A DNA stretch of 64,000 nucleotides. Source: an uncultured Chloroflexia bacterium (GTDB taxonomy: Bacteria; Chloroflexota; Limnocylindria; Limnocylindrales; CSP1-4). Every line of letters begins with the position of its first letter. The stretch's first letter is position 1. The stretch covers positions 64,001 to 128,000 of the forward strand of contig CAVVJT010000002.1 of the NCBI GenBank assembly GCA_963748625.1. Reading direction: 5' to 3'. The notes under the pieces were generated by a model. That model made no database searches. It was not told where the DNA came from and worked only from the letters and a program-made list of their open reading frames with translations. The translations under genes were made by a program, and so were the position numbers. Positions 1-64,000 of the stretch are shown one piece after another.

Positions 1-786
1 CAGGACGCCGACGGCCTTGGAGAGCGTGCCCACCTGGATGGCGACCCTTCCCTCGAGGCCGAAGTGGCTGACCGAGCCACGGCCGTCCCTGCCTAGGACA
101 CCGCTCGCGTGCGCGTCATCGACCAGGACCGCGGCGCCGTACGCCTCGGCGGCATCCACGATGCCGGGCAGCGGCGCGATGTCGCCGTCCATCGAGAACA
201 CACCATCGGTGACGACGAGGACCAGGCGGTGGGGCGTGCCCTGGTCGTCGCGGCCCTTCGAACGCGCCTCACCCAGGACCCGGCGGAGGTCGTCCACGTC
301 GGCGTGCTTGTAGATGACGCGAGGCGCCTTCGAGAGCCGCATGCCGTCGATGATGCTGGCGTGGTTGAGCTCGTCCGACACGATCAGGTCGGTCTCGCCG
401 GTGATCGTGGGGATGACCCCGGTGTTGGCCGTGAAGCCAGACTGGAACGTGAGGACCGCCTCCGTGTGCTTGAACGCGGCAAGCTCGGCCTCCAGCGCCT
501 CGTGGGTGGTCATCGTCCCAGCGATGGTCCGGACCGCGCCGGACCCGGCACCGTACTGCTCCACCGCCCGGATGGCCGCCGCCTTCATGCGCGGGTGGTG
601 CGACAGGCCCAGGTAGTCGTTGGAGCTCAGGCTGATGACGCGCCGGTCGTCGAGCGAGACGATCGGCCCCTGCGCTGAGGACATCACGCGCAGCGGGCGG
701 TAGAGATGGCGCTCCCGGAGCGCGGCCAGCTCATCGTCGAGGTGGGCGAGCGGGTTGGCCATGGGGTTCGGCCTGGGGGTTGTCAT
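1..786 (-). CDS. kbl: Glycine C-acetyltransferase (2-amino-3-ketobutyrate CoA ligase), PLP-dependent AONS family; 3' end runs off the window
   Basis: Manual translation from ATG 786 (GGAGG upstream): [57 protein letters not shown]. Lies directly downstream of tdh. Confidence 0.88.
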
Positions 787-800
787 GGTCGCCTCCCGCC

Positions 801-1829
801 TCACGCGGTCCAGTCGAGGAGGACCTTCCCGGAGTCACCGGAACGCGCCGCCGCGAACGCGGCCTCGTGCTCGGTGAACGGGAAGCGGTGGGTGATGCAC
901 GGCTTGATGTCCATGCCGGACTGGAGCATCACGGTCATCTTGTACCAGGTCTCGTACATCTCCCGGCCGTAGATGCCCCGGATGGTCAGCAGCTTGAAGA
1001 CGATCTCGTTGACGTCGATGCTGATGTCCTGGGTGGGGATGCCCAGGATCGCGATCGAGCCGCCGTGGGCCATGCCGTCCATCATCGACCTGATGGCGGC
1101 GGGGTTGCCGGACATCTCCAGGCCCACGTCGAAGCCCTCGACCATGCCCAGCTCGGCCTGGACGTCCGCGAGGTTCTCCACGCGGGGGTCCAGCGTCCTG
1201 GTCGCGCCCATCCGGGCGGCGAGCGCACGGCGGACCGGGTTGGGCTCGCTGACCACGACGTGGCGGGCGCCGGCATGACGGACGACGGCGGTGGCCATCA
1301 GGCCGATGGGGCCGGCGCCGGTGATGACCACGTCCTCGCCCAGCACGGGGAAGGCGAGGGCCGTGTGCACCGCATTCCCGAACGGGTCGAAGATCGCGGC
1401 AACCTCCTCGTCGACGCCCGGCCAGTGGTGCCACACGTTGGTCATCGGCAGGGCCACGTACTGCGCGAAGGCCCCGTCCCGCCCCACACCCAGGCCGACG
1501 GTGTTGGCGCACAGGTGGCGCCGACCGGCCAGGCAGTGCCGGCAGCGTCCGCAGGTCACGTGGCCCTCACCTGACACGATGTCGCCGAGGTGGAAGTCCA
1601 CGACGTTCGAGCCCGTCTCCACGATCTCGCCCACGAACTCGTGGCCGGCGATCAGCGGAGGCTGGATCGTCTTGGCGGCCCACGGATCCCAGGACTCGAT
1701 GTGCAGGTCCGTGCCGCAGATGCCGGTCCTGCGCACCTTGATCAGCACGTCGTTGATGCCGATCACGGGGTTCGGGACGGTCTGCAGCGAGAGGCCAGGT
1801 CCGGGCGCGGTCTTGACCAGGGCGAGCAT
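801..1829 (-). CDS. tdh: L-threonine 3-dehydrogenase
   Basis: [21 protein letters not shown]...C Zn motifs, [25 protein letters not shown]; next to kbl. Confidence 0.95.
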
Positions 1830-1877
1830 GGGTCGGCTCCTGTTCGGTGTTGGCCGCGACGTCGGCCGTGGCGTCCG

Positions 1878-2852
1878 TCAGGGGAGCGGGCGGGGATCCT
1901 CGGTCCAGTCCATGACGGGATTCTCCACCATGCCGATCCCCTCGATCTCGACGCGGGCGCGATCGCCGGGCTCCAGGAACACGGGCGGGTCCCGGAATAC
2001 CCCGACGCCTGCCGGGGTGCCGGTGGCGATCAGGTCGCCGGGTTCCAGGGTGACGTGGCGCGAGATGAAGCTCACCAGCGCGGGCACGTCCCAGATCATG
2101 TCGGCCGTGCTCCCGTCCTGCATCAGGACCGGCTCCGAGTCCTCGCCGGCGGGGATGCGCCAGCTGCGGACGGCAAGGCCGGCCTTCGGGTCGAGGTCGT
2201 CGGGGGTGACCATGGTGGGACCGATGGGCAGGAAGGTGTCCGAGCCCTTGGCGCGCAGCCACTGGCCGTCGCCCTTCTCGCCCTTGTGCAGTGCCGCTGG
2301 GTTGCCCTGCCAGTCCCGTGCGCTCACGTCGTTGACCACGACGTACCCGGCGACGCAGGCCATGGCGTCCGCTTCGACGACCCTGCGTGCGGTCCTGCCG
2401 ATGACGACCCCCAGCTCCGCCTCCAGGTCGAGGGCGCGCGTGCCCTCCGGCCGGACGATGGCCTCGCCGTCACCGATCACCGTGTTGGCGAACTTGGCGA
2501 AGAGCATCGGGCGGTCCGGGACGGACCGGCCGCCCTCCTTGACGTGGTCGGCGTAGTTGAGCCCCACGCAGACGATCTTGCCCGTGGTGATGTCGTTGAG
2601 CGCCGGCGCCGGGATCCGGTCGTCGAGGTTGCGCAGGGGGGCGCCCTTCTTGAGGGCCCGCTTTGCCGCACGGTCAAGCTCGCCCAGCCAGTCATCCTCG
2701 AAGCCCAGCTGAAAGCCGATGCCCAGGTGGGTGTCGATGGCGGGGTCCAGGCCGCCCCGCTTCTCCAGCTGCGATCCGGTGAGGAGGCGGCCCATGACCA
2801 GCACGCCGAGGCGCTCGTCCCCGAAGCGGTCGTAGTAGGCGTACAGGCGCAT
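1878..2852 (-). CDS. Fumarylacetoacetate hydrolase family protein
   Basis: KIVCVGLNYADH, LDLEAELGVVIG, NDVSARD, AKGSDTFLPIGP, GDLIATGTPAGVG. Confidence 0.92.
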   Translation of the reverse strand: MRLYAYYDRFGDERLGVLVMGRLLTGSQLEKRGGLDPAIDTHLGIGFQLGFEDDWLGELDRAAKRALKKGAPLRNLDDRIPAPALNDITTGKIVCVGLNYADHVKEGGRSVPDRPMLFAKFANTVIGDGEAIVRPEGTRALDLEAELGVVIGRTARRVVEADAMACVAGYVVVNDVSARDWQGNPAALHKGEKGDGQWLRAKGSDTFLPIGPTMVTPDDLDPKAGLAVRSWRIPAGEDSEPVLMQDGSTADMIWDVPALVSFISRHVTLEPGDLIATGTPAGVGVFRDPPVFLEPGDRARVEIEGIGMVENPVMDWTEDPRPLP

Positions 2853-2882
2853 GGGCGTTCGCGATCCTTCCTGGGTGCCGGT

Positions 2883-3725
2883 CTAGTCGCCGGCCGACGG
2901 GGTCGGCGTCGGGACCAGGCACTGGGGCTCCGGCGGTGCGACGAAGCGGCCGTCGACCACGCGCTCACCATAGCGAGTGTAGAAGTCGTAGGCCTCTGCC
3001 GAATCGAGCGAATCGAGGTACAGCACGCGATTCCACACGAGCGCAGCGTACTTGGTCGGCATGTCCTCGAACCGGGCGATCACGGGCCCGACGTCGCCGG
3101 CCGGCAGCTTGCAGACGGCGCTCTCCGGGAAGCCCTGGTCGAAGGCGGCCAGGGCCGCAAGTCCGGCCTCATCGCAGGCACCCTGCTCGCAGGAGTACAG
3201 GAGCACGAGGCCGCCGTGCTCGAGGTTGTGGACCCAGCCGTTGGGCTCGCTCTTGTCCTCGGGGCCGTACACCTGCGGCTTGAGCGGGCCGAACCCGGGG
3301 TTGTTGAGGTGCTTGCCGGAGGCCGGCGGGCAGACGGGGTAGGTGACCTTGTCGCCGCGGTTCACGTGGCCGTTGCCCTGGTCGGGCTGGACCTGACCGA
3401 GCTCGCCGTCCGCAGCGGGCTTGACCTTCTCGATGCTGCTGCAGGCGTAGGCGGGCGCCGCGGCGCTCGAGAAGACCCAGGCGCCGACGCCTGCGACGAG
3501 CGCGACGACGACGATGGCGAGAATTGGGGTGCGCAGGCGCTGCAGGAGCGGGGGCTTCTCGGCGGCGCGGCTGGGGCGGGGGGTGTGGCGGCGGCCGGCA
3601 CGCCTGGAGCCGGTGGGGCTGGAGGAGCCGGTGGGGTTCGAGCCCTGGTGGTTCGAGCCCTGGGGGCGGCCGCCTCCCTGCGGCACGTCGGACGAGGAGG
3701 GCTTGGGGCGCTTCGGCTCAGACAC
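2883..3725 (-). CDS. Membrane-anchored DUF3105-like protein
   Basis: Basic N-terminus, one TM helix, then YPVCPPASGKH and WVHNLEHGGLVLLY motifs. Start at GTG 3725 is uncertain. Confidence 0.75.
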   Translation of the reverse strand: MSEPKRPKPSSSDVPQGGGRPQGSNHQGSNPTGSSSPTGSRRAGRRHTPRPSRAAEKPPLLQRLRTPILAIVVVALVAGVGAWVFSSAAAPAYACSSIEKVKPAADGELGQVQPDQGNGHVNRGDKVTYPVCPPASGKHLNNPGFGPLKPQVYGPEDKSEPNGWVHNLEHGGLVLLYSCEQGACDEAGLAALAAFDQGFPESAVCKLPAGDVGPVIARFEDMPTKYAALVWNRVLYLDSLDSAEAYDFYTRYGERVVDGRFVAPPEPQCLVPTPTPSAGD

Positions 3726-4038
3726 TGGTGGGACGCTCCGGTGATGCTGGGTCGGTGGCGAACGGGACGGGTCATCGCCGTGGGGGAAGCGTAGCGCAGC
3801 GTGGCGCAGGACCCCGTCCCGCGGCCCGGCCGTCGCCGGGCCGGAGCCCGGCCCGCCCGCGGGCCGCCCGCCTCGCCGTGAGGTGGCCGATTCCATCCGC
3901 AGGAGGATGAAACCGCCGCCTCATCCGCGTGGGAATCGAATCCGAGCGGACCGTGCAGGGGTCAGACCGCGGAGTCGGGGTTCGGCCCCCGACCTCCGCA
4001 CGCCCCAGGCGGATTTCACCACGGGGATCGTTGGCCGA

Positions 4039-4100
4039 ATCCATCCGCGCAGGAATGGCCGGCCGGATCCATCCGCGCAGGAATGGCCGGCCGGATCCAT
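4039..4100. repeat. 28-bp tandem duplication ATCCATCCGCGCAGGAATGGCCGGCCGG, about 2.2 copies
   Basis: Copies at 4039-4066 and 4067-4094, partial at 4095-4100; a degenerate relative near 3885-3903. Confidence 0.9.
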
Positions 4101-4155
4101 GCGCGTGCGTGAGGAGAAGGCCCGCGTGCGTGCGGCGAAGGCGGGACCCGCAGGC

Positions 4156-4527
4156 CTACGGCTCGTTGAGCCAGGAGCGGACGTCCGGCCGGGTCAACCC
4201 GAAGAAGAGCAGCGCCGCCAGGACGGCCATCACCAGCGCCATGATCGGCTGCGCTGCAAGCAGCCCAAGCGGGATGGCCGGGATCGTCAGCGTGGACAGG
4301 CCGAGGGCAAGTCCGCGTGATGCCTGCTTGCGTTGCAGGACCAGCGTGGTCGTGAAGATCGTGTAGGCGAGCAGGATCATCACCACGATCCCAGGCAGCG
4401 AGATCGGAGCGCTGATGGCCTGGTCGATGACCCAGCGCAGCGACAGCCCGATCAGGCCGAGGACGAGGAACGCATAGCCGAGGAAGATGCGGATGCCGCC
4501 GGGCATCGCGAGGAAGGTGCTGAGCAT
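4156..4527 (-). CDS. Small integral membrane protein (about 4 TM), unknown function
   Basis: MLSTFLAMPGGIRIFLGYAFLVL... has four hydrophobic segments; -10-like CATCAT lies 6 nt before the ATG. Confidence 0.75.
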   Translation of the reverse strand: MLSTFLAMPGGIRIFLGYAFLVLGLIGLSLRWVIDQAISAPISLPGIVVMILLAYTIFTTTLVLQRKQASRGLALGLSTLTIPAIPLGLLAAQPIMALVMAVLAALLFFGLTRPDVRSWLNEP

Positions 4528-4853
4528 GGGGGCATGATGCCACCGGGAGTCGAACGTACGCCCGCCGCGAACGCACGCCCGCTGCTGGCCGATCAAGCGC
4601 CGGCCGATCAGGCGCCCAGGGCTGCTGCCACGGCCCACCACGGCCCACGTGGGGGGCGTTTCGGGCCGTGCTGAGCGTGTCGTGCGGGCGAAACCTCGGG
4701 TTCTCGACGCGGCGTGTGCGTGCGAGGAGCGGATATGGCCCCCAGGTGGGGCGCGCCGCTGGGGCGCGCCGCGGGCGAGCAGCAGGGATCCCCGGCCAAC
4801 CGCCCGATCCACCGCGATCCGGCCCTCGCCGCCGAACCCGAATCACAACACGC

Positions 4854-4882
4854 TTGACACCACGCGGATACGCCACTAATCT
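4854..4882 (+). promoter_or_regulatory. Sigma70-type promoter of the lacI/maltodextrin operon
   Basis: TTGACA (4854-4859), 17-nt spacer, TAATCT (4877-4882). Confidence 0.8.
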
Positions 4883-4884
4883 CC

Positions 4885-4912
4885 GCTAAACCGGTTTGCT
4901 AAACCGGTTTGC
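4885..4912. promoter_or_regulatory. Two overlapping LacI-type operators (GCTAAACCGGTTTGC x2)
   Basis: Palindromic core AAACCGGTTT with central CG, repeated at a 13-bp period over the predicted transcription start, just upstream of a LacI gene. Confidence 0.8.
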
Positions 4913-4969
4913 ATCACCGAACCGGCACCTGCCCACAACCCGGGCGCCCGGCTCGACACCGAGGAGAAC

Positions 4970-6046
4970 GTGGACCAGGGCACCCCCCGACGCGCGCGCA
5001 TTGCCGACGTCGCCCGCGAAGCGGGCGTCTCGAAGACGGCGGTGTCGTTCGCGTTCAACAGCCCCGACCGGCTCTCGCCCGAGACGGCCAGCCGGATCCT
5101 CGATATCGCGGATTCCCTCGGCTACCGGCCCCACCCGGTGGCCAGGATGCTGACCCAGCGCCAGACCCACACGCTGGGCGTCCTCACGCCGCAGGCGCTG
5201 TCGGTGATCTTCTCGAACCCCTACTTCGGCGCCTTCTCGGAAGGTGTCGCGCTGGCGGCCGAGCGCGATGGCTACGCGCTCCACTTCATCTCGCCGCTTC
5301 ACGGGTCCCTGGCCCGCGCGATGGGTCGGGCCACGGTGGACGGGGTCGTGGCGGTGGGCCTCAGCGCCAGGCACCCCGAGGTGGAGCAGATCCGGGCCGC
5401 CGGCCTGCCGCTCGTGATGGTGGACTCCACGGCGCTGCCGGACCAGCCGGCTGTGCAGGTCAACGACGAGGGTGGGGCGCGTGCCGCCGCCGAGCACCTG
5501 CTGAGCCTGGGCCACCGGAACATCCTGGTCACCGGCATCGAGCCGCCCGAAGCCGGCGAGATCATGGACCAGGACGGCGTCACCGCCCGTCGCCTGCGCG
5601 GCTACCAGGCAGCATTCACCGCCCGCGGCCTGGCGCTCGACCCGCAGGCCGTCATCGTCGCGCCCGCCACCATCGAGGGCGGCATCAGCGTGATGCGCCG
5701 GGCCTGGGACGATGGCCTGCGTCCAACGGCGGTGCTCGCCATGTCGGACGCCATGGCCATCGGCGTCCTGCGCGCCGCGCGCGAGCTGGGCCTGCGGGTG
5801 CCGGAGGACCTGTCGGTCGTCGGGTTCGACGACATCGACATCAGCCAGCACACCAACCCGCCCCTCACCACCGTGCACCAGCCGATCCGCCAGAAGGGCG
5901 AGAGCGCGGTGCGCCTTCTCCTGTCCGTCGTCGAACGACGGGATCCAACCCCCGAGCAGCTCCGCCTGGAGACGCGGCTGGTGATCCGCGGTTCCACGGG
6001 GCCGGCGCCGCGCACGCGGCAGGAGGTGGAACGGGCCCGAGGCTGA
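4970..6046 (+). CDS. LacI-family transcriptional regulator
   Basis: IADVAREAGVSKTAVSFAFN HTH, LGYRPH hinge, VPEDLSVVGFDD, PPLTTVHQP. Confidence 0.96.
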   Translation: MDQGTPRRARIADVAREAGVSKTAVSFAFNSPDRLSPETASRILDIADSLGYRPHPVARMLTQRQTHTLGVLTPQALSVIFSNPYFGAFSEGVALAAERDGYALHFISPLHGSLARAMGRATVDGVVAVGLSARHPEVEQIRAAGLPLVMVDSTALPDQPAVQVNDEGGARAAAEHLLSLGHRNILVTGIEPPEAGEIMDQDGVTARRLRGYQAAFTARGLALDPQAVIVAPATIEGGISVMRRAWDDGLRPTAVLAMSDAMAIGVLRAARELGLRVPEDLSVVGFDDIDISQHTNPPLTTVHQPIRQKGESAVRLLLSVVERRDPTPEQLRLETRLVIRGSTGPAPRTRQEVERARG

Positions 6047-6227
6047 CGACGCAGGAGTCTGCGGCACGGGCCTGAGCAGGCCCGGGGGGTCCGCGCCGGG
6101 ACACCGGCGTGGCACTGCCGCCGCTCCCACCAGGTTCAGGACCGGACCCGGTCCGACAGCGATCCGCTCCGCGGGTCGCATGCCACTAGGCAACCCACAT
6201 GGTTTTCTTGAGGAGACCTACACCAGG

Positions 6228-7547
6228 ATGAACACCAAGATCAAGCTCGCTTCGCTCCTTGCGGGCGCGGCGATCGTCGTCACCGCGTGCGGTGGCAGCG
6301 CCGCCACCCCGGCTCCGGCCGCCACCGAGGCCCCCGCGGCCACCGAGGCTCCGGCCGCCACCGAGGCTCCGGCCGCCACCGAGGCCCCCGCGGCCTACTG
6401 CACCGACGCACCCACCGCCCTCACCATCTGGACCAAGGAGGGCGATCCGTCCCTCGCCTACGTCCAGCAGGTCGCTGCCGACTACACCGCCGCGCACCCG
6501 AACGTGACCTTCGAAGTCGTCAACAAGGACGTCGAGGCCCTCCGCGAGGACTTCCAGACGTCGAGCCTCGCGGGCGATTCCCCCGAGATCCTGTGGACCG
6601 TCGCGGACCACATCGGCCCCTTCACCTCGGCTGACCTGATCCTGCCGCTCGACGACATGATCGACACCGCCAGCTACGACGCTGCAGCTCTCGCCATCGC
6701 GCAGGCTGACGGCAAGACCTGGGGCGCGCCGATCTCCTTCGGCAACCAGCTGATGATGTACTTCGACAAGAGCGTCGTTGCCGAGGCTCCGGCCGACAGC
6801 ACCGCCTGGATCGAGGCCGCCAAGGCCGCCACCACCGGCGACAACTACGGCATCGTCTTCAACCAGACCGAGTCCTTCTGGCTCGTCCCGTTCCTGGGCG
6901 GCTTCGACGGCGCCGTCTTCGCTGAGGATGGCGTCACCCCCACCCTGGACACCGACGCCATGAAGGGCGCGCTCCAGTTCATGTATGACCTCAAGTACAC
7001 CGACAAGGTCATGCCGGCCGAGGCCGACTACAACGTCGCCGACGGCCTGTTCAAGGACGGCAAGGCGCCGATGATCATCAACGGCGACTGGGCCATGGCT
7101 GACTACAGCACCGCCAAGGGCGACAACCTGGGCGTGGCCCCGATCCCGCAGATCACCGGCAAGAGCTGGCCGGCCCCGTACATCGCGGGCTCCTTCTGGA
7201 TGGCCAGCAAGGCCGTTGGCGACAACGCCGACATCAAGTGCATCGTCTCCGACTTCTTCACCTGGTCCACCAGCACCGACGAGCAGATCAAGATGGTCTC
7301 GACGCTCAAGCGCCTCCCCGGCAACGCCGCGGCCCTTGCTGACGCCGTCGTGACCGGCGATCCGCTCCTGTCCGGTGCTGCCGAGGCCGCCATGAAGGGC
7401 GTCCCGCAGCCGACCAACCTCGAGATGCGCTGCGTGTTCGACAGCATGACCGCGGGCGTCAAGGACATGTTCGCCGGCAACAGCGACATCGCGAGCATCA
7501 CGGCGACGATGCAGTCGTCCGCCGAATCCTGCATCTCGCAGCAGTAA
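6228..7547 (+). CDS. Sugar ABC transporter substrate-binding lipoprotein (MalE/maltodextrin-like)
   Basis: AGGAGA upstream, lipobox VTAC, APAATE linker repeats, FKDGKAPMIINGDW motif. Confidence 0.9.
   Translation: MNTKIKLASLLAGAAIVVTACGGSAATPAPAATEAPAATEAPAATEAPAATEAPAAYCTDAPTALTIWTKEGDPSLAYVQQVAADYTAAHPNVTFEVVNKDVEALREDFQTSSLAGDSPEILWTVADHIGPFTSADLILPLDDMIDTASYDAAALAIAQADGKTWGAPISFGNQLMMYFDKSVVAEAPADSTAWIEAAKAATTGDNYGIVFNQTESFWLVPFLGGFDGAVFAEDGVTPTLDTDAMKGALQFMYDLKYTDKVMPAEADYNVADGLFKDGKAPMIINGDWAMADYSTAKGDNLGVAPIPQITGKSWPAPYIAGSFWMASKAVGDNADIKCIVSDFFTWSTSTDEQIKMVSTLKRLPGNAAALADAVVTGDPLLSGAAEAAMKGVPQPTNLEMRCVFDSMTAGVKDMFAGNSDIASITATMQSSAESCISQQ
6310..6395 (+). repeat. 18-bp coding tandem repeat encoding (APAATE)4-5 linker
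   Basis: GCTCCGGCCGCCACCGAG-like units after the lipobox. Confidence 0.85.
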
Positions 7548-7560
7548 CCTGTAGGCGGGC

Positions 7561-7593
7561 AACGGGCCCCGGGGCATCGCCCCGGGGCCCGTT
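7561..7593 (+). terminator. Strong stem-loop after the binding-protein gene (terminator or mRNA stabiliser)
   Basis: AACGGGCCCCGGGGC-ATC-GCCCCGGGGCCCGTT perfect inverted repeat. Confidence 0.8.
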
Positions 7594-7642
7594 CTCCGCC
7601 CCGTCAATCCTTCCCGCACAAACGACCTGAGGGAGGATCCAT

Positions 7643-8668
7643 TTGAGCATCGACGCGGTCATCAACGCACTACGGCAGGTCGGCCTCACCCTCGTTGTCG
7701 TCGCCGTGATCGTTGCGGTGCTCGAGGGCGCCCTCTACCTGCTCCTCGTCAAGGGACTCAAGACCAAGTGGGCGGTCCCCGTCATGCTGGTCGCCCCCGC
7801 GGTCCTCGGGCTCGCCATCCTCGTGGTCTGGCCGCTCCTCTGGGAGGTGAACGTCTCGTTCACCAAGATGAGCCTGAAGAACTTCAGGGACCCCGGGTTC
7901 CTCGGCCTTGCCAACGGCATGTGGGTCGGCCTGGAGAACTACATCCAGGTCTTCACCGAGCCCGTCCTGAAGCTCACCTCGTTCTGGCAGCTCCTCGGCC
8001 AGACGATCCTGTGGACGATCATCAACGTCTTCTTCCACGTCGCGGTCGGCATGGCGCTCGCCCTCCTGCTGCACCGCAAGATGCGGGGCAAGGGCATCTA
8101 CCGCGCGCTGATCATCCTGCCGTGGGCCATTCCCCAGGTCATCGCCCTGCTCGTGTGGCGGACCGAGTTCAACTTCCAGTACGGGATGGTCAACCAGATC
8201 CTGGGGATCTTCGGCATCCCACCGGTCCCCTGGATGTCCGACCCGATCGCGAACTTCGTGGCGATGTGCTTCACCAACATCTGGCTCGGAATCCCGTTCA
8301 TGATGGTCATCATCCTCGGCGGTCTCCAGAGCATCTCGCCGGAGTACTACGAGGCGGCCGAGATCGACGGCGCCAGCAGCCGGCAGTCGTTCCGGGCGAT
8401 CACCATGCCGCTGCTGCGGCCTGTGCTGACCCCGGCGATCATCCTGGGCACCGTCTGGACGTTCAACAACATCAACGTCCCCTTCTTCATCAACCAGAAC
8501 GAGCTCGAGACGAGCGACATCCTGGTCACGGCGCTCTTCCGCCAGGCCTTCCAGTACAACCGGTACGGTGATGCGGCGGCGTTCGCGATCGTGATCTTCC
8601 TGCTCCTGCTCGCCTTCACCATCGTGTACGTCCGCAAGACCGGCAGCCTGAAGGGGGCCTACGAATGA
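7643..8668 (+). CDS. Carbohydrate ABC permease (MalF-like)
   Basis: Multiple TM helices; YEAAEIDGAS EAA loop; ILPWAIP. Confidence 0.93.
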   Translation: MSIDAVINALRQVGLTLVVVAVIVAVLEGALYLLLVKGLKTKWAVPVMLVAPAVLGLAILVVWPLLWEVNVSFTKMSLKNFRDPGFLGLANGMWVGLENYIQVFTEPVLKLTSFWQLLGQTILWTIINVFFHVAVGMALALLLHRKMRGKGIYRALIILPWAIPQVIALLVWRTEFNFQYGMVNQILGIFGIPPVPWMSDPIANFVAMCFTNIWLGIPFMMVIILGGLQSISPEYYEAAEIDGASSRQSFRAITMPLLRPVLTPAIILGTVWTFNNINVPFFINQNELETSDILVTALFRQAFQYNRYGDAAAFAIVIFLLLLAFTIVYVRKTGSLKGAYE

Positions 8669-9585
8669 GCGGTGCCGTCCCCCCCGTCCAGCAGGCGGGA
8701 GCGCTCCAGAAGGCGTCCCAGAACCGCATCAAGGGCAATACCGGTGAGGGTGGCCGCACCGATGGCCCGCTCAAGCGGCTGGTCATCCACGCCGTCCTGG
8801 CCTTCGCCGCCCTGGTCGCCTTCTTCCCGATCGTGCGCGTGTTCAGCGTCGCCGTCCGACCGGGCAACCAGATGCTCTCCACGGACCTCTCGATCATCCC
8901 CGATGGCGCCACGCTCGAGTCGTTCCGCAAGGTCCTGTTCGAGTCGGACCTGCCGCTCTGGCTCTGGAACAGCCTGATCATCACCCTGGGCACCTCGGTG
9001 CTGGGCGTGATGATCGCGGCGACGTCCGCGTACGCCTTCAGCCGGTACAAGTTCCCGGGGCGCGGCATCGGCCTCACGATGCTGCTGGCCACCCAGCTGA
9101 TCCCGGCCGCGATGCTCCTGGTCCCCCTGTACATCATCGCCGTGCAGCTCAAGCTCCAGAACTCGTACGTGGGCATGGTCATCGGCCTGTCCGTGACCGC
9201 CGTCCCGTTCAGCATCTGGATCCTGAAGGGCTACTACGACACCGTGCCGATCGAACTGGAGGAGGCCGCCCGCATCGACGGCTGCTCGGAGCTGTCGGCC
9301 TTCTGGCGGGTTCTCCTTCCCCTGTCCACGCCGGCCCTCGCGGTGGTGTTCCTGTTCAACTTCCTGTCGGCGTGGAACGACTTCTTCCTCGCGCGGATCC
9401 TGATCTCGAAGGAGACGATGCTCACCTGGCCACTCGGCCTGCAGCGCTTCCAGGCCCAGTTCCAGACGCAGTGGAACGAGCTCGCCGCGTCCTCGATCCT
9501 GATCGCGATCCCGGTCGTGCTCCTGTTCCTCTACTCGTCCAAGTGGCTGGTCTCCGGCGTCACCGCCGGCGGCGTCAAGGGCTAG
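8665..9585 (+). CDS. Carbohydrate ABC permease (MalG-like)
   Basis: ATGA overlap with the previous gene; LEEAARIDGCS; AWNDF. Confidence 0.93.
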   Translation: MSGAVPPVQQAGALQKASQNRIKGNTGEGGRTDGPLKRLVIHAVLAFAALVAFFPIVRVFSVAVRPGNQMLSTDLSIIPDGATLESFRKVLFESDLPLWLWNSLIITLGTSVLGVMIAATSAYAFSRYKFPGRGIGLTMLLATQLIPAAMLLVPLYIIAVQLKLQNSYVGMVIGLSVTAVPFSIWILKGYYDTVPIELEEAARIDGCSELSAFWRVLLPLSTPALAVVFLFNFLSAWNDFFLARILISKETMLTWPLGLQRFQAQFQTQWNELAASSILIAIPVVLLFLYSSKWLVSGVTAGGVKG

Positions 9586-9661
9586 CCACCCTCCATCCCG
9601 CTGCCACACCCGGGGCCGGTCCGCATCGCGGTCGGCCCCGCGTCCATTGAGGGCCACGTTC

Positions 9662-11215
9662 GTGCCGATCACCACCCCCTCGTGGGTGCAGGACGCCGTG
9701 TTCTACCAGGTCTTCCCGGACCGGTTCGCACGGAGCGGGCGCGTCCGCGCGCCGGGCACGCTTGAACCCTGGGACACGCCGCCCACCACGCTCGGGTTCA
9801 AGGGCGGGGACCTCTACGGCGTCGCCGACCATCTCGACCACCTCGTGGACCTGGGCGTCACCGCCGTCTACCTGAACCCGATCTTCGCCTCCGCCTCGAA
9901 CCACCGTTACCACACCTACGACTACTACCAGGTGGACCCGCTCCTGGGCGGCAACGACGCCCTGCGCGAGCTGCTGGACCGGGCACACGCGAAGGGCATC
10001 CGCGTGGTGCTCGACGCCGTGTTCAACCACGCCAGCCGCGGCTTCTGGCCGTTCCACCACGTCATGGAGTGCGGCGTGGCCTCCCCGTACGTGGACTGGT
10101 TCTACCTGGACGCCGACTATCTCGCCTCCGGCCGCACCCTGGAGGCGTACCCGCAGCGCGAGCTGCCCGTGCTCGACCACTCGACATCGCCGTGGCTGAC
10201 GAGGACCGGCGACTGGTCCAAGCGCGAGCTGGGCTTCCGGGCATGGTGGGACCTGCCGGCGCTGCCCAAGCTCAACGTGGAGAACCCCGAGGTCCGCGAG
10301 TACCTCATGGGGGTCGCGGAGCACTGGATCCGCTTCGGGATCGACGGGTGGCGCCTGGACGTGCCGGACGAGATCACCGACGACGACTTCTGGCGCGAGT
10401 TCCGGCGCCGGGTCAAGGCGCTCAACCCCGAGGCGTACATCGTGGCCGAGATCTGGGCGATCCGGCCGGAGGTCCTGCGGGGCGACATGTACGACTCCCT
10501 GATGAACTACCCGCTGGGCGCCGCGGCGCTGTCGTTCGCCGGCGCCGGGCACCTCGACCGGCCCACCGTGGATGCGCACGCCGGCGTCGGCACGTTCGTC
10601 CACGATGACGACGGACCTGCGTTCGCCACCCGCCTCGAGGAGGTCATCGGCGCCTATCCGCCGGAGGTCGCGGCAGCGCAGCTGAACCTCATCGACAGCC
10701 ATGACACCGCCCGCGCCATCACGATGTGCAGCGGCGACGCGGCCTCGATCCGGCTGGCCACCCTCGCCCAGATGACCCTGCCCGGCGCCCCGTCCATCTA
10801 CTACGGCGGCGAGATCGGCCTAGCCGGCGGCTTCGACCCGGACTGCCGGCGCACCTTCCCGTGGGAGCACCCGGAGACCTGGGACCGGGACCTGCTGGCG
10901 TTCGTCACTGCGGCCATCCACCTGCGGCACGCCACCCCGGTCCTGCGACGGGGCGCGTTCCGCATCGCCGCCGCCGAGGGGCCCGCCATCGCGTGGGTCA
11001 TGGAGGACAACACGTCGGCTGCCCTCATGGTGCTCAACAACGCCGACCAGCAGGCCACGCTCGCCGTTCCGGCAGCCTCGCTGGAGGGACGCACATTGCG
11101 GTCCGCCCCGCTCCCCGGCGACGCGGAGACGGTGACCATCGAGGTCCCCACCGACTCTGCCGCATCCTTCATGCTCACCGTCCCGGCCCGATCCGGCCGG
11201 GTGCTGCTCGCCTAG
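9662..11215 (+). CDS. GH13 alpha-amylase family enzyme (neopullulanase/cyclomaltodextrinase-like), cytoplasmic
   Basis: FYQVFPDRF, SNHRYHTYDY, DAVFNH, GWRLDVP, AEIW, DSHD. GTG 9662 chosen by parallel with the paralog start. Confidence 0.93.
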   Translation: MPITTPSWVQDAVFYQVFPDRFARSGRVRAPGTLEPWDTPPTTLGFKGGDLYGVADHLDHLVDLGVTAVYLNPIFASASNHRYHTYDYYQVDPLLGGNDALRELLDRAHAKGIRVVLDAVFNHASRGFWPFHHVMECGVASPYVDWFYLDADYLASGRTLEAYPQRELPVLDHSTSPWLTRTGDWSKRELGFRAWWDLPALPKLNVENPEVREYLMGVAEHWIRFGIDGWRLDVPDEITDDDFWREFRRRVKALNPEAYIVAEIWAIRPEVLRGDMYDSLMNYPLGAAALSFAGAGHLDRPTVDAHAGVGTFVHDDDGPAFATRLEEVIGAYPPEVAAAQLNLIDSHDTARAITMCSGDAASIRLATLAQMTLPGAPSIYYGGEIGLAGGFDPDCRRTFPWEHPETWDRDLLAFVTAAIHLRHATPVLRRGAFRIAAAEGPAIAWVMEDNTSAALMVLNNADQQATLAVPAASLEGRTLRSAPLPGDAETVTIEVPTDSAASFMLTVPARSGRVLLA

Positions 11216-11225
11216 AGGTCCCGTC

Positions 11226-12773
11226 GTGTCGATCACCACCCCGGAGTGGGTCAAGGACGCCGTCTTCTACCAGGTCTTCCCGGACCGCTTCGCCCGCAGC
11301 GGGCGCGTGGACCAGCCCGGTGACCTGGAGCCCTGGGACGTGCCGCCCACCTACCACGGGTTCAAGGGCGGCGACCTCTACGGCGTGGCCGACCGGCTGG
11401 ACTACCTGGCCAGCCTCGGGGTCACGGCGATCTACCTCAACCCGATCTTCTCGTCGGCATCGAACCACCGGTACCACACGTACGACTACCTCGAGGTGGA
11501 CCCGCTCCTGGGCGGTGACGCCGCCCTGCGCGAGGTGCTGGACCGGGCCCACGCGAAGGGCATCCGCGTGATCCTCGACGGTGTCTTCAACCATGCCAGC
11601 CGCGGCTTCTGGCCGTTCAACCACGTGCTGGAGTGCGGTCTGGACTCCCCGTACGTGGACTGGTTCTACGTCGACCGCGACCAGCTCGCGGCCGGCCGCC
11701 CGCTGCGCGCCTACCCCAACCAGTCCCCGGCAGAAGCCGCCCAGGAGTCGGGCGGCGCCGACCACTTCGGCCAGGAGGGCATCTCCTCGCTTGGCTACGC
11801 CGCGTGGTGGAACCTGCCCGCGCTGCCCAAGCTCAACACCGGCAACCCGCGCGTGCGGGAGTACCTCATGGGGGTCGCCGAGCACTGGATCCGCTTCGGC
11901 GCGGACGGCTGGCGGCTGGACGTGGCCGCCGAGATCGACGACGACGAGTTCTGGCGGGAGTTCCGCCGGCGGGTCAAGGGTGTCAACCCCGACGCCTACA
12001 TCGTGGCCGAGGTCTGGCACGAGGATCACCGCTGGCTCCAGGGCGACCAGTTCGACGCCTACATGAACTACCCGCTGGGCTTCGCGGCCCTCTCGTTCAC
12101 GGCGGCGGGCCACCGCGACCAGGCGGTCATCGACCAGCACGGCGACGTGCGCGCCGGCATCCGCTGGGAGGACGGGGCGGGCTTCCTTGCCCGGGTCCAC
12201 CACCAGCTCACGACCTACGACCCGGCGATCATCGCCGCGCAGCTCAACCTCCTGGGCTCCCACGACATGCCGCGGATCCTCTCGATCTGCGCCGGCGATC
12301 GGGCGGCGGTCCAGATGGCGACCCTGGTGCAGATGACGGTGCCCGGCGCGCCCTGCATCTACTACGGCGACGAGATCGGCATGGCGGGCGCGCATGACCC
12401 GATGTGCCGTGGCGCCTTCCCGGTTGACGAGGGTGCGTGGGACCACGCGATGCTCGCGTTCGTGCGCGGGATCACGGCCCACCGCCATGCGCACGAAGCG
12501 CTCCGGCGCGGGACGTTCACGCCGCTCGCCTCTCACGGGATGGCGGCCGCCTACCAGATGTCCCTCGGGAAGACCGTGTTCGTGGTCGCCCTCAACGCGG
12601 CCGAGGAGTCGTCCACGCTGGTTGTCCCGCTCCACGGTCATGACGGTGCCTCGCTCGTCCCCGAGCTGCCCGGGGGCTGGCCGTGGCCCGCCGGCGAGCC
12701 GGTCCGTGTCGCCGATGGCACTGCCACCATCAGCCTTCCCGCACGCTCCGCGCGCCTGTTCCGCATCCGCTGA
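11226..12773 (+). CDS. Second GH13 neopullulanase/cyclomaltodextrinase-like enzyme (tandem paralog)
   Basis: Same motifs: DGVFNH, GWRLDVA, AEVW, GSHD, YYGDEIG. Confidence 0.93.
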   Translation: MSITTPEWVKDAVFYQVFPDRFARSGRVDQPGDLEPWDVPPTYHGFKGGDLYGVADRLDYLASLGVTAIYLNPIFSSASNHRYHTYDYLEVDPLLGGDAALREVLDRAHAKGIRVILDGVFNHASRGFWPFNHVLECGLDSPYVDWFYVDRDQLAAGRPLRAYPNQSPAEAAQESGGADHFGQEGISSLGYAAWWNLPALPKLNTGNPRVREYLMGVAEHWIRFGADGWRLDVAAEIDDDEFWREFRRRVKGVNPDAYIVAEVWHEDHRWLQGDQFDAYMNYPLGFAALSFTAAGHRDQAVIDQHGDVRAGIRWEDGAGFLARVHHQLTTYDPAIIAAQLNLLGSHDMPRILSICAGDRAAVQMATLVQMTVPGAPCIYYGDEIGMAGAHDPMCRGAFPVDEGAWDHAMLAFVRGITAHRHAHEALRRGTFTPLASHGMAAAYQMSLGKTVFVVALNAAEESSTLVVPLHGHDGASLVPELPGGWPWPAGEPVRVADGTATISLPARSARLFRIR

Positions 12774-12823
12774 CACCCGCCGCCACCCGGCGGTCTCGAC
12801 CTGACCGGAGGGGATCCGCTCCC

Positions 12824-15800
12824 ATGGCTACCAGGAACCGCACCCGATCCGGCCGGATGGCCCGAGCGCTGCTCGCGCTGGCCTTGGGCAGCACCGTCCT
12901 CGGCGGCCTGCTGGCTGCGTGCGCGCCGACCGTGACGCCCACGCCCGAGGCGTCTGGTCCCGTGCCCTCGGCATCGGCGGGGACCGGGATCGTGCTGGCG
13001 GCCGACAAGGTGCCCCTCGCCCCCGACGGGGTCATCGACGAGGCGGGTCTCGCCCACGACAGCCGCGACGATGCCTACCGCACCCCGTTCGGCTCGGCGC
13101 CCGCCGGCTCCAGGATCACGCTCCGCCTGCGGGCGACCGCCGGAGACCTGACCGGCGCCACCGTGCGCGTGTGGGACGCGGGCCAGGAGCTCCAGGCGCT
13201 CATCCCGATGAAGGTCATCGCGAGCGACCGGACCGCGGGCGACCACGGCACCGACTGGTGGCAGGTGACCCTGCGCACGCCCGCCACCCCCACGGTGCTC
13301 TGGTACCGGTTCATCGTCACCGACGGCCCCACCACGCGCTACCTCGAGGACGATGCCGCGGCCGACGGCGGGGTCGGCGAGGTCTACTCGGAGAGCCCGG
13401 ACCTCTCGTGGCAGATCGTGCTCCACGAGCCCGGCTTCCGGACGCCCGAGTGGGCGCACGGCGCGACGGTGTACCAGATCTTCCCGGACCGCTTCTACGA
13501 CGGCGACCCGGCCAACAACCCCACGCCCGACGCCGTCCAGGGCACAGAGGGTGCGTCCCTCTTCCGCTACGGGGACGTCTACGGCAACGACGTGCTCCCC
13601 AAGGCATGGGGCGAGCTCCCCGAGGGCGCCTGCCGCGCGTGGCAGGGCGTCGAGTGCACCGAGACCCCGTGGGGTCGTGACTTCTTCGGCGGCGACCTCG
13701 CGGGCATCACGGCAAAGTTGGACGACCTCCAGGCGCTCGGCGTGACCGTCCTCTACCTCAACCCGATCTTCGCCGCGCCGTCGAACCACCGCTACGACAC
13801 GAGCTCGTACACGTTCATCGACCCGGACCTGGGCACGCAGGCGGACTTCGACGAGCTTGCGGCGGCCGCCAAGCGCCGCGGCATGCGCCTCATCCTCGAC
13901 GGCGTCTTCAATCACGTCTCCTCCGACTCGCCCTGGTTCGACCGGCAGCGGCGCTTCGCCGAGACCGGCGCCTGCGAGTCGGCGACGAGCCTCTACCGCA
14001 CCTGGTTCACCTTCCGCGAGCCCAAGCCCGATGAGCCGTCGCCGTGCGCCGCGACCACCGAGGGCGGCACCGACACCTACTACACCGGTTGGTTCGGCTT
14101 CGACACGATCCCGGAGGTCGTGGAGCAGGGGAGCGTGTACGAGCTCTTCACGGGCTCAGCCGGCATCGTCCAGGCCTGGATCAAGCGCGGCAGCGCCGGC
14201 TGGCGGCTCGATGTCATGGACAACCTGTCCCACGGCTTCATGCGCAAGATCCGCGAGGCCGTGAAGGCGACCGACCGGGACGCGCTCGTGCTCGGCGAGA
14301 AATGGGACGACGCGTCGATGTACCTCCTGGGCGACCAGGCCGACAGCGTCATGAACTACCGCTTCCGGCGGGCGGTCATCGGGCTTGTCAACGGCGACAC
14401 CGGCGACCTCGACGGGGCGATCGACGGCCTGACGCCCACGCAGTTCACCGAGGCGATGCGCTCGGTCCAGGAGGACTACCCCGACGCGGCCTTCGCCAGC
14501 CTGCTCAACCTCGTGGACAGCCACGACACCACGCGCATCCTGTGGACGCTCGCGCCCGGCGCCGACACCCCGGCCGAGAAGGAGGCGCCCGTGAACCTGG
14601 CCGTCGGCAAGAGGAAGCTGCGGCAGGTCGCGGCGCTGCAGATGACGTGGCCCGGGATGGCATCGGTCTACTACGGCACCGAGGCGGGCCTCACCGGCCA
14701 GGACGATCCCGACGACCGGCGCACGTACCCCTGGGACAACGTGGACACGGAGTTGCGCGACTGGTACCGGACGCTGGGCCAGCTGCGCCTGGGCTCCGAG
14801 GCGCTCACGACCGGGGACCTGGAGTTCCTGCCCGCCGATGATGCGGCCGGGATCGTGGCGTACGTCCGCCGCTCCCCGACACAGGCCGCGGTGGTCGTGC
14901 TCAACGTCTCCGACACTCCCGCCGAGGCTGCGCTCGTGCTCAACCCCTACCTGCCGTCGGGCACGGTCCTGACCGATGCGCTCAGCGGCGTGACGGTGCA
15001 GATGGGCGAGGAGCCGTCGATCGTCGAGGTGCCCGCGCGGGGCTCGCTCGTGCTGTTCACCCCGCCCGGCGCGGACCTCGAGGCGCCGGCCGCGGCGGGC
15101 GAGGTGACCGCGCTCCCCGGGCCGTCGATCGTGAACCTGTCCTGGGCGGCGGTCGACGGCGCCGCCGGCTACGAGATCTGGCGCAGCATCCTGCCCGGCG
15201 GTGGCTACGAGTCCGTCGGGAAGGGGACCGCGACCACCTACAACGACACCGACGTCCGCAACGGCACCCGCTACTACTACGTGGTGCGCACCGTGGACGG
15301 CGCGGGCAACCTGGGCGATCCCTCGCCCGAGGCCTCCGCTACACCGCAGCTGGAGCTGCTCGACGCGCGCCTCACCGGCGAGGCGGACGTCACCCAGGCC
15401 CTGTCCGCCACGCCCGACGGACGCATCCCGGCTGCGGTCAGTGCCACCGGGACGGCGGCCCCTGGCGCAACCATCGGCATCCGTGCCCAGGTGGGCATCG
15501 GTGCGGACACCGGCGATCCGGTCACCGACTACGCGTGGTCGGACATGACCTTCGCGTCGGACCTCGACGGAGCCGACATCCTCGAAGGGGTCGTCATTCC
15601 GGAGGCCGAGGGCATCTACACGGTCGTCCTACGCGTGTCCACCGACGACGGCACCACGTGGTCCTACGCGGACATGAAGGGCATCGTGGCCGCCGACGGC
15701 GCCACCTGGACCCACCAGGCCGAGTGGGCGCTCACGCTCACCGCCGTCCCCAGCGCGGACACGCAGGCCCCGCCGGCACCAGCCGCCCCCACGGTCGTCA

Positions 15801-16375
15801 CTGTGACCGACGCCTCGATCACCCTTGCGTGGACGCCGGTCAGCGCCCCCGACCTGCTCCGCTACGAGATCCTGCGTGGCACCGCGCCCGGCGGCCCGTA
15901 TGACCTGGTTGGCACGGCCATCGAGCCGGCCTTCACCGACAACTCCGTCTCCAAGGGCACCGCCTACGTCTACGTGGTGCAGGCGGTGGACACGGGCTTC
16001 AACCGCTCCGAACCATCACCGGAGGCCGGCGGCAGCGCCCAGACCCGGCCGGTCGAGGTGACGTTCACCGTCACCCTGCCGCCCTCCACGCCCACCAAGG
16101 AGACGATCTTCATCGCGGGCGACTTCCAGGGCTGGGATCCGGCTGGCACCCCAATGACCAAGGTGGACGACACGTCCTGGTCCGTCACCGTCCCATTCAC
16201 CGAGGGTGACGCCCCCCAGTACAAGTACACCCGCGGGTCATGGGAGGCCGTCGAGAAGGACGCCGCCTGCGGTGAGATCCCCAACCGCACGACCGCGGTC
16301 GCCTGGTCCGAGGGCGGCGTGATGGCGGTCGCCGACACGGTCGCCAAGTGGAGGGACGTGGACCAGTGCCCCTGA
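12824..16375 (+). CDS. Lipoprotein amylopullulanase-like GH13 enzyme with N-terminal Ig-like domain, FN3 repeats and C-terminal CBM20-like domain
   Basis: Lipobox LAAC; YQIFPDRF, DGVFNH, GWRLDV, GEKW, DSHD; FN3 signatures LSWAAV..YEIWRS and LAWTPV..YEILRG; C-terminal IFIAGDFQGW...YKYTRGSWEAVEK. Confidence 0.88.
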   Translation: MATRNRTRSGRMARALLALALGSTVLGGLLAACAPTVTPTPEASGPVPSASAGTGIVLAADKVPLAPDGVIDEAGLAHDSRDDAYRTPFGSAPAGSRITLRLRATAGDLTGATVRVWDAGQELQALIPMKVIASDRTAGDHGTDWWQVTLRTPATPTVLWYRFIVTDGPTTRYLEDDAAADGGVGEVYSESPDLSWQIVLHEPGFRTPEWAHGATVYQIFPDRFYDGDPANNPTPDAVQGTEGASLFRYGDVYGNDVLPKAWGELPEGACRAWQGVECTETPWGRDFFGGDLAGITAKLDDLQALGVTVLYLNPIFAAPSNHRYDTSSYTFIDPDLGTQADFDELAAAAKRRGMRLILDGVFNHVSSDSPWFDRQRRFAETGACESATSLYRTWFTFREPKPDEPSPCAATTEGGTDTYYTGWFGFDTIPEVVEQGSVYELFTGSAGIVQAWIKRGSAGWRLDVMDNLSHGFMRKIREAVKATDRDALVLGEKWDDASMYLLGDQADSVMNYRFRRAVIGLVNGDTGDLDGAIDGLTPTQFTEAMRSVQEDYPDAAFASLLNLVDSHDTTRILWTLAPGADTPAEKEAPVNLAVGKRKLRQVAALQMTWPGMASVYYGTEAGLTGQDDPDDRRTYPWDNVDTELRDWYRTLGQLRLGSEALTTGDLEFLPADDAAGIVAYVRRSPTQAAVVVLNVSDTPAEAALVLNPYLPSGTVLTDALSGVTVQMGEEPSIVEVPARGSLVLFTPPGADLEAPAAAGEVTALPGPSIVNLSWAAVDGAAGYEIWRSILPGGGYESVGKGTATTYNDTDVRNGTRYYYVVRTVDGAGNLGDPSPEASATPQLELLDARLTGEADVTQALSATPDGRIPAAVSATGTAAPGATIGIRAQVGIGADTGDPVTDYAWSDMTFASDLDGADILEGVVIPEAEGIYTVVLRVSTDDGTTWSYADMKGIVAADGATWTHQAEWALTLTAVPSADTQAPPAPAAPTVVTVTDASITLAWTPVSAPDLLRYEILRGTAPGGPYDLVGTAIEPAFTDNSVSKGTAYVYVVQAVDTGFNRSEPSPEAGGSAQTRPVEVTFTVTLPPSTPTKETIFIAGDFQGWDPAGTPMTKVDDTSWSVTVPFTEGDAPQYKYTRGSWEAVEKDAACGEIPNRTTAVAWSEGGVMAVADTVAKWRDVDQCP

Positions 16376-16432
16376 CGCCTGCCTGCCCGCCGGGGTGGCG
16401 GGGCGGGTGCTGCACGCGTATGCTCGGGCCCA

Positions 16433-17104
16433 GTGGCTGATCTCCTCGAGCGCGTCCCGCACCTTGCGTCCCGCCTCGCCGGCGTCATCGACGTCGAAGG
16501 CAAGATTCCGCGCGCCCTGGTCGGGCTTGGGCCGCTCGAGGGCCGCGATGTCGTGCTCCTCGACTCCCCTGGTGCCCCGTTCCTGCCGCTGGTCCTGGCG
16601 GCCGGCGCCGACCCGCAGGTGGTTGAGGTCGTCTCGCCCCTGGCCATCCCGGCAGCCGATACCTCCCTGGACTTCGTGGTGACCCTGTGGTCCGGCTTCC
16701 AGGGCGTGAGCGAGGAGGATCTGCAGGAGGTGGACCGCGTGCTGCGGCCCGGTGGGCGCCTGCTCGTGGTGCATGACTACGGCCGCGACGACGTGAGCCT
16801 GCTGCGTGACCCCGAAGCGCCCGAGTACCGGCTCTGGGGCCGGCGGGAGGGGCCGTTCCTGCGGGGCGGCGGCTTCCGGATCCGTGTCGTGCACTGCTTC
16901 TGGACGTTCCCCGACCTCGACGAGGCCAAGGCCGCGCTGGAGGAGCTGTTCGGGGAGCGCGGAACGGCCGTCGCCGACCGTCTGAAGCGGCCGCGCCTTT
17001 CCTGGAACGTTGCGGTGTACCACCGGTGGCGCGACGGCGTTGCGGCAGCCCCCGGGGACGCCCCCGACGACGGCGCGGACGCCGTCACGGATGGCGGCGC
17101 CTGA
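16433..17104 (+). CDS. Class I SAM methyltransferase-like protein with degenerate motif I
   Basis: SLDFVV...EVDRVLRPGGRLLVV is typical of Methyltransf_11; no clear GxG motif. Confidence 0.65.
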   Translation: MADLLERVPHLASRLAGVIDVEGKIPRALVGLGPLEGRDVVLLDSPGAPFLPLVLAAGADPQVVEVVSPLAIPAADTSLDFVVTLWSGFQGVSEEDLQEVDRVLRPGGRLLVVHDYGRDDVSLLRDPEAPEYRLWGRREGPFLRGGGFRIRVVHCFWTFPDLDEAKAALEELFGERGTAVADRLKRPRLSWNVAVYHRWRDGVAAAPGDAPDDGADAVTDGGA

Positions 17105-17174
17105 CGCCGCGACCGGCAGCCTGGCCCAGGCCGGTTCGGGCCGCCTCGGGCGCCCTCCTGCTACGCTCGGCCCA

Positions 17175-17633
17175 ATGAGCAGCCGCCAGCCGCGCGACCA
17201 GCGCTCCGGGGTGCCACGCCGGGCATCCGCGGGCGGCCGCGGGGCGTACGACCCCGCCACCCCCGACCCGGCCCGAGCGCCGGCGCCGTCGCGCAAGGGT
17301 GGTCCCCACATCGGCCCGCTCGCGATCACGCCGCTCCGCGTCACGCTCATGGTCGCGCTCGTGGGCGGTCTCGCGTTCCTTGCCTACTCGCTGCTGATCC
17401 GGGACGCCCTCCAGGTGCCCCTGATGGCGACCGGCTTCGCGGTCTGCGGGATCGTCATGGCGCTCATGGCGCTGCTCGCCCTGGTGGCGGTGATCCGTGC
17501 CGGTCGCGAAGGCCGCGATGGCACCGCCGTCCTGGCGGCGCTCGGCGGGGGGATCCTCGCGGTCGGGGCGATGATGTGCCTCGCCGCGGCGACGATCTTC
17601 GCCATGATCTGGAGCGGCACGAAGGCCGGCTGA
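17175..17633 (+). CDS. Small membrane protein (3 TM) with low-complexity N-terminus
   Basis: Hydrophobic segments; extended -10 TG-C-TACGCT 7 nt before the ATG. Confidence 0.72.
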   Translation: MSSRQPRDQRSGVPRRASAGGRGAYDPATPDPARAPAPSRKGGPHIGPLAITPLRVTLMVALVGGLAFLAYSLLIRDALQVPLMATGFAVCGIVMALMALLALVAVIRAGREGRDGTAVLAALGGGILAVGAMMCLAAATIFAMIWSGTKAG

Positions 17634-17732
17634 CGCCGGGACGTCGCGGCCGGCCCCTGTCGTGACCGGCCCCTGTCGTGACTGGCCCCGGAGCCTGCCT
17701 GCTACACTCGCCCGGCCCGTCCCCGCGCCCGT

Positions 17733-17809
17733 GCCCCCATCGTCTAGAGGCCTAGGACGCCGCCCTTTCAAGGCGGAGATCACCGGTTCGAATCCGGTTG
17801 GGGGTACCA
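17733..17809 (+). tRNA. tRNA-Glu (TTC)
   Basis: Acceptor stem GCCCCCA/TGGGGGT, anticodon arm CCGCC-CTTTCAA-GGCGG, T-arm ACCGG-TTCGAAT-CCGGT, encoded CCA. Confidence 0.97.
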
Positions 17810-17855
17810 CCGTCGCGACCCGCCACGGCGCTCGCCGATGCGGCATCCTGCAGGC

Positions 17856-18812
17856 ATGAGCATCGTCCCGTTCGCCGACGAGCACGTCCCGGCGGCCGCG
17901 GCCCTCGCCGCTGCTGGTGTCGAGCGCCTGCGCCGGCGCGTTCCCGCCCTTCCCGATGCGTGGACGGATCCTCTCATCGTCGCCCCGGTGCTCCACCGAC
18001 TCGTGGAGCAGGGGACCGGCCTCGCGGTCCTCGACGACGGCGAGCTGCTGGCGTTCCAGGCGGGCAGGGTGCTCGACGGGCACGGCGGCAAGTGGTCGTA
18101 CACGCCCGATGTCGGTCATGCGGCACCCGCCTCCGGCTCCGGGCGCATGCGCGAGCGCCTGTACACGGGCCTCGCCGAGACCTGGGTGCGGGGCGCCTGC
18201 CCGGAGCACGTGATCACCACCCTCGCGGACGACGGGGATGCCCAGGGCGTGCTCGCCCGGCTGGGCTTCGGTCACGTCGTGGTGGACCTGGTGCGCGACC
18301 TGGCCCCTGTGGAGGACGTGGTGCTGCCCGACGGTGTGCAGGTGCGTCAGGCGGAGCCACGCGACGCGGGTGCCCTCGTGACCCTGGACGCCGGGCTGCG
18401 CCGCCACCTCCAGGCGTCGCCGGTGTTCCTGCGCCTGGGACCTGCCCCGACGCTCGAGGTCCAGCGCAGGCACGTGGAGGACCCGGCCCAGGCCATCTTC
18501 GTGGCCGAGCGTGAGGGACGACCAGTGGCCTGCCTGCGTATCGGCCCGTGCGCCAACGACGTGGCGATGGTGGTGCGTGATCCGGGGACCGCCAGCATCA
18601 CCGGCGCGTTCACGGACCCCACCCTGCGTGGCTGGGGCGTGGGCACGGCGCTGCTCGCCGCGGCCGTCGCCTGGGCCGAGGAGCACGGGTACGCCCGATG
18701 CGCGGTCGATCACGAATTGGCCAACCGTGAGGCAGGTCGCTTCTGGGTCCGGCACTTCACGCCGGTGGCGCTCTCGATGGGCCGGCGGCTCGCGCACACG
18801 GCCCTGACCTGA
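17856..18812 (+). CDS. GNAT family N-acetyltransferase (probably two GNAT domains)
   Basis: PTLRGWGVGTALL acetyl-CoA motif A; NREAGRFW motif B. Confidence 0.85.
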   Translation: MSIVPFADEHVPAAAALAAAGVERLRRRVPALPDAWTDPLIVAPVLHRLVEQGTGLAVLDDGELLAFQAGRVLDGHGGKWSYTPDVGHAAPASGSGRMRERLYTGLAETWVRGACPEHVITTLADDGDAQGVLARLGFGHVVVDLVRDLAPVEDVVLPDGVQVRQAEPRDAGALVTLDAGLRRHLQASPVFLRLGPAPTLEVQRRHVEDPAQAIFVAEREGRPVACLRIGPCANDVAMVVRDPGTASITGAFTDPTLRGWGVGTALLAAAVAWAEEHGYARCAVDHELANREAGRFWVRHFTPVALSMGRRLAHTALT

Positions 18813-18838
18813 CCGGGTGCGGTGGTATCCTGCCTGCC

Positions 18839-19192
18839 GTGGAGATCATGGGCGTGACGATCCGCACCATCGTCAACGACAACGTCGCGATCCGCTGTGA
18901 CGGCTGCCGGGAGATCATCCCGGGAACGCCCTGGCGGGTGAACCTCCTTGACGTCGTCTCCCCCGAGGTGGCCGTCGGCTGGGCGGAGTCCACGCCCGTC
19001 AACCCCGGCCCCCACCAGTTCCACGGGGATCCCGCCTGCGTCAGGAGCTGGATGGCCGAGAAGGGCTACCTGTTCTGCCGCCGTGGCGAGGTGCGCGAGA
19101 TCATGCGCCCGGTCCTGCTGCCCACGGAGCCCGCGACCTTCGGTCTGTGCGACGGCATCCACCGCGACGATCACGAGTTCGTCCCGGCCTGA
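18839..19192 (+). CDS. Small Cys/His-rich putative Zn-binding protein
   Basis: CDGC...HQFHGDPAC and C...CDGIH..DH; GC3-biased codons; TG-G-TATCCT 7 nt before the GTG. Confidence 0.75.
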   Translation: MEIMGVTIRTIVNDNVAIRCDGCREIIPGTPWRVNLLDVVSPEVAVGWAESTPVNPGPHQFHGDPACVRSWMAEKGYLFCRRGEVREIMRPVLLPTEPATFGLCDGIHRDDHEFVPA

Positions 19193-19214
19193 ACCGGCGT
19201 CTGCGGCCCCGCGA

Positions 19215-19243
19215 TTGACGCGCGGCGCGACCTTTCCTACACT
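19215..19243 (+). promoter_or_regulatory. Sigma70-type promoter of the HTH/membrane protein operon
   Basis: TTGACG (19215-19220), 17-nt spacer, TACACT (19238-19243). Confidence 0.8.
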
Positions 19244-19265
19244 CGCCGCGCCCGGTCTCCGCGCG

Positions 19266-19290
19266 AACCTAGGTTTGCCTAGATTCTAGA
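19266..19290. promoter_or_regulatory. Candidate operator with three CTAG cores (AACCTAGGTTTGCCTAGATTCTAGA)
   Basis: Palindromes AACCTAGGTT and CTAGATTCTAG; direct repeats CCTAGRTT at a 10-bp period; AT-rich island in the 5' UTR. Confidence 0.6.
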
Positions 19291-19322
19291 CCCACGCCGA
19301 CCGGCTCCAGCCGGAGTCCCGC

Positions 19323-20024
19323 GTGTCGTCCCCCAGCTCTCCCCAGGATCGCCCTCGACCCGAACGCCTCGCCCTGGGCGAGGCGAGCCGCCTGCTGGGC
19401 GTTGACCCCGACACGCTCCGCCGCTGGGCCGACGAGGGTCGTGTGCCGGCCTTCACGACCCCGGGCGGCCACCGGCGCTTCGACCGGCGGGCGCTGGAGC
19501 GCCTGATCGAGGCCCGCCGCACGGGACCGGCGGGCGAGCTCGCCGCGTTCGGGGCCACACCGGACCGGCTGTCCGCGGCCTACCGGCGCCGGTATGGCGA
19601 GGCGCATGCGCTGGCCCCGGACCCGCGCACCACCGTACCCGACGCCGACCGCGAGTCCTTCCGCGAGACCGGCCGGCGCCTGGTGGACGCCCTCGTCCGC
19701 CACCTCGACGAGACCGGCACCGCCCGTGCGCTGGCCGAGCGCGAGGCCGTGGACCTGGCGGCACACCTGGGTGAGCGCCTGGCCCTGCACGGCGTGTCCC
19801 TCTCGGACGGCGTCTCGATGTTCGTGTCGGCCAGGCGCCCGTTCCTGGCCGAGCTGCGGGTCGTGGCCCGGCGGCGCGGCGTGGACTCGATGCGGGTGGC
19901 CGAGATCTACGACATCTCCACCGGGCTCCTCGACCGCCTCCTCATCGCATTCGTCGCGGGCTACGAGCTGGCCTCCAGGAACGCCCGCGGGTCGGCCGGT
20001 GCAAGCGGCTCGGAGCCGGCATGA
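19323..20024 (+). CDS. BldC/Xis-like (MerR-type HTH_17) DNA-binding protein with a C-terminal all-helical domain
   Basis: EASRLLGVDPDTLRRWADEGRVPAFTTPGGHRRF; GGAG RBS. Confidence 0.85.
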   Translation: MSSPSSPQDRPRPERLALGEASRLLGVDPDTLRRWADEGRVPAFTTPGGHRRFDRRALERLIEARRTGPAGELAAFGATPDRLSAAYRRRYGEAHALAPDPRTTVPDADRESFRETGRRLVDALVRHLDETGTARALAEREAVDLAAHLGERLALHGVSLSDGVSMFVSARRPFLAELRVVARRRGVDSMRVAEIYDISTGLLDRLLIAFVAGYELASRNARGSAGASGSEPA

Positions 20025-21103
20025 GCACCTGGGTGCCGGCTGTCACCTCCATCCTGGCCTTCACGTTCGCGGCCATGCTCCTCGACCAGTGGCGCGAGCG
20101 ACGCCACGGCTTCCAGCTCGTGTGGGCGTTCGGCATGCTCGCGTACGGCCTCGGGTCGGGCGCGGAGGCCGTCGCGGGGTTCACGGGTTGGACGGAGGCT
20201 GCCTACCGCCTCTGGTACCTCGCAGGTGCGGTCTGGACGGCCGGCTGGCTGGGCCTGGGAACGGCGTACCTGCTGGGGAAGACCCGCTTCGGCTACACCT
20301 ACGCGTTCCTGCTGGCCGTCTCGGGCCTGATCGCGCTCATGATCCGCAACAGCCCCAACTACGCGGGTGCCGGCCCGCTGCCGCTGCTGTACTTGATCGG
20401 CGCGGCGATCCTGGCCCTGGCGATCGCCGTGGAGACCTACTTCGGCAACGTGCGCTGGCCGTGGTTCGCGGGCGGGGCCGTCATCGCGGTCACGGTGCTG
20501 TCCGCGGTGCTGATGGTCCTCACGCCTCCGCTGCCGGCGCCCGGCTACTCCCTCAGCCCCACCACGGGCCAGCCGACCGGTGACCTGATGCCGGGCTACC
20601 TTCGCCTGCTCACGCCGCTGATGAACATCACGGGTGCGGGCTCCCTTGTGCTCGGCGCCGTCTTCTCGACCTACGTGTTCATGCCCAAGAAGCGCGTGCT
20701 GCCCTACTCGCTGGACCCGGACCAGAAGGGCGACGAGTTCCTGTTCAACCTGCTGATCGCCGTGGTGGCGATCCCGGTGAACCTGGTGGCCTCGCTGCCC
20801 GGCGCGTTCCGCGACCTGGTCGGCGGCAGGCTCCACCCCCGTGTTCCCGCGACCATCCTCATCGCGATCGGCGGCATGTTCCCGGCCATCACGGACTCGC
20901 TGCTGCGCGCGGGCAATGCGCAGTACGGCGCCCTGGGCAAGCTGCTGGGCGTGGTCTTCCTGTTCGCCGGGTTCCTGGTGTCCGCGGAGATCATCCGCGA
21001 GGTCCGGGTCCCGTTCACGCGTATCCGGCTGGGCACGCGGTCGCGGCGCCAGGCCCAGCGTGATGCGGTGGCCCCCGAGGCCGAGACCCAGGGCTCCCGC
21101 TGA
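20021..21103 (+). CDS. Polytopic membrane protein of unknown function
   Basis: About 9-10 hydrophobic segments; ATGA overlap with the HTH gene. Confidence 0.82.
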   Translation: MSTWVPAVTSILAFTFAAMLLDQWRERRHGFQLVWAFGMLAYGLGSGAEAVAGFTGWTEAAYRLWYLAGAVWTAGWLGLGTAYLLGKTRFGYTYAFLLAVSGLIALMIRNSPNYAGAGPLPLLYLIGAAILALAIAVETYFGNVRWPWFAGGAVIAVTVLSAVLMVLTPPLPAPGYSLSPTTGQPTGDLMPGYLRLLTPLMNITGAGSLVLGAVFSTYVFMPKKRVLPYSLDPDQKGDEFLFNLLIAVVAIPVNLVASLPGAFRDLVGGRLHPRVPATILIAIGGMFPAITDSLLRAGNAQYGALGKLLGVVFLFAGFLVSAEIIREVRVPFTRIRLGTRSRRQAQRDAVAPEAETQGSR

Positions 21104-21168
21104 GTTCCCAGGCTCCCGCTGGGACACCGCATGACGACCGTGCCCGTGGCCGACTATCCTCTCCGGCG

Positions 21169-21849
21169 ATGGACACTGCCGCGCTGATCCAGGCTGCCGA
21201 GGGCTCCCCGCCCCGCATCCGCGTACTCCTCGCCGATGACCACGGCGTGGTCCGCCGCGGGCTGCGCGCGTTCTTCGAGCTGCTCGATGACATCGAGATC
21301 GTCGGCGAGGCCGAGGACGGCCGGCACGCCGTGGACCTGGTGGAGGTGCTCCAGCCCGACGTGGTCCTCATGGACCTGCTGATGCCGGGCGTGGACGGGA
21401 TCGCCGCCACTGCCGAGATCAAGCGGCGCTGGCCCGAGGTGGAGGTCGTCGCGCTGACGAGCTTCATCGAGGAGGAGCGGGTGACCGCGGCCCTCGAGGC
21501 CGGGGCGACGGGCTACCTGCTCAAGGACGCCGATGCCGACGACGTGGCGACCGCGGTCCGGCGCGCCCATGCGGGCGAGGTGCACCTCGACCCGCAGGTG
21601 GCGCGCCTGCTGGCCACCCGCATCCGTGCCCGCAAGGAGCCTGCGGCCCCCGACCACGAGCCGCTCACCGAGCGCGAGCTCGAGGTGCTGCACCTGGTGG
21701 CCAAGGGCCATGCGAACAAGGAGATCGCGGCCCGGCTCTCCATCACGGAACGCACGGCCCGGACGCACGTGTCCAACATCCTGGGCAAGCTCGACCTGTC
21801 CAGCCGCACGCAGGCGGCGCTCTGGGCGATCGAGCACCGGATCGTCTGA
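21169..21849 (+). CDS. NarL/LuxR-family response regulator
   Basis: LADDH, PDVVLMDLLMP, GYLLKD, LTERELEVL...NKEIA...HVSNILGKL. Confidence 0.96.
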   Translation: MDTAALIQAAEGSPPRIRVLLADDHGVVRRGLRAFFELLDDIEIVGEAEDGRHAVDLVEVLQPDVVLMDLLMPGVDGIAATAEIKRRWPEVEVVALTSFIEEERVTAALEAGATGYLLKDADADDVATAVRRAHAGEVHLDPQVARLLATRIRARKEPAAPDHEPLTERELEVLHLVAKGHANKEIAARLSITERTARTHVSNILGKLDLSSRTQAALWAIEHRIV

Positions 21850-21852
21850 GCC

Positions 21853-22638
21853 GTGACCGGCATGGAGCAGGCGACCGGGGCCACGACGCGGCCCTGGGTC
21901 GCGCTCGGGCCGGTGGACGCGCCGGGCATCGTGTTCGTGCATGCCACGCGGTTCACGCGCACGCTGTGGTACCCGCAGCTCCGGCGCCTCGCGGGCCGCT
22001 ACCGGTGCGTCGCCATCGACCTGCCGGGACACGGTCGCCGGGCCGAAGAGCCGTTCTCGATGGAGGCGGCGGTGAAGGCGGTGGACGAGGCGATCGCCGC
22101 CGAGATTCCGTCGGGCCGGGCGGTCCTCGTGGGCCTGTCCCTGGGCGGCTACGTGGCCATCGAGACCGCCGTCGCGCACCCCGAGCGGGTCACGGGCCTG
22201 GTGCTGGCGGGCTGCTCTGCGGAGGGTGTCGGGGTGACCGGCTGGTCATTCGCCGCCTTCGCGCGGCTCCTGGAGCTTGCGCCGGACCGGCTTCTCGGGC
22301 TGGCGAGCCGCACGTGGTTCCGCGTGCGCTACGGGCGGGGCATTGCCGGCCCCATCGCGGAGGCAGGCCTCTGGCCGGTCGGCGGCGCCCAGGCCGTGCA
22401 CGCCATCATCGGCCGCCGGGTGCTGGAGCGCCTGGGTCGCCTCTGGGTTCCCGTGACGATCCTGAACGGAACGCTCGACGTGGTCTTCGCCCCGCAGGGT
22501 GACCACTGGGCGGCGTCGTGCCGGTCGGGCCGCCACGTGACGCTCGCCGGGGCCACCCATCTCTCGAACCTCGACCGGCCCGCGGGTTTCGCCCGGGTCG
22601 TGGCCACCTTCACCGAGTCGATCAACCGCGAAGGCTGA
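21853..22638 (+). CDS. Alpha/beta-fold hydrolase
   Basis: IDLPGHG, GLSLGG nucleophile elbow, GTLD acid, ATH histidine. Confidence 0.88.
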
Positions 22639-22736
22639 TGTCCCTCACCCCGTCGGGCGGATGGGGGTCCTCGGGGCCCGACGGTATACTGGAAGCCTTC
22701 GCCAGGGCTCTTGGCCCACCTGTCCCGAGAGGTTCG

Positions 22737-23621
22737 ATGCGCGTCCGTAAAGCCGTGTTCCCCGCCGCGGGCTGGGGGACCCGATTCCTGCCGGCGACGA
22801 AGGCCCAGCCCAAAGAGATGCTGCCCCTCGTCGACAAGCCGGTCATCCAGTACGCCGTCGAGGAGGCGGTCGCCGCAGGCATCGAGCAGGTCATCATCGT
22901 GACCTCCTCGCAGAAGCGCGCGATCGAGGACCACTTCGACCTCAACTACGAGCTGGAGCACCTCCTCGAGGAGAAGGGCGAGATCGAGAAGCTGCGCCAG
23001 GTGCGCCACATCAGCGACCTCGCGCAGATCGCCTATGTGCGCCAGAAGGAGCAGCTGGGCCTGGGCCACGCGGTGCTGATGGCCAAGGACCTGATCGGGC
23101 ACGAGCCGTTCGCGGTCATCCTGCCCGATGACGTCGTCATCGCGGACCGGCCCTGCATCGGCCAGCTGATCCACGTCTACCACCAGCACCACGGGTCGGT
23201 GGTCGCGGTGACCGAGGTCCCGCCCGAGGAGACCCGGCGGTACGGCGTCATCGGCGGCGAGCTCGTCGAGGACAGCAGCCACCACGATTCGGACCGGACG
23301 TACCGCGTGACCTCGATCGTGGAGAAGCCGGAGCCGGAGGATGCGCCGTCCAACCTGGCGGTCATCGGGCGGTACGTCCTCACGCCCAAGATCTTCGACA
23401 AGCTCGAGCAGACGCAGCGTGGGGCCGGCGGCGAGATCCAGCTGACCGACGCCATCCAGGCGCTCATGGACGAGCAGAGCGTGTTCGGCTACCGCTACGA
23501 GGGCGTTCGCTACGACGCCGGGACCACGATGGGCTGGCTCAAGGCGTCGGTGGAGCTGGCGCTGGCCCGGCCGGAGTTCGGCAGCGCGTTCGCGGACTAC
23601 CTGCGTTCACTCGACATCTAG
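22737..23621 (+). CDS. galU: UTP--glucose-1-phosphate uridylyltransferase
   Basis: [47 protein letters not shown]. Confidence 0.96.
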
Positions 23622-23714
23622 CGTGGCGGGCCTGAACGGGCCCGCACGCCGCCGTGCGGTAGGATGCCCCGACGGCACCCGCCACACGCAGCGCAGAGGG
23701 GAGACGACACCACC

Positions 23715-25631
23715 GTGACCGAGATCGGAAGCGTCCTGGGCGGCCGCTACCGCCTGGTCGAGCTTCTCGGCCAAGGCGGGATGGCGACCATCTATCGTGC
23801 GCGTGACGCCCAGCTGGACCGTGATGTCGCCGTCAAGCTGTTGCGCCCGGAGTTCGGGCAGGACCCGGACTTCCTCGCCCGCTTCCGCGACGAGGCCCGT
23901 GCCGCCGCCTCCCTGAACCACCCCAACATCGTCGCGGTCTTCGACTTCGGCGAGGGTGAGGACGGCCCCTACATCGTGATGGAGCTGATCGACGGCCAGG
24001 ACCTGGGCGCGATCATCCGCGAGAATGGCGCCCTGCCGCCGCGCCAGGCCGCGCGTGTGACGGCCGAGACCGCGAAGGCGCTCCACGCCGCCCACGTGAA
24101 GGGCATCGTCCACCGCGACGTGAAGCCGTCCAACGTGCTCATCGGTCGCGACGGACGCGTGAAGGTCGCGGACTTCGGCATCGCGCGTGCCATCACCGAG
24201 GCCCAACTCACGCTGCCGGGCGTCACGATGGGCTCGGTCCACTACTTCAGCCCGGAGCAGGCGCGGGGCGAGACCGCCACGATCTCGTCGGACATCTACT
24301 CCCTGGGCATCGTCCTCTATGAGTGCCTGACCGCCCAGCGCCCGTTCTCGGGAGACGGCGCGGCCGCCGTGGCGCTCGCCCGCCTGACCTCAACACCCCC
24401 GCGACCGTCCGCACTCCGCCCGGGCACCCCGACTGAGCTCGATGCGATCGTGACCCGCGCCATGGCGCTCGACCCGGCCGCCCGCTACGCCTCTGCGGCG
24501 TCGATGGCCAGCGCGCTCGAGGGCTGGCTGGCGGCTCCCTCCGCCCAGCCGGGCGCCGCGGCAGGTGCTGCGGTCGCCGGTGCGGCCATCGTGGGCGCCG
24601 CCACGGTGGCCAGCGCACAGGCTCGTCCGAACGCCGTGCCCTACCCGCCCGACGCCTACGCCCGCGCGACACCGCCGTCGGCACCCGTCACCACGCGCTC
24701 CGCCCCGCCCCCGCCGCCCGTCGACGTGGACCAGGGGGACGATGAGGGCGGCGCCGGACCGTGGGCCTGGGCCGCCGGCATCCTGGGGATCGTGATCCTC
24801 GCGATCGTCGGCTTCCTCATCTTCCAGATGCTGACGGGCGGGTCGGACGGCCCGACGGCCTCCGCCTCGCCCGACGCCTCGCCCGTGGCGGTTCCGTCGC
24901 TGGTGAACCTCCTGTATGCCGATGCCGAGGCCGCGGCTGCCGAGCTCGGCCTGACCGTGACCCGGGCTGCCACTGAGCCGCGCACGGACGTGGAGCCCGA
25001 CACGGTGCTCGCCCAGGACCCGCCCGCGGGCCAGGCGGTGGCGCCCGGCACGGAGCTCAAGCTCACGGTGTCCGTGGGCAAGGTCGCAGTGTCCACACCC
25101 AGCATCGTGGGGATCCCGGAGAACCAGGCGGTCCAGACGATCGTCCAGGAAGGACTGACGGTCGGGGCGCGGACCGAGGCGTTCGACCCGATGGTGCCGG
25201 CGGGATCGGTGGTGAGCCAGAACCCCCAGGCCGGGATCTTCGTGAACCCCGAGACCCCGGTGGACTACGTGGTCTCGAAGGGCCCGGAACCCACCCCGTC
25301 CCCGACGCCGGAACCCACGCCGACCCCGACGCCCACCCCAACCCCGACCCCGACCCCCACCCCGACCCCCACCCCGACCCCGACGCCTACCCCCACGCCC
25401 GCCCCGATCAACGTCGGCGACTACCGGTGCGTGACGCTCGATGAGGCCACCACCAACATCGACGTTGACACGTTCACGTTGGGCGACGTCACCACGCTGA
25501 CGCCAGGTGGAACCTATGACCAGGCGTGGGTCGTAGTGGACCAGAAGCCCAACCCGGGCACCAAGAGGCCCGGGGGCACGGCGATCGACCTGGTCGTCGA
25601 GGATCCCGCACTGGTCACCACCTGCCCCTGA
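23715..25631 (+). CDS. pknB: PASTA-domain Ser/Thr protein kinase (PknB/Stk1-type)
   Basis: LGQGGMA, VAVK, HRDVKPSN, DFG, SPEQARG; one TM; two PASTA repeats, PT linker, third PASTA-like domain. Confidence 0.93.
   Translation: MTEIGSVLGGRYRLVELLGQGGMATIYRARDAQLDRDVAVKLLRPEFGQDPDFLARFRDEARAAASLNHPNIVAVFDFGEGEDGPYIVMELIDGQDLGAIIRENGALPPRQAARVTAETAKALHAAHVKGIVHRDVKPSNVLIGRDGRVKVADFGIARAITEAQLTLPGVTMGSVHYFSPEQARGETATISSDIYSLGIVLYECLTAQRPFSGDGAAAVALARLTSTPPRPSALRPGTPTELDAIVTRAMALDPAARYASAASMASALEGWLAAPSAQPGAAAGAAVAGAAIVGAATVASAQARPNAVPYPPDAYARATPPSAPVTTRSAPPPPPVDVDQGDDEGGAGPWAWAAGILGIVILAIVGFLIFQMLTGGSDGPTASASPDASPVAVPSLVNLLYADAEAAAAELGLTVTRAATEPRTDVEPDTVLAQDPPAGQAVAPGTELKLTVSVGKVAVSTPSIVGIPENQAVQTIVQEGLTVGARTEAFDPMVPAGSVVSQNPQAGIFVNPETPVDYVVSKGPEPTPSPTPEPTPTPTPTPTPTPTPTPTPTPTPTPTPTPAPINVGDYRCVTLDEATTNIDVDTFTLGDVTTLTPGGTYDQAWVVVDQKPNPGTKRPGGTAIDLVVEDPALVTTCP
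25288..25403 (+). repeat. Coding 6-bp repeat encoding a (PT)n linker in the kinase
   Basis: CCNACN units; protein PTPSPTPEPTPTPTPT... Confidence 0.9.
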
Positions 25632-25645
25632 CGGAGGCCGGCGGT

Positions 25646-25692
25646 GGAGCTCGCGGAGGAGCTCGCGGAGGAGCTCGCGGAGGAGCTCGCGG
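25646..25692. repeat. 12-bp tandem repeat GGAGCTCGCGGA, about 4 copies, intergenic
   Basis: Copies start at 25646, 25658, 25670 and 25682. Confidence 0.92.
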
Positions 25693-26044
25693 GGCTGGTC
25701 CGGGCCGCTAGGGTCCCGATTCGCTATGCGCTGGTCGCTGGCAGCCTGCGGACCGCCGTTCCGGGTCCTGTCGCCCTCCGGATGCGGCCGTCGTCCGGCT
25801 GCGCGCCAGACGGCCACACGGTGCGGCCGGAGCGCTCGATGCGCGGCTGGTGCGCAGGTCGTGCCATCGGGACCCTGCCGGAGCGCATGGACGGCGCACC
25901 GGGCGCACATCTAGCGACGTCACTGCTCCGTGTGCGCGCCGGGTGCGCACGGCAGCGGCCGCCGCGGGCGACGCCCGGTGATGCCGCTTCCGATCAGCGG
26001 CCCGGGCACGGTGGGGTATCCGCCAGCCACTGGCGGCACGGGTC

Positions 26045-26545
26045 CTAGCCTTCGGGCCAGGGCTCCGGATCGCCCCACAGCCACCATGTGCCGGGCACCC
26101 TGGTGACGGGTGTGGGCATGGACCCCCGATCGTCGGTGCCGGGTGCCGCGGACGACGCGGACGCCGGTTCGTCAACCGGAACGAACGTTCTGGGCTGGCG
26201 TGTCTCCCTGCCGTCCGTGGCGGCTGCCCCCCGCATCGCGGCGGTGGTGACCGTGGCAGCCACGGCCGACCTGCCCACCGCGTCGCCTGGGACCCGGACG
26301 TGGGTGGAGCCGGCCCAGCGACGCTCGAGGTCCACGGGCGGCGGCGCCGCGACCCAGCAGGGCTTCATCTCGGTGCCGTTCAGCGCAAGCCGCTTGGGAT
26401 CGAGGCCGCACAGGCCCAGGCCGCCGGCGACGCCCTTGCGGAAATGCCGGCAGGTGGCGCACGAGGTCGTGGAGCGACGACAGACCCAACACCGCGAGGT
26501 TTCCGACTGCGGCGTGTTGCAATGCGGGCAGCGCCAGACCGGCAT
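26045..26545 (-). CDS. Cys8 putative double zinc-finger protein with low-complexity tail
   Basis: CPHC, CWVC, CATC, LCG, PCW; TACGAT 6 nt before the ATG. Confidence 0.72.
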   Translation of the reverse strand: MPVWRCPHCNTPQSETSRCWVCRRSTTSCATCRHFRKGVAGGLGLCGLDPKRLALNGTEMKPCWVAAPPPVDLERRWAGSTHVRVPGDAVGRSAVAATVTTAAMRGAAATDGRETRQPRTFVPVDEPASASSAAPGTDDRGSMPTPVTRVPGTWWLWGDPEPWPEG

Positions 26546-26662
26546 GCGCGGATCGTAGCTGCGCCAACGGCGGCTGTCGAGGCGATTCCTGCGCAAGCAG
26601 AACGGATGCTCGATCCGTTCTCGCCCCGTTCGACGGCGAGGTCGACCAGGTCCGTCGGCGGC

Positions 26663-27868
26663 CTACTCGACCGTGAGGGTCGCCCGATCCGTCCCCTGGC
26701 CGTCGGCTGGAGTGTCCACGAGGACCGTCGCAAGCCCGCTGCCGGGCATGGCGCCTGACGGGATCGTCGTGGTGAAGGTGGCGACGCCACCCCCGTCTGT
26801 CTGGATCTCGCGCGAGATGATCGCCTCGAGGCCGGGGACGGACACGGTGAACAGCGCCGCCGCGCCCTTGACACGCTGCCCGTCCGAGCCCGTGACGGTC
26901 ACGGTGAACGTCACCTCCTTGGGCAGCTTGGAGGCCGAGAACCGGTAGCGGCTGCCGATAAGCACCACGGACAGCTTGCCCTCACCACGGCGCAGCGTGA
27001 TGGTGTTGGTGTTCTCGTTGCCCGCGAGGTCCGTCACCGTCACGGTGATCACGTTGGCGCCGTCCGCGAGCGCGATCGACGTCTCCCACAACCCGTCATC
27101 GCCGGCAATCGCCTCGGCGTTTGCGCCGTTGGAGGCGTTCTGGGCGCGGACCGCGGCCTTGGGCTGCGTCTTGCCCTTCAGCGTCGCCGTGCTCTTCTTG
27201 ATCCGGGCGCCGTCCTTGGGCGAGATGATCGTCGCCTTCGGCTTGAGGTTGTCCATCACCCAGGTGGCCACGCCGGAGGGCTCGCTCTCGCCGCCCGGCC
27301 CCACCACCGTGGCCTGGAAGTCGTTGCGACCCTCCGCCAGCTCGACCTCGGGGATGACCAGCTTCGAGAGCTCCCCGACGCCGACCTCGGTGACGAGGGC
27401 CGGATCCTTGTCGGCGACGGCGACGTAGAGCCGGATCGTGTAGCCCTCAATGCCGGTGATGGCGGTGGGCACGTTCACGATGATGTCCGTGGTCGCCTCG
27501 TTCGTGTACGGGGTGTCGGGGGCCTCGATCGTGGGCGGCTCGCCCACCTCCGGCGCCGCTGTCGGTGCGGAGCTGCTGACCACGCCGCCGACCTGGGTCA
27601 CGAACCCCCCGATGCCGGCGACCACGGACGACACGAAGGGGCCGACCGCCCCGCTGCCGATCCAGACGATGGATGCGCCCAGGGCGAGGATGGCCACGGC
27701 GAGGAACAGCTTCATCGGCAGTGGCAGGCCGCGGCGCCGCTCCAGGTCCCGGTACCGGTCCATCCGGCGCGGCGACGGGGCGCTGGGCCGGACCCGGCTG
27801 GTCACGGGCCGGCGGCCGGCGGGGGGACGGGGTCGGACCTGCGAGGTCCGGTCGCGGCGGGAGTCCAT
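26663..27868 (-). CDS. Type II membrane-anchored protein with extracellular Ig-like beta-sandwich domains
   Basis: Arg-rich N-terminus, single TM, beta-rich repeats (LAEGRNDF, LADGANVITVTVTDLAGN); TG-C-GACAAT 8 nt before the ATG. Confidence 0.78.
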   Translation of the reverse strand: MDSRRDRTSQVRPRPPAGRRPVTSRVRPSAPSPRRMDRYRDLERRRGLPLPMKLFLAVAILALGASIVWIGSGAVGPFVSSVVAGIGGFVTQVGGVVSSSAPTAAPEVGEPPTIEAPDTPYTNEATTDIIVNVPTAITGIEGYTIRLYVAVADKDPALVTEVGVGELSKLVIPEVELAEGRNDFQATVVGPGGESEPSGVATWVMDNLKPKATIISPKDGARIKKSTATLKGKTQPKAAVRAQNASNGANAEAIAGDDGLWETSIALADGANVITVTVTDLAGNENTNTITLRRGEGKLSVVLIGSRYRFSASKLPKEVTFTVTVTGSDGQRVKGAAALFTVSVPGLEAIISREIQTDGGGVATFTTTIPSGAMPGSGLATVLVDTPADGQGTDRATLTVE

Positions 27869-28117
27869 CTGGCGGAATTGTCGCACGGACAGGGGATCCC
27901 GCATCGGGGCGTGGGAGCGTGTCGCTGCGCGTCCCACCACGTCCCAGGCCGGAGCCTGCTGCCACCCACGGGCCGCACGGTGGTACGCTGCGTGCCACGT
28001 GCGACCCCAACCGCCCACGGGTCGCTCGAAGAGGGTGGAGTGGAGTCCCGAGACCGGAGGCCTGTGCGCCCGTCGCCGGGAGATCGTGGAGCCTGGAGGC
28101 ATGGCCCCATCTCCCGG

Positions 28118-28627
28118 GTGACTGCGCGCCCGGTACCGCCGGATGAGACCGCTGGCGCAGCCGGGTCCGCGGCTGGCGCAGCCGGGTCCGCGAACGGCTC
28201 GTCCGCCCCCGCGCGCAGGATGCCCGCACCACCACCTCGCCGCCAGCTGCCACCGGCGCCGTCGCCCACCGCCCCGCTGTCCGCCGCCCGGCCCTCAGCC
28301 CCGCAGCCGCCGCGCGTCTTCCTGGCCGCGAACCGGGTGGCCGCGAACCGGGCCCAACTGGCCACCGGCGCTGCCGGCAGGTCCGGCTTCGGGCTGCCGA
28401 GCCTGCGCCGCAACGTGTGCCCGCACTTCTACATGACGGGCTCCCGCGGCGCGATCCCCATCCAGGCCCCGCATCTGCTCAAGGGCCTCCTCCGCCAGCC
28501 CAACACCATCTCCCGATGCCAGCTTCGGGGCGGCGTCCATCTCGACGAGGGCTACGTCAACGACGTGTGCCTGACGCCCCGGTTCAACCAGTGCGTCTTC
28601 TACGAGGACGAGCTGACGCGCGAGTGA
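28118..28627 (+). CDS. Hypothetical protein with C-terminal Cys4 domain, first gene of the fol operon
   Basis: VCPHFY...RCQL...VCLTPRFNQCVFYE; GC3-biased 3' half; stop overlaps the folC GTG. Start uncertain. Confidence 0.6.
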   Translation: MTARPVPPDETAGAAGSAAGAAGSANGSSAPARRMPAPPPRRQLPPAPSPTAPLSAARPSAPQPPRVFLAANRVAANRAQLATGAAGRSGFGLPSLRRNVCPHFYMTGSRGAIPIQAPHLLKGLLRQPNTISRCQLRGGVHLDEGYVNDVCLTPRFNQCVFYEDELTRE

Positions 28628-30060
28628 GCACGACGGATCCGCAGTCCGCGCCGCACTCTGAGGCCACGGGACAACCGCAGCCCCTCTCGACCGCACGGGC
28701 CACCGGCAGCACCTACGCCGAGGCCCTGGCTGCGATCGAGGCACGCGGCCGGTTCGGCATCCGCCTCGGGCTCGGCAGGGTCACGGCCCTCCTGCGCGCC
28801 ATGGGCGATCCGCAGCGCGAGGTGCGAGGCGCGCTCGTCGCGGGCACCAACGGCAAGGGCAGCGTCATCGCGCTGGCCGGGTCCGCCCTGCGCGCTGCCG
28901 GCTACCGCATCGGCGAGACGCCCAAGCCGCACCTCGTGACCTACCGCGAGCGGATCGTGGTGGATGGCCGCCCCATCGATGCGACCACGTTCGCGCGCCT
29001 GGTGGACGAGGCGATCCCCGCCGCCGATCGCATCGCGCGCCGCCTGGGTCCGCCCACGGAGTTCGAGCTGCTCACCGCGGTCATGTTCCGCCACTTCGCC
29101 GACGCGGAGCTTGACCTGGCGCTCGTGGAGGTGGGCCTCGGCGGCCGGCTCGACGCCACCAACGCCTGGGACGGCGGCGTCGCGGTGCTGACCAACGTGG
29201 GTCTCGACCATACCGACCGGCTGGGTCCCACGATCGCCGCGATCGCGAGGGAGAAGGCGGCGATCGTCAAGCGGGGGAACCTGGCCGTGACCGGCACGGA
29301 CGGCGAGGCCCTCGCGATCCTGCGCCGCCGGTGCGCCCGCCTCGGCGTGCCGCTCATCGTTGCCCCGCCCGCGCCGGTGCTGGGCTGGACGCGCGACGCA
29401 CTCACCGTGGAGCTGCCAGGCCTGGGCGCCGTGGACCTGGGGCTGCGCGGGCGGCACCAGGCGGCGAACGCGGCCGTCGCCGATGCCCTGCTGGACGCGC
29501 TGGCGGCCGCCGGGATCGCGTCGGTGCCCGCTGAGGCGCGACGCCGGGGCTACGCGACGGCGACCTGGGCGGGGCGCCTGGAGCTGGTCGAGGGACCGGG
29601 CGGCCGCGAGGTCCTCCTCGACGGGGCCCACAATCCCGACGGGGCGGCCGCGCTCGCGACGGCGTTGGACGACCTGCGGCCGCACCTGGCGGGGGGTCGC
29701 GACACGCCGGCGGCGCCGCTCACCCTCGTCTGGGCGGCCATGGCGGACAAGGACGTCGAGGGGGTGCTGCGCGCCTTAGCGGTCTCGCCGACGCTGGCCG
29801 GGGCCCGCATCGTGTGCACCGCGCCCGACCTCCCACGCGCGCTGCCCGCCGCGGCGCTCGCCGACCTGTGGCGCGCGGTCCTGCCAACCGCCCAGGTGGA
29901 GACCGCTCTCTCACCGGAGGCCGCCGTGGCGCGGGCCCTCGCCGCCGGCGGGTCGCACGCACGCGGGCCGGTGGTCGTGGCGGGCTCCCTCTACCTGGTG
30001 GGCGCCGCCCGGGCCGTGCTCGTGGACGATCCCGCGCTGCGGGACCCCGTGGCAGGATGA
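28624..30060 (+). CDS. folC: Folylpolyglutamate/dihydrofolate synthase
   Basis: AGTNGKGS, PHLVTYRERI, EVGLGGRLDATN, LDH, LDGAHNP. Confidence 0.95.
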   Translation: MSTTDPQSAPHSEATGQPQPLSTARATGSTYAEALAAIEARGRFGIRLGLGRVTALLRAMGDPQREVRGALVAGTNGKGSVIALAGSALRAAGYRIGETPKPHLVTYRERIVVDGRPIDATTFARLVDEAIPAADRIARRLGPPTEFELLTAVMFRHFADAELDLALVEVGLGGRLDATNAWDGGVAVLTNVGLDHTDRLGPTIAAIAREKAAIVKRGNLAVTGTDGEALAILRRRCARLGVPLIVAPPAPVLGWTRDALTVELPGLGAVDLGLRGRHQAANAAVADALLDALAAAGIASVPAEARRRGYATATWAGRLELVEGPGGREVLLDGAHNPDGAAALATALDDLRPHLAGGRDTPAAPLTLVWAAMADKDVEGVLRALAVSPTLAGARIVCTAPDLPRALPAAALADLWRAVLPTAQVETALSPEAAVARALAAGGSHARGPVVVAGSLYLVGAARAVLVDDPALRDPVAG

Positions 30061-31052
30061 CGGGCATGCACGAGCGCGACATCCCGGCCGATCGCAACGT
30101 GGTCCGTGAGCACCCCGCGCAGGGTGGGGGCGCGGCGACACCGTCATTCGGCCTGCCCAAAGGCGCCCCGACGGGCATCCCGGAGCCACCTTCCCCGCTC
30201 CAGGCCGGTCCGCTGCGCCTCGTCTGGGGCACGCGCACCTACGTCATGGGTGTGCTCAACGTCACGCCTGACTCGTTCTCGGGCGACGGGCTCCTCACGC
30301 CGGCGGGCGTCGACCCCGTGGCGGCCGCCCTGGCGCAGGCGCGCCGCATGGTGGCTGACGGCGCCGACATCCTCGACGTGGGCGGCGAGTCCACCCGGCC
30401 CGGCCACGCCCCTGTCGCCCAGGACGAGGAGCAGGCCCGCGTGGTGCCCGTCATCCGGGCCATTCGCGAGGCGCTCCCGAACACCGCGATCTCCATCGAC
30501 ACGACGAGCACCACCGTGGCCGCCGCCGCCCTCGATGCAGGCGCCCACATGCTCAACGACATCTGGGGTGTCTCGGTCGACCCTGCCATGGTGCGGCTCG
30601 CCGCCGCGCGGGGCGTGCCGATCGTGCTCATGCACAACCGCGCCGAGGCCCGCTACCGCAACGTCGTCGCCGAGGTCGTGACCGACCTCGCACACGCGCT
30701 GGACCGGGCGCTGGACGCCGGCGTTCCCTGGGATCACCTCGTGGTCGATCCCGGGTTCGGCTTCGGCAAGACGCCCGACCACAACCTCGCCGTCCTGGAG
30801 CACCTGGCAAGCCTCAAGGTCCTGGGCCGCCCCATCCTGCTCGGAACGTCGCGCAAGTCCACGCTGGGCAAGCTGCTGGACCTGCCGCCCGACCAGCGCG
30901 TCGAGGCCACCGCGGCAACGACCGCCCTGGGGATCGCGGCGGGAGCTGACATCGTCCGGGTCCACGATGTGCGCGAGAACGTCCGCACGGCGCGGGTCGC
31001 AGATGCGATCCTCCGTGGATGGCGCCCGGACGGGTGGCTGGCAGGCGGGTAG
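30057..31052 (+). CDS. folP: Dihydropteroate synthase
   Basis: MGVLNVTPDSFSGDG, GGESTRPG, DPGFGFGK, GTSRKS, RVHDV. Confidence 0.96.
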   Translation: MTGMHERDIPADRNVVREHPAQGGGAATPSFGLPKGAPTGIPEPPSPLQAGPLRLVWGTRTYVMGVLNVTPDSFSGDGLLTPAGVDPVAAALAQARRMVADGADILDVGGESTRPGHAPVAQDEEQARVVPVIRAIREALPNTAISIDTTSTTVAAAALDAGAHMLNDIWGVSVDPAMVRLAAARGVPIVLMHNRAEARYRNVVAEVVTDLAHALDRALDAGVPWDHLVVDPGFGFGKTPDHNLAVLEHLASLKVLGRPILLGTSRKSTLGKLLDLPPDQRVEATAATTALGIAAGADIVRVHDVRENVRTARVADAILRGWRPDGWLAGG

Positions 31053-31055
31053 GAC

Positions 31056-31421
31056 GTGAGCGACCGGATCTTCCTCGAGGGCATGGTGTTCTCGGGCACG
31101 CACGGCGTGTACGAGGAGGAGCAGCACAACCCGCAGCCGTTCGAGGTGGACGTGGAGCTCGCGCTCAACCTCCAGCCCGCCGGTCTCACCGACGACCTGG
31201 CACGGACCATCGACTACTCGAAGGTCTTCGACACCTGCCGGGAGATCGTCGAGACGACGCGCTTCAACCTGGTCGAGGCCCTGGCCGAGGCGATCGCGCA
31301 CGAGCTCCTGGCCAACTACCCGGCCGAGGAGGTCACGATCAGGATCTCGAAGCCCGCGATCCAGCTCGGCGGCACCTTCCGCGAGGCCGGCGTCGAGATC
31401 CGGCGGCGCCGCACGGCCTGA
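31056..31421 (+). CDS. folB: Dihydroneopterin aldolase
   Basis: HGVYEEE..PQPFEVD, DDLARTIDY, LVEALAE, ISKP. Confidence 0.95.
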   Translation: MSDRIFLEGMVFSGTHGVYEEEQHNPQPFEVDVELALNLQPAGLTDDLARTIDYSKVFDTCREIVETTRFNLVEALAEAIAHELLANYPAEEVTIRISKPAIQLGGTFREAGVEIRRRRTA

Positions 31422-31437
31422 GCCGCTCGGACAGGGA

Positions 31438-31474
31438 AACGCGCCGTCCCGGGGCCCATCCGGAACGGCGCGTT
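31438..31474. terminator. Stem-loop between convergent folB and htrA
   Basis: AACGCGCCGT...ACGGCGCGTT inverted repeat. Confidence 0.65.
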
Positions 31475-31515
31475 GGAAGCGGCGACGGCGCGGACACCCG
31501 CACCGCCACCGTGCC

Positions 31516-33081
31516 TCACGGGTTCTCGGGGCGCGTGCCGAGCGTGAGGGTCAGGGAGATGGCCTCGCCGTTGCGGAGCACATCGAGGGTCACGGTGTCC
31601 CCGGGCGCGAACTGGACCAGGACCGCGTCCAGGGGATGGAGCTGGTCAAGCTTCTGGCCGTTGATGGCCGTCACGATGTCGCTGTCGAGGAGGCCGGCCG
31701 CGGCGGCAGGGCTGCCGGCCACGATCGCGGAGCCGGTCCCGCCCTGGTTGGTGACCAGCGCACCCTCTGCCACGGGCAGGCCGAGGTCCTTCTGCGCCTG
31801 CAGGTCGAGGGTCAGGAAGCGGATGCCGATCCACGGCCGGCTCAGGTCCACGCCGGCCAGGGCCTGGTCCATGATCGGGCGCGCGATGTCGATGGGGATC
31901 GCGAAGCCGATGCCGCTGGAGTCGGTCGCCACCGCGGTGTTGATCCCGACCACGGCGCCGGTGGCGTCGGTCAGCGGACCACCCGAGTTGCCTGGGTTGA
32001 TGGCGGCGTCGGTCTGGATGAGGTTGGTGATCCGCGAGGTCCCGTCGTCCACCTGGACGTCCCGGCCCTTGCCGGACACGATCCCGCTGGTGACGGAGAA
32101 GCTGTACGTGCCCAGGGGGCTGCCGATCGCCACCACGAGCTGGCCGATCTTGAGGCCGTCGGAGCGCCCGAGGCCGGCCACCGGGAGGCCCGTGGCCTCG
32201 ACCTTGATGATGGCGAGGTCGGTCAGCGTGTCCACGCCGTAGACGGTGCCCTTGAAGGTCCGGCCGTCCGGCAGCTCGACGTCGAGCGTGTCGGCGCCCG
32301 CCACGACGTGGCGGTTGGTCACGATCCAGCCGTTCGCGTCGTAGATGAAGCCCGAGCCCACGCCGCTGGACGGGACGGTGCCGAACGGGTCGGTGCTCTC
32401 GCCCGCGGTGGTGATCTTGACGACCGCGGGGCTGGTCTTCGCAGCCGCGTCGATCACCGCAGACGACTCGTTGATGGTGACCGGCACGCCGCCGGCGGTG
32501 GTCTGCCCTGAACCGGCGGCGATGGCCGGGACGACGGCCTGGTCGAAGGCACCCGCACGCTCGAGGGCGATCACGGTGCCGCCCGACGCCAGGACGGCCG
32601 AGAGGAGCGACACGAGGGCGATGGTGCCGATCCCGGCCCCGCCGCGGCGTGTCTTGACGGGCTCGGTGGCCACGGTGGCCGGCGCGGGCTCCACGGGACC
32701 GTGGACCGGTGCAGGTGGGGCGACCTGGCCGAAGCCCTCAGCGGCCGCGCTGTTGGGCGGGGACGGCACGAACCAGCGATCGGCGGCGCCCGCGGGGACG
32801 GTGGAGCCGGGCTGGGCCCACGCCCAGCGGGTGTCCGGGCGCGGATCGGGCGCCGGCGCGTAGCGCGGCACCTCGACGGGCTGGGTGTCGTCGAGGGGGT
32901 CGGCCGAGCTGGCGATGATGGGCTCGATCGGGCTGGCGCCGGCCGGCTGCTCCGGCGCAGGCGCGGAGGGGGACTCGGGCGCGGAGGGGGACTCGGGCGC
33001 GGAGGGGACTCGGGCGCGGAGGGGACTCGGGCGCTGGCTCCTGCTCGGGGCGCGGGGCGGCTCCGGGCGTGATGTCGTCGG

Positions 33082-33085
<4 letters not shown>
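31516..33085 (-). CDS. htrA: HtrA/DegP-family membrane serine protease (TM, trypsin domain, one PDZ); apparent 2-nt frameshift in the N-terminal repeat
   Basis: TNRHVV, DLA, AINPGNSGG triad motifs. ATG 33085 overlaps the kinase stop, and the frame is restored if the two 17-nt repeat units were 18 nt. Uninterrupted ORF is 31516..32871. Confidence 0.88.
32961..33030 (-). repeat. Tandem repeat GCGCGGA(G)nACTCGG x4; two units with G5, two with G4
   Basis: Units 32961-32978 and 32979-32996 (18 nt, encoding PESPSA); 32997-33013 and 33014-33030 (17 nt). Confidence 0.92.
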
Positions 33086-34872
<1,787 letters not shown>

Positions 34873-34873
34873 G

Positions 34874-35572
34874 TCAGCGCTCGGCGAACTGGTAGCCCGC
34901 GCCCCGGACGGTCAACACGAACTGGGGCGCAGAGGGGTCGTCCTCGATCTTCTCGCGCAGGTGGCTCACGTGGACATTGATCGTCTTCTCGTCCTGGTCG
35001 AGCGCCTCGTAGTCACGCAGCAGCTCCAGGAGCTCGCGCCGCGAGAAGACGCGCCCGGGGCGGCTGGCGAGGTGGCGCAGGATCTCGAACTCGGTGGCCG
35101 TGAGCGCGATGCGGCGCTGACCCCGCTGGACGCGTCGGCGCTCGAGGTCGATCACGAGATCGCCGTGGCGGATGACGCGGCCGCCGGCCGCATTGGCAAG
35201 GTCGCCGTACGCACGCCGCAGCAGGGCGCGGATGCGGCTGAGGAGCTCGCGCAGGGCGAAGGGCTTGGTGACGTAATCGTCGGCGCCAAGCTCCAGGCCG
35301 ACCACCTTGTCGAACTCGTCACCCCGCGCCGTCAGGAACAGGACCGGCGCCTTGACCCCGGCGGCCCGCAGGCGGCGCAGCACCTCGAACCCGTCGATGC
35401 CGGGCAGGCGCACGTCGAGCACGATCAGGTCGGGGGCCTGGGAGGTCGCGAAGTCCAGGCCTTCCTCGCCCGAGCGCGCGAGCGTGACCTCATATCCCTC
35501 CTGCTGGAGGGCGTACTGGATGCCCCGTGCGACGGCGAACTCGTCTTCGACGATCAGGATGGTGGATGCCAC
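34874..35572 (-). CDS. OmpR/PhoB-family response regulator
   Basis: IVEDE, PDLIVLDVRLP, GADDYVTKPF, TVRGAGY. Confidence 0.96.
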   Translation of the reverse strand: MASTILIVEDEFAVARGIQYALQQEGYEVTLARSGEEGLDFATSQAPDLIVLDVRLPGIDGFEVLRRLRAAGVKAPVLFLTARGDEFDKVVGLELGADDYVTKPFALRELLSRIRALLRRAYGDLANAAGGRVIRHGDLVIDLERRRVQRGQRRIALTATEFEILRHLASRPGRVFSRRELLELLRDYEALDQDEKTINVHVSHLREKIEDDPSAPQFVLTVRGAGYQFAER

Positions 35573-35749
35573 GGCGCGCCGATCCTACAGCACGCTCCCC
35601 ATGTGCGACCCGGACCGGCCGACTCGGAGGTCGCGTGAGCCCTGTGATAGCGTTGCTGCCACGGTTATGCGGGCGGGGTCCCGCGATCCAGGCGGTCGCC
35701 GACCTCGCGCCCGCGGGCCACCGGCCGCCAGCACCTCGAGGTGGCATCC

Positions 35750-36391
35750 ATGCCCGACCGACCCACCCTCTCCGCGTCCAGCCGCGACATCGTCGGCAAG
35801 AAGGTCGCCCGCCTGCGCCGCGCCGGCCGCATGCCGGCCGTGGTCTTCGGCCATGGCGACGCCAGCACGCCGGTCAGCGTCGATGCCCACGAGTTCGAGG
35901 TCCTGCGCCGGCACATCGGCGCGACCGCGCTCATCGACCTCTCGATCGACGGCGAGCGCGTCGTCCCGGTCATGGTCCATGGCATGCAGCGGCACCGGGT
36001 GACCCAGCGGGTTCTCCACGTGGACCTGTTCGCCGTGCGGATGTCCGAGGAGATGGTGCTTGACGCGCCCCTCGTGGGCACAGGCGAGGCCCCCGCGGTC
36101 GCGCTGGGCGGAACGCTCGTGCACCAGCTCACCTCGCTCAAGGTGAAGGCCCTCCCCGCGGCCCAGCCCGAGGCGCTGTACTTCGACCTTTCGGCGCTCG
36201 TGGACTACGACGCCATGATCACCGTCGCTGACCTGGCCCTTCCCAGCGGTGTCACCCTGCTGCACTCGGATCTGACCGAGGTGGTTGCACGGGTCCTCCC
36301 GCCGAGGGTCGTCGAGGCAGAGGTCGGCGCGTCCGAAGAGGCACCGGCCGAAGTCGTCGACGCCGCCGCCGCCGGCTCCGGCGAGGGCTGA
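35750..36391 (+). CDS. rplY: 50S ribosomal protein bL25 (long CTC/TL5 form)
   Basis: GKKVARLRRAGRMPAVVFG, QRHRVTQRVLHVDLF, beta-domain and acidic tail; GAGGTG RBS. Confidence 0.92.
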   Translation: MPDRPTLSASSRDIVGKKVARLRRAGRMPAVVFGHGDASTPVSVDAHEFEVLRRHIGATALIDLSIDGERVVPVMVHGMQRHRVTQRVLHVDLFAVRMSEEMVLDAPLVGTGEAPAVALGGTLVHQLTSLKVKALPAAQPEALYFDLSALVDYDAMITVADLALPSGVTLLHSDLTEVVARVLPPRVVEAEVGASEEAPAEVVDAAAAGSGEG

Positions 36392-36431
36392 CCCAGCCCA
36401 GCCGTCTCGGGGCCGGGTTGACCCGGCCGTC

Positions 36432-37256
36432 TCAGGGCCGGGCGGACCGTCGTCCGGCCACGTACGCGACGGGGAGGCGCATCCGGAGGCCGTCCGGGTC
36501 CAGCGCGCGCAGGCGCGCGAGCACGTCGGCTTCCAGCGCCGCGCGCCTGGCGGGTGCGAGCGACGCGAAGCGGTCCTCGTCGTCGAAGCGCGCCATGAAG
36601 GCAAGGTAGCCCTCCGGTGTGAACTGGTGGTCAAGGTCGTCCTCGCGGGTCGTCACGCCCGCGAACCCCGCCCGGCGGAGCTGTGCGGCAAGCACGCCGG
36701 CATGCTCCGGGTCGTCCTGGCCGGCACTCCGGTCGTCGAGCTCGAGGCCTGCGTCGTCGAGCGCTTGGTCGTAGACGTCGTCGGCAGGAAAGCGCCCGCC
36801 GGCGAGCCAGGTGACGTACGCGATGGTGCCGCCCGGCCGCAGGATCCGCCGGACCTCGCGCAGCGCCCGGGGGCGCGACGGGACCAGCTGGTAGACGAAT
36901 GCCGACGTGGCGACGTCGACGCTGCCCGCTGCGAGCGGGAGGTGGTCGGCCGCACCCTGGCGCAGGCTGATCCGGGATCGGGCCTCACCCGCCAGCACGG
37001 CGAGCTCCCGTTCGGCCACCTCCAGCATGCCCGCCGACAGGTCCACCCCGACGGCACGCACGTGCGGCCAGCGGGTGACCGCCGCCGCAAGGAACGCCCC
37101 GGTGCCGCAGCCGATGTCGACGATGGTCCGGGCACCGACGGCCACGGCGGGCGCGACCTCGTCGAGCAGGGCCAGAGTGGAAGGCCGGTGCACCGGCGAC
37201 CACCAGCGGGCGTACGCCTCAGCGATGCGGTCATAGCGGGGCTCCTGGTCCACCAT
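36432..37256 (-). CDS. Class I SAM-dependent methyltransferase
   Basis: VDIGCGTG, GVDLSAGML, RILRPGG. Confidence 0.9.
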   Translation of the reverse strand: MVDQEPRYDRIAEAYARWWSPVHRPSTLALLDEVAPAVAVGARTIVDIGCGTGAFLAAAVTRWPHVRAVGVDLSAGMLEVAERELAVLAGEARSRISLRQGAADHLPLAAGSVDVATSAFVYQLVPSRPRALREVRRILRPGGTIAYVTWLAGGRFPADDVYDQALDDAGLELDDRSAGQDDPEHAGVLAAQLRRAGFAGVTTREDDLDHQFTPEGYLAFMARFDDEDRFASLAPARRAALEADVLARLRALDPDGLRMRLPVAYVAGRRSARP

Positions 37257-37465
37257 CGCCGCCATCGTGCCATGCCTTGGTGGTCCCCTGCGACGGCCCG
37301 TGACCGGGTTGCGTGCCGGTTTTGTGCCGTTCGGCCCCCGGCGCCCGGTCCCGGAGCGCTGGAACCCGCCAGCAGGCGGGCGGATGCTCCTGAGTCGGAA
37401 GAGCAGATTCGGCGGTTGATGCCGACAACCGCAGCCGGGCCCCGGGGTCCGAAAGGAGCAGCGGT

Positions 37466-37867
37466 ATGAAGAAGATCCTCCTCGCCTATGACGGCGACGA
37501 GCCCGCAAAGCGCGCCCTGGCGCAGACGATCGAGCTCGCGACACGCTTCCAGGCGGAGGTTGGCGTGATCAGTGTGGTCCCGGACCAGCACGGCGGTCTC
37601 CGGGCGGATCCGTGGGACGACCGGTCGGTGCATGCCGAGGAGCTCGTCGAGGCGCGCAAGCTGCTGCGCGAGCACGGCATCGAAGTCGAGCTGTACGAGC
37701 CCGACGGCGACGTCGCCAAGAGCATCGAGCGGATCGCGGACGAGATGGGCTACGACGTGATCGTCGTGGGCACCCACGGCCTCGGCACGGTGTCCAAGGC
37801 GATCCAGGGCAGCGTGTCCGAGCATGTCGCCACCCACGCCCACGCCACGGTGGTCGTCGCCCGCTGA
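37466..37867 (+). CDS. Universal stress protein
   Basis: KILLAYDG, DVIVVGTHG...GSVSEHV; AAAGGAG RBS. Confidence 0.93.
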   Translation: MKKILLAYDGDEPAKRALAQTIELATRFQAEVGVISVVPDQHGGLRADPWDDRSVHAEELVEARKLLREHGIEVELYEPDGDVAKSIERIADEMGYDVIVVGTHGLGTVSKAIQGSVSEHVATHAHATVVVAR

Positions 37868-39669
37868 TGGGCGCGCTCGACCGAGCCCACACATCCATCC
37901 CGGAGGTTCCTGCCGTGATCCTTGCCGCACCGGCCACGCCGCGCGGCCACGCCCACCGGCTCTCGCGCACCGTCCTCGACGCGCTCCGCAGCGGCACTGG
38001 GCCGGCCCCTGTCACGCTGCGCGGTCTCGCCCTCATGGCGGACCCCGTCCTGAACAAGGACGCCGCCTTCACCGAGGAGGAGCGCGAGGTCCTGGGCCTG
38101 CGCGGCCTGCTGCCACCGCGGGTGGTGGACATCGACCTCCAGGTGGCCCTCGAGCTGGAGCACGTCCGGCACAAGCAGGACGATCTCGAGAAGTACATCG
38201 GCCTGGCCGCGCTCCAGGACCGCAACGAGACGCTCTTCCACAAGGTGCTCCTCGAGCACCTCGAGGAGCTGCTGCCGATCGTGTACACGCCCACCGTGGG
38301 GCGGGCCTGCCAGCAGTTCAGCCACCAGTACCGGCGGCCGCGCGGCGTCTGGATCACGCCCGATGACGTGAGCCGGGTGCCGGAACTGCTTCGCAATGCA
38401 GCCCGCGACGAGATCCGCCTGATCGTGGTCACCGACAACGAGCGGATCCTGGGCCTCGGCGACCAGGGGGCCGGCGGCATGGGCATCCCCGTCGGCAAGC
38501 TGGCGATCTACTCCGCGGCGGCGGGGGTCCACCCCGGCATGACGCTCCCGGTGTCGCTGGACGTGGGAACGGACCGGGTCGAGCTCCTGGCCGATCCCCT
38601 GTACGTCGGCTGGCGCCATCCGCGACTGCGGGGCGACGCCTACGACGAGGTGGTGGAGGCGTTCGTGGCCGGCGTCCGGGAGGTGCTACCGCGGGCGGTC
38701 CTGCAGTGGGAGGACTTCAAGCAGCACAACGCGATCCGGCTGCTCGACCGGTACCGCCAGTGGGTCTGCTCCTTCAACGACGACATCCAGGGCACGGCGG
38801 CGGTGGCCGTCGCGGGGATTCTTGCCGCGCTACGGGTCGCGGAGCGGCCGCTGGGTGAGACGCGGTTCGTGCTGGCCGGCGCGGGGGCCGCGGGGACGGG
38901 CATCGCGCGCCTGCTGCGGGTGGCAATGGTGGAGGCCGGCATCCCGGCTGCCGACGCCCACAACTCGGTCGCGGTCCTGGACTCCCATGGGCTGGTGGTC
39001 GAGGGACGGCCCGGTCTCGACGACGACAAGGCCGATACGTCGCTGTCGCGTGACGTGGTCGCGGCGCTGGGGCTGGATCCCGACGGACCCCACGACCTGC
39101 TCGAGGTGGTGCGAGCCTTCAAGCCCGACGTGCTCCTGGGCACGACCGGCATCGGGGGCGCGTTCGCGGAGGACGTGATCCGGGCCATGGCCGACAGCTG
39201 CGCCCGCCCGATCGTGCTGCCCCTGTCGAACCCCACCGCCAATACGGAGGCCACGCCGGCCGACGTCATGGCCTGGACCGGAGGGCGCGCCATCGTGGCC
39301 ACCGGCAGTCCCTTCCCGCCGGTTCTTGTAAACGGGGAGCCGCACCGGATCCCCCAGGTGAACAACGCCTACGTGTTCCCGGGCATCGGTCTCGCTGCGA
39401 TCGTGTCGGAGGCGCGGATCCTGCCCGACTCCGCGTTCCTCGTCGCCTCGCGGCGGCTGGCGGGCATGGCGACGCCCGCCTCACTTGCCGAGGGCGCCCT
39501 CTTCCCGCCCATCAGCGAGCTGCGATCCGTCGCTCGGGACGTCGCCATCGCGGTCGTCGGGCACCTTGGCGACCTGGGCGTTGGGCGACGGTTCCCACCT
39601 GCCCAGATCCCGGCTGCCGTGGACGCCGCGATGTGGAAGCCTGCCTACGTGCGGTACGAGGCGGTCTAG
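37867..39669 (+). CDS. maeA: NAD-dependent malic enzyme (large type)
   Basis: PIVYTPTVG, ERILGLGDQG, QWEDF, FNDDIQGT, GAGAAG, LSNPT, NNAYVFPG; TGATG overlap with usp. Confidence 0.92.
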   Translation: MGALDRAHTSIPEVPAVILAAPATPRGHAHRLSRTVLDALRSGTGPAPVTLRGLALMADPVLNKDAAFTEEEREVLGLRGLLPPRVVDIDLQVALELEHVRHKQDDLEKYIGLAALQDRNETLFHKVLLEHLEELLPIVYTPTVGRACQQFSHQYRRPRGVWITPDDVSRVPELLRNAARDEIRLIVVTDNERILGLGDQGAGGMGIPVGKLAIYSAAAGVHPGMTLPVSLDVGTDRVELLADPLYVGWRHPRLRGDAYDEVVEAFVAGVREVLPRAVLQWEDFKQHNAIRLLDRYRQWVCSFNDDIQGTAAVAVAGILAALRVAERPLGETRFVLAGAGAAGTGIARLLRVAMVEAGIPAADAHNSVAVLDSHGLVVEGRPGLDDDKADTSLSRDVVAALGLDPDGPHDLLEVVRAFKPDVLLGTTGIGGAFAEDVIRAMADSCARPIVLPLSNPTANTEATPADVMAWTGGRAIVATGSPFPPVLVNGEPHRIPQVNNAYVFPGIGLAAIVSEARILPDSAFLVASRRLAGMATPASLAEGALFPPISELRSVARDVAIAVVGHLGDLGVGRRFPPAQIPAAVDAAMWKPAYVRYEAV

Positions 39670-39814
39670 ATCCGGGCACCCCACCCACCAGGCATCGGGT
39701 TCTCGCTCGCGTGCCGCCCAGCGGGGCCGGTGCAGCCCGCGTGGCGGCAAGCTGGTGCAGGATCCCGCACCCAGTGCCCGCCTGGCGGGAGGCGGGCACG
39801 GCGGTACGCGCGCC

Positions 39815-40747
39815 CTAGCCGAAGATTGACGTCGGGCAGTACGCGGTCACGATCCAGTTCGGCTGGTCCACGATCTCGCTGATCCGCAGGTCGCCCGCGA
39901 CCGAGAGCAGCAGGTAGGCGTCGATCGGGGCCAGCCCGCGCTCCGCCGCCAGCCGGTCGATCATCCGGCGCACAGCGTCGCGCGCGGCCTGGAACAGGTC
40001 CGGCCCCACGCCGTCGCAGGCGAGCCAGGGCGCCGTGTTGGTGGACAGCCCCAGCGGGCCCGCGGTCCGGAACTCCGGGGCCGAGACGGTCACGTCGCGC
40101 CGCACGGAGAGCCGCACCGACGCCCGCATCGGCGTCTCGATCGCCGTCCCGCAGACCTCGCCGTCGCCCTGCGCCGCGTGCCCGTCGCCCAGCGAGAACA
40201 GCGCGCCCGGGACCTGGACCGGCAGCCACAGCACCGACCCTGCCGTCAGGTGCCGGGTGTCCATGTTGCCGCCGGTGACGTCGGGCGGGATGGTGGAGCG
40301 GGGGTCGCCCGCCGGTGCCACGCCAAGCTCACCGCAGAACGGGGCCAGCGGCACGCGCACGCCGGGCAGGAACTCCCCGAAGTGCCCGTCGAGCTTCGTG
40401 ATCCGCAGGTACGGATCCGGGAACTGGTCGGCGAGCAGGCCGAACCCCGGGATGTTCGCCGTCCAGCCCCAGTCGCCCGGCTCGAAGGAGAGCAGCTCCA
40501 CCTCGAGCGTGTCGCCGGGCTCGGCGCCGTCCACGTGGATCGGGCCCGCCACCTGGTCCACCTGGTCGAACGCGAGCGAGTCCAGGTCCGCGGTCACCGA
40601 GGACGCGGTGACCTGGCCGTTGGAGGCGTCGAGCGCGTCGAAGGAGACGACATCGCCGGGCGCGACCGTGAGCACAGGCGGCACGGTCTTGTCCCAGGCG
40701 AGGTGCCACTGGTCGCGGCGGACGTGGAACGGGGGCTGGCTGGCCAT
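39815..40747 (-). CDS. Acetamidase/formamidase (FmdA/AmdA) family protein
   Basis: GPIHVDGAEPGDTL, GGNMD, GDGHAAQGDGEVCGTAIE. Confidence 0.92.
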   Translation of the reverse strand: MASQPPFHVRRDQWHLAWDKTVPPVLTVAPGDVVSFDALDASNGQVTASSVTADLDSLAFDQVDQVAGPIHVDGAEPGDTLEVELLSFEPGDWGWTANIPGFGLLADQFPDPYLRITKLDGHFGEFLPGVRVPLAPFCGELGVAPAGDPRSTIPPDVTGGNMDTRHLTAGSVLWLPVQVPGALFSLGDGHAAQGDGEVCGTAIETPMRASVRLSVRRDVTVSAPEFRTAGPLGLSTNTAPWLACDGVGPDLFQAARDAVRRMIDRLAAERGLAPIDAYLLLSVAGDLRISEIVDQPNWIVTAYCPTSIFG

Positions 40748-40798
40748 CGGTTCGGCTCCGGAACTGCGGGGGCTCGGGGGATCAGGAGAGCTCGAGGG

Positions 40799-41677
40799 TC
40801 AGGAGAGGTCTTCGGGGACGCCGGCAAGCACCATCGCGGATGCCGGACCGCCGAACCGCATCTCCAGGCGCGCCGACGCGTAGGCGTACGCCTCGAACGG
40901 CTCCAGGCCGCGCTCGTCCGTGAGGTAGGCCCAGGCGCGGTCCACCGCGTGCTGGTGGGCGGCGGCCAGGTCGGCGCCCTGGCCCAGGAACAGGATGGAG
41001 CCGTCGCGTCGCAGGACGGGATGCGAAATGCCAGCGCCCTTGACCAGCGAGACCCGCAGGGTGGAGGCGCCCGCGGACTCCAGCGAGACCCAGGTGGGCT
41101 CCCCGCGGCCCATCGCCGCGTGGTGATCGCCCACCGACAGCAGGCCGCCGGCCACCTGGACCGGCAGGTCCACCACGGTGCCCGGGCTCATCTCGCGCAG
41201 GTCCATGTTGCCGCCCCAGTGGTAGGCGGGCATGAACGTGGAGCCCACCCCTTCCGCGGGCGCCAGGCCGATGCAGCCGATCATCGGCTCCACCGGCACG
41301 CGCAGGCGTGGCGAGATCACGGCATAGCCGTTCTCGAGCGGGATGTTCCGCGCCACGGTCTCCTGCGTGTAGCCGCCCAGCGCCCCGAACCCGGGCAGCC
41401 AGACCGACCACGAGCGGTGGATCTCGACATCGAGGATCTCGCAGCGGATCGCGTCGCCGGGCTCCGCGCCCTCGACGAAGACCGGGCCGGTCACCCGGTT
41501 GAAGGTCTCCAGGCCGATCGACTCCAGGGACTCACCCAACGAGAGCCGCTCGTAGGCGATGTCGCCGGTCTCGAACCGGACGACGGCCCCGGGTGCGACG
41601 CGCGCCTTCGGCTCGTGCCCGGCGCGGAAGTCGAGCGTGTGCTGCTCTTTCGCGAGGACGAGGTCGGGCGCGGTCAT
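40799..41677 (-). CDS. Second acetamidase/formamidase family protein
   Basis: GPVFVEGAEPGD, GGNMD, GDHHAAMGRGE; GGAG before ATG 41677. Confidence 0.88.
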   Translation of the reverse strand: MTAPDLVLAKEQHTLDFRAGHEPKARVAPGAVVRFETGDIAYERLSLGESLESIGLETFNRVTGPVFVEGAEPGDAIRCEILDVEIHRSWSVWLPGFGALGGYTQETVARNIPLENGYAVISPRLRVPVEPMIGCIGLAPAEGVGSTFMPAYHWGGNMDLREMSPGTVVDLPVQVAGGLLSVGDHHAAMGRGEPTWVSLESAGASTLRVSLVKGAGISHPVLRRDGSILFLGQGADLAAAHQHAVDRAWAYLTDERGLEPFEAYAYASARLEMRFGGPASAMVLAGVPEDLS

Positions 41678-41678
41678 C

Positions 41679-42796
<1,118 letters not shown>

Positions 42797-42800
<4 letters not shown>

Positions 42801-43866
42801 AGGTTCCCCGGACGGCCCGTCAGCCGGCCCGCCCCGGCCGGGAACGAGGGCCGCAGCCCGGCGCTGCCGGGGACATCGCCCCTCGACGCGACGCGGCCGT
42901 TCTCTGCCCGGGCCAGGAAGTCCGCGAGGACCGCCATGTACCGGTCGGGCTCCTCGGCGTGGGCGAGGTGCCCCGACTGCTCGAAGATCACCCATTCGGC
43001 GTGCGGCAGGCGCTCCCGGATGGCGGCCACCTGGACCGGCGTCGCCTCGTCATGACGGCCGCTGGTCAGGAGCACCGGCTCCTCGACCACGTCCAGGCGC
43101 GTGAGCACTTCCCAGTCGCGCAGCGTGCCCACCACGTGGAACTCCGTCGGGCCGTTCATGGTCCGGTAGACCTGCGGGTTCCGTGCCAGCTTGGCGAAGG
43201 AGCGAACGTCGAACTCCGGGGGCGGGACGACGCGGCACAGGTGGCGCTCGTAGAAGACGTTGACCGCGGCCTCGTACTCGGGGTCGTCCCAGGTGCCCGC
43301 GGCCTCGTGGCGGTCGAGGACGTCGATGACCGCAGGGGGCAGGTCGGCGCGCAGACGGCCGGTCTCCGCAATCCACATCGGCATCGACGCGGGCGACGAG
43401 GCGATGGTGGCCGAGACGACGCCCGCGGGCCGCGTGACGAGATACTCCATGAGGAGCATGCCGCCCCAGCTCTGGCCCAGGATGTGGACCCGGTCGAGGC
43501 CGAGGGCCGCGCGCACGGTGTCGATCTCGCGCACGTAGAAGTCCACGGTCCAGCGGCTGGGGTCGTCGGGCTGGTCCGAGTTCCCGCACCCCTGCTGGTC
43601 GTAGAAGATCACCCGCCGCCCGGTGGCCGACAGGGCGGCCAGGGACTCCAGGTAGTCGTGGCAGGCACCAGGGCCGCCGTGGAGCAGCAGCAGCGGGAAC
43701 TGGCCGCGGTCCTTCTCGACCTGCTCGTCGCCCACGATCCCCACCCACGTGCGGTAGCCCTCGTGCTCCACGAACAGCTCGCGCGCCTCCAGGGCCGGGT
43801 CGATCGTCCAGAGGTCGGAGACCGGGGCAGCGGCACCGGTACGGGCAGGAGCCATGTCGGGGGCGG

Positions 43867-43870
<4 letters not shown>
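42797..43870 (-). CDS. Proline iminopeptidase / L-amino-acid amidase family (S33) hydrolase
   Basis: [38 protein letters not shown]. Confidence 0.9.
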
Positions 43871-44903
<1,033 letters not shown>

Positions 44904-44907
<4 letters not shown>

Positions 44908-45782
44908 CGCTCACGCTCCCGCGGGTCCAGCTGGGCGCGCAGGCCATCGCCCACGAGGTTCACGGACACCACCGCGAGCATGATCGCGATACCCGCGCTC
45001 ATGGCCGGCCATGGGTTCTGGAGCAGGTAGGAGCGGGCGTCGGCGAGCATGGAGCCCCAGTCCGGGTCCGGCGGCTGCTGGCCGAGGCCCAGGAACGAGA
45101 GGGCGGCGATGTCCAGGATCGCGTAGGCGAGGTCGATGGTGGACTGGACCACGACCGCCGCCACCAGGTTCGGCAGGATGTGGCGGAGCATGATCCGGGT
45201 GTCGGAGTAGCCCAGCGCCTTGCCCGCGTCCACGTACGCCAGGCGCGTCTGCACCAGCGTCACGGAACGCACGAGGCGCGCCATCGCGGGCACGTAGATG
45301 ACGCCCAGCGCGACCACCACCGTCTCGAGCCCGCGCCCGAAGGTGGCCACGATCAGGATCGCGAGCAGCAGGGCCGGGAACGCGAGGAGCGCATCGAGGA
45401 CGCGCATGATCAGCGAGTCCGTCCGGCCGCCGTTGTAGCCGGCCACCAACCCCAGCGGGATGCCGATCACGCCGCTGATGAGGACCACGACGAAGGCGCC
45501 AAGGAGCGTCGGCCGGGCCCCGTAGACGATGCGCGACCAGACGTCGCGGCCCAGCTTGTCCGTGCCCAGGATGTGCTCGGGGCTCGGCGGTGCGAGGGAG
45601 AGGGCGAGGTCCTGGGCGTTCGGGTCGCCGGCGATCAGCCAGGGGACGAAGACCATCACCAGCAGCGGGATCAGGATCGCCAGGCCGATCAGCGACGCCC
45701 GGTTGCGGGCGAGCGGGCTCGAGGCCAGACGGCCGACCCGGCCGGGACGGGTGTACGTGACGCGGGGGAGCTCGGCGGCCAT
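44904..45782 (-). CDS. Peptide ABC permease (OppC/DppC-like)
   Basis: HILGTDKLGRD, RHILPN, LSFLGLG..PP.PDWGSML. Confidence 0.94.
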
Positions 45783-45785
45783 CGG

Positions 45786-46721
45786 CTAGTACCTGATCCG
45801 CGGGTCGATGACCGCGTAGAGGAGGTCGGTCACGAGGTTGATCAGCGTGAAGGCGACCGTGAGGAACAGCACCGAGGCCTGGATCACCGGGTAGTCGCGG
45901 TTCTGGATCGCGTCGGTGATCAGGGAGCCCAGCCCGCCCAGGCCCATGGTGGTCTCCACCAGCACCGCGCCCACGAGCAGGAAGCCCACCTGGAGCGAGG
46001 TGACGGTGAGGACCGGGATCAGCGCATTGCGGAACGCGTGTTTCACCAGGATCGTGCGTTCCGGCAGGCCCTTGGCCCGGGCCGCCTCGATGTAGTCGGT
46101 GTTGAGCGCTTCCAGCATCGCCGAGCGCGTCATCCGCGATGTCAGCGCGATGGTGCCCAGTGCGAGCGCGAATGCTGGGAGCAGGAGGTGCCGGAGGCGG
46201 TCGAGCGGATCGTCGCCGGACCCGAAGGCCGGCAGCCAGCGCAGCCAGACGGCGAAGATGAGCACGCCGACCATGGCCGCGAAGTAGACAGGGATCGACA
46301 GTCCGACCAGCGCGAACAGGGAGCCCACGTAGTCGATGACCGAGTCGCGCTTGCGGGCCTGCAGGATGCCCAGCGGGATGGCGATGGACACCGCGATCAC
46401 CATGGAGAGCGCGATCAGCTCCAGCGTGATGGGAAGGCGGTCGACCAGGAGGCCGGTGACCTCCTGGCGGAGCCGGTAGCTCTCGCCGAGATCCCCTGTG
46501 AGCGCGCGGCCCAGCCACGCCACGTACTGGCTGAACGGGTCGCCCACGAGGCCGAACTGGACGCGCAGCGCCTCGGCGGTGGCAGGGTCCACCTTGCGCC
46601 CGCCCAGGACGATCGTGACAGGGTCGCCCGGGGCGAGCCGGACAAGCCCGAACGTCACGAACGAGACGAACAGGAGGATGGGGATCAGCCCCAGGAGGCG
46701 CCTGAAGACGTAGCCGGCCAC
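45786..46721 (-). CDS. Peptide ABC permease (OppB/DppB-like)
   Basis: APGDP, GDLGES, DYIEAARAKGL, HAFRNA, RDYPVIQ, DPRI. Confidence 0.94.
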   Translation of the reverse strand: MAGYVFRRLLGLIPILLFVSFVTFGLVRLAPGDPVTIVLGGRKVDPATAEALRVQFGLVGDPFSQYVAWLGRALTGDLGESYRLRQEVTGLLVDRLPITLELIALSMVIAVSIAIPLGILQARKRDSVIDYVGSLFALVGLSIPVYFAAMVGVLIFAVWLRWLPAFGSGDDPLDRLRHLLLPAFALALGTIALTSRMTRSAMLEALNTDYIEAARAKGLPERTILVKHAFRNALIPVLTVTSLQVGFLLVGAVLVETTMGLGGLGSLITDAIQNRDYPVIQASVLFLTVAFTLINLVTDLLYAVIDPRIRY

Positions 46722-46751
46722 GTGGTCCTTGCTGGTGGTGGTCCGGGATCA

Positions 46752-46782
46752 GGGGAGCAGGCGAGGTGATCGCCCGCTCCCC
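46752..46782 (-). terminator. Stem-loop after the peptide-binding protein gene
   Basis: GGGGAGC-A-GGCGA loop TCGCC-C-GCTCCCC. Confidence 0.6.
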
Positions 46783-46794
46783 ACCCGGGTTCGC

Positions 46795-48450
46795 CTACTG
46801 GGTGACCCAGGCGTTCTTGAACAGGGACTGCCAGTACCAGAGCGAGTACGCCTCGACGTCCTGGAGCCGCTTGTTCAGGGCGAGCGGCCAGCCCGGATAG
46901 GCGGTCACGATGACCGCCGAGTCCTCGGCGATCTGCTTCTGGGCCTCGATCAGCTTCGCGGCCCGCCCGGCCTTGTCGTTGGGGATCGCGTTCTGGTCCG
47001 TCAGGAGTGCGTCCACCGCATCGTTCTTGTAGTTCGACGCGTTGGCGCCGCCCGCGACGGTGTTCTCGGAGTGGAAGTTCGGGCGCAGGTTGCCGGACGG
47101 ATCGGGGAAGTCCGAGCCCCAGGACGCCACGAGGATGTCGTAGTCGTCGTGCGGGCCGAACTGCAGCGCGACGCTCTCCTGGTAGGTGACCTTGCGGGCC
47201 TCGATCGTGATGCCGAGCTTGCCCATCGCCTCGATGAAGGCCTCGGCCGCGCCCTTGATGGACGGCGTTGACTCGTAGTAGGCGATCGTCTTGCCGTTGA
47301 GCTGGTCGGCGACGCCGGACTCGTCGAGCAGCGCCTTGGCCTTCTCGAGGTCCACGTCGTAGGCCGGGAGCTCATCCCAGGCGGCCTTCCAGGCAGCCTC
47401 CTCGAACGTCCAGAGGGTCGGGTTGACCAGGGTCGACTTGGTGTCGATGGCCTCGGGCCCGTAGTACAGCTGGCGCACGGCCTTCTTGTCGAAGGCGTAG
47501 TTCATGGCCTGGCGGACCTTCACGTTGTCGAAGGGCGCGGCCTGCGTGTTGAACGTGAGCCACTCGCCGTAGTAGGACGGCGTGAACGACAGGTCGACGG
47601 TCTCGATCTGTTCGACGGTGGCGTACTGGTCGGACGGGACGTTGCTGATGACGAAGTCGATCTCGCCTGTCTGAAGGCCGGCCACGCGGGTGGTGGGCTC
47701 GGGCAGGATCTTGATGGTGATCTCGTCGAGGTAGGGGCCGCCGGCGGCCTTGTTCCAGTAGGCGTCGTTGCGGGCGATCTTCTGGTAGTCGCCGGTCTTC
47801 CACTCGACGAACTTGAACGGGCCGGTGCCGATCGAGCCGACCTCGGGCTTGCCGTACTTGTCGCCGTTCTTCTCGACGAAGGCCTTCGAGACGACGTGGG
47901 CGGCCGTGGTGGCGAGCACGTACTCGAACAGCGCGTCGGGCTGGGTCAGGGTGATGGTGACGGTGCTGGCGTCCGTGGCCTTGATGGTGTCCACGCTGGC
48001 GAGCATCCAGCCGACGTAGGACCCAAGGTCCGGGTTCTTGATCCGCTCGAGGCTGAAGACCACGTCGTCAACCGTCATGTCGGTGCCGTCGTGGAACTTG
48101 ACGCCCTGGCGGATCTTGAGCGTGTAGGTCAGGCCGTCCTCGGAGACCGTGTAGGACTCGGCGAGGTTCGGGCAGACCTTGGTGTCTTCCTCGCAGAAGA
48201 TCAGGAGGGGCTCCGTGATCGACGAGGTCGCCAGGCCCGACACGAAGTCGTAGTCGAACGCCGGGTCGAGCGAGGTGGGCTCGCCTTCGATGGCCGCCAC
48301 GATGGAGCCGCCCTGTTGCGGCGTGCCGCCGGTGCCGGCGTCGGTGGACGGCGCGGGGGTTGCCGTGCTGCCACCACAGGCGGCGACCACGATCGAGATA
48401 GCGGACGCGAGCACGGCGAGCCGCACTCCCCGCCGACGGACAGCAGTCAT
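46795..48450 (-). CDS. Family 5 (OppA/DppA-like) ABC substrate-binding lipoprotein
   Basis: Lipobox VAAC, EPTSLDP, LAESYTVSEDGLTYT, FHDG, IGTGPF, VRQAM. Confidence 0.93.
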   Translation of the reverse strand: MTAVRRRGVRLAVLASAISIVVAACGGSTATPAPSTDAGTGGTPQQGGSIVAAIEGEPTSLDPAFDYDFVSGLATSSITEPLLIFCEEDTKVCPNLAESYTVSEDGLTYTLKIRQGVKFHDGTDMTVDDVVFSLERIKNPDLGSYVGWMLASVDTIKATDASTVTITLTQPDALFEYVLATTAAHVVSKAFVEKNGDKYGKPEVGSIGTGPFKFVEWKTGDYQKIARNDAYWNKAAGGPYLDEITIKILPEPTTRVAGLQTGEIDFVISNVPSDQYATVEQIETVDLSFTPSYYGEWLTFNTQAAPFDNVKVRQAMNYAFDKKAVRQLYYGPEAIDTKSTLVNPTLWTFEEAAWKAAWDELPAYDVDLEKAKALLDESGVADQLNGKTIAYYESTPSIKGAAEAFIEAMGKLGITIEARKVTYQESVALQFGPHDDYDILVASWGSDFPDPSGNLRPNFHSENTVAGGANASNYKNDAVDALLTDQNAIPNDKAGRAAKLIEAQKQIAEDSAVIVTAYPGWPLALNKRLQDVEAYSLWYWQSLFKNAWVTQ

Positions 48451-48755
48451 TCCCTCAGGTCCTCCAACGATGCGGGTAGTGCGGCGCGATCCTCCCGGCC
48501 GGGTGCACCGAAGCGGGCAGTGTAGATAATCGATGATCTTCGCGCCACTCTTGTCGCGCTGCTTGACGCAATCTGTCATGTCCTGCCCCCGGATCGGCCC
48601 TGAGCCGCAACCGGTGCCCGCATCGGCGCTGGCGACCTTGCCTGCCGGTGGCCGCGTGCCTGCCGTCCACCGGACAGGTCCGCGCAACACGGCCCCGCCC
48701 CCGCCCGTCCACAGCGCGGCCGGCCGCCCACCGGACCCGCAACCCGGAGGCCCGC

Positions 48756-50408
48756 ATGCGCATCTCCCCCGTCACCCGCGTCCTGCTGCTCGCGCTCGCG
48801 ATCGGCGTCCTCGTGGACATCGTCCTGCCCGGCAATGCGATGGGGGTCAACGCTCCGCTGGTCGTGGCCGCGATGCTCCTAGCCGCGGCGCTGGCCGCCG
48901 GCCTTTCGGGGATCCGACGCGTGGATCCCGCGGACGCCTGGCTCGGGCCTGCGGCGCTGGTGCTCGCCGGGTTCGCTGTCCTGCGCGCGGACGACTGGCT
49001 GGTGGCCTGGGACCTCGCCTTCGCGGCGGCCCTGACTGCCGGGGCGGTCGCCGCGCTCGCCGGTGGGCGGATCACGCGCGGCATCGTCCCGCACGTGCTG
49101 GAGTTGGCCGTGGGCGTCGTGGGGGCCGTGATGGTGGGGCTGTTGGGCCTGGTGGGTCCCGCCCGGCTGGTCCAGCGCGAGTCGCCGACGCCCGGATCCG
49201 GGGAGAGTGCCCGGGCCAGGGTCGGCCGTCGAGTGCAGGCAGGCCTCGTCAGGAGCGCGCCCGTGCTGCGCGGACTCGCCCTGGCGGTGCCCCTGGTGCT
49301 CGTGTTCGCGGTGCTCTTCGCGCTCGCGGATGCCGTGTTCGCCCGCGTGGCCGGCGACATCCTCGCGTGGCGGCCGGAGCTCGACCTTGCCGATGCATTC
49401 GGGCGGGCGCTCGTCGTTGGGACGGCCGCGTGGCTCGTCGCCGGACTGCTTGGGCTCGGGGCCGGGCTGCTGCCGTCGTTCATGCCGTCGCGGCCGTCGC
49501 GGCCCGCCAGACCTGGGTGGTCCGGTCCCGACGGCGGCGGTCCCGTCGACCGCTCCCTCGGGGCGGCGAGCGTCGCGGACCTGCCGCTCCCCGGGCGCTA
49601 CCGGCTCGGCACCGCGGAGGCTTCGACCGTCCTGCTCGTCATCGACCTGCTGTTCGCCGCGTTCGTCGCGCTCCAGGTCGCGTACCTCTTCGGCGGCCAG
49701 GACACGCTCGCCGTCGTCGGGCTCACCTACGCGGAGTACGCGCGTCGCGGGTTCTTCGAGCTGGTCGCGGTCGTGGTGCTCGCCGGGATGCTGGTGGTGA
49801 CGCTGGACGCCCTCGTCGGCCGACGGTCGCGCGTCCAGCTCCTGGCGGGGCTCGTGCTGCTGGGCCTGACCGCGGTGGTGCTGGTGTCGGCGCTGGTGCG
49901 ACTGCGCCTCTACCAGGATGCCTACGGGTGGACCGAGCTGCGGTTCGTGGTGCTCGTGGCGATCGGGTGGCTGGGCGCGGCGATCGCGCTGGTGGCGGGC
50001 CTGCTCGCGACGCGCCGGACAGGGTGGACGCTGCACGTGCTCGGGATCGCGGTGCTCGTGGTGCTGGCCGGGATGAACGTGGTTGGCCCGCAGGCGTTCG
50101 TCGCGGAGCGGAACCTGGAGCGGGCGCTGGATCCCTCGCTGGTCCCGGCAGGCGGGCGGACTGGCCTTGACGCCGGGTACATCTGGGAGCTCGGGGACGA
50201 GGCGGTGCCGGCGGTAGTCACCGCGTGGCCTCGCCTGGACAAGGTTGACCAGGCGGTCCTGGAGCCGGTGCTCGCGGAGCGGGCCCAGGCGCTTGCCGAG
50301 GATCCCGCCTACGCCGGCTGGCCGTCCTGGAACCTCGCCCGGGAGCGGGCCAGGGACGCGCTTGGGGCATGGGCGGTGGCGGCACCGGCAGCATCGACCT
50401 GGCGGTGA
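48756..50408 (+). CDS. DUF4173/DUF4153-like polytopic membrane protein
   Basis: LFALADAVF, QVAYLFGG, TYAEYARRGFFEL, RLRLYQDAYGWTELR; GGAGG RBS. Confidence 0.82.
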   Translation: MRISPVTRVLLLALAIGVLVDIVLPGNAMGVNAPLVVAAMLLAAALAAGLSGIRRVDPADAWLGPAALVLAGFAVLRADDWLVAWDLAFAAALTAGAVAALAGGRITRGIVPHVLELAVGVVGAVMVGLLGLVGPARLVQRESPTPGSGESARARVGRRVQAGLVRSAPVLRGLALAVPLVLVFAVLFALADAVFARVAGDILAWRPELDLADAFGRALVVGTAAWLVAGLLGLGAGLLPSFMPSRPSRPARPGWSGPDGGGPVDRSLGAASVADLPLPGRYRLGTAEASTVLLVIDLLFAAFVALQVAYLFGGQDTLAVVGLTYAEYARRGFFELVAVVVLAGMLVVTLDALVGRRSRVQLLAGLVLLGLTAVVLVSALVRLRLYQDAYGWTELRFVVLVAIGWLGAAIALVAGLLATRRTGWTLHVLGIAVLVVLAGMNVVGPQAFVAERNLERALDPSLVPAGGRTGLDAGYIWELGDEAVPAVVTAWPRLDKVDQAVLEPVLAERAQALAEDPAYAGWPSWNLARERARDALGAWAVAAPAASTWR

Positions 50409-50450
50409 GCCTGCGCTCGCACGTCCCGGCCGACACCGCCGTTCAGATGG

Positions 50451-51446
50451 TCAGCTGTTGTCGCCCCAGCCCGGGACCGGATCGGGGGACGCCGGCGGGG
50501 TCGCCCGGCGGCCAAGGCGCCTCGCCACCTTGTAGCCGAGGAACGAGAGGACCGCGATCACCAGCAGCACCGGCAGCCAGACGATCGCGAACCAGATCAG
50601 GCCCGACACCAGCGTCTGCCCGGCGCCGATCAGCGTCGCGAGCGCACCGTCGACATCCTCGGTCGGGTCCCAGCCCGCGGCTGTCTCCTGGACCTGGATG
50701 ATCTCGGTCCCGAACGTCGCCACCAGCGTCCCATAGGCGACCTGGTCGGCGAGGCGGGCGCGCTGGCCCTCGAGCGACTCGATCTGGCCGCGCACATCGG
50801 CGATGCGCGCCTCAACTTCGAGCAGGTCGGTGACCTTGCCGGTGCCCTTCGCGATCTCGACGAGGACCCCCTCGGACGCCCGCAGGTTCCGGATCCGGGC
50901 CTCGAGGTCCACCATCTGGCCGCCGACCTCGGTGGCCTGGGTCTGCTCGCCCACGACCTTGGTGGCGACGCCTCGCAGCGAGGCGAGGGCGTCCTCCCAG
51001 CGGTCGGCGGGGATGCGGTAGGTGATGACGGCGACGGAACGGTCGTCCGTGTTGGACTCCTCCGACGCGCCGATGTAGCCACCCGTCGCGAGGACCGCCG
51101 TCTTGGCCTTCGCCAGCGCCGTCTGCAGGTCGTCCACCACCAGCTCCAGCGAGCCCGTGTAGACCACCATCAGGTCGTCGCGCGGGGCTGCCGGGTTGCC
51201 GCCCTCCTGCTCGGGCAGCGAGCCGGTCCCCGTGCCGCCGTTCCCGCCCTCGGACTCCGGGGCCTGGGCGGCGGGTGCAGGAGCAGCGGTGGCCGCCGCC
51301 TGCTCCTCGTAACCGCCGTCGTCATACGCGGCGCCACCAGAGCTCCCGGCGCACGCGCCGAGCACGAGCATGAGAACGACCAGGGGGATGAGGAGCGCGG
51401 GAAGCCTGCCCGATCGGGCGCGTCCCTGGCGCTGCATGGTACGCAT
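50451..51446 (-). CDS. DUF4349-like lipoprotein with coiled coil and C-terminal TM
   Basis: Lipobox LGAC, GGYI, RIPAD, DLEARIRNL, IESLEG, C-terminal hydrophobic segment. Confidence 0.82.
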   Translation of the reverse strand: MRTMQRQGRARSGRLPALLIPLVVLMLVLGACAGSSGGAAYDDGGYEEQAAATAAPAPAAQAPESEGGNGGTGTGSLPEQEGGNPAAPRDDLMVVYTGSLELVVDDLQTALAKAKTAVLATGGYIGASEESNTDDRSVAVITYRIPADRWEDALASLRGVATKVVGEQTQATEVGGQMVDLEARIRNLRASEGVLVEIAKGTGKVTDLLEVEARIADVRGQIESLEGQRARLADQVAYGTLVATFGTEIIQVQETAAGWDPTEDVDGALATLIGAGQTLVSGLIWFAIVWLPVLLVIAVLSFLGYKVARRLGRRATPPASPDPVPGWGDNS

Positions 51447-51598
51447 GGTGGCCGGTCCCTCCGGGACACTGCCACAGACGGTCTCGTGACCGGCGGCTGC
51501 GGCATGGCGGAGACGCGCGCGCAGGGTGTCCGGTTCCCAGCATGCGCCGCGCACCGGAGGTGTCAAGGCGCGCTTCCCCCGCGCGGTATCGTGCAGCG

Positions 51599-52684
51599 AT
51601 GCGACTCCCCTTCGAGCCCCCCGTCGAGCCCATGCTGGCCAAGGCCGCCGACGCCCTCCCCGACGGTGGCGGCTGGCTGTACGAGCCCAAGTGGGACGGC
51701 TTTCGTGCGCTGGTCTTCCGCGACGGCGACGAGGTGTACACGCAGAGCCGGGACCTGAAGCCCCTCGACCGCTACTTCCCCGAGCTCGCCGCGCCGTTGC
51801 GGGCGAACCTCCCGGAGCGCTGCGTCCTCGATGGCGAGGTGGTGATCGCCCGCGACGGCGCGCTCCAGTTCGAGTCGCTGCTGCTGCGCATCCACCCGGC
51901 CGCCTCGCGCGTGGCGATGCTGGCGGCCGAGACACCGGCCTCGTTCGTGGCGTGGGACCTGCTGGCCCTCGGCGACGAGGATCTGCGAGCCACACCCCAG
52001 GGTGAGCGCCGCGAACGCCTGGTCGAGGCCCTGGGCGGCGCGCAGCCCCCGGTCCACGTCACGCCGGCCACGCTGGATCGCGCGCTCGCCGCCGACTGGT
52101 TCGAGCGCTTCGAGGGCGCCGGGCTCGACGGCGTGGTCGCCAAGCGCCTGGACGGCGCCTACCAACCGGGCAAGCGGGCGATGCTCAAGATCAAGCACGC
52201 GCGCACCGCCGACTGCGTCGTCGCGGGCTTCCGCTGGCACAAGAACGGGCCGGGGACGCACATCGGCAGCCTGCTGCTGGGCCTGTTCGACGATGCGGGC
52301 AAGCTCCACCATCTGGGGATCACGAGCTCCTTCACGTGGGAACGGCGCGCCGCCCTCGTTGAGGAGCTGGCACCCCTCCGCGAAGGCGCGCTCGACGGGC
52401 ACCCGTGGGCCGAGTGGGCGGCCTGGGCGGACATGGGCACCGATGGGTCGGGCCAGCGCCTGCCGGGCGCGGGCTCAAGGTGGAACCGCGGCAAGGACCT
52501 GTCCTGGGAGCCGCTGCGCTGCGAGCGCGTGGTCGAGGTTGCGTACGACCACCTCCAGGGCGACCGGTTCCGCCACGCCACCACGTTCCGCCGCTGGCGG
52601 CCCGACAAGCAGCCAGCCGACTGCCGGTACGACCAGCTCGAGACCAGCACGCCGTTCGAGATCGCCCGGATCTTCGGGGCCTGA
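51599..52684 (+). CDS. ligC: ATP-dependent DNA ligase, LigC-type
   Basis: PMLAK, YEPKWDGFR, DGEVV, WDLL, GLDGVVAK, KIKH, EVAYDH, RWRPDK. Confidence 0.9.
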   Translation: MRLPFEPPVEPMLAKAADALPDGGGWLYEPKWDGFRALVFRDGDEVYTQSRDLKPLDRYFPELAAPLRANLPERCVLDGEVVIARDGALQFESLLLRIHPAASRVAMLAAETPASFVAWDLLALGDEDLRATPQGERRERLVEALGGAQPPVHVTPATLDRALAADWFERFEGAGLDGVVAKRLDGAYQPGKRAMLKIKHARTADCVVAGFRWHKNGPGTHIGSLLLGLFDDAGKLHHLGITSSFTWERRAALVEELAPLREGALDGHPWAEWAAWADMGTDGSGQRLPGAGSRWNRGKDLSWEPLRCERVVEVAYDHLQGDRFRHATTFRRWRPDKQPADCRYDQLETSTPFEIARIFGA

Positions 52685-52686
52685 GC

Positions 52687-54027
52687 GTGATCGACACGGG
52701 CCTGCCGATTCTCGCGGTACCGGCCAACCTGACCGCGTACCTGTCGATCGCGGCCTTCGGGATGGCGATCCTGGCGGCCCTGCTCACGCCGCTCCTCGCC
52801 CGCCTGGACCAGCTCGCGCCGTGGAAGGGGCCGCTGCGCCTCGTCCCCTATGCCCTCCTGCTTGCCGGCGCCGGCATGGCGATCGCGTCGGCGGTGCTGG
52901 GCGTCGCGGGCGGCAGCCGGGCCGGTGTGCGGGAGGTGGTCGCGGTCGCGCTTGCGCTGCTGTGCGTCACGCCCGTCGTCGGCGTCGGTCTCGTCCGCCT
53001 GCGATATGGGTCACCCGGCAGGCGCACCTTTCACCAGCAGATCGCCGCCAACCAGGGCTCGTCGATCCTGCTGGTGCTGGTGCTGTTCGAGATCGTCGCG
53101 GTGACCGCGTTCCTGATCGGGGCGGCGGTGGGCGTTGCGTTCGAGTCCGCGCTCGTCGGCGGCCTGCTCGTGGCCGGCGTGTCGCTGGCGGTGACGGCGG
53201 GTGCGACCTGGTTCGCAATCTTCCACGGTGGCGGCTTCGTGCTCGATGCGCAGAAGGCCAAGGAGGCGGCCGGCGGCCCGAAGGAGGTCCAGCTGCGCAA
53301 CATCGTGCGGGAGATGGCCATCGCGGCCAACGTCCCGGAGCCAAAGGTCTACGTGATCGACGTGCCCGGGGCGAACGCGTTCTCCGTGGGGCGCGATCCG
53401 CAGCATGCGTCCGTGGCCGTGACCCGCGGCCTGCTCGACCGCCTGGACCGCGAGGAGCTCCAGGGGGTGATCGCGCACGAGCTGGCGCACGTGGCCAACT
53501 TCGACTCCCGCCATGCTGTCCTCGTGGCGTTCATGGTCGGCGCAGTCGTCGTGCTCACCGACCTCTTCTTCGCCCTCGTCCTGGAGCTCGCCCAGCATCC
53601 ACCCACCGACTTCGACGACATCCGGGCGATGGCCGCCGGGCTTGCGCTGTGGGGCGTGGTCGTGGTGGTCGGACTGGTGGTGGGCGGGCTGCTGAAGCTG
53701 TGCGCGCCGTTCGCGGCGCTGGCGGTCCAGGCGGCGATCAGCCGCGATCGCGAGTACCTCGCGGATGCCACCGCTGTCCAGATCACCCGCAACCCGCAGG
53801 GCCTGATCGAGGCGTTGGGCAAGTTGGAGGAGACCCGGCCGGCCATGACGGACGCCAACCGCGGCATCCAGCACCTGTGGATCGTGAACCCGGTCCGCGA
53901 TGGTCACTCGGGCGGGCGGGGCTGGTTCGACACGCACCCGGCGACCGCCGACCGCATCGTGCGCCTGCGCGAGCTGGCGGGCCAGGCCGCGACCGAGACC
54001 TCGCCGGAGGCCCTGGCCGGCGGCTGA
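52687..54027 (+). CDS. htpX: M48 zinc metalloprotease (HtpX-like) with extra N-terminal TM segments
   Basis: NAFSVG, ELQGVIAHELAH, SRDREYLAD, THP...RI. Confidence 0.85.
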   Translation: MIDTGLPILAVPANLTAYLSIAAFGMAILAALLTPLLARLDQLAPWKGPLRLVPYALLLAGAGMAIASAVLGVAGGSRAGVREVVAVALALLCVTPVVGVGLVRLRYGSPGRRTFHQQIAANQGSSILLVLVLFEIVAVTAFLIGAAVGVAFESALVGGLLVAGVSLAVTAGATWFAIFHGGGFVLDAQKAKEAAGGPKEVQLRNIVREMAIAANVPEPKVYVIDVPGANAFSVGRDPQHASVAVTRGLLDRLDREELQGVIAHELAHVANFDSRHAVLVAFMVGAVVVLTDLFFALVLELAQHPPTDFDDIRAMAAGLALWGVVVVVGLVVGGLLKLCAPFAALAVQAAISRDREYLADATAVQITRNPQGLIEALGKLEETRPAMTDANRGIQHLWIVNPVRDGHSGGRGWFDTHPATADRIVRLRELAGQAATETSPEALAGG

Positions 54028-54058
54028 AGAGGCGGGAGCCCGGAGGCCCTGGCCGGGA

Positions 54059-54925
54059 CTAGCGGGGCGGGCGGCCCGTGATCCTGGGCTTGGCCTTCCA
54101 GCGCCACCACGTCTTGGTGAGGTTGAGTCCGTGCCGCGGTGAGGCCCACGGGGGCAGCTTTGCGGCGCCGTTCTTGTAGCGGGCGCGGTAGACCTCGCGG
54201 ACCTGCTTCACCCGGAACGTGGGCGAGGTTGAGAGCCCGCCCGCGGCCATGTCCACGACCACGACGTCGATCCGGGCCGGCTGCTCCCGCGCGAACGCGC
54301 GCAGGAGGAACTCGTAGTCACCCGAGATCCGGAAGCTCGTGTCGAAGCCGCCGACGTCGTCGAAGACGGTGCGGTGGTGGAAGGTGGCCGGATGGGGGAC
54401 CATCTCGCCGCGCCGGAAGCGCCGCCGCTTCCCCTTGCCCCAGTCCCGGCTCCGGTTGTGCCAGATGGTGCCATCGGGCTTGTGGAACATCACGCTGCCG
54501 TAGAGGATCCGGTGCTCGCCCGCATCCGCCACAAGTGCTGCGGCCACCTGCGCCATGACGTCGGGCGCGTGGTACCGGTCGTCTGCACCGAGGAAGCAGA
54601 TGAAGTCCCCGGTGGCGTGCGCGAGGCCCGTGTTCCAGGCGTCGAACACGCCCTTGTCCGGGCCGGACGCCCACCAGCCGATGCGGCCCGCGTTCCGCTC
54701 CAGGATCGCCACGGTGCCATCGGTTGACCCGCCGTCCGCGATGACAACCTCGAGGTTGTCGTAGGTCTGCTCGAAGATGCTGTCGAGCGCTGCCTGGAGG
54801 GTCCCGACGGCATTCCACACCGCCATCACGACGCTGATCCGGGGCCCGCGTCCGGCGTCGGCGAGGTTGGCGCCGGTCGTGGCCGGCGTGGGGGTTCCCG
54901 GGAGGTCGGAGGCCTGCTCGCTCAT
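54059..54925 (-). CDS. GT2 glycosyltransferase (WfgS/WcaE-like)
   Basis: DGGSTDGT, DKGVFDAWN, FLGADD, HPATF, DYEF. Confidence 0.9.
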   Translation of the reverse strand: MSEQASDLPGTPTPATTGANLADAGRGPRISVVMAVWNAVGTLQAALDSIFEQTYDNLEVVIADGGSTDGTVAILERNAGRIGWWASGPDKGVFDAWNTGLAHATGDFICFLGADDRYHAPDVMAQVAAALVADAGEHRILYGSVMFHKPDGTIWHNRSRDWGKGKRRRFRRGEMVPHPATFHHRTVFDDVGGFDTSFRISGDYEFLLRAFAREQPARIDVVVVDMAAGGLSTSPTFRVKQVREVYRARYKNGAAKLPPWASPRHGLNLTKTWWRWKAKPRITGRPPR

Positions 54926-55031
54926 CGGATCATCGTAGTCCAAGGACCGCAGGCGCAGGCTCCCGCCTGCCGCCGGCCGGACTGCGTCGTTGGTGGAGAT
55001 CGCTGCACGGCGTGCTAGCCTCGAAGGCAAG

Positions 55032-56492
55032 ATGGCTGGACCGCCCCCGACAACGTCCGAGGCTGAGGGGCACCCGCTGCGGATCGTGCTGGTGACCAAG
55101 CATGCCCGCGGGGGTGGCGCCGAGCGGATCGCCGTGCAACTGCAGCAGGGCATGTGGCGGCATGGTCAGCGGGCATGGCTCGCGACGGCAAAGGGTGACC
55201 TCGCAGACGCCACCGTGCTGCGCATCCCGCGTGGTCGGCCGCGGGGCGGCAGGGCAGGGTTCCGGTTGCGAGAAGTCGCCAACAGGGTCGGGCGGCACGG
55301 CGGCAGCCCCCTGCACCAGGCGGCGCAGGCCGGGCTCCGCGCAGCCTCTGACCCGCAGGGCTGGTGGCGGAACCGCCGCGGCCGCGAACGGTTCGACTAC
55401 CCCGGCACGGCCGCTATCCCCGACATGGCCCCCGAGCAGCCGGACCTGATCCACTGCCACAACCTGCACGGCGGGTACTTCGACCTGCGCCAGCTGGCGC
55501 CGATGAGCCGGCGCCTGCCGGTCGCCCTCACCCTGCACGACCAGTGGACGTTCACCGGCCACTGCGCGCACGGGCTCGCTTGTGAGCGCTGGCGGACCGG
55601 ATGCGGCGCCTGCCCTGACCTGACCATCTACCCGGCGATCGGCCACGACGGGACCCGGGCGAACCTGGCCGCCAAGGCAGGAATCTACGCACGGAGCCGG
55701 CTGTACGTCACCACGCCGTCGCGCTGGCTGATGGACAGGGCCCGCGACTCGGTCCTGGCCGCCGGTACCCACGGCTGGGCGGTGATCCCCAACGGCGTGG
55801 ACCTGGCCGTGTTCACGCCGGGCGACCAGGCGGCCGCTCGAGCCCGGCTCGGGCTGCCGCAGGACGCGCACATCCTGCTCTTCACCGCCAACTGGGCACG
55901 TCGTAGCCCGTTCAAGGACTGGGAGACCGTGTCCGGGGCGGCGGAGCGTGCGGCATCGCTGGTCGCCGATCGTCCCGTCCTCTGCATCGCGCTGGGCGAG
56001 GAGGCGCCACCGGTCAGGTTCCCCGGTGGCGAGCTCCGCTTCGTGCCGTACCACGACGATATCGAGGACGTCGTCGCGTTCTACCGGAGCGCCGACCTGT
56101 ACCTGCATGCCGCCAAGGCCGAGACCTTCCCCACCACGATCCTCGAGGCGTTCGCCTGCGGGGTACCGGTCGTCGCAACGGCGGTCGGCGGCATTCCCGA
56201 GCAGGTGCGGAGCCTCGCAGGCGCCCCCGGGTCATGGGCCGGTGTGGCGGCAGGGTCCAGCCAGGCGACCGGGATTCTTGTCGCCCAGGGTGACGCCAGT
56301 GCGATGGGTGCTGCGACCGCAGCCCTGCTCGCGGACCCGGAGCTGCGCGGGGTTCTTGCGGCGAACGCACGAGAGGACGCCTGCCTCCGTTTCGACGCCG
56401 AGGCGCAGGTCACGGCGACGCTCGCGTGGTACCGCGAGATCATCGGGGACTGGCGAGCGTGGGCGGCGGTGCGATCGGCATCCGGCAGCTGA
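55032..56492 (+). CDS. GT4 glycosyltransferase (WcaC-like)
   Basis: GGGAE, HNLHGGY, TLHDQWTFTGHCAH..C..W..GC..CP, ETFPTTILEA, VGGIPE. Confidence 0.9.
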   Translation: MAGPPPTTSEAEGHPLRIVLVTKHARGGGAERIAVQLQQGMWRHGQRAWLATAKGDLADATVLRIPRGRPRGGRAGFRLREVANRVGRHGGSPLHQAAQAGLRAASDPQGWWRNRRGRERFDYPGTAAIPDMAPEQPDLIHCHNLHGGYFDLRQLAPMSRRLPVALTLHDQWTFTGHCAHGLACERWRTGCGACPDLTIYPAIGHDGTRANLAAKAGIYARSRLYVTTPSRWLMDRARDSVLAAGTHGWAVIPNGVDLAVFTPGDQAAARARLGLPQDAHILLFTANWARRSPFKDWETVSGAAERAASLVADRPVLCIALGEEAPPVRFPGGELRFVPYHDDIEDVVAFYRSADLYLHAAKAETFPTTILEAFACGVPVVATAVGGIPEQVRSLAGAPGSWAGVAAGSSQATGILVAQGDASAMGAATAALLADPELRGVLAANAREDACLRFDAEAQVTATLAWYREIIGDWRAWAAVRSASGS

Positions 56493-56532
56493 TCCGGCAC
56501 CCCCGCCGGGACTGTCGCGTGCGGCGGGATGG

Positions 56533-58486
<1,954 letters not shown>

Positions 58487-58592
58487 CGGGGACTCCTGCG
58501 TGGTCAGTGGGTGTGCGACGTAAGGTTCCGGCTGGCGGAGGGCCTGAGTATCGCACCGCCTCGCGAGGTGACTGCGCAATGATCGGGCCCGA

Positions 58593-60056
58593 TCAACTCC
58601 GGCTCTTCCGTGAGGCGAGCCAGGCCGCCTTCTCCTCGTCCGACACGTTCGCCCAGTCGTCGGGGGCGTCGTCGGGGTCGAGGGGCTCCTGCGGCGGCCG
58701 GAGGTCGGCGGGGACGTGCTGGAGGTTGATCCGCAGGCGGTACCAGGCGTAGGTGCGGCCGCGCATCGCCGTTTCGATGAGATCCGCCGGTTCGAGGTGC
58801 GCGGCCGCCTCGGGGTGACGGGCCTTCCAGCGCTCCAGCCCCTCGTGCAGTGCGGCCTTCGACTGGGCCCGGCCCAGCTCGATCACCGGGATGCTCGAGC
58901 GCCTGCGGCCGGTGGGCGAGGGCCGGGACCCGGTGCCCTCCCACTCGGTCGGCAGCCCGGCGTTCGGGTCGCCCGCCGCGACGGCCGCGGAGCGCGCCTC
59001 CGCCACCTCGGGCGGCGGTCCGCCGTCCTTGCCGCGACCTTCGTACTCGGTGTCGGCGCGGCGCTTGCGCGATGGCTGGACCCGGGGCGGCTCGCCCGCC
59101 TGCTTCGCGTAGTTGGGCGGCCAGGGGGCGTCGCCCATGCCCTCGGCCTCGTCGCGGGCGGAGAGCTCCAGCAGCGCATCCAGCGAGCCCACCGCGTCGT
59201 CGATGCCGGCGCCGGCATCACCGCGTGCAGCGAAGAGCGCCGGGACCGTGGCCAGGGTGAAGTCCTCGGCGATCACGTCGGGCACATCCTCCCAGCGCAA
59301 CGGGAACGAGACGCGGGCGTCGGGGGTGGGCCGGACCGAGTAGGCGGACGCGACGGTGCGGTCCTTCGCGTTCTGGTTGTAGTCGATGAAGACGCCGTGC
59401 CGCTCCTCCTTCCACCACTTCGAGGTGGCGAGGGCCGGCGCGCGCCGCTCGATGTCCCGCGCAAGCGCGAGGGCGGCGCGCCGCACCTGGGGGAACGTCC
59501 AGCGCGGCTCGATGCGCACGTTGATGTGGATGCCACGCGAGCCCGACGTCTTCGGCCAGCCCACGAGACCTACCGCCTCGAGCGAATCACGGGCGACCAG
59601 GGCGACCTCGCGGATCTGCGACCAGGGCACGCCCGGCACCGGATCGAGGTCCACGCGCAGCTCGTCGGGGTGGTCGAGGTCCTCCGCCCGGACCGGGTGC
59701 GGGTTGAGGTCGAGGCAGCCCAGGTTGGCGATCCACGCGAGGCCTGCCGCCTCGTCGATGACCAGCTCGTCTGCCGTGCGGCCGGACGGGAACGTGAGCG
59801 TCGCCGTTCGCAGCCAGTCCGGCCGGTTCTCCGGGGCCCGCTTCTGGAAGAAGGGCTCCTTCTCGGCCCCGTCCACGAACCGCTTGAGCGCCATCGGCCG
59901 GCCCCGGACGCCCAGCAGTGCGCCGTCGGCTACGGCCACGAAGTACCGCACGAGGTCCAGCTTCGTGTAGCCCGCCTGCGGGAAGTAGACCTTGTCGGGG
60001 TTGCTGACGGCGACCTCCCGGCCGCCGATGACGAGGAGCTCTTTGCGGGTGGCCAT
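58593..60056 (-). CDS. Stand-alone LigD-type primase-polymerase (Prim-PolC-like) with C-terminal extension
   Basis: [50 protein letters not shown]. Confidence 0.9.
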
Positions 60057-60191
60057 GCGGTTCAGCCTACCCGGCCGCCGCAAGGCGGGGCGCGCGGCAC
60101 CAGTAGCTGCCGGCCATGGATGCCGGCCATGGATGCCGGCCGGCGCGCCCGCGCTGCATCGCTGCGCCCTCACCCGCTACCGTAGTGCGTC

Positions 60192-60878
60192 ATGCACGAC
60201 GACACACCGCCGATGGGCGAGGAGACGCCCGAAGCCCGCGAGCACTACTGGGACGAGTACTACGCCGCCCGGACGACGACCATACGGAGGCTGCCGTCGC
60301 AGTTCGCCGTCTTTGTCGCCGGTGAGCTCGAGCAGCGGCACCGGATCATCGAGCTCGGCTGCGGCAACGGCCGCGACTCGATGTTCTTCGCGAGCTACGG
60401 CCACGATGTCGTGGGGGTTGACGCATCGCACGCCGCGATCGACGGCTGCCGGACCATGGCGCAGGCCCTGGGCGAGCGGGCAACGTTCATCGTCTCGCGG
60501 ATCGAGGACCCCGAGCTCGCGGGCCTCGTCCGTGGCGAGACCGGACCGCGCCTGGTGTACGCCAGGTTCTTCCTCCACGCGATCACGGAACCCGAGGAGG
60601 ACGCGCTCCTGGGCCTCGCCTCCGCCATCACCGAGGCCGGTGACCTGCTCGCTGTCGAGTACCGCACGGTGCGCGACTCCAGCGGCGCGAAGGTCACCGA
60701 GCAGCACTACCGGCGCTTCGTGCTGCCGGCCGCCTTCGAGGCCCGTGCGCTCGGCCGCGGTTTCGACGTCATCTACTCGGTCGAGGGCTTCGGCTTCGCC
60801 AAGTTCCGGCAGGACGATGCCTACGTGGCACGCACCCTGCTCCGGCGCAGGACGCAGGGCTCGAGCGCCGGCGAATGA
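60192..60878 (+). CDS. Class I SAM-dependent methyltransferase
   Basis: IELGCGNGRDS, GVDAS, YARFFLHAI, HYRRF. Confidence 0.88.
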   Translation: MHDDTPPMGEETPEAREHYWDEYYAARTTTIRRLPSQFAVFVAGELEQRHRIIELGCGNGRDSMFFASYGHDVVGVDASHAAIDGCRTMAQALGERATFIVSRIEDPELAGLVRGETGPRLVYARFFLHAITEPEEDALLGLASAITEAGDLLAVEYRTVRDSSGAKVTEQHYRRFVLPAAFEARALGRGFDVIYSVEGFGFAKFRQDDAYVARTLLRRRTQGSSAGE

Positions 60879-62254
60879 CGGCAGGGCGGGCCGGGACCGG
60901 CGCCACGGGTGGCCTCCCTGGCGAGGTCGGGCGGCTGCTCGCCATTGCGACCGAGCGGTTCGCCGATCTCGGCTTCCTCGCGCCGGCCGGGACGCTGGAC
61001 CTGACGCTCACCTCGGGCTCGATTCGCGGCCTGCGGCTCGAGGCCCCCGGCGACGCGGAGCTGCATCTCCAGAAGCTCCGGATCGATGTGGACGGGATCG
61101 AGGATGCGGCCACACTCGCCGCGCTGACCGAGGCTGCCATCAGCGGTCCGGTGGCGGCCAGCGGTTCGGGGGATGCCGGGGGGCTGGTGGACATCGTGGG
61201 CCTCCTTGGCCCGGGGCGGCCATCGGGCGTCATCGTCCATGCGAGTGGGGGGGATCCGGCCTGGATTGAGCTTCGGTTCGCCCAGCCGGTCGCCGCGCGC
61301 GCCATCCACCTCGTCAATGCGCCCGACGAGACCGCCCGCCTGGCACGAGGGCTGCGCGTGGCCACGAAGAGCCGCTGGCGCAGCGACACGATCTACCGGG
61401 GCGGCGCGCAGCTGCGGGCGTGGAAGGAGCTGGTCACCCCCGCGAAGGCCGCGGCCGAGACGGCCGGCGACACCGACCAGGCCGGACTCCTCACCGTGCT
61501 GGACCTGACCGTGCGCGCGGAGTACGTGCGGGCGACGCGGCAGCTGCAGGCCAAGGTCGCTGACAACGAGCTGCGGCGCGCCTTCCGGACGGCGATCAAC
61601 GCCTCCCTGATGCCCGCGCGGCGCCTCGAGTGGACCGACCACGGGCCGCACCGCACGTTCCGCTGGTGGAGCGACGAGGAACGGGTGGAGTACGTGAAGG
61701 AGGCGATGGAGGTGGTCGATGCCCTCCGGACCCTCACGCCGAACGTCTGCCTCGGCTTCGGGTCGGTGCTGTCCGTCGTGCGCGACAGGGCACTCATCCC
61801 CCATGACGACGACCTGGACATCATCATCGCCTTCGAGCCGCACGAGGCGGCCTCCATCGCCGACGGACTGGCGCGGATCGAGGGACACCTGGGCGGGTAC
61901 GGTCTGGCGGCCACCAGCACCAACCCCTCGCACCGCCACGTCCGGAGGACCGGCCGCAAGCCCGTGGATGTGTTCGTCGGACTGTTCGAAGGTGACGCGG
62001 TCTCCTGGTTCCCGAGCGCGCGTGGCGGCCTGACGCGGGAGATCGTGTTCCCGCCGGCTATGTCCGAGTTGCTCGGCGTGCCATGCCCCATCCCGGCCCA
62101 GCCGGAGGTCTACCTCGAGCGGGTGTACGGCGCCGGCTGGCGGGTACCGGATCCGCTCTTCCGCCATCCGTGGAACAAGACCGATTACGCCGACATCGCG
62201 GGCGCTGTGCCGCCTGCGTCCGACGCCCAGGGCGAGGCCGAGATTACGCGCTGA
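60875..62254 (+). CDS. LicD-family phosphotransferase with N-terminal beta-rich (discoidin-like) region
   Basis: GSVLSVVR..LIPHDDDLDI, VDVF, YLERVYGAGWRVP; ATGA overlap with the methyltransferase. Confidence 0.82.
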   Translation: MTAGRAGTGATGGLPGEVGRLLAIATERFADLGFLAPAGTLDLTLTSGSIRGLRLEAPGDAELHLQKLRIDVDGIEDAATLAALTEAAISGPVAASGSGDAGGLVDIVGLLGPGRPSGVIVHASGGDPAWIELRFAQPVAARAIHLVNAPDETARLARGLRVATKSRWRSDTIYRGGAQLRAWKELVTPAKAAAETAGDTDQAGLLTVLDLTVRAEYVRATRQLQAKVADNELRRAFRTAINASLMPARRLEWTDHGPHRTFRWWSDEERVEYVKEAMEVVDALRTLTPNVCLGFGSVLSVVRDRALIPHDDDLDIIIAFEPHEAASIADGLARIEGHLGGYGLAATSTNPSHRHVRRTGRKPVDVFVGLFEGDAVSWFPSARGGLTREIVFPPAMSELLGVPCPIPAQPEVYLERVYGAGWRVPDPLFRHPWNKTDYADIAGAVPPASDAQGEAEITR

Positions 62255-62354
62255 CGGACCAGCGGTCATCCACGGTGGCTGTCGATTCGGGGGCTTGCCA
62301 CTCGTCGGTACGATAACGGCCCGGAGACGCCGGCCGAGAGGGAGACCGCTGACG

Positions 62355-62702
62355 ATGCGCTACCTGCTCATGATCTACGAGGATCCCGCCACTGCCCCGC
62401 GGACACCCGACGCGTGGAACGCGATGATGGGCGAGTACGGCGCCTTCACGGGCTGGCTCCAGGAGACGGGCCAGTTCCTGGGCGGCGAGGCGCTCAAGGA
62501 CGTCGCCGACGCCACCACGGTCGCCGTGCGCGATGGGCGCCGGATCGTCACCGACGGCCCGTTCGCCGAGACCAAGGAGCACCTGGGCGGCTACTACCTG
62601 GTCCAGGCGGCCGATCTCGACGCGGCGATCGAGGCGGCGGCCCGCATCCCGGGCGCGAAGCTCGGCAGGGTCGAGATCCGCCCGATCATGGAGATGGGCT
62701 GA
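62355..62702 (+). CDS. YciI/DGPF-family protein
   Basis: TDGPFAETKEHLGGYY, VEIRP; GGAG RBS. Confidence 0.93.
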   Translation: MRYLLMIYEDPATAPRTPDAWNAMMGEYGAFTGWLQETGQFLGGEALKDVADATTVAVRDGRRIVTDGPFAETKEHLGGYYLVQAADLDAAIEAAARIPGAKLGRVEIRPIMEMG

Positions 62703-62779
62703 CGGCAGGAGCAGGGCCCGGCCCTGGCCCTGGCGTACCGGTGAGGGTCCAGGACTCCGGCAAGGGTCCCGGTGCCGCG

Positions 62780-64000
62780 GTGACGGAGGGAGCGGCGCGG
62801 GCGTCGGCCGACGAAGCGGTCGTCCGCGTCTTCCGCGAGGAGCACGGGCGCGCGCTTGCCACCCTGATTCGCGTCCTGAGGGACTTCGACGCCGCCGAGG
62901 AGGCCGTGGCCGACGCCTACGTGGCGGCCCTCGAACGCTGGCCGCTCGAGGGCATCCCTGCGAAACCCGCCGCCTGGATCACGACGACCGCCCGCAACCG
63001 GGCGATCGACCGGCTGCGTCGCGCTCGCCGGTTTGCCGACCGGGCCCCGATCCTCGCCCGGGACGCTGCCTTCGACGACGAGGCCCGGGCCCAGGCGCTG
63101 CTCACTGCCGCGGAGGACGACATGGAGCCGATCCCCGATGACCAGCTCCGCCTGATCTTCACCTGCTGCCACCCGGCGCTCGCGCCCGAGGCCGCCGTCG
63201 CGCTCACGCTGCGGTCGCTCGGCGGCCTCACCACGCCGGAGATCGCCCGGGCCTTCCTCGTCCCGGAGGCGACCCTGGCCCAGCGGCTCGTCCGCGCGAA
63301 GCGCAAGATCCGCGAGGCCGGCATCGCGTACGAGATCCCGCACGGCGACCGCTTGGCCAACCGGCTGGACGCGGTCCTGCGCGTCATCTACCTCGTCTTC
63401 AACGAGGGCTATGAAGCATCCTCGGGCGATGCCCTCATCCGGCGCGACCTGTGCGCGGAGGCGATCCGGCTCGCCCGCGTCGTGGCCTCGCTGCTTCCCG
63501 GCGAGCCCGAGGCGCTGGGGCTGCTCGCGCTACTCCTCCTCACCGACGCCCGGCGACCGGCCCGTGAGGGTGGCGATGGAGCGATCGTGCTGCTCGAGCG
63601 CCAGGACCGGACGCGCTGGGACGCGGAGCGGATCGCCGAGGGGCGGGCGCTCGTGGAGCAAGCGCTGCGGATGGGCCGGGTGGGCCCCTACCAGCTGCAG
63701 GCTGCCATCGCCGCTGTGCACGACGAGGCGCCCGACGCAGCCTCGACCGACTGGCTGCAGATCCTGGGTCTGTACGAGGTGCTCATGCGTGTGGCGCCGT
63801 CACCGGTCGTGGCGCTCAATCGGGCGGTGGCGGTGGCGCAGGTGCGCGGGCCTGAGGCCGGTCTCGCAGCGGTCGATGCGCTGGAGGGCGATCCCGCGAT
63901 GGATGCCTACCGCTTCCTGCACGCGACGCGGGCGGAGCTGTTGCGAAGGCTCGGGCGGACGGCTGAAGCGGTGGAGGCCTACGACCGGGCGCTGGCGCTG
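62780..64000 (+). CDS. ECF sigma factor with C-terminal TPR-like extension (ECF42-type); runs off the window
   Basis: Manual translation: VFREEHGRALATLIRVLRDFDAAEEA, WITTTARNRAID, DDQLRLIFTCCHPAL, QRLVRAKRKI, YLVFNEGY, GPYQLQAAIAAVH; follows a DGPF gene. Confidence 0.9.
   Translation, partial: MTEGAARASADEAVVRVFREEHGRALATLIRVLRDFDAAEEAVADAYVAALERWPLEGIPAKPAAWITTTARNRAIDRLRRARRFADRAPILARDAAFDDEARAQALLTAAEDDMEPIPDDQLRLIFTCCHPALAPEAAVALTLRSLGGLTTPEIARAFLVPEATLAQRLVRAKRKIREAGIAYEIPHGDRLANRLDAVLRVIYLVFNEGYEASSGDALIRRDLCAEAIRLARVVASLLPGEPEALGLLALLLLTDARRPAREGGDGAIVLLERQDRTRWDAERIAEGRALVEQALRMGRVGPYQLQAAIAAVHDEAPDAASTDWLQILGLYEVLMRVAPSPVVALNRAVAVAQVRGPEAGLAAVDALEGDPAMDAYRFLHATRAELLRRLGRTAEAVEAYDRALAL

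Follow-up and report, generated by a model that had tools for sequence, protein, structure and literature searches.

Positions 19,215 to 21,103 of the window (the whole stretch of 64,000 nucleotides analysed, from an uncultured Chloroflexia bacterium) probably hold a one-component operon of a haem-linked family, in which a repeat-binding sensor regulator controls a 7TM gene as its output. The transcription factor would combine a BldC-type winged helix-turn-helix (HTH) with a helical, RsbR-like, ligand-sensing C-terminal domain. Two protomers or a short filament would bind two TAGRTTT-type repeats just 3′ of the −10 box, and the bound regulator would most probably repress its own bicistronic transcript. 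A small-molecule signal would change DNA binding and end repression. The second, tightly coupled gene, encoding a membrane protein that resembles 7TM receptors, would be the regulated output. The anatomy of the locus, its conservation and the gene contexts of its homologues are direct observations.

As far as we know, no structurally characterised regulator except BldC polymerises head-to-tail on direct repeats by its HTH alone. The family described here would reveal how such a way of binding DNA is joined to the sensing of a ligand, with a conserved candidate operator at hand. If the link to hemA holds, Chloroflexota would also have in it their first candidate for a transcriptional regulator of haem synthesis, and a haem link would open a way to the function of a 7TM membrane family that lacks annotation. 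The features of the locus are as follows.

18839–19192, + strand: syntenic upstream gene, 117 aa, Cys/His-rich, family unassigned, possibly linked to the membrane gene
19215–19243, + strand: sigma-70-like promoter, TTGACG (19215–19220), 17-nt spacer, TACACT (19238–19243)
19244–19266, + strand: presumed transcription start region, with a putative start near 19250 and a conserved CC.CCGG block
19267–19286, + strand: candidate operator, direct repeats ACCTAGGTTT (19267–19276) and GCCTAGATTC (19277–19286), period 10
19286–19291, + strand: third CTAG within a TCTAGA palindrome, unconserved, with no counterpart in the genus's other 19 loci
19313–19316, + strand: Shine-Dalgarno GGAG, 6–8 nt 5′ of the conserved GTG in aligned leaders
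19323–20024, + strand: regulator gene, 233 aa, GTG start, winged HTH at residues ~13–67 and all-helical C-terminal domain at ~98–227
20021–21103, + strand: membrane protein gene, 360 aa, 7TM-receptor-like core with two inserted helices and a cytoplasmic insert

Gene order and haem-gene context

The TGA of the HTH gene overlaps the ATG of the 360-aa gene (ATGA), as an earlier reading of this DNA from its sequence only had noted. Among the 19 loci for which the junction was computable, a 4-nt overlap occurred in eight and a gap of 1–6 nt in another eight. The HTH gene lay directly 5′ of the membrane gene in all 20 fetched loci of the genus and, in a sample of 301 genomes of the phylum, the two were adjacent in 15 (seven of family f1, seven of f9 and one of f20). 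In a 39-sequence tree, the 7TM-linked regulators formed three groups nested among the hemA-linked ones, with well-supported branches forcing at least two changes. The coupling of the two genes proposed by the sequence-only reading was supported as far as co-location goes, with adjacency in at least two regulator clades.

The 117-aa gene was found upstream in 29 of 31 loci, in synteny across genera and families, and in the streamlined family f2 the membrane gene follows it immediately. Its product carries the conserved motifs CxxC, NPGP, VREIMRP and GLCDGxHxDxHE. Besides this gene, the neighbour ORFs scanned between 17.8 and 23.6 kb encode a GNAT protein, a response regulator, a hydrolase and a nucleotidyltransferase.

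Matches to the regulator family were present in 134 of the 301 sampled Chloroflexota genomes and matches to the 7TM membrane family in 140, with three genomes in the first tally and five in the second carrying an unpublished flag. The commonest identified context of the regulator family is directly upstream of hemA, the gene of glutamyl-tRNA reductase (GluTR). In at least 29 genomes from at least 12 families, a regulator was located at most 1 kb upstream of this gene and on its strand, and all 18 loci fetched bore out the adjacency. One regulator paralogue precedes a HemQ-like gene. For the membrane family, 74 loci were sampled in order of E-value: hemD lay at most two ORFs upstream of a short 7TM gene in nine (families f27 and f8, in the order hemC-hemD then 7TM) and DtxR-like iron regulators were neighbours in four, while 65 had no haem gene within two ORFs. 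The large regulator-bearing families f13 (18 genomes) and f23 (20 genomes) are not hemA-adjacent, the genomes G164 and G323, which carry an HTH-7TM pair, gave no GluTR match, and the window's own membrane gene is outside any haem operon.

Some apparent haem genes were discarded. In L081, L083, L114, L121 and L141, the class-III aminotransferases that adjoin the 7TM gene are GabT/ArgD-like according to NCBIfam rather than hemL; those of L120 and L122 resemble them, as judged by Pfam only. The URO-D match in L072 had no NCBIfam support.

Since regulators are found with hemA and short 7TM homologues with hemC-hemD, the module most likely belongs to tetrapyrrole/haem homeostasis, by guilt by association. 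The hemA context of the regulator paralogues and the hemC-hemD context of the short membrane homologues, which both point to this role, are new here. Our literature searches brought up no account of a regulator of this kind, and neither did the accessible part of a 2024 review of haem-synthesis regulation (PMC10991733).

A membrane protein with a role in haem synthesis has a precedent in HemX. In the hemAXCDBL operon of B. subtilis and S. aureus, this integral membrane protein lowers GluTR levels in response to haem, according to the accessible part of the same review (PMC10991733). The likeness is by context only: both are polytopic, lack a catalytic domain and occur in haem operons, the short homologues here following hemC-hemD in 9/74 loci. 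In contrast to HemX, the window's copy stands apart from such genes, and no sequence relation to HemX was found with 22 members at E ≤ 5.

We consider only tentatively a more specific model, an undescribed Chloroflexota haem/tetrapyrrole homeostasis system in which a BldC-type HTH fused to a non-haem globin-like sensor would repress hemA, hemQ and the 7TM gene through TAGATTT repeats, the 7TM protein being the counterpart of HemX. The sensed ligand would then be haem, a porphyrin or a pathway intermediate, and the 7TM protein would adjust GluTR or handle tetrapyrroles at the membrane. Cross-talk between the paralogues is possible because the repeat motif is common to both. In the preferred reading too, binding of the regulator to DNA, the direction of control, the nature of the ligand and the connection with haem are inferred.

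The membrane protein and its relation to the regulator

No Pfam or NCBIfam family matched the 360-aa membrane protein. Its AlphaFold2 model (pLDDT 81.5, pTM 0.79) has ten long helices, in keeping with the figure of about ten transmembrane segments given by the sequence-only reading. Comparison with the short homologues, which have seven helices only, suggests instead nine membrane crossings and one interfacial helix. The Limnocylindria form is longer by two helices and by a cytoplasmic insert of ~45 aa. The topology is predicted to be N-out/C-in, with a basic C-terminal tail and no enzymatic or output domain, and charged or polar residues are conserved within helices (E49, R63, R195, N202 and R274).

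By sequence, the protein had no PDB match at E ≤ 10 and, with Foldseek, its model had none at E ≤ 0.001. VIA returned only GPCR-like rows (Z 11–13, rmsd 4–5 Å), which is the noise level for helical bundles. The 7TMR-DISM_7TM family (PF07695) was matched by 1 of 22 family members (E 0.0016), the window's own protein giving no match, and the nearest named cluster in the Atlas was HisKA_7TM, with a score of 0.81. The likeness to 7TM receptor modules (PF07695 and HisKA_7TM, PF16927) lies in the seven core helices and the putative N-out/C-in orientation; the difference is that no output domain is fused to the protein here. The membrane protein may be receptor-like, in a family so far undescribed.

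The sequence-only reading had made this protein the signal input or the sequestration partner of the regulator. A 7TM receptor would dock the C-terminal domain of the regulator at the membrane and release it on signal. This scheme is doubtful, although several observations suit it: the side-by-side arrangement has been conserved and arose on two or more occasions, the two genes overlap or almost do, and the receptor-like N-out/C-in core without an output domain, the basic tail, the single PF07695 match and the HisKA_7TM score are what a partner might display. However, the membrane gene persists without the regulator. The streamlined family f2 keeps it (2/2 and 16/16 in two samplings) with the HTH gene in 0/2 genomes, and the 52%-identical membrane paralogue had an HTH gene within 3 kb in 0/12 loci. 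In family f3, its copies do not adjoin the regulator in 15 of the 15 genomes with a match. Conversely, most regulator homologues with an identified context adjoin hemA and not the membrane gene, and the receptor-like fold matches are at the level of unrelated helical bundles. Co-folding of membrane protein residues 1–345 with regulator residues 76–230, run without controls, gave ipSAE values of 0.00 and 0.00 and speaks neither for nor against the pairing. The proposed partnership was not directly supported. Because the membrane gene also occurs alone, as the paralogue and in streamlined relatives, it looks more like regulated cargo than an obligate partner.

A role of the membrane protein as a transporter of unrecognised fold, for instance for a tetrapyrrole, a metal or another metabolite, with the HTH protein as a substrate-responsive local repressor, is unlikely. 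The layout, a local regulator followed by a polytopic membrane gene, is that of many regulator-exporter pairs, and the conserved helix residues, the DtxR-like and hemD neighbours (4/74 and 9/74) and the name ‘MFS family permease’, given by one source to two close homologues, would fit. Nevertheless, neither Pfam nor NCBIfam placed the protein in the MFS or any other transporter family, no transporter fold stood out with Foldseek or VIA, and the short homologues have seven helices only. An MFS identity in particular was rejected, since no member of the 22-member alignment matched an MFS family at E ≤ 5 and the ten helices contrast with the 12-TM two-fold architecture. At the same threshold, no member gave a convincing match to the cytochrome c assembly family or to any other family.

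Promoter and candidate operator

The near-consensus promoter TTGACG-17-TACACT pointed out from the sequence is the single promoter-like site in 18800–21400, compared to a mean of 0.1 in 50 shuffles. TTGACG and CCTACACTCGC are kept in at least 90% of the 20 orthologous leaders, and alignment of these leaders also revealed the conserved CC.CCGG block 3′ of the −10 box.

Downstream of the promoter, the array AACCTAGGTTTGCCTAGATTCTAGA (19267–19291) holds the three close CTAGs noticed earlier, at 19269, 19279 and 19286. The genome strongly avoids this tetranucleotide (1,096 copies in 4,626,308 bases, observed/expected 0.09), and this is the single place in the whole 4.6-Mb genome with three CTAGs within 25 nt, for a Poisson expectation of 0.014. 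The element conserved upstream of orthologues is a direct repeat with a 10-bp period, CCNAGRTTT twice. All 20 loci of the genus and all five loci from other genera of the family carry the pattern aCC.AG.TTT.Cc.Ag.TT. Direct repeats one helical turn apart, as seen by the sequence-only reading, are conserved in the form CC(T/C)AGRTT, but conservation extends neither to CTAG as such nor to the pair of palindromes or the third CTAG: CTAG occurred in the repeat region of only five of the 20 loci (L001, L002, L003, L014 and L019). An additional CTAG was seen inside the −10 box of L002 and L003.

The candidate operator lies at about +17 to +37 relative to the presumed start. With an operator matrix built without this site, the site scored 29.7 bits and the next best one in the 4.6-Mb genome 18.5 bits. 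A match of 17.9 bits was located ~120 nt 5′ of the genome's own membrane paralogue. Since it was absent upstream of that paralogue in five other genomes, we treat it as unconfirmed.

Similar repeats were found elsewhere in the family. Tandem AG[AG][AT]T pairs occurred in the 170 nt upstream of 13 of 19 distant hemA-linked paralogues, against 0.13 expected from shuffles, and by eye tandem repeats were discerned upstream of 17 of the 19. The hemA-linked paralogue of the same genome has four such repeats upstream, its candidate operator lying at about 443270–443310 of G000:C4. They are missing from the upstream 170 nt of all eight f9 and f20 regulators paired with a 7TM gene. Across the genome, the loose pattern AG[AG]TT-N4-6-AG[AG]TT gave 11 matches versus 5–13 in shuffles, a scan with no sign of a larger regulon. 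AGATT-type pairs were restricted in the genome to the leaders of the two regulator genes themselves and one more site (C10:1239473). Given the tandem TAGATTT-type repeats upstream of the distant paralogues, autoregulation is likely a trait of the regulator family. As for the operon studied here, position and conservation of the candidate operator suggest that it probably serves autoregulation.

The repeats are probably transcribed because they lie downstream of the −10 box. They could thus control translation from within the mRNA leader, by forming a structure or by binding a protein, instead of being a DNA operator, and base-pairing of the CCGGAG Shine-Dalgarno region with a 5′ CUCCGG is feasible in many orthologues. 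Several results make this very improbable. Rfam gave no match at E ≤ 1 on 19100–19500 (three at E 2–5.1, far under gathering scores) and RNAalifold predicted no pair on 19 leaders. The helix between the 5′ end and the Shine-Dalgarno region was paired in 75.0% of cells versus 72.6% in shuffles, 48 of 500 shuffles being as high. Finally, the direct-repeat symmetry and the 10-bp period fit a DNA-binding protein.

The regulator and its relatives

The regulator has a BldC/Xis-like winged HTH, as first recognised from the signature VDP.T..RWA..G....GGHRR, which is indeed found at residues 27–52. Residues 15–61 are nearly all invariant among 25 homologues (71–88% identity). Pfam detected HTH_17 (4.8e-12) and MerR (2.2e-10), the MerR-model matches spanning residues 18–61 only, and TIGR01764 ‘excise’ scored 36.7 bits, over its cut-off of 28.8. 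In the PDB, BldC chains were matched by the single sequence (6amk, E 6.5e-6; 6ama, 2.2e-5) and by the family profile (2.3e-13). The NCBIfam model HTH_BldC (NF033787) scored 48.6 bits (E 5.4e-13), under its cut-off of 77. Structural comparison agreed: with VIA, the HTH was superposed on 6amk_A with Z 8.3 and an rmsd of 1.1 Å over 52/52 residues (35% identity), and with Foldseek, TM-scores to the BldC-type fold were 0.82–0.89 on target.

Streptomyces BldC is a 68-residue single domain devoid of an effector domain. It binds head-to-tail on AATTXXXX(C) direct repeats, for example at the whiI and smeA sites, as described in the accessible part of its report (PMC5859096). The two proteins share the MerR-like winged HTH with its GGHRR motif, and the candidate site here, AT-rich direct repeats with a period of ~10 bp, is comparable to those of whiI and smeA. 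They differ in size, the 233-aa regulator having an added sensor-like domain of ~150 aa compared to ~70 aa in total for BldC, and in the repeat core, TAGRTTT versus AATT-N4-C. Moreover, BldC is a pleiotropic developmental regulator whereas this one, with one strong site in the genome, appears local.

Classical MerR proteins bind a palindrome in a 19–20-bp promoter spacer, dimerise by a coiled coil and carry an effector domain. Here, in contrast, the spacer is of 17 nt, the direct repeat is downstream of the −10 box and MerR models cover the HTH only. That the protein is instead the excisionase (Xis) of a mobile element, with the repeats as recombination-directionality sites, is scarcely credible in spite of the TIGR01764 ‘excisionase family DNA-binding’ match, the name ‘excisionase family DNA binding protein’ given to homologues by sources and the close structural match to the Xis structure 4j2n (Z 7.6), since no integrase family or mobile-element association was found among the neighbour ORFs scanned (17.8–23.6 kb), the locus is syntenic across genera and families, the regulator has a 150-aa extra domain and family members reside within haem operons.

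The C-terminal domain weakly resembles RsbR-type non-haem globin sensors, and this part of the sequence-only reading is weakly supported. On one hand, the family profile matched 3pmc (E 0.0031 and 0.0091, over ~105 positions, with an F.D..L motif common to both). On the other hand, Pfam RsbRD_N (PF14361) stayed below its gathering score on the regulator (15.1 bits, E 0.038, versus 24.3) and matched none of 25 homologues at E ≤ 0.01, and the VIA matches of the domain (3pmc, Z 6.5; 3zta, 6.2; 2bnl, 5.3) are within the tool's noise range for helical bundles. In precomputed annotations, however, most regulator homologues carry PF14361.

The RsbR-type globins considered (2bnl, RsbR N-terminal; 3zta, Moorella stressosome; 3pmc, B. 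anthracis pXO2-61) have, like the regulator, an all-helical domain of ~130 aa with no conserved proximal His. The C-terminal domain of the family has no invariant His or Cys, which makes classical haem ligation by it unlikely. For RsbR-type globins, binding of a fatty acid by way of a conserved Arg has been reported (PMC8717448, in the part accessible), and the regulator family has a single invariant Arg, R171. This residue is, however, unaligned with any Arg of 3pmc in the HMMER alignment, and the domain here is fused to a DNA-binding domain, not to a STAS or kinase-inhibiting module.

In CarH/LitR proteins (5c8d, 5c8e), light-responsive repressors of the MerR type, a MerR-like HTH likewise stands at the N-terminus, ahead of a helical bundle. 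CarH binds a promoter-overlapping operator as a tetramer. The cobalamin-binding protein 8jbs ranked second among the sequence matches of the HTH (E 1.7e-5 for the single sequence, 5.8e-11 for the profile) and CarH was the top Foldseek row for the regulator (E 5e-3), with whole-model TM-scores of ~0.2. The ligand of CarH/LitR and 8jbs is a tetrapyrrole. Unlike them, the regulator, which ends at residue 233, lacks a B12-binding Rossmann domain (no such Pfam family at E ≤ 0.1). FG214, a haem-binding HTH-PAS protein (bioRxiv 10.64898/2026.03.15.711900), was set aside as a member of another family, judging from the accessible part of its description. Among photoglobins, an HTH_17-photoglobin architecture exists, together with B12 domains, as reported in the accessible part of PMC8717448.

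Gene layout and linkage of the two genes

The arrangement picked out by the sequence-only reading, a promoter, an array of three CTAGs and an HTH gene whose stop overlaps the start of a membrane protein gene, is present in the window, itself part of contig 2 in a 4.6-Mb assembly of ten contigs. Its elements are as follows.

Between the 117-aa gene (18839-19192) and the HTH gene: spacer of 130 nt
19215-19220 and 19238-19243: sigma-70-like promoter (TTGACG, 17 nt, TACACT), the sole promoter-type site within 18800-21400
19267-19291: AACCTAGGTTTGCCTAGATTCTAGA, 23 bases downstream of the promoter
19313-19316: GGAG, upstream of the GTG at 19323 that starts the 233-aa frame (HTH regulator)
20021-21103: 360-aa frame (membrane, or 7TM, protein), its ATG overlapping the TGA of the 233-aa frame

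The single promoter-type site in 18800-21400 compares with 0.1 on average over 50 shuffles. The 4.63-Mb genome strongly avoids CTAG (1,096 copies, 0.09 times the expected number), and three copies within 25 nt occur genome-wide only at 19267-19291 (expected 0.014). The promoter, the unique CTAG cluster and the overlapping frames thus confirm the initial observation. Two further CTAGs of the window's 21 lie 8 nt apart at 17744 and 17752, between an ORF ending near 17633 and the next, starting at 17838.

Close homologues (75-78% identity) bear the NCBI names ‘Candidatus Limnocylindrales bacterium’ or ‘Chloroflexota bacterium’ MAGs. In all 20 fetched genus loci, the best-scoring from 40 genomes matched among 41 searched, the HTH gene immediately precedes the membrane gene; of the 19 computable loci, 8 have a 4-nt overlap of stop and start, 8 a gap of 1-6 nt and 3 a gap of 19-34 nt. 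Across 301 genomes of the phylum, the regulator family was matched in 134 (E <= 1e-10) and the membrane family in 140 (E <= 1e-5); the tallies of 140/301 and 190/301 include genomes flagged unpublished (G266, G310, G212; also G078, G184), none of which is used in a locus-level claim. Counts drawn from the searches are lower bounds, and the related genomes in them are not independent of each other. The two genes lie within 1.5 kb in at least 15 genomes, a lower bound with 64 membrane matches outside the comparison: seven in the window's own family f1 (own genome included), seven in f9, a family distant from it, and one in f20. This proximity was confirmed on 13 fetched loci. In a maximum-likelihood tree of 39 regulators, those linked to the membrane gene form three groups nested among regulators linked to hemA (f1, support 100/100; f9, 100/99; f20, on a long branch), and the branches with good support require two or more changes of context. 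Co-location of the two genes holds in the fetched genus loci and in at least two regulator clades.

Sequestration of the regulator by the membrane protein, as initially modelled, appears to us the less likely reading. That the two proteins are obligate partners is argued against by several observations. Most genus genomes carry a membrane paralogue (50-54% identity) 31-47 kb away, and in 12 of 12 loci fetched for it the surrounding 3 kb contain no HTH gene; the streamlined relatives f2 (1.1-Mb genomes) kept a single membrane gene in 16 of 16, while an HTH search gave no match in either of two f2 genomes; and in family f3 both genes are present, yet non-adjacent in every case among the matches listed. 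The f2 membrane gene stands directly behind the 117-aa gene, with a nucleotidyltransferase gene next in the one locus scanned (L027). The paralogue of the window's own genome is split over two frames. It lies about 3 kb past the window end (contig 2, 130833-131854 (-), locus L021) and breaks near residue 260, by frameshift, pseudogenisation or assembly error; other genus members have it intact, with DUF1365 and a cyclopropane-fatty-acid-synthase-like gene ahead of it and an MgtE-like gene behind.

Direct repeats as operator candidate

In the alignment of genus leaders, TTGACG, 17-18 nt, CCTACACTCGC and a CC.CCGG block come first; a variable stretch of ~15 bases leads to aCC.AG.TTT.Cc.Ag.TT, and another of ~40 bases to GGAG and GTG. 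Other genera of the family (five loci, four genera) have the same two repeats behind a TTGAC-type promoter, and a weight matrix built without the window site scored this site at 29.7 bits, compared to 18.5 for the next best in the genome. CTAG itself occurs inside the repeat region in just 5 of the 20 genus loci, most carrying CCCAG, and neither the third CTAG nor the two palindromes have a counterpart in the aligned genus loci. Thus, of the postulated CTAG-repeat operator, the direct repeats are conserved upstream of orthologues and the CTAG and palindromes are not: as judged by sequence conservation, the operator candidate is the pair of 10-bp repeats at 19267-19286, and CTAG is not its essence. 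If transcription begins about 7 nt past the -10 box, the repeats would lie at about +17 to +37, a position which suggests repression as the mode of control. The repeat units are spaced 10 bp. In PMC5859096, BldC is described as binding head-to-tail on AATTXXXX(C) repeats, and AATT and GATT in its whiI site are spaced 10 bp.

Regulator paralogues and distant homologues are also preceded by tandem (T/C)AG(A/G)TTT repeats between -10 box and start codon, visible by eye in 17 of 19 hemA-linked loci (10 families), some with as many as four or five of them. A strict pattern (AG[AG][AT]T, 4-7 nt, AG[AG][AT]T) was found in 13 of these 19, as against 0.13 in shuffles, in 2/8 Limnocylindria paralogues and 2/5 f1 orthologues, and in none of the eight loci upstream of f9/f20 regulators. 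Within that last set the regulator gene of L033, L034, L037 and L038 comes straight after another gene, so its promoter is presumably elsewhere. This type of tandem repeat thus appears to be a trait of the regulator family. An action of the leader repeats at the RNA level found no support, since Rfam gave no match at E <= 1 (three weaker ones, E 2-5.1, were far under gathering scores), RNAalifold on the leaders returned 0 pairs, and a putative 5'-end/SD helix was paired in 75.0% of cells compared to 72.6% in shuffles.

The regulator and the membrane protein

The N-terminus of the regulator matches HTH_17 (4.8e-12) and MerR (2.2e-10) in Pfam and, with 36.7 bits, passes the 28.8-bit cut-off of the excisionase domain TIGR01764. 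Among solved structures, the BldC-DNA complexes 6amk and 6ama come closest in sequence (single-sequence query, E 6.5e-6 and 2.2e-5; profile of 30 family members, E 2.3e-13 and 5.1e-13). Residues 13-64 of the AlphaFold2 model (pLDDT 71; 74-81 in the HTH region) superpose on 6amk_A with a VIA (structure comparison) Z of 8.3 and an rmsd of 1.1 A over 52/52 residues at 35% identity, followed by phage and ICE excisionases; residues 15-61 are nearly all invariant in 25 homologues of just 71-88% overall identity. The BldC/Xis-like assignment of the HTH is therefore upheld; it has the BldC fold in the model and probably works like BldC. The regulator nevertheless fails BldC membership both on score (48.6 bits, below the cut-off of 77) and on architecture. 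Membership tests also rejected it as a classical MerR, Xis or CarH member.

The C-terminal part (residues ~98-227) is modelled as six or seven helices. Its proposed likeness to RsbRD-N/non-haem globin sensors is consistent, if weak. The family profile matched pXO2-61 (3pmc, E 0.0031), also the top match of a C-terminal-only profile (E 0.0091, ~105 positions). Pfam RsbRD_N reached E 0.038 (15.1 bits, cut-off 24.3) and none of 25 homologues at E <= 0.01, and VIA values (3pmc Z 6.5, 3zta 6.2, 2bnl 5.3) were all below the noise mark for helical bundles. Across 39 family members the domain has no invariant His or Cys; R171 is conserved in all, R114, D204 and L207 in nearly all.

The membrane protein matched no Pfam or NCBIfam family, no PDB sequence and, with Foldseek, no target at E <= 0.001; its Atlas matches are unnamed Chloroflexota clusters only. 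Membership tests rejected it as an MFS member. The confident model (pLDDT 81.5, pTM 0.79) has ten long helices. Homologues from other classes are shorter (230-300 aa; matched blocks 2-109, 145-226 and 272-347), and by the positive-inside rule the 242-aa homologue of L033 would have 7 TM, N-out/C-in. Since two helices and a ~45-aa cytoplasmic insert are extra in the Limnocylindria form, the window's protein would make nine crossings plus one interfacial helix. Invariant residues include R28, W35, G56, W57, R63, W65, R195, G205, G212, A213, S216, R274 and P288. Hints of a receptor-like protein are faint: one of 22 family members matched 7TMR-DISM_7TM (E 0.0016), the nearest named Atlas cluster is HisKA_7TM (0.81), and VIA GPCR rows (Z 11-13) are at noise level.

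Haem-synthesis context and proposed mechanism

Contexts outside the window were read from unannotated genomes with crude ORF calls. In the window's own genome, a regulator paralogue on contig 4 (42% identity) overlaps the start of the glutamyl-tRNA reductase (GluTR) gene by 4 nt, an arrangement repeated in G146, G292, G128 and G119. This paralogue (442611-443237 (-); locus L050, 2061-2795) has four tandem AG(G/A/C)TT-type repeats upstream, as well as divergent FeoA/FeoB-like genes. G128 carries a second, divergent paralogue ahead of a HemQ-like gene (Chlor_dismutase 1.3e-47; HemQ_actino 112 bits, below cut-off). In G128 (L046) and G292 (L047) two paralogues stand head to head, one followed by hemA in both genomes, the other by the HemQ-like gene in G128 and by a gene matching no family in G292. 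Coordinate comparison over the same 301 genomes added 24 genomes, from at least 10 additional families, in which regulator and GlutR_N share a strand and the regulator lies upstream at a distance of at most 1 kb (tblastn confirmed 18 of 18 fetched). Of the 134 genomes with a regulator match, at least 29 thus have this arrangement, a lower bound with 48 GluTR matches outside the comparison. In eight more genomes the two are 1.7-4 kb apart. The regulator is not hemA-adjacent in f13 (18 genomes) and f23 (20 genomes), and two genomes with the HTH-7TM pair, G164 and G323, have no GluTR match.

The membrane family was sampled at 74 loci from outside the class, in E-value order with two unpublished genomes skipped. 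Nine have hemD upstream, in the same orientation and no more than two ORFs away; hemC-hemD-7TM occurs in 6/6 sampled f27 genomes (one 4-nt overlap) and cobA/hemD-7TM in 3/5 sampled f8 genomes. DtxR-like iron repressor genes adjoin the 7TM gene in four, and the remaining 61 have unrelated neighbours. Near the DtxR-adjoining short homologues (L098, L103, L133, L139; two families) there are genes for iron transporters, Nramp or FTR1. A PucC-family MFS gene precedes or adjoins the regulator-7TM pair in f9 (L033, L039). Aminotransferase genes beside the 7TM gene were rejected as hemL, being GabT/ArgD-like. The haem link is thus a real pattern of gene context.

We propose that a BldC-type, ligand-responsive local repressor would bind the two repeats (~+17 to +37) as a head-to-tail pair and so control the bicistronic operon that encodes it and, as second product, a putative 7TM-receptor-like membrane protein; the signal could be a small hydrophobic or carboxylate-bearing molecule tied to tetrapyrrole metabolism. 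We consider the regulator, operator and operon part to be likely and the mechanism overall somewhat favoured, the haem connection being tentative. The regulator table of a 2024 review (PMC10991733) lists HemX, HrrSA, ChrSA, DtxR, IdeR, SpxA1 and PerR; no description of a BldC-like or globin-fused hemA regulator was found in the literature searched, this table included.

Among neighbouring genes, the 117-aa gene (18839-19192 (+)) encodes a Cys/His-rich protein of no Pfam family and in 29/31 loci is found ahead of either the regulator or the membrane gene. Its invariants (CxxC, NPGP, VREIMRP, GLCDGxHxDxHE) may form a metal-binding site, and it may be the true conserved partner of the membrane protein. 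A NarL-type response regulator gene (21169-21849 (+)), with no histidine kinase adjoining, follows the membrane gene in just 9/31 related loci and is therefore a variable insertion; the alpha/beta hydrolase gene after it is present in 20/31. In the ORF list, 23664-25631 (+) is a PknB-like Ser/Thr kinase with a long (TP)n repeat ahead of its C-terminal domain.
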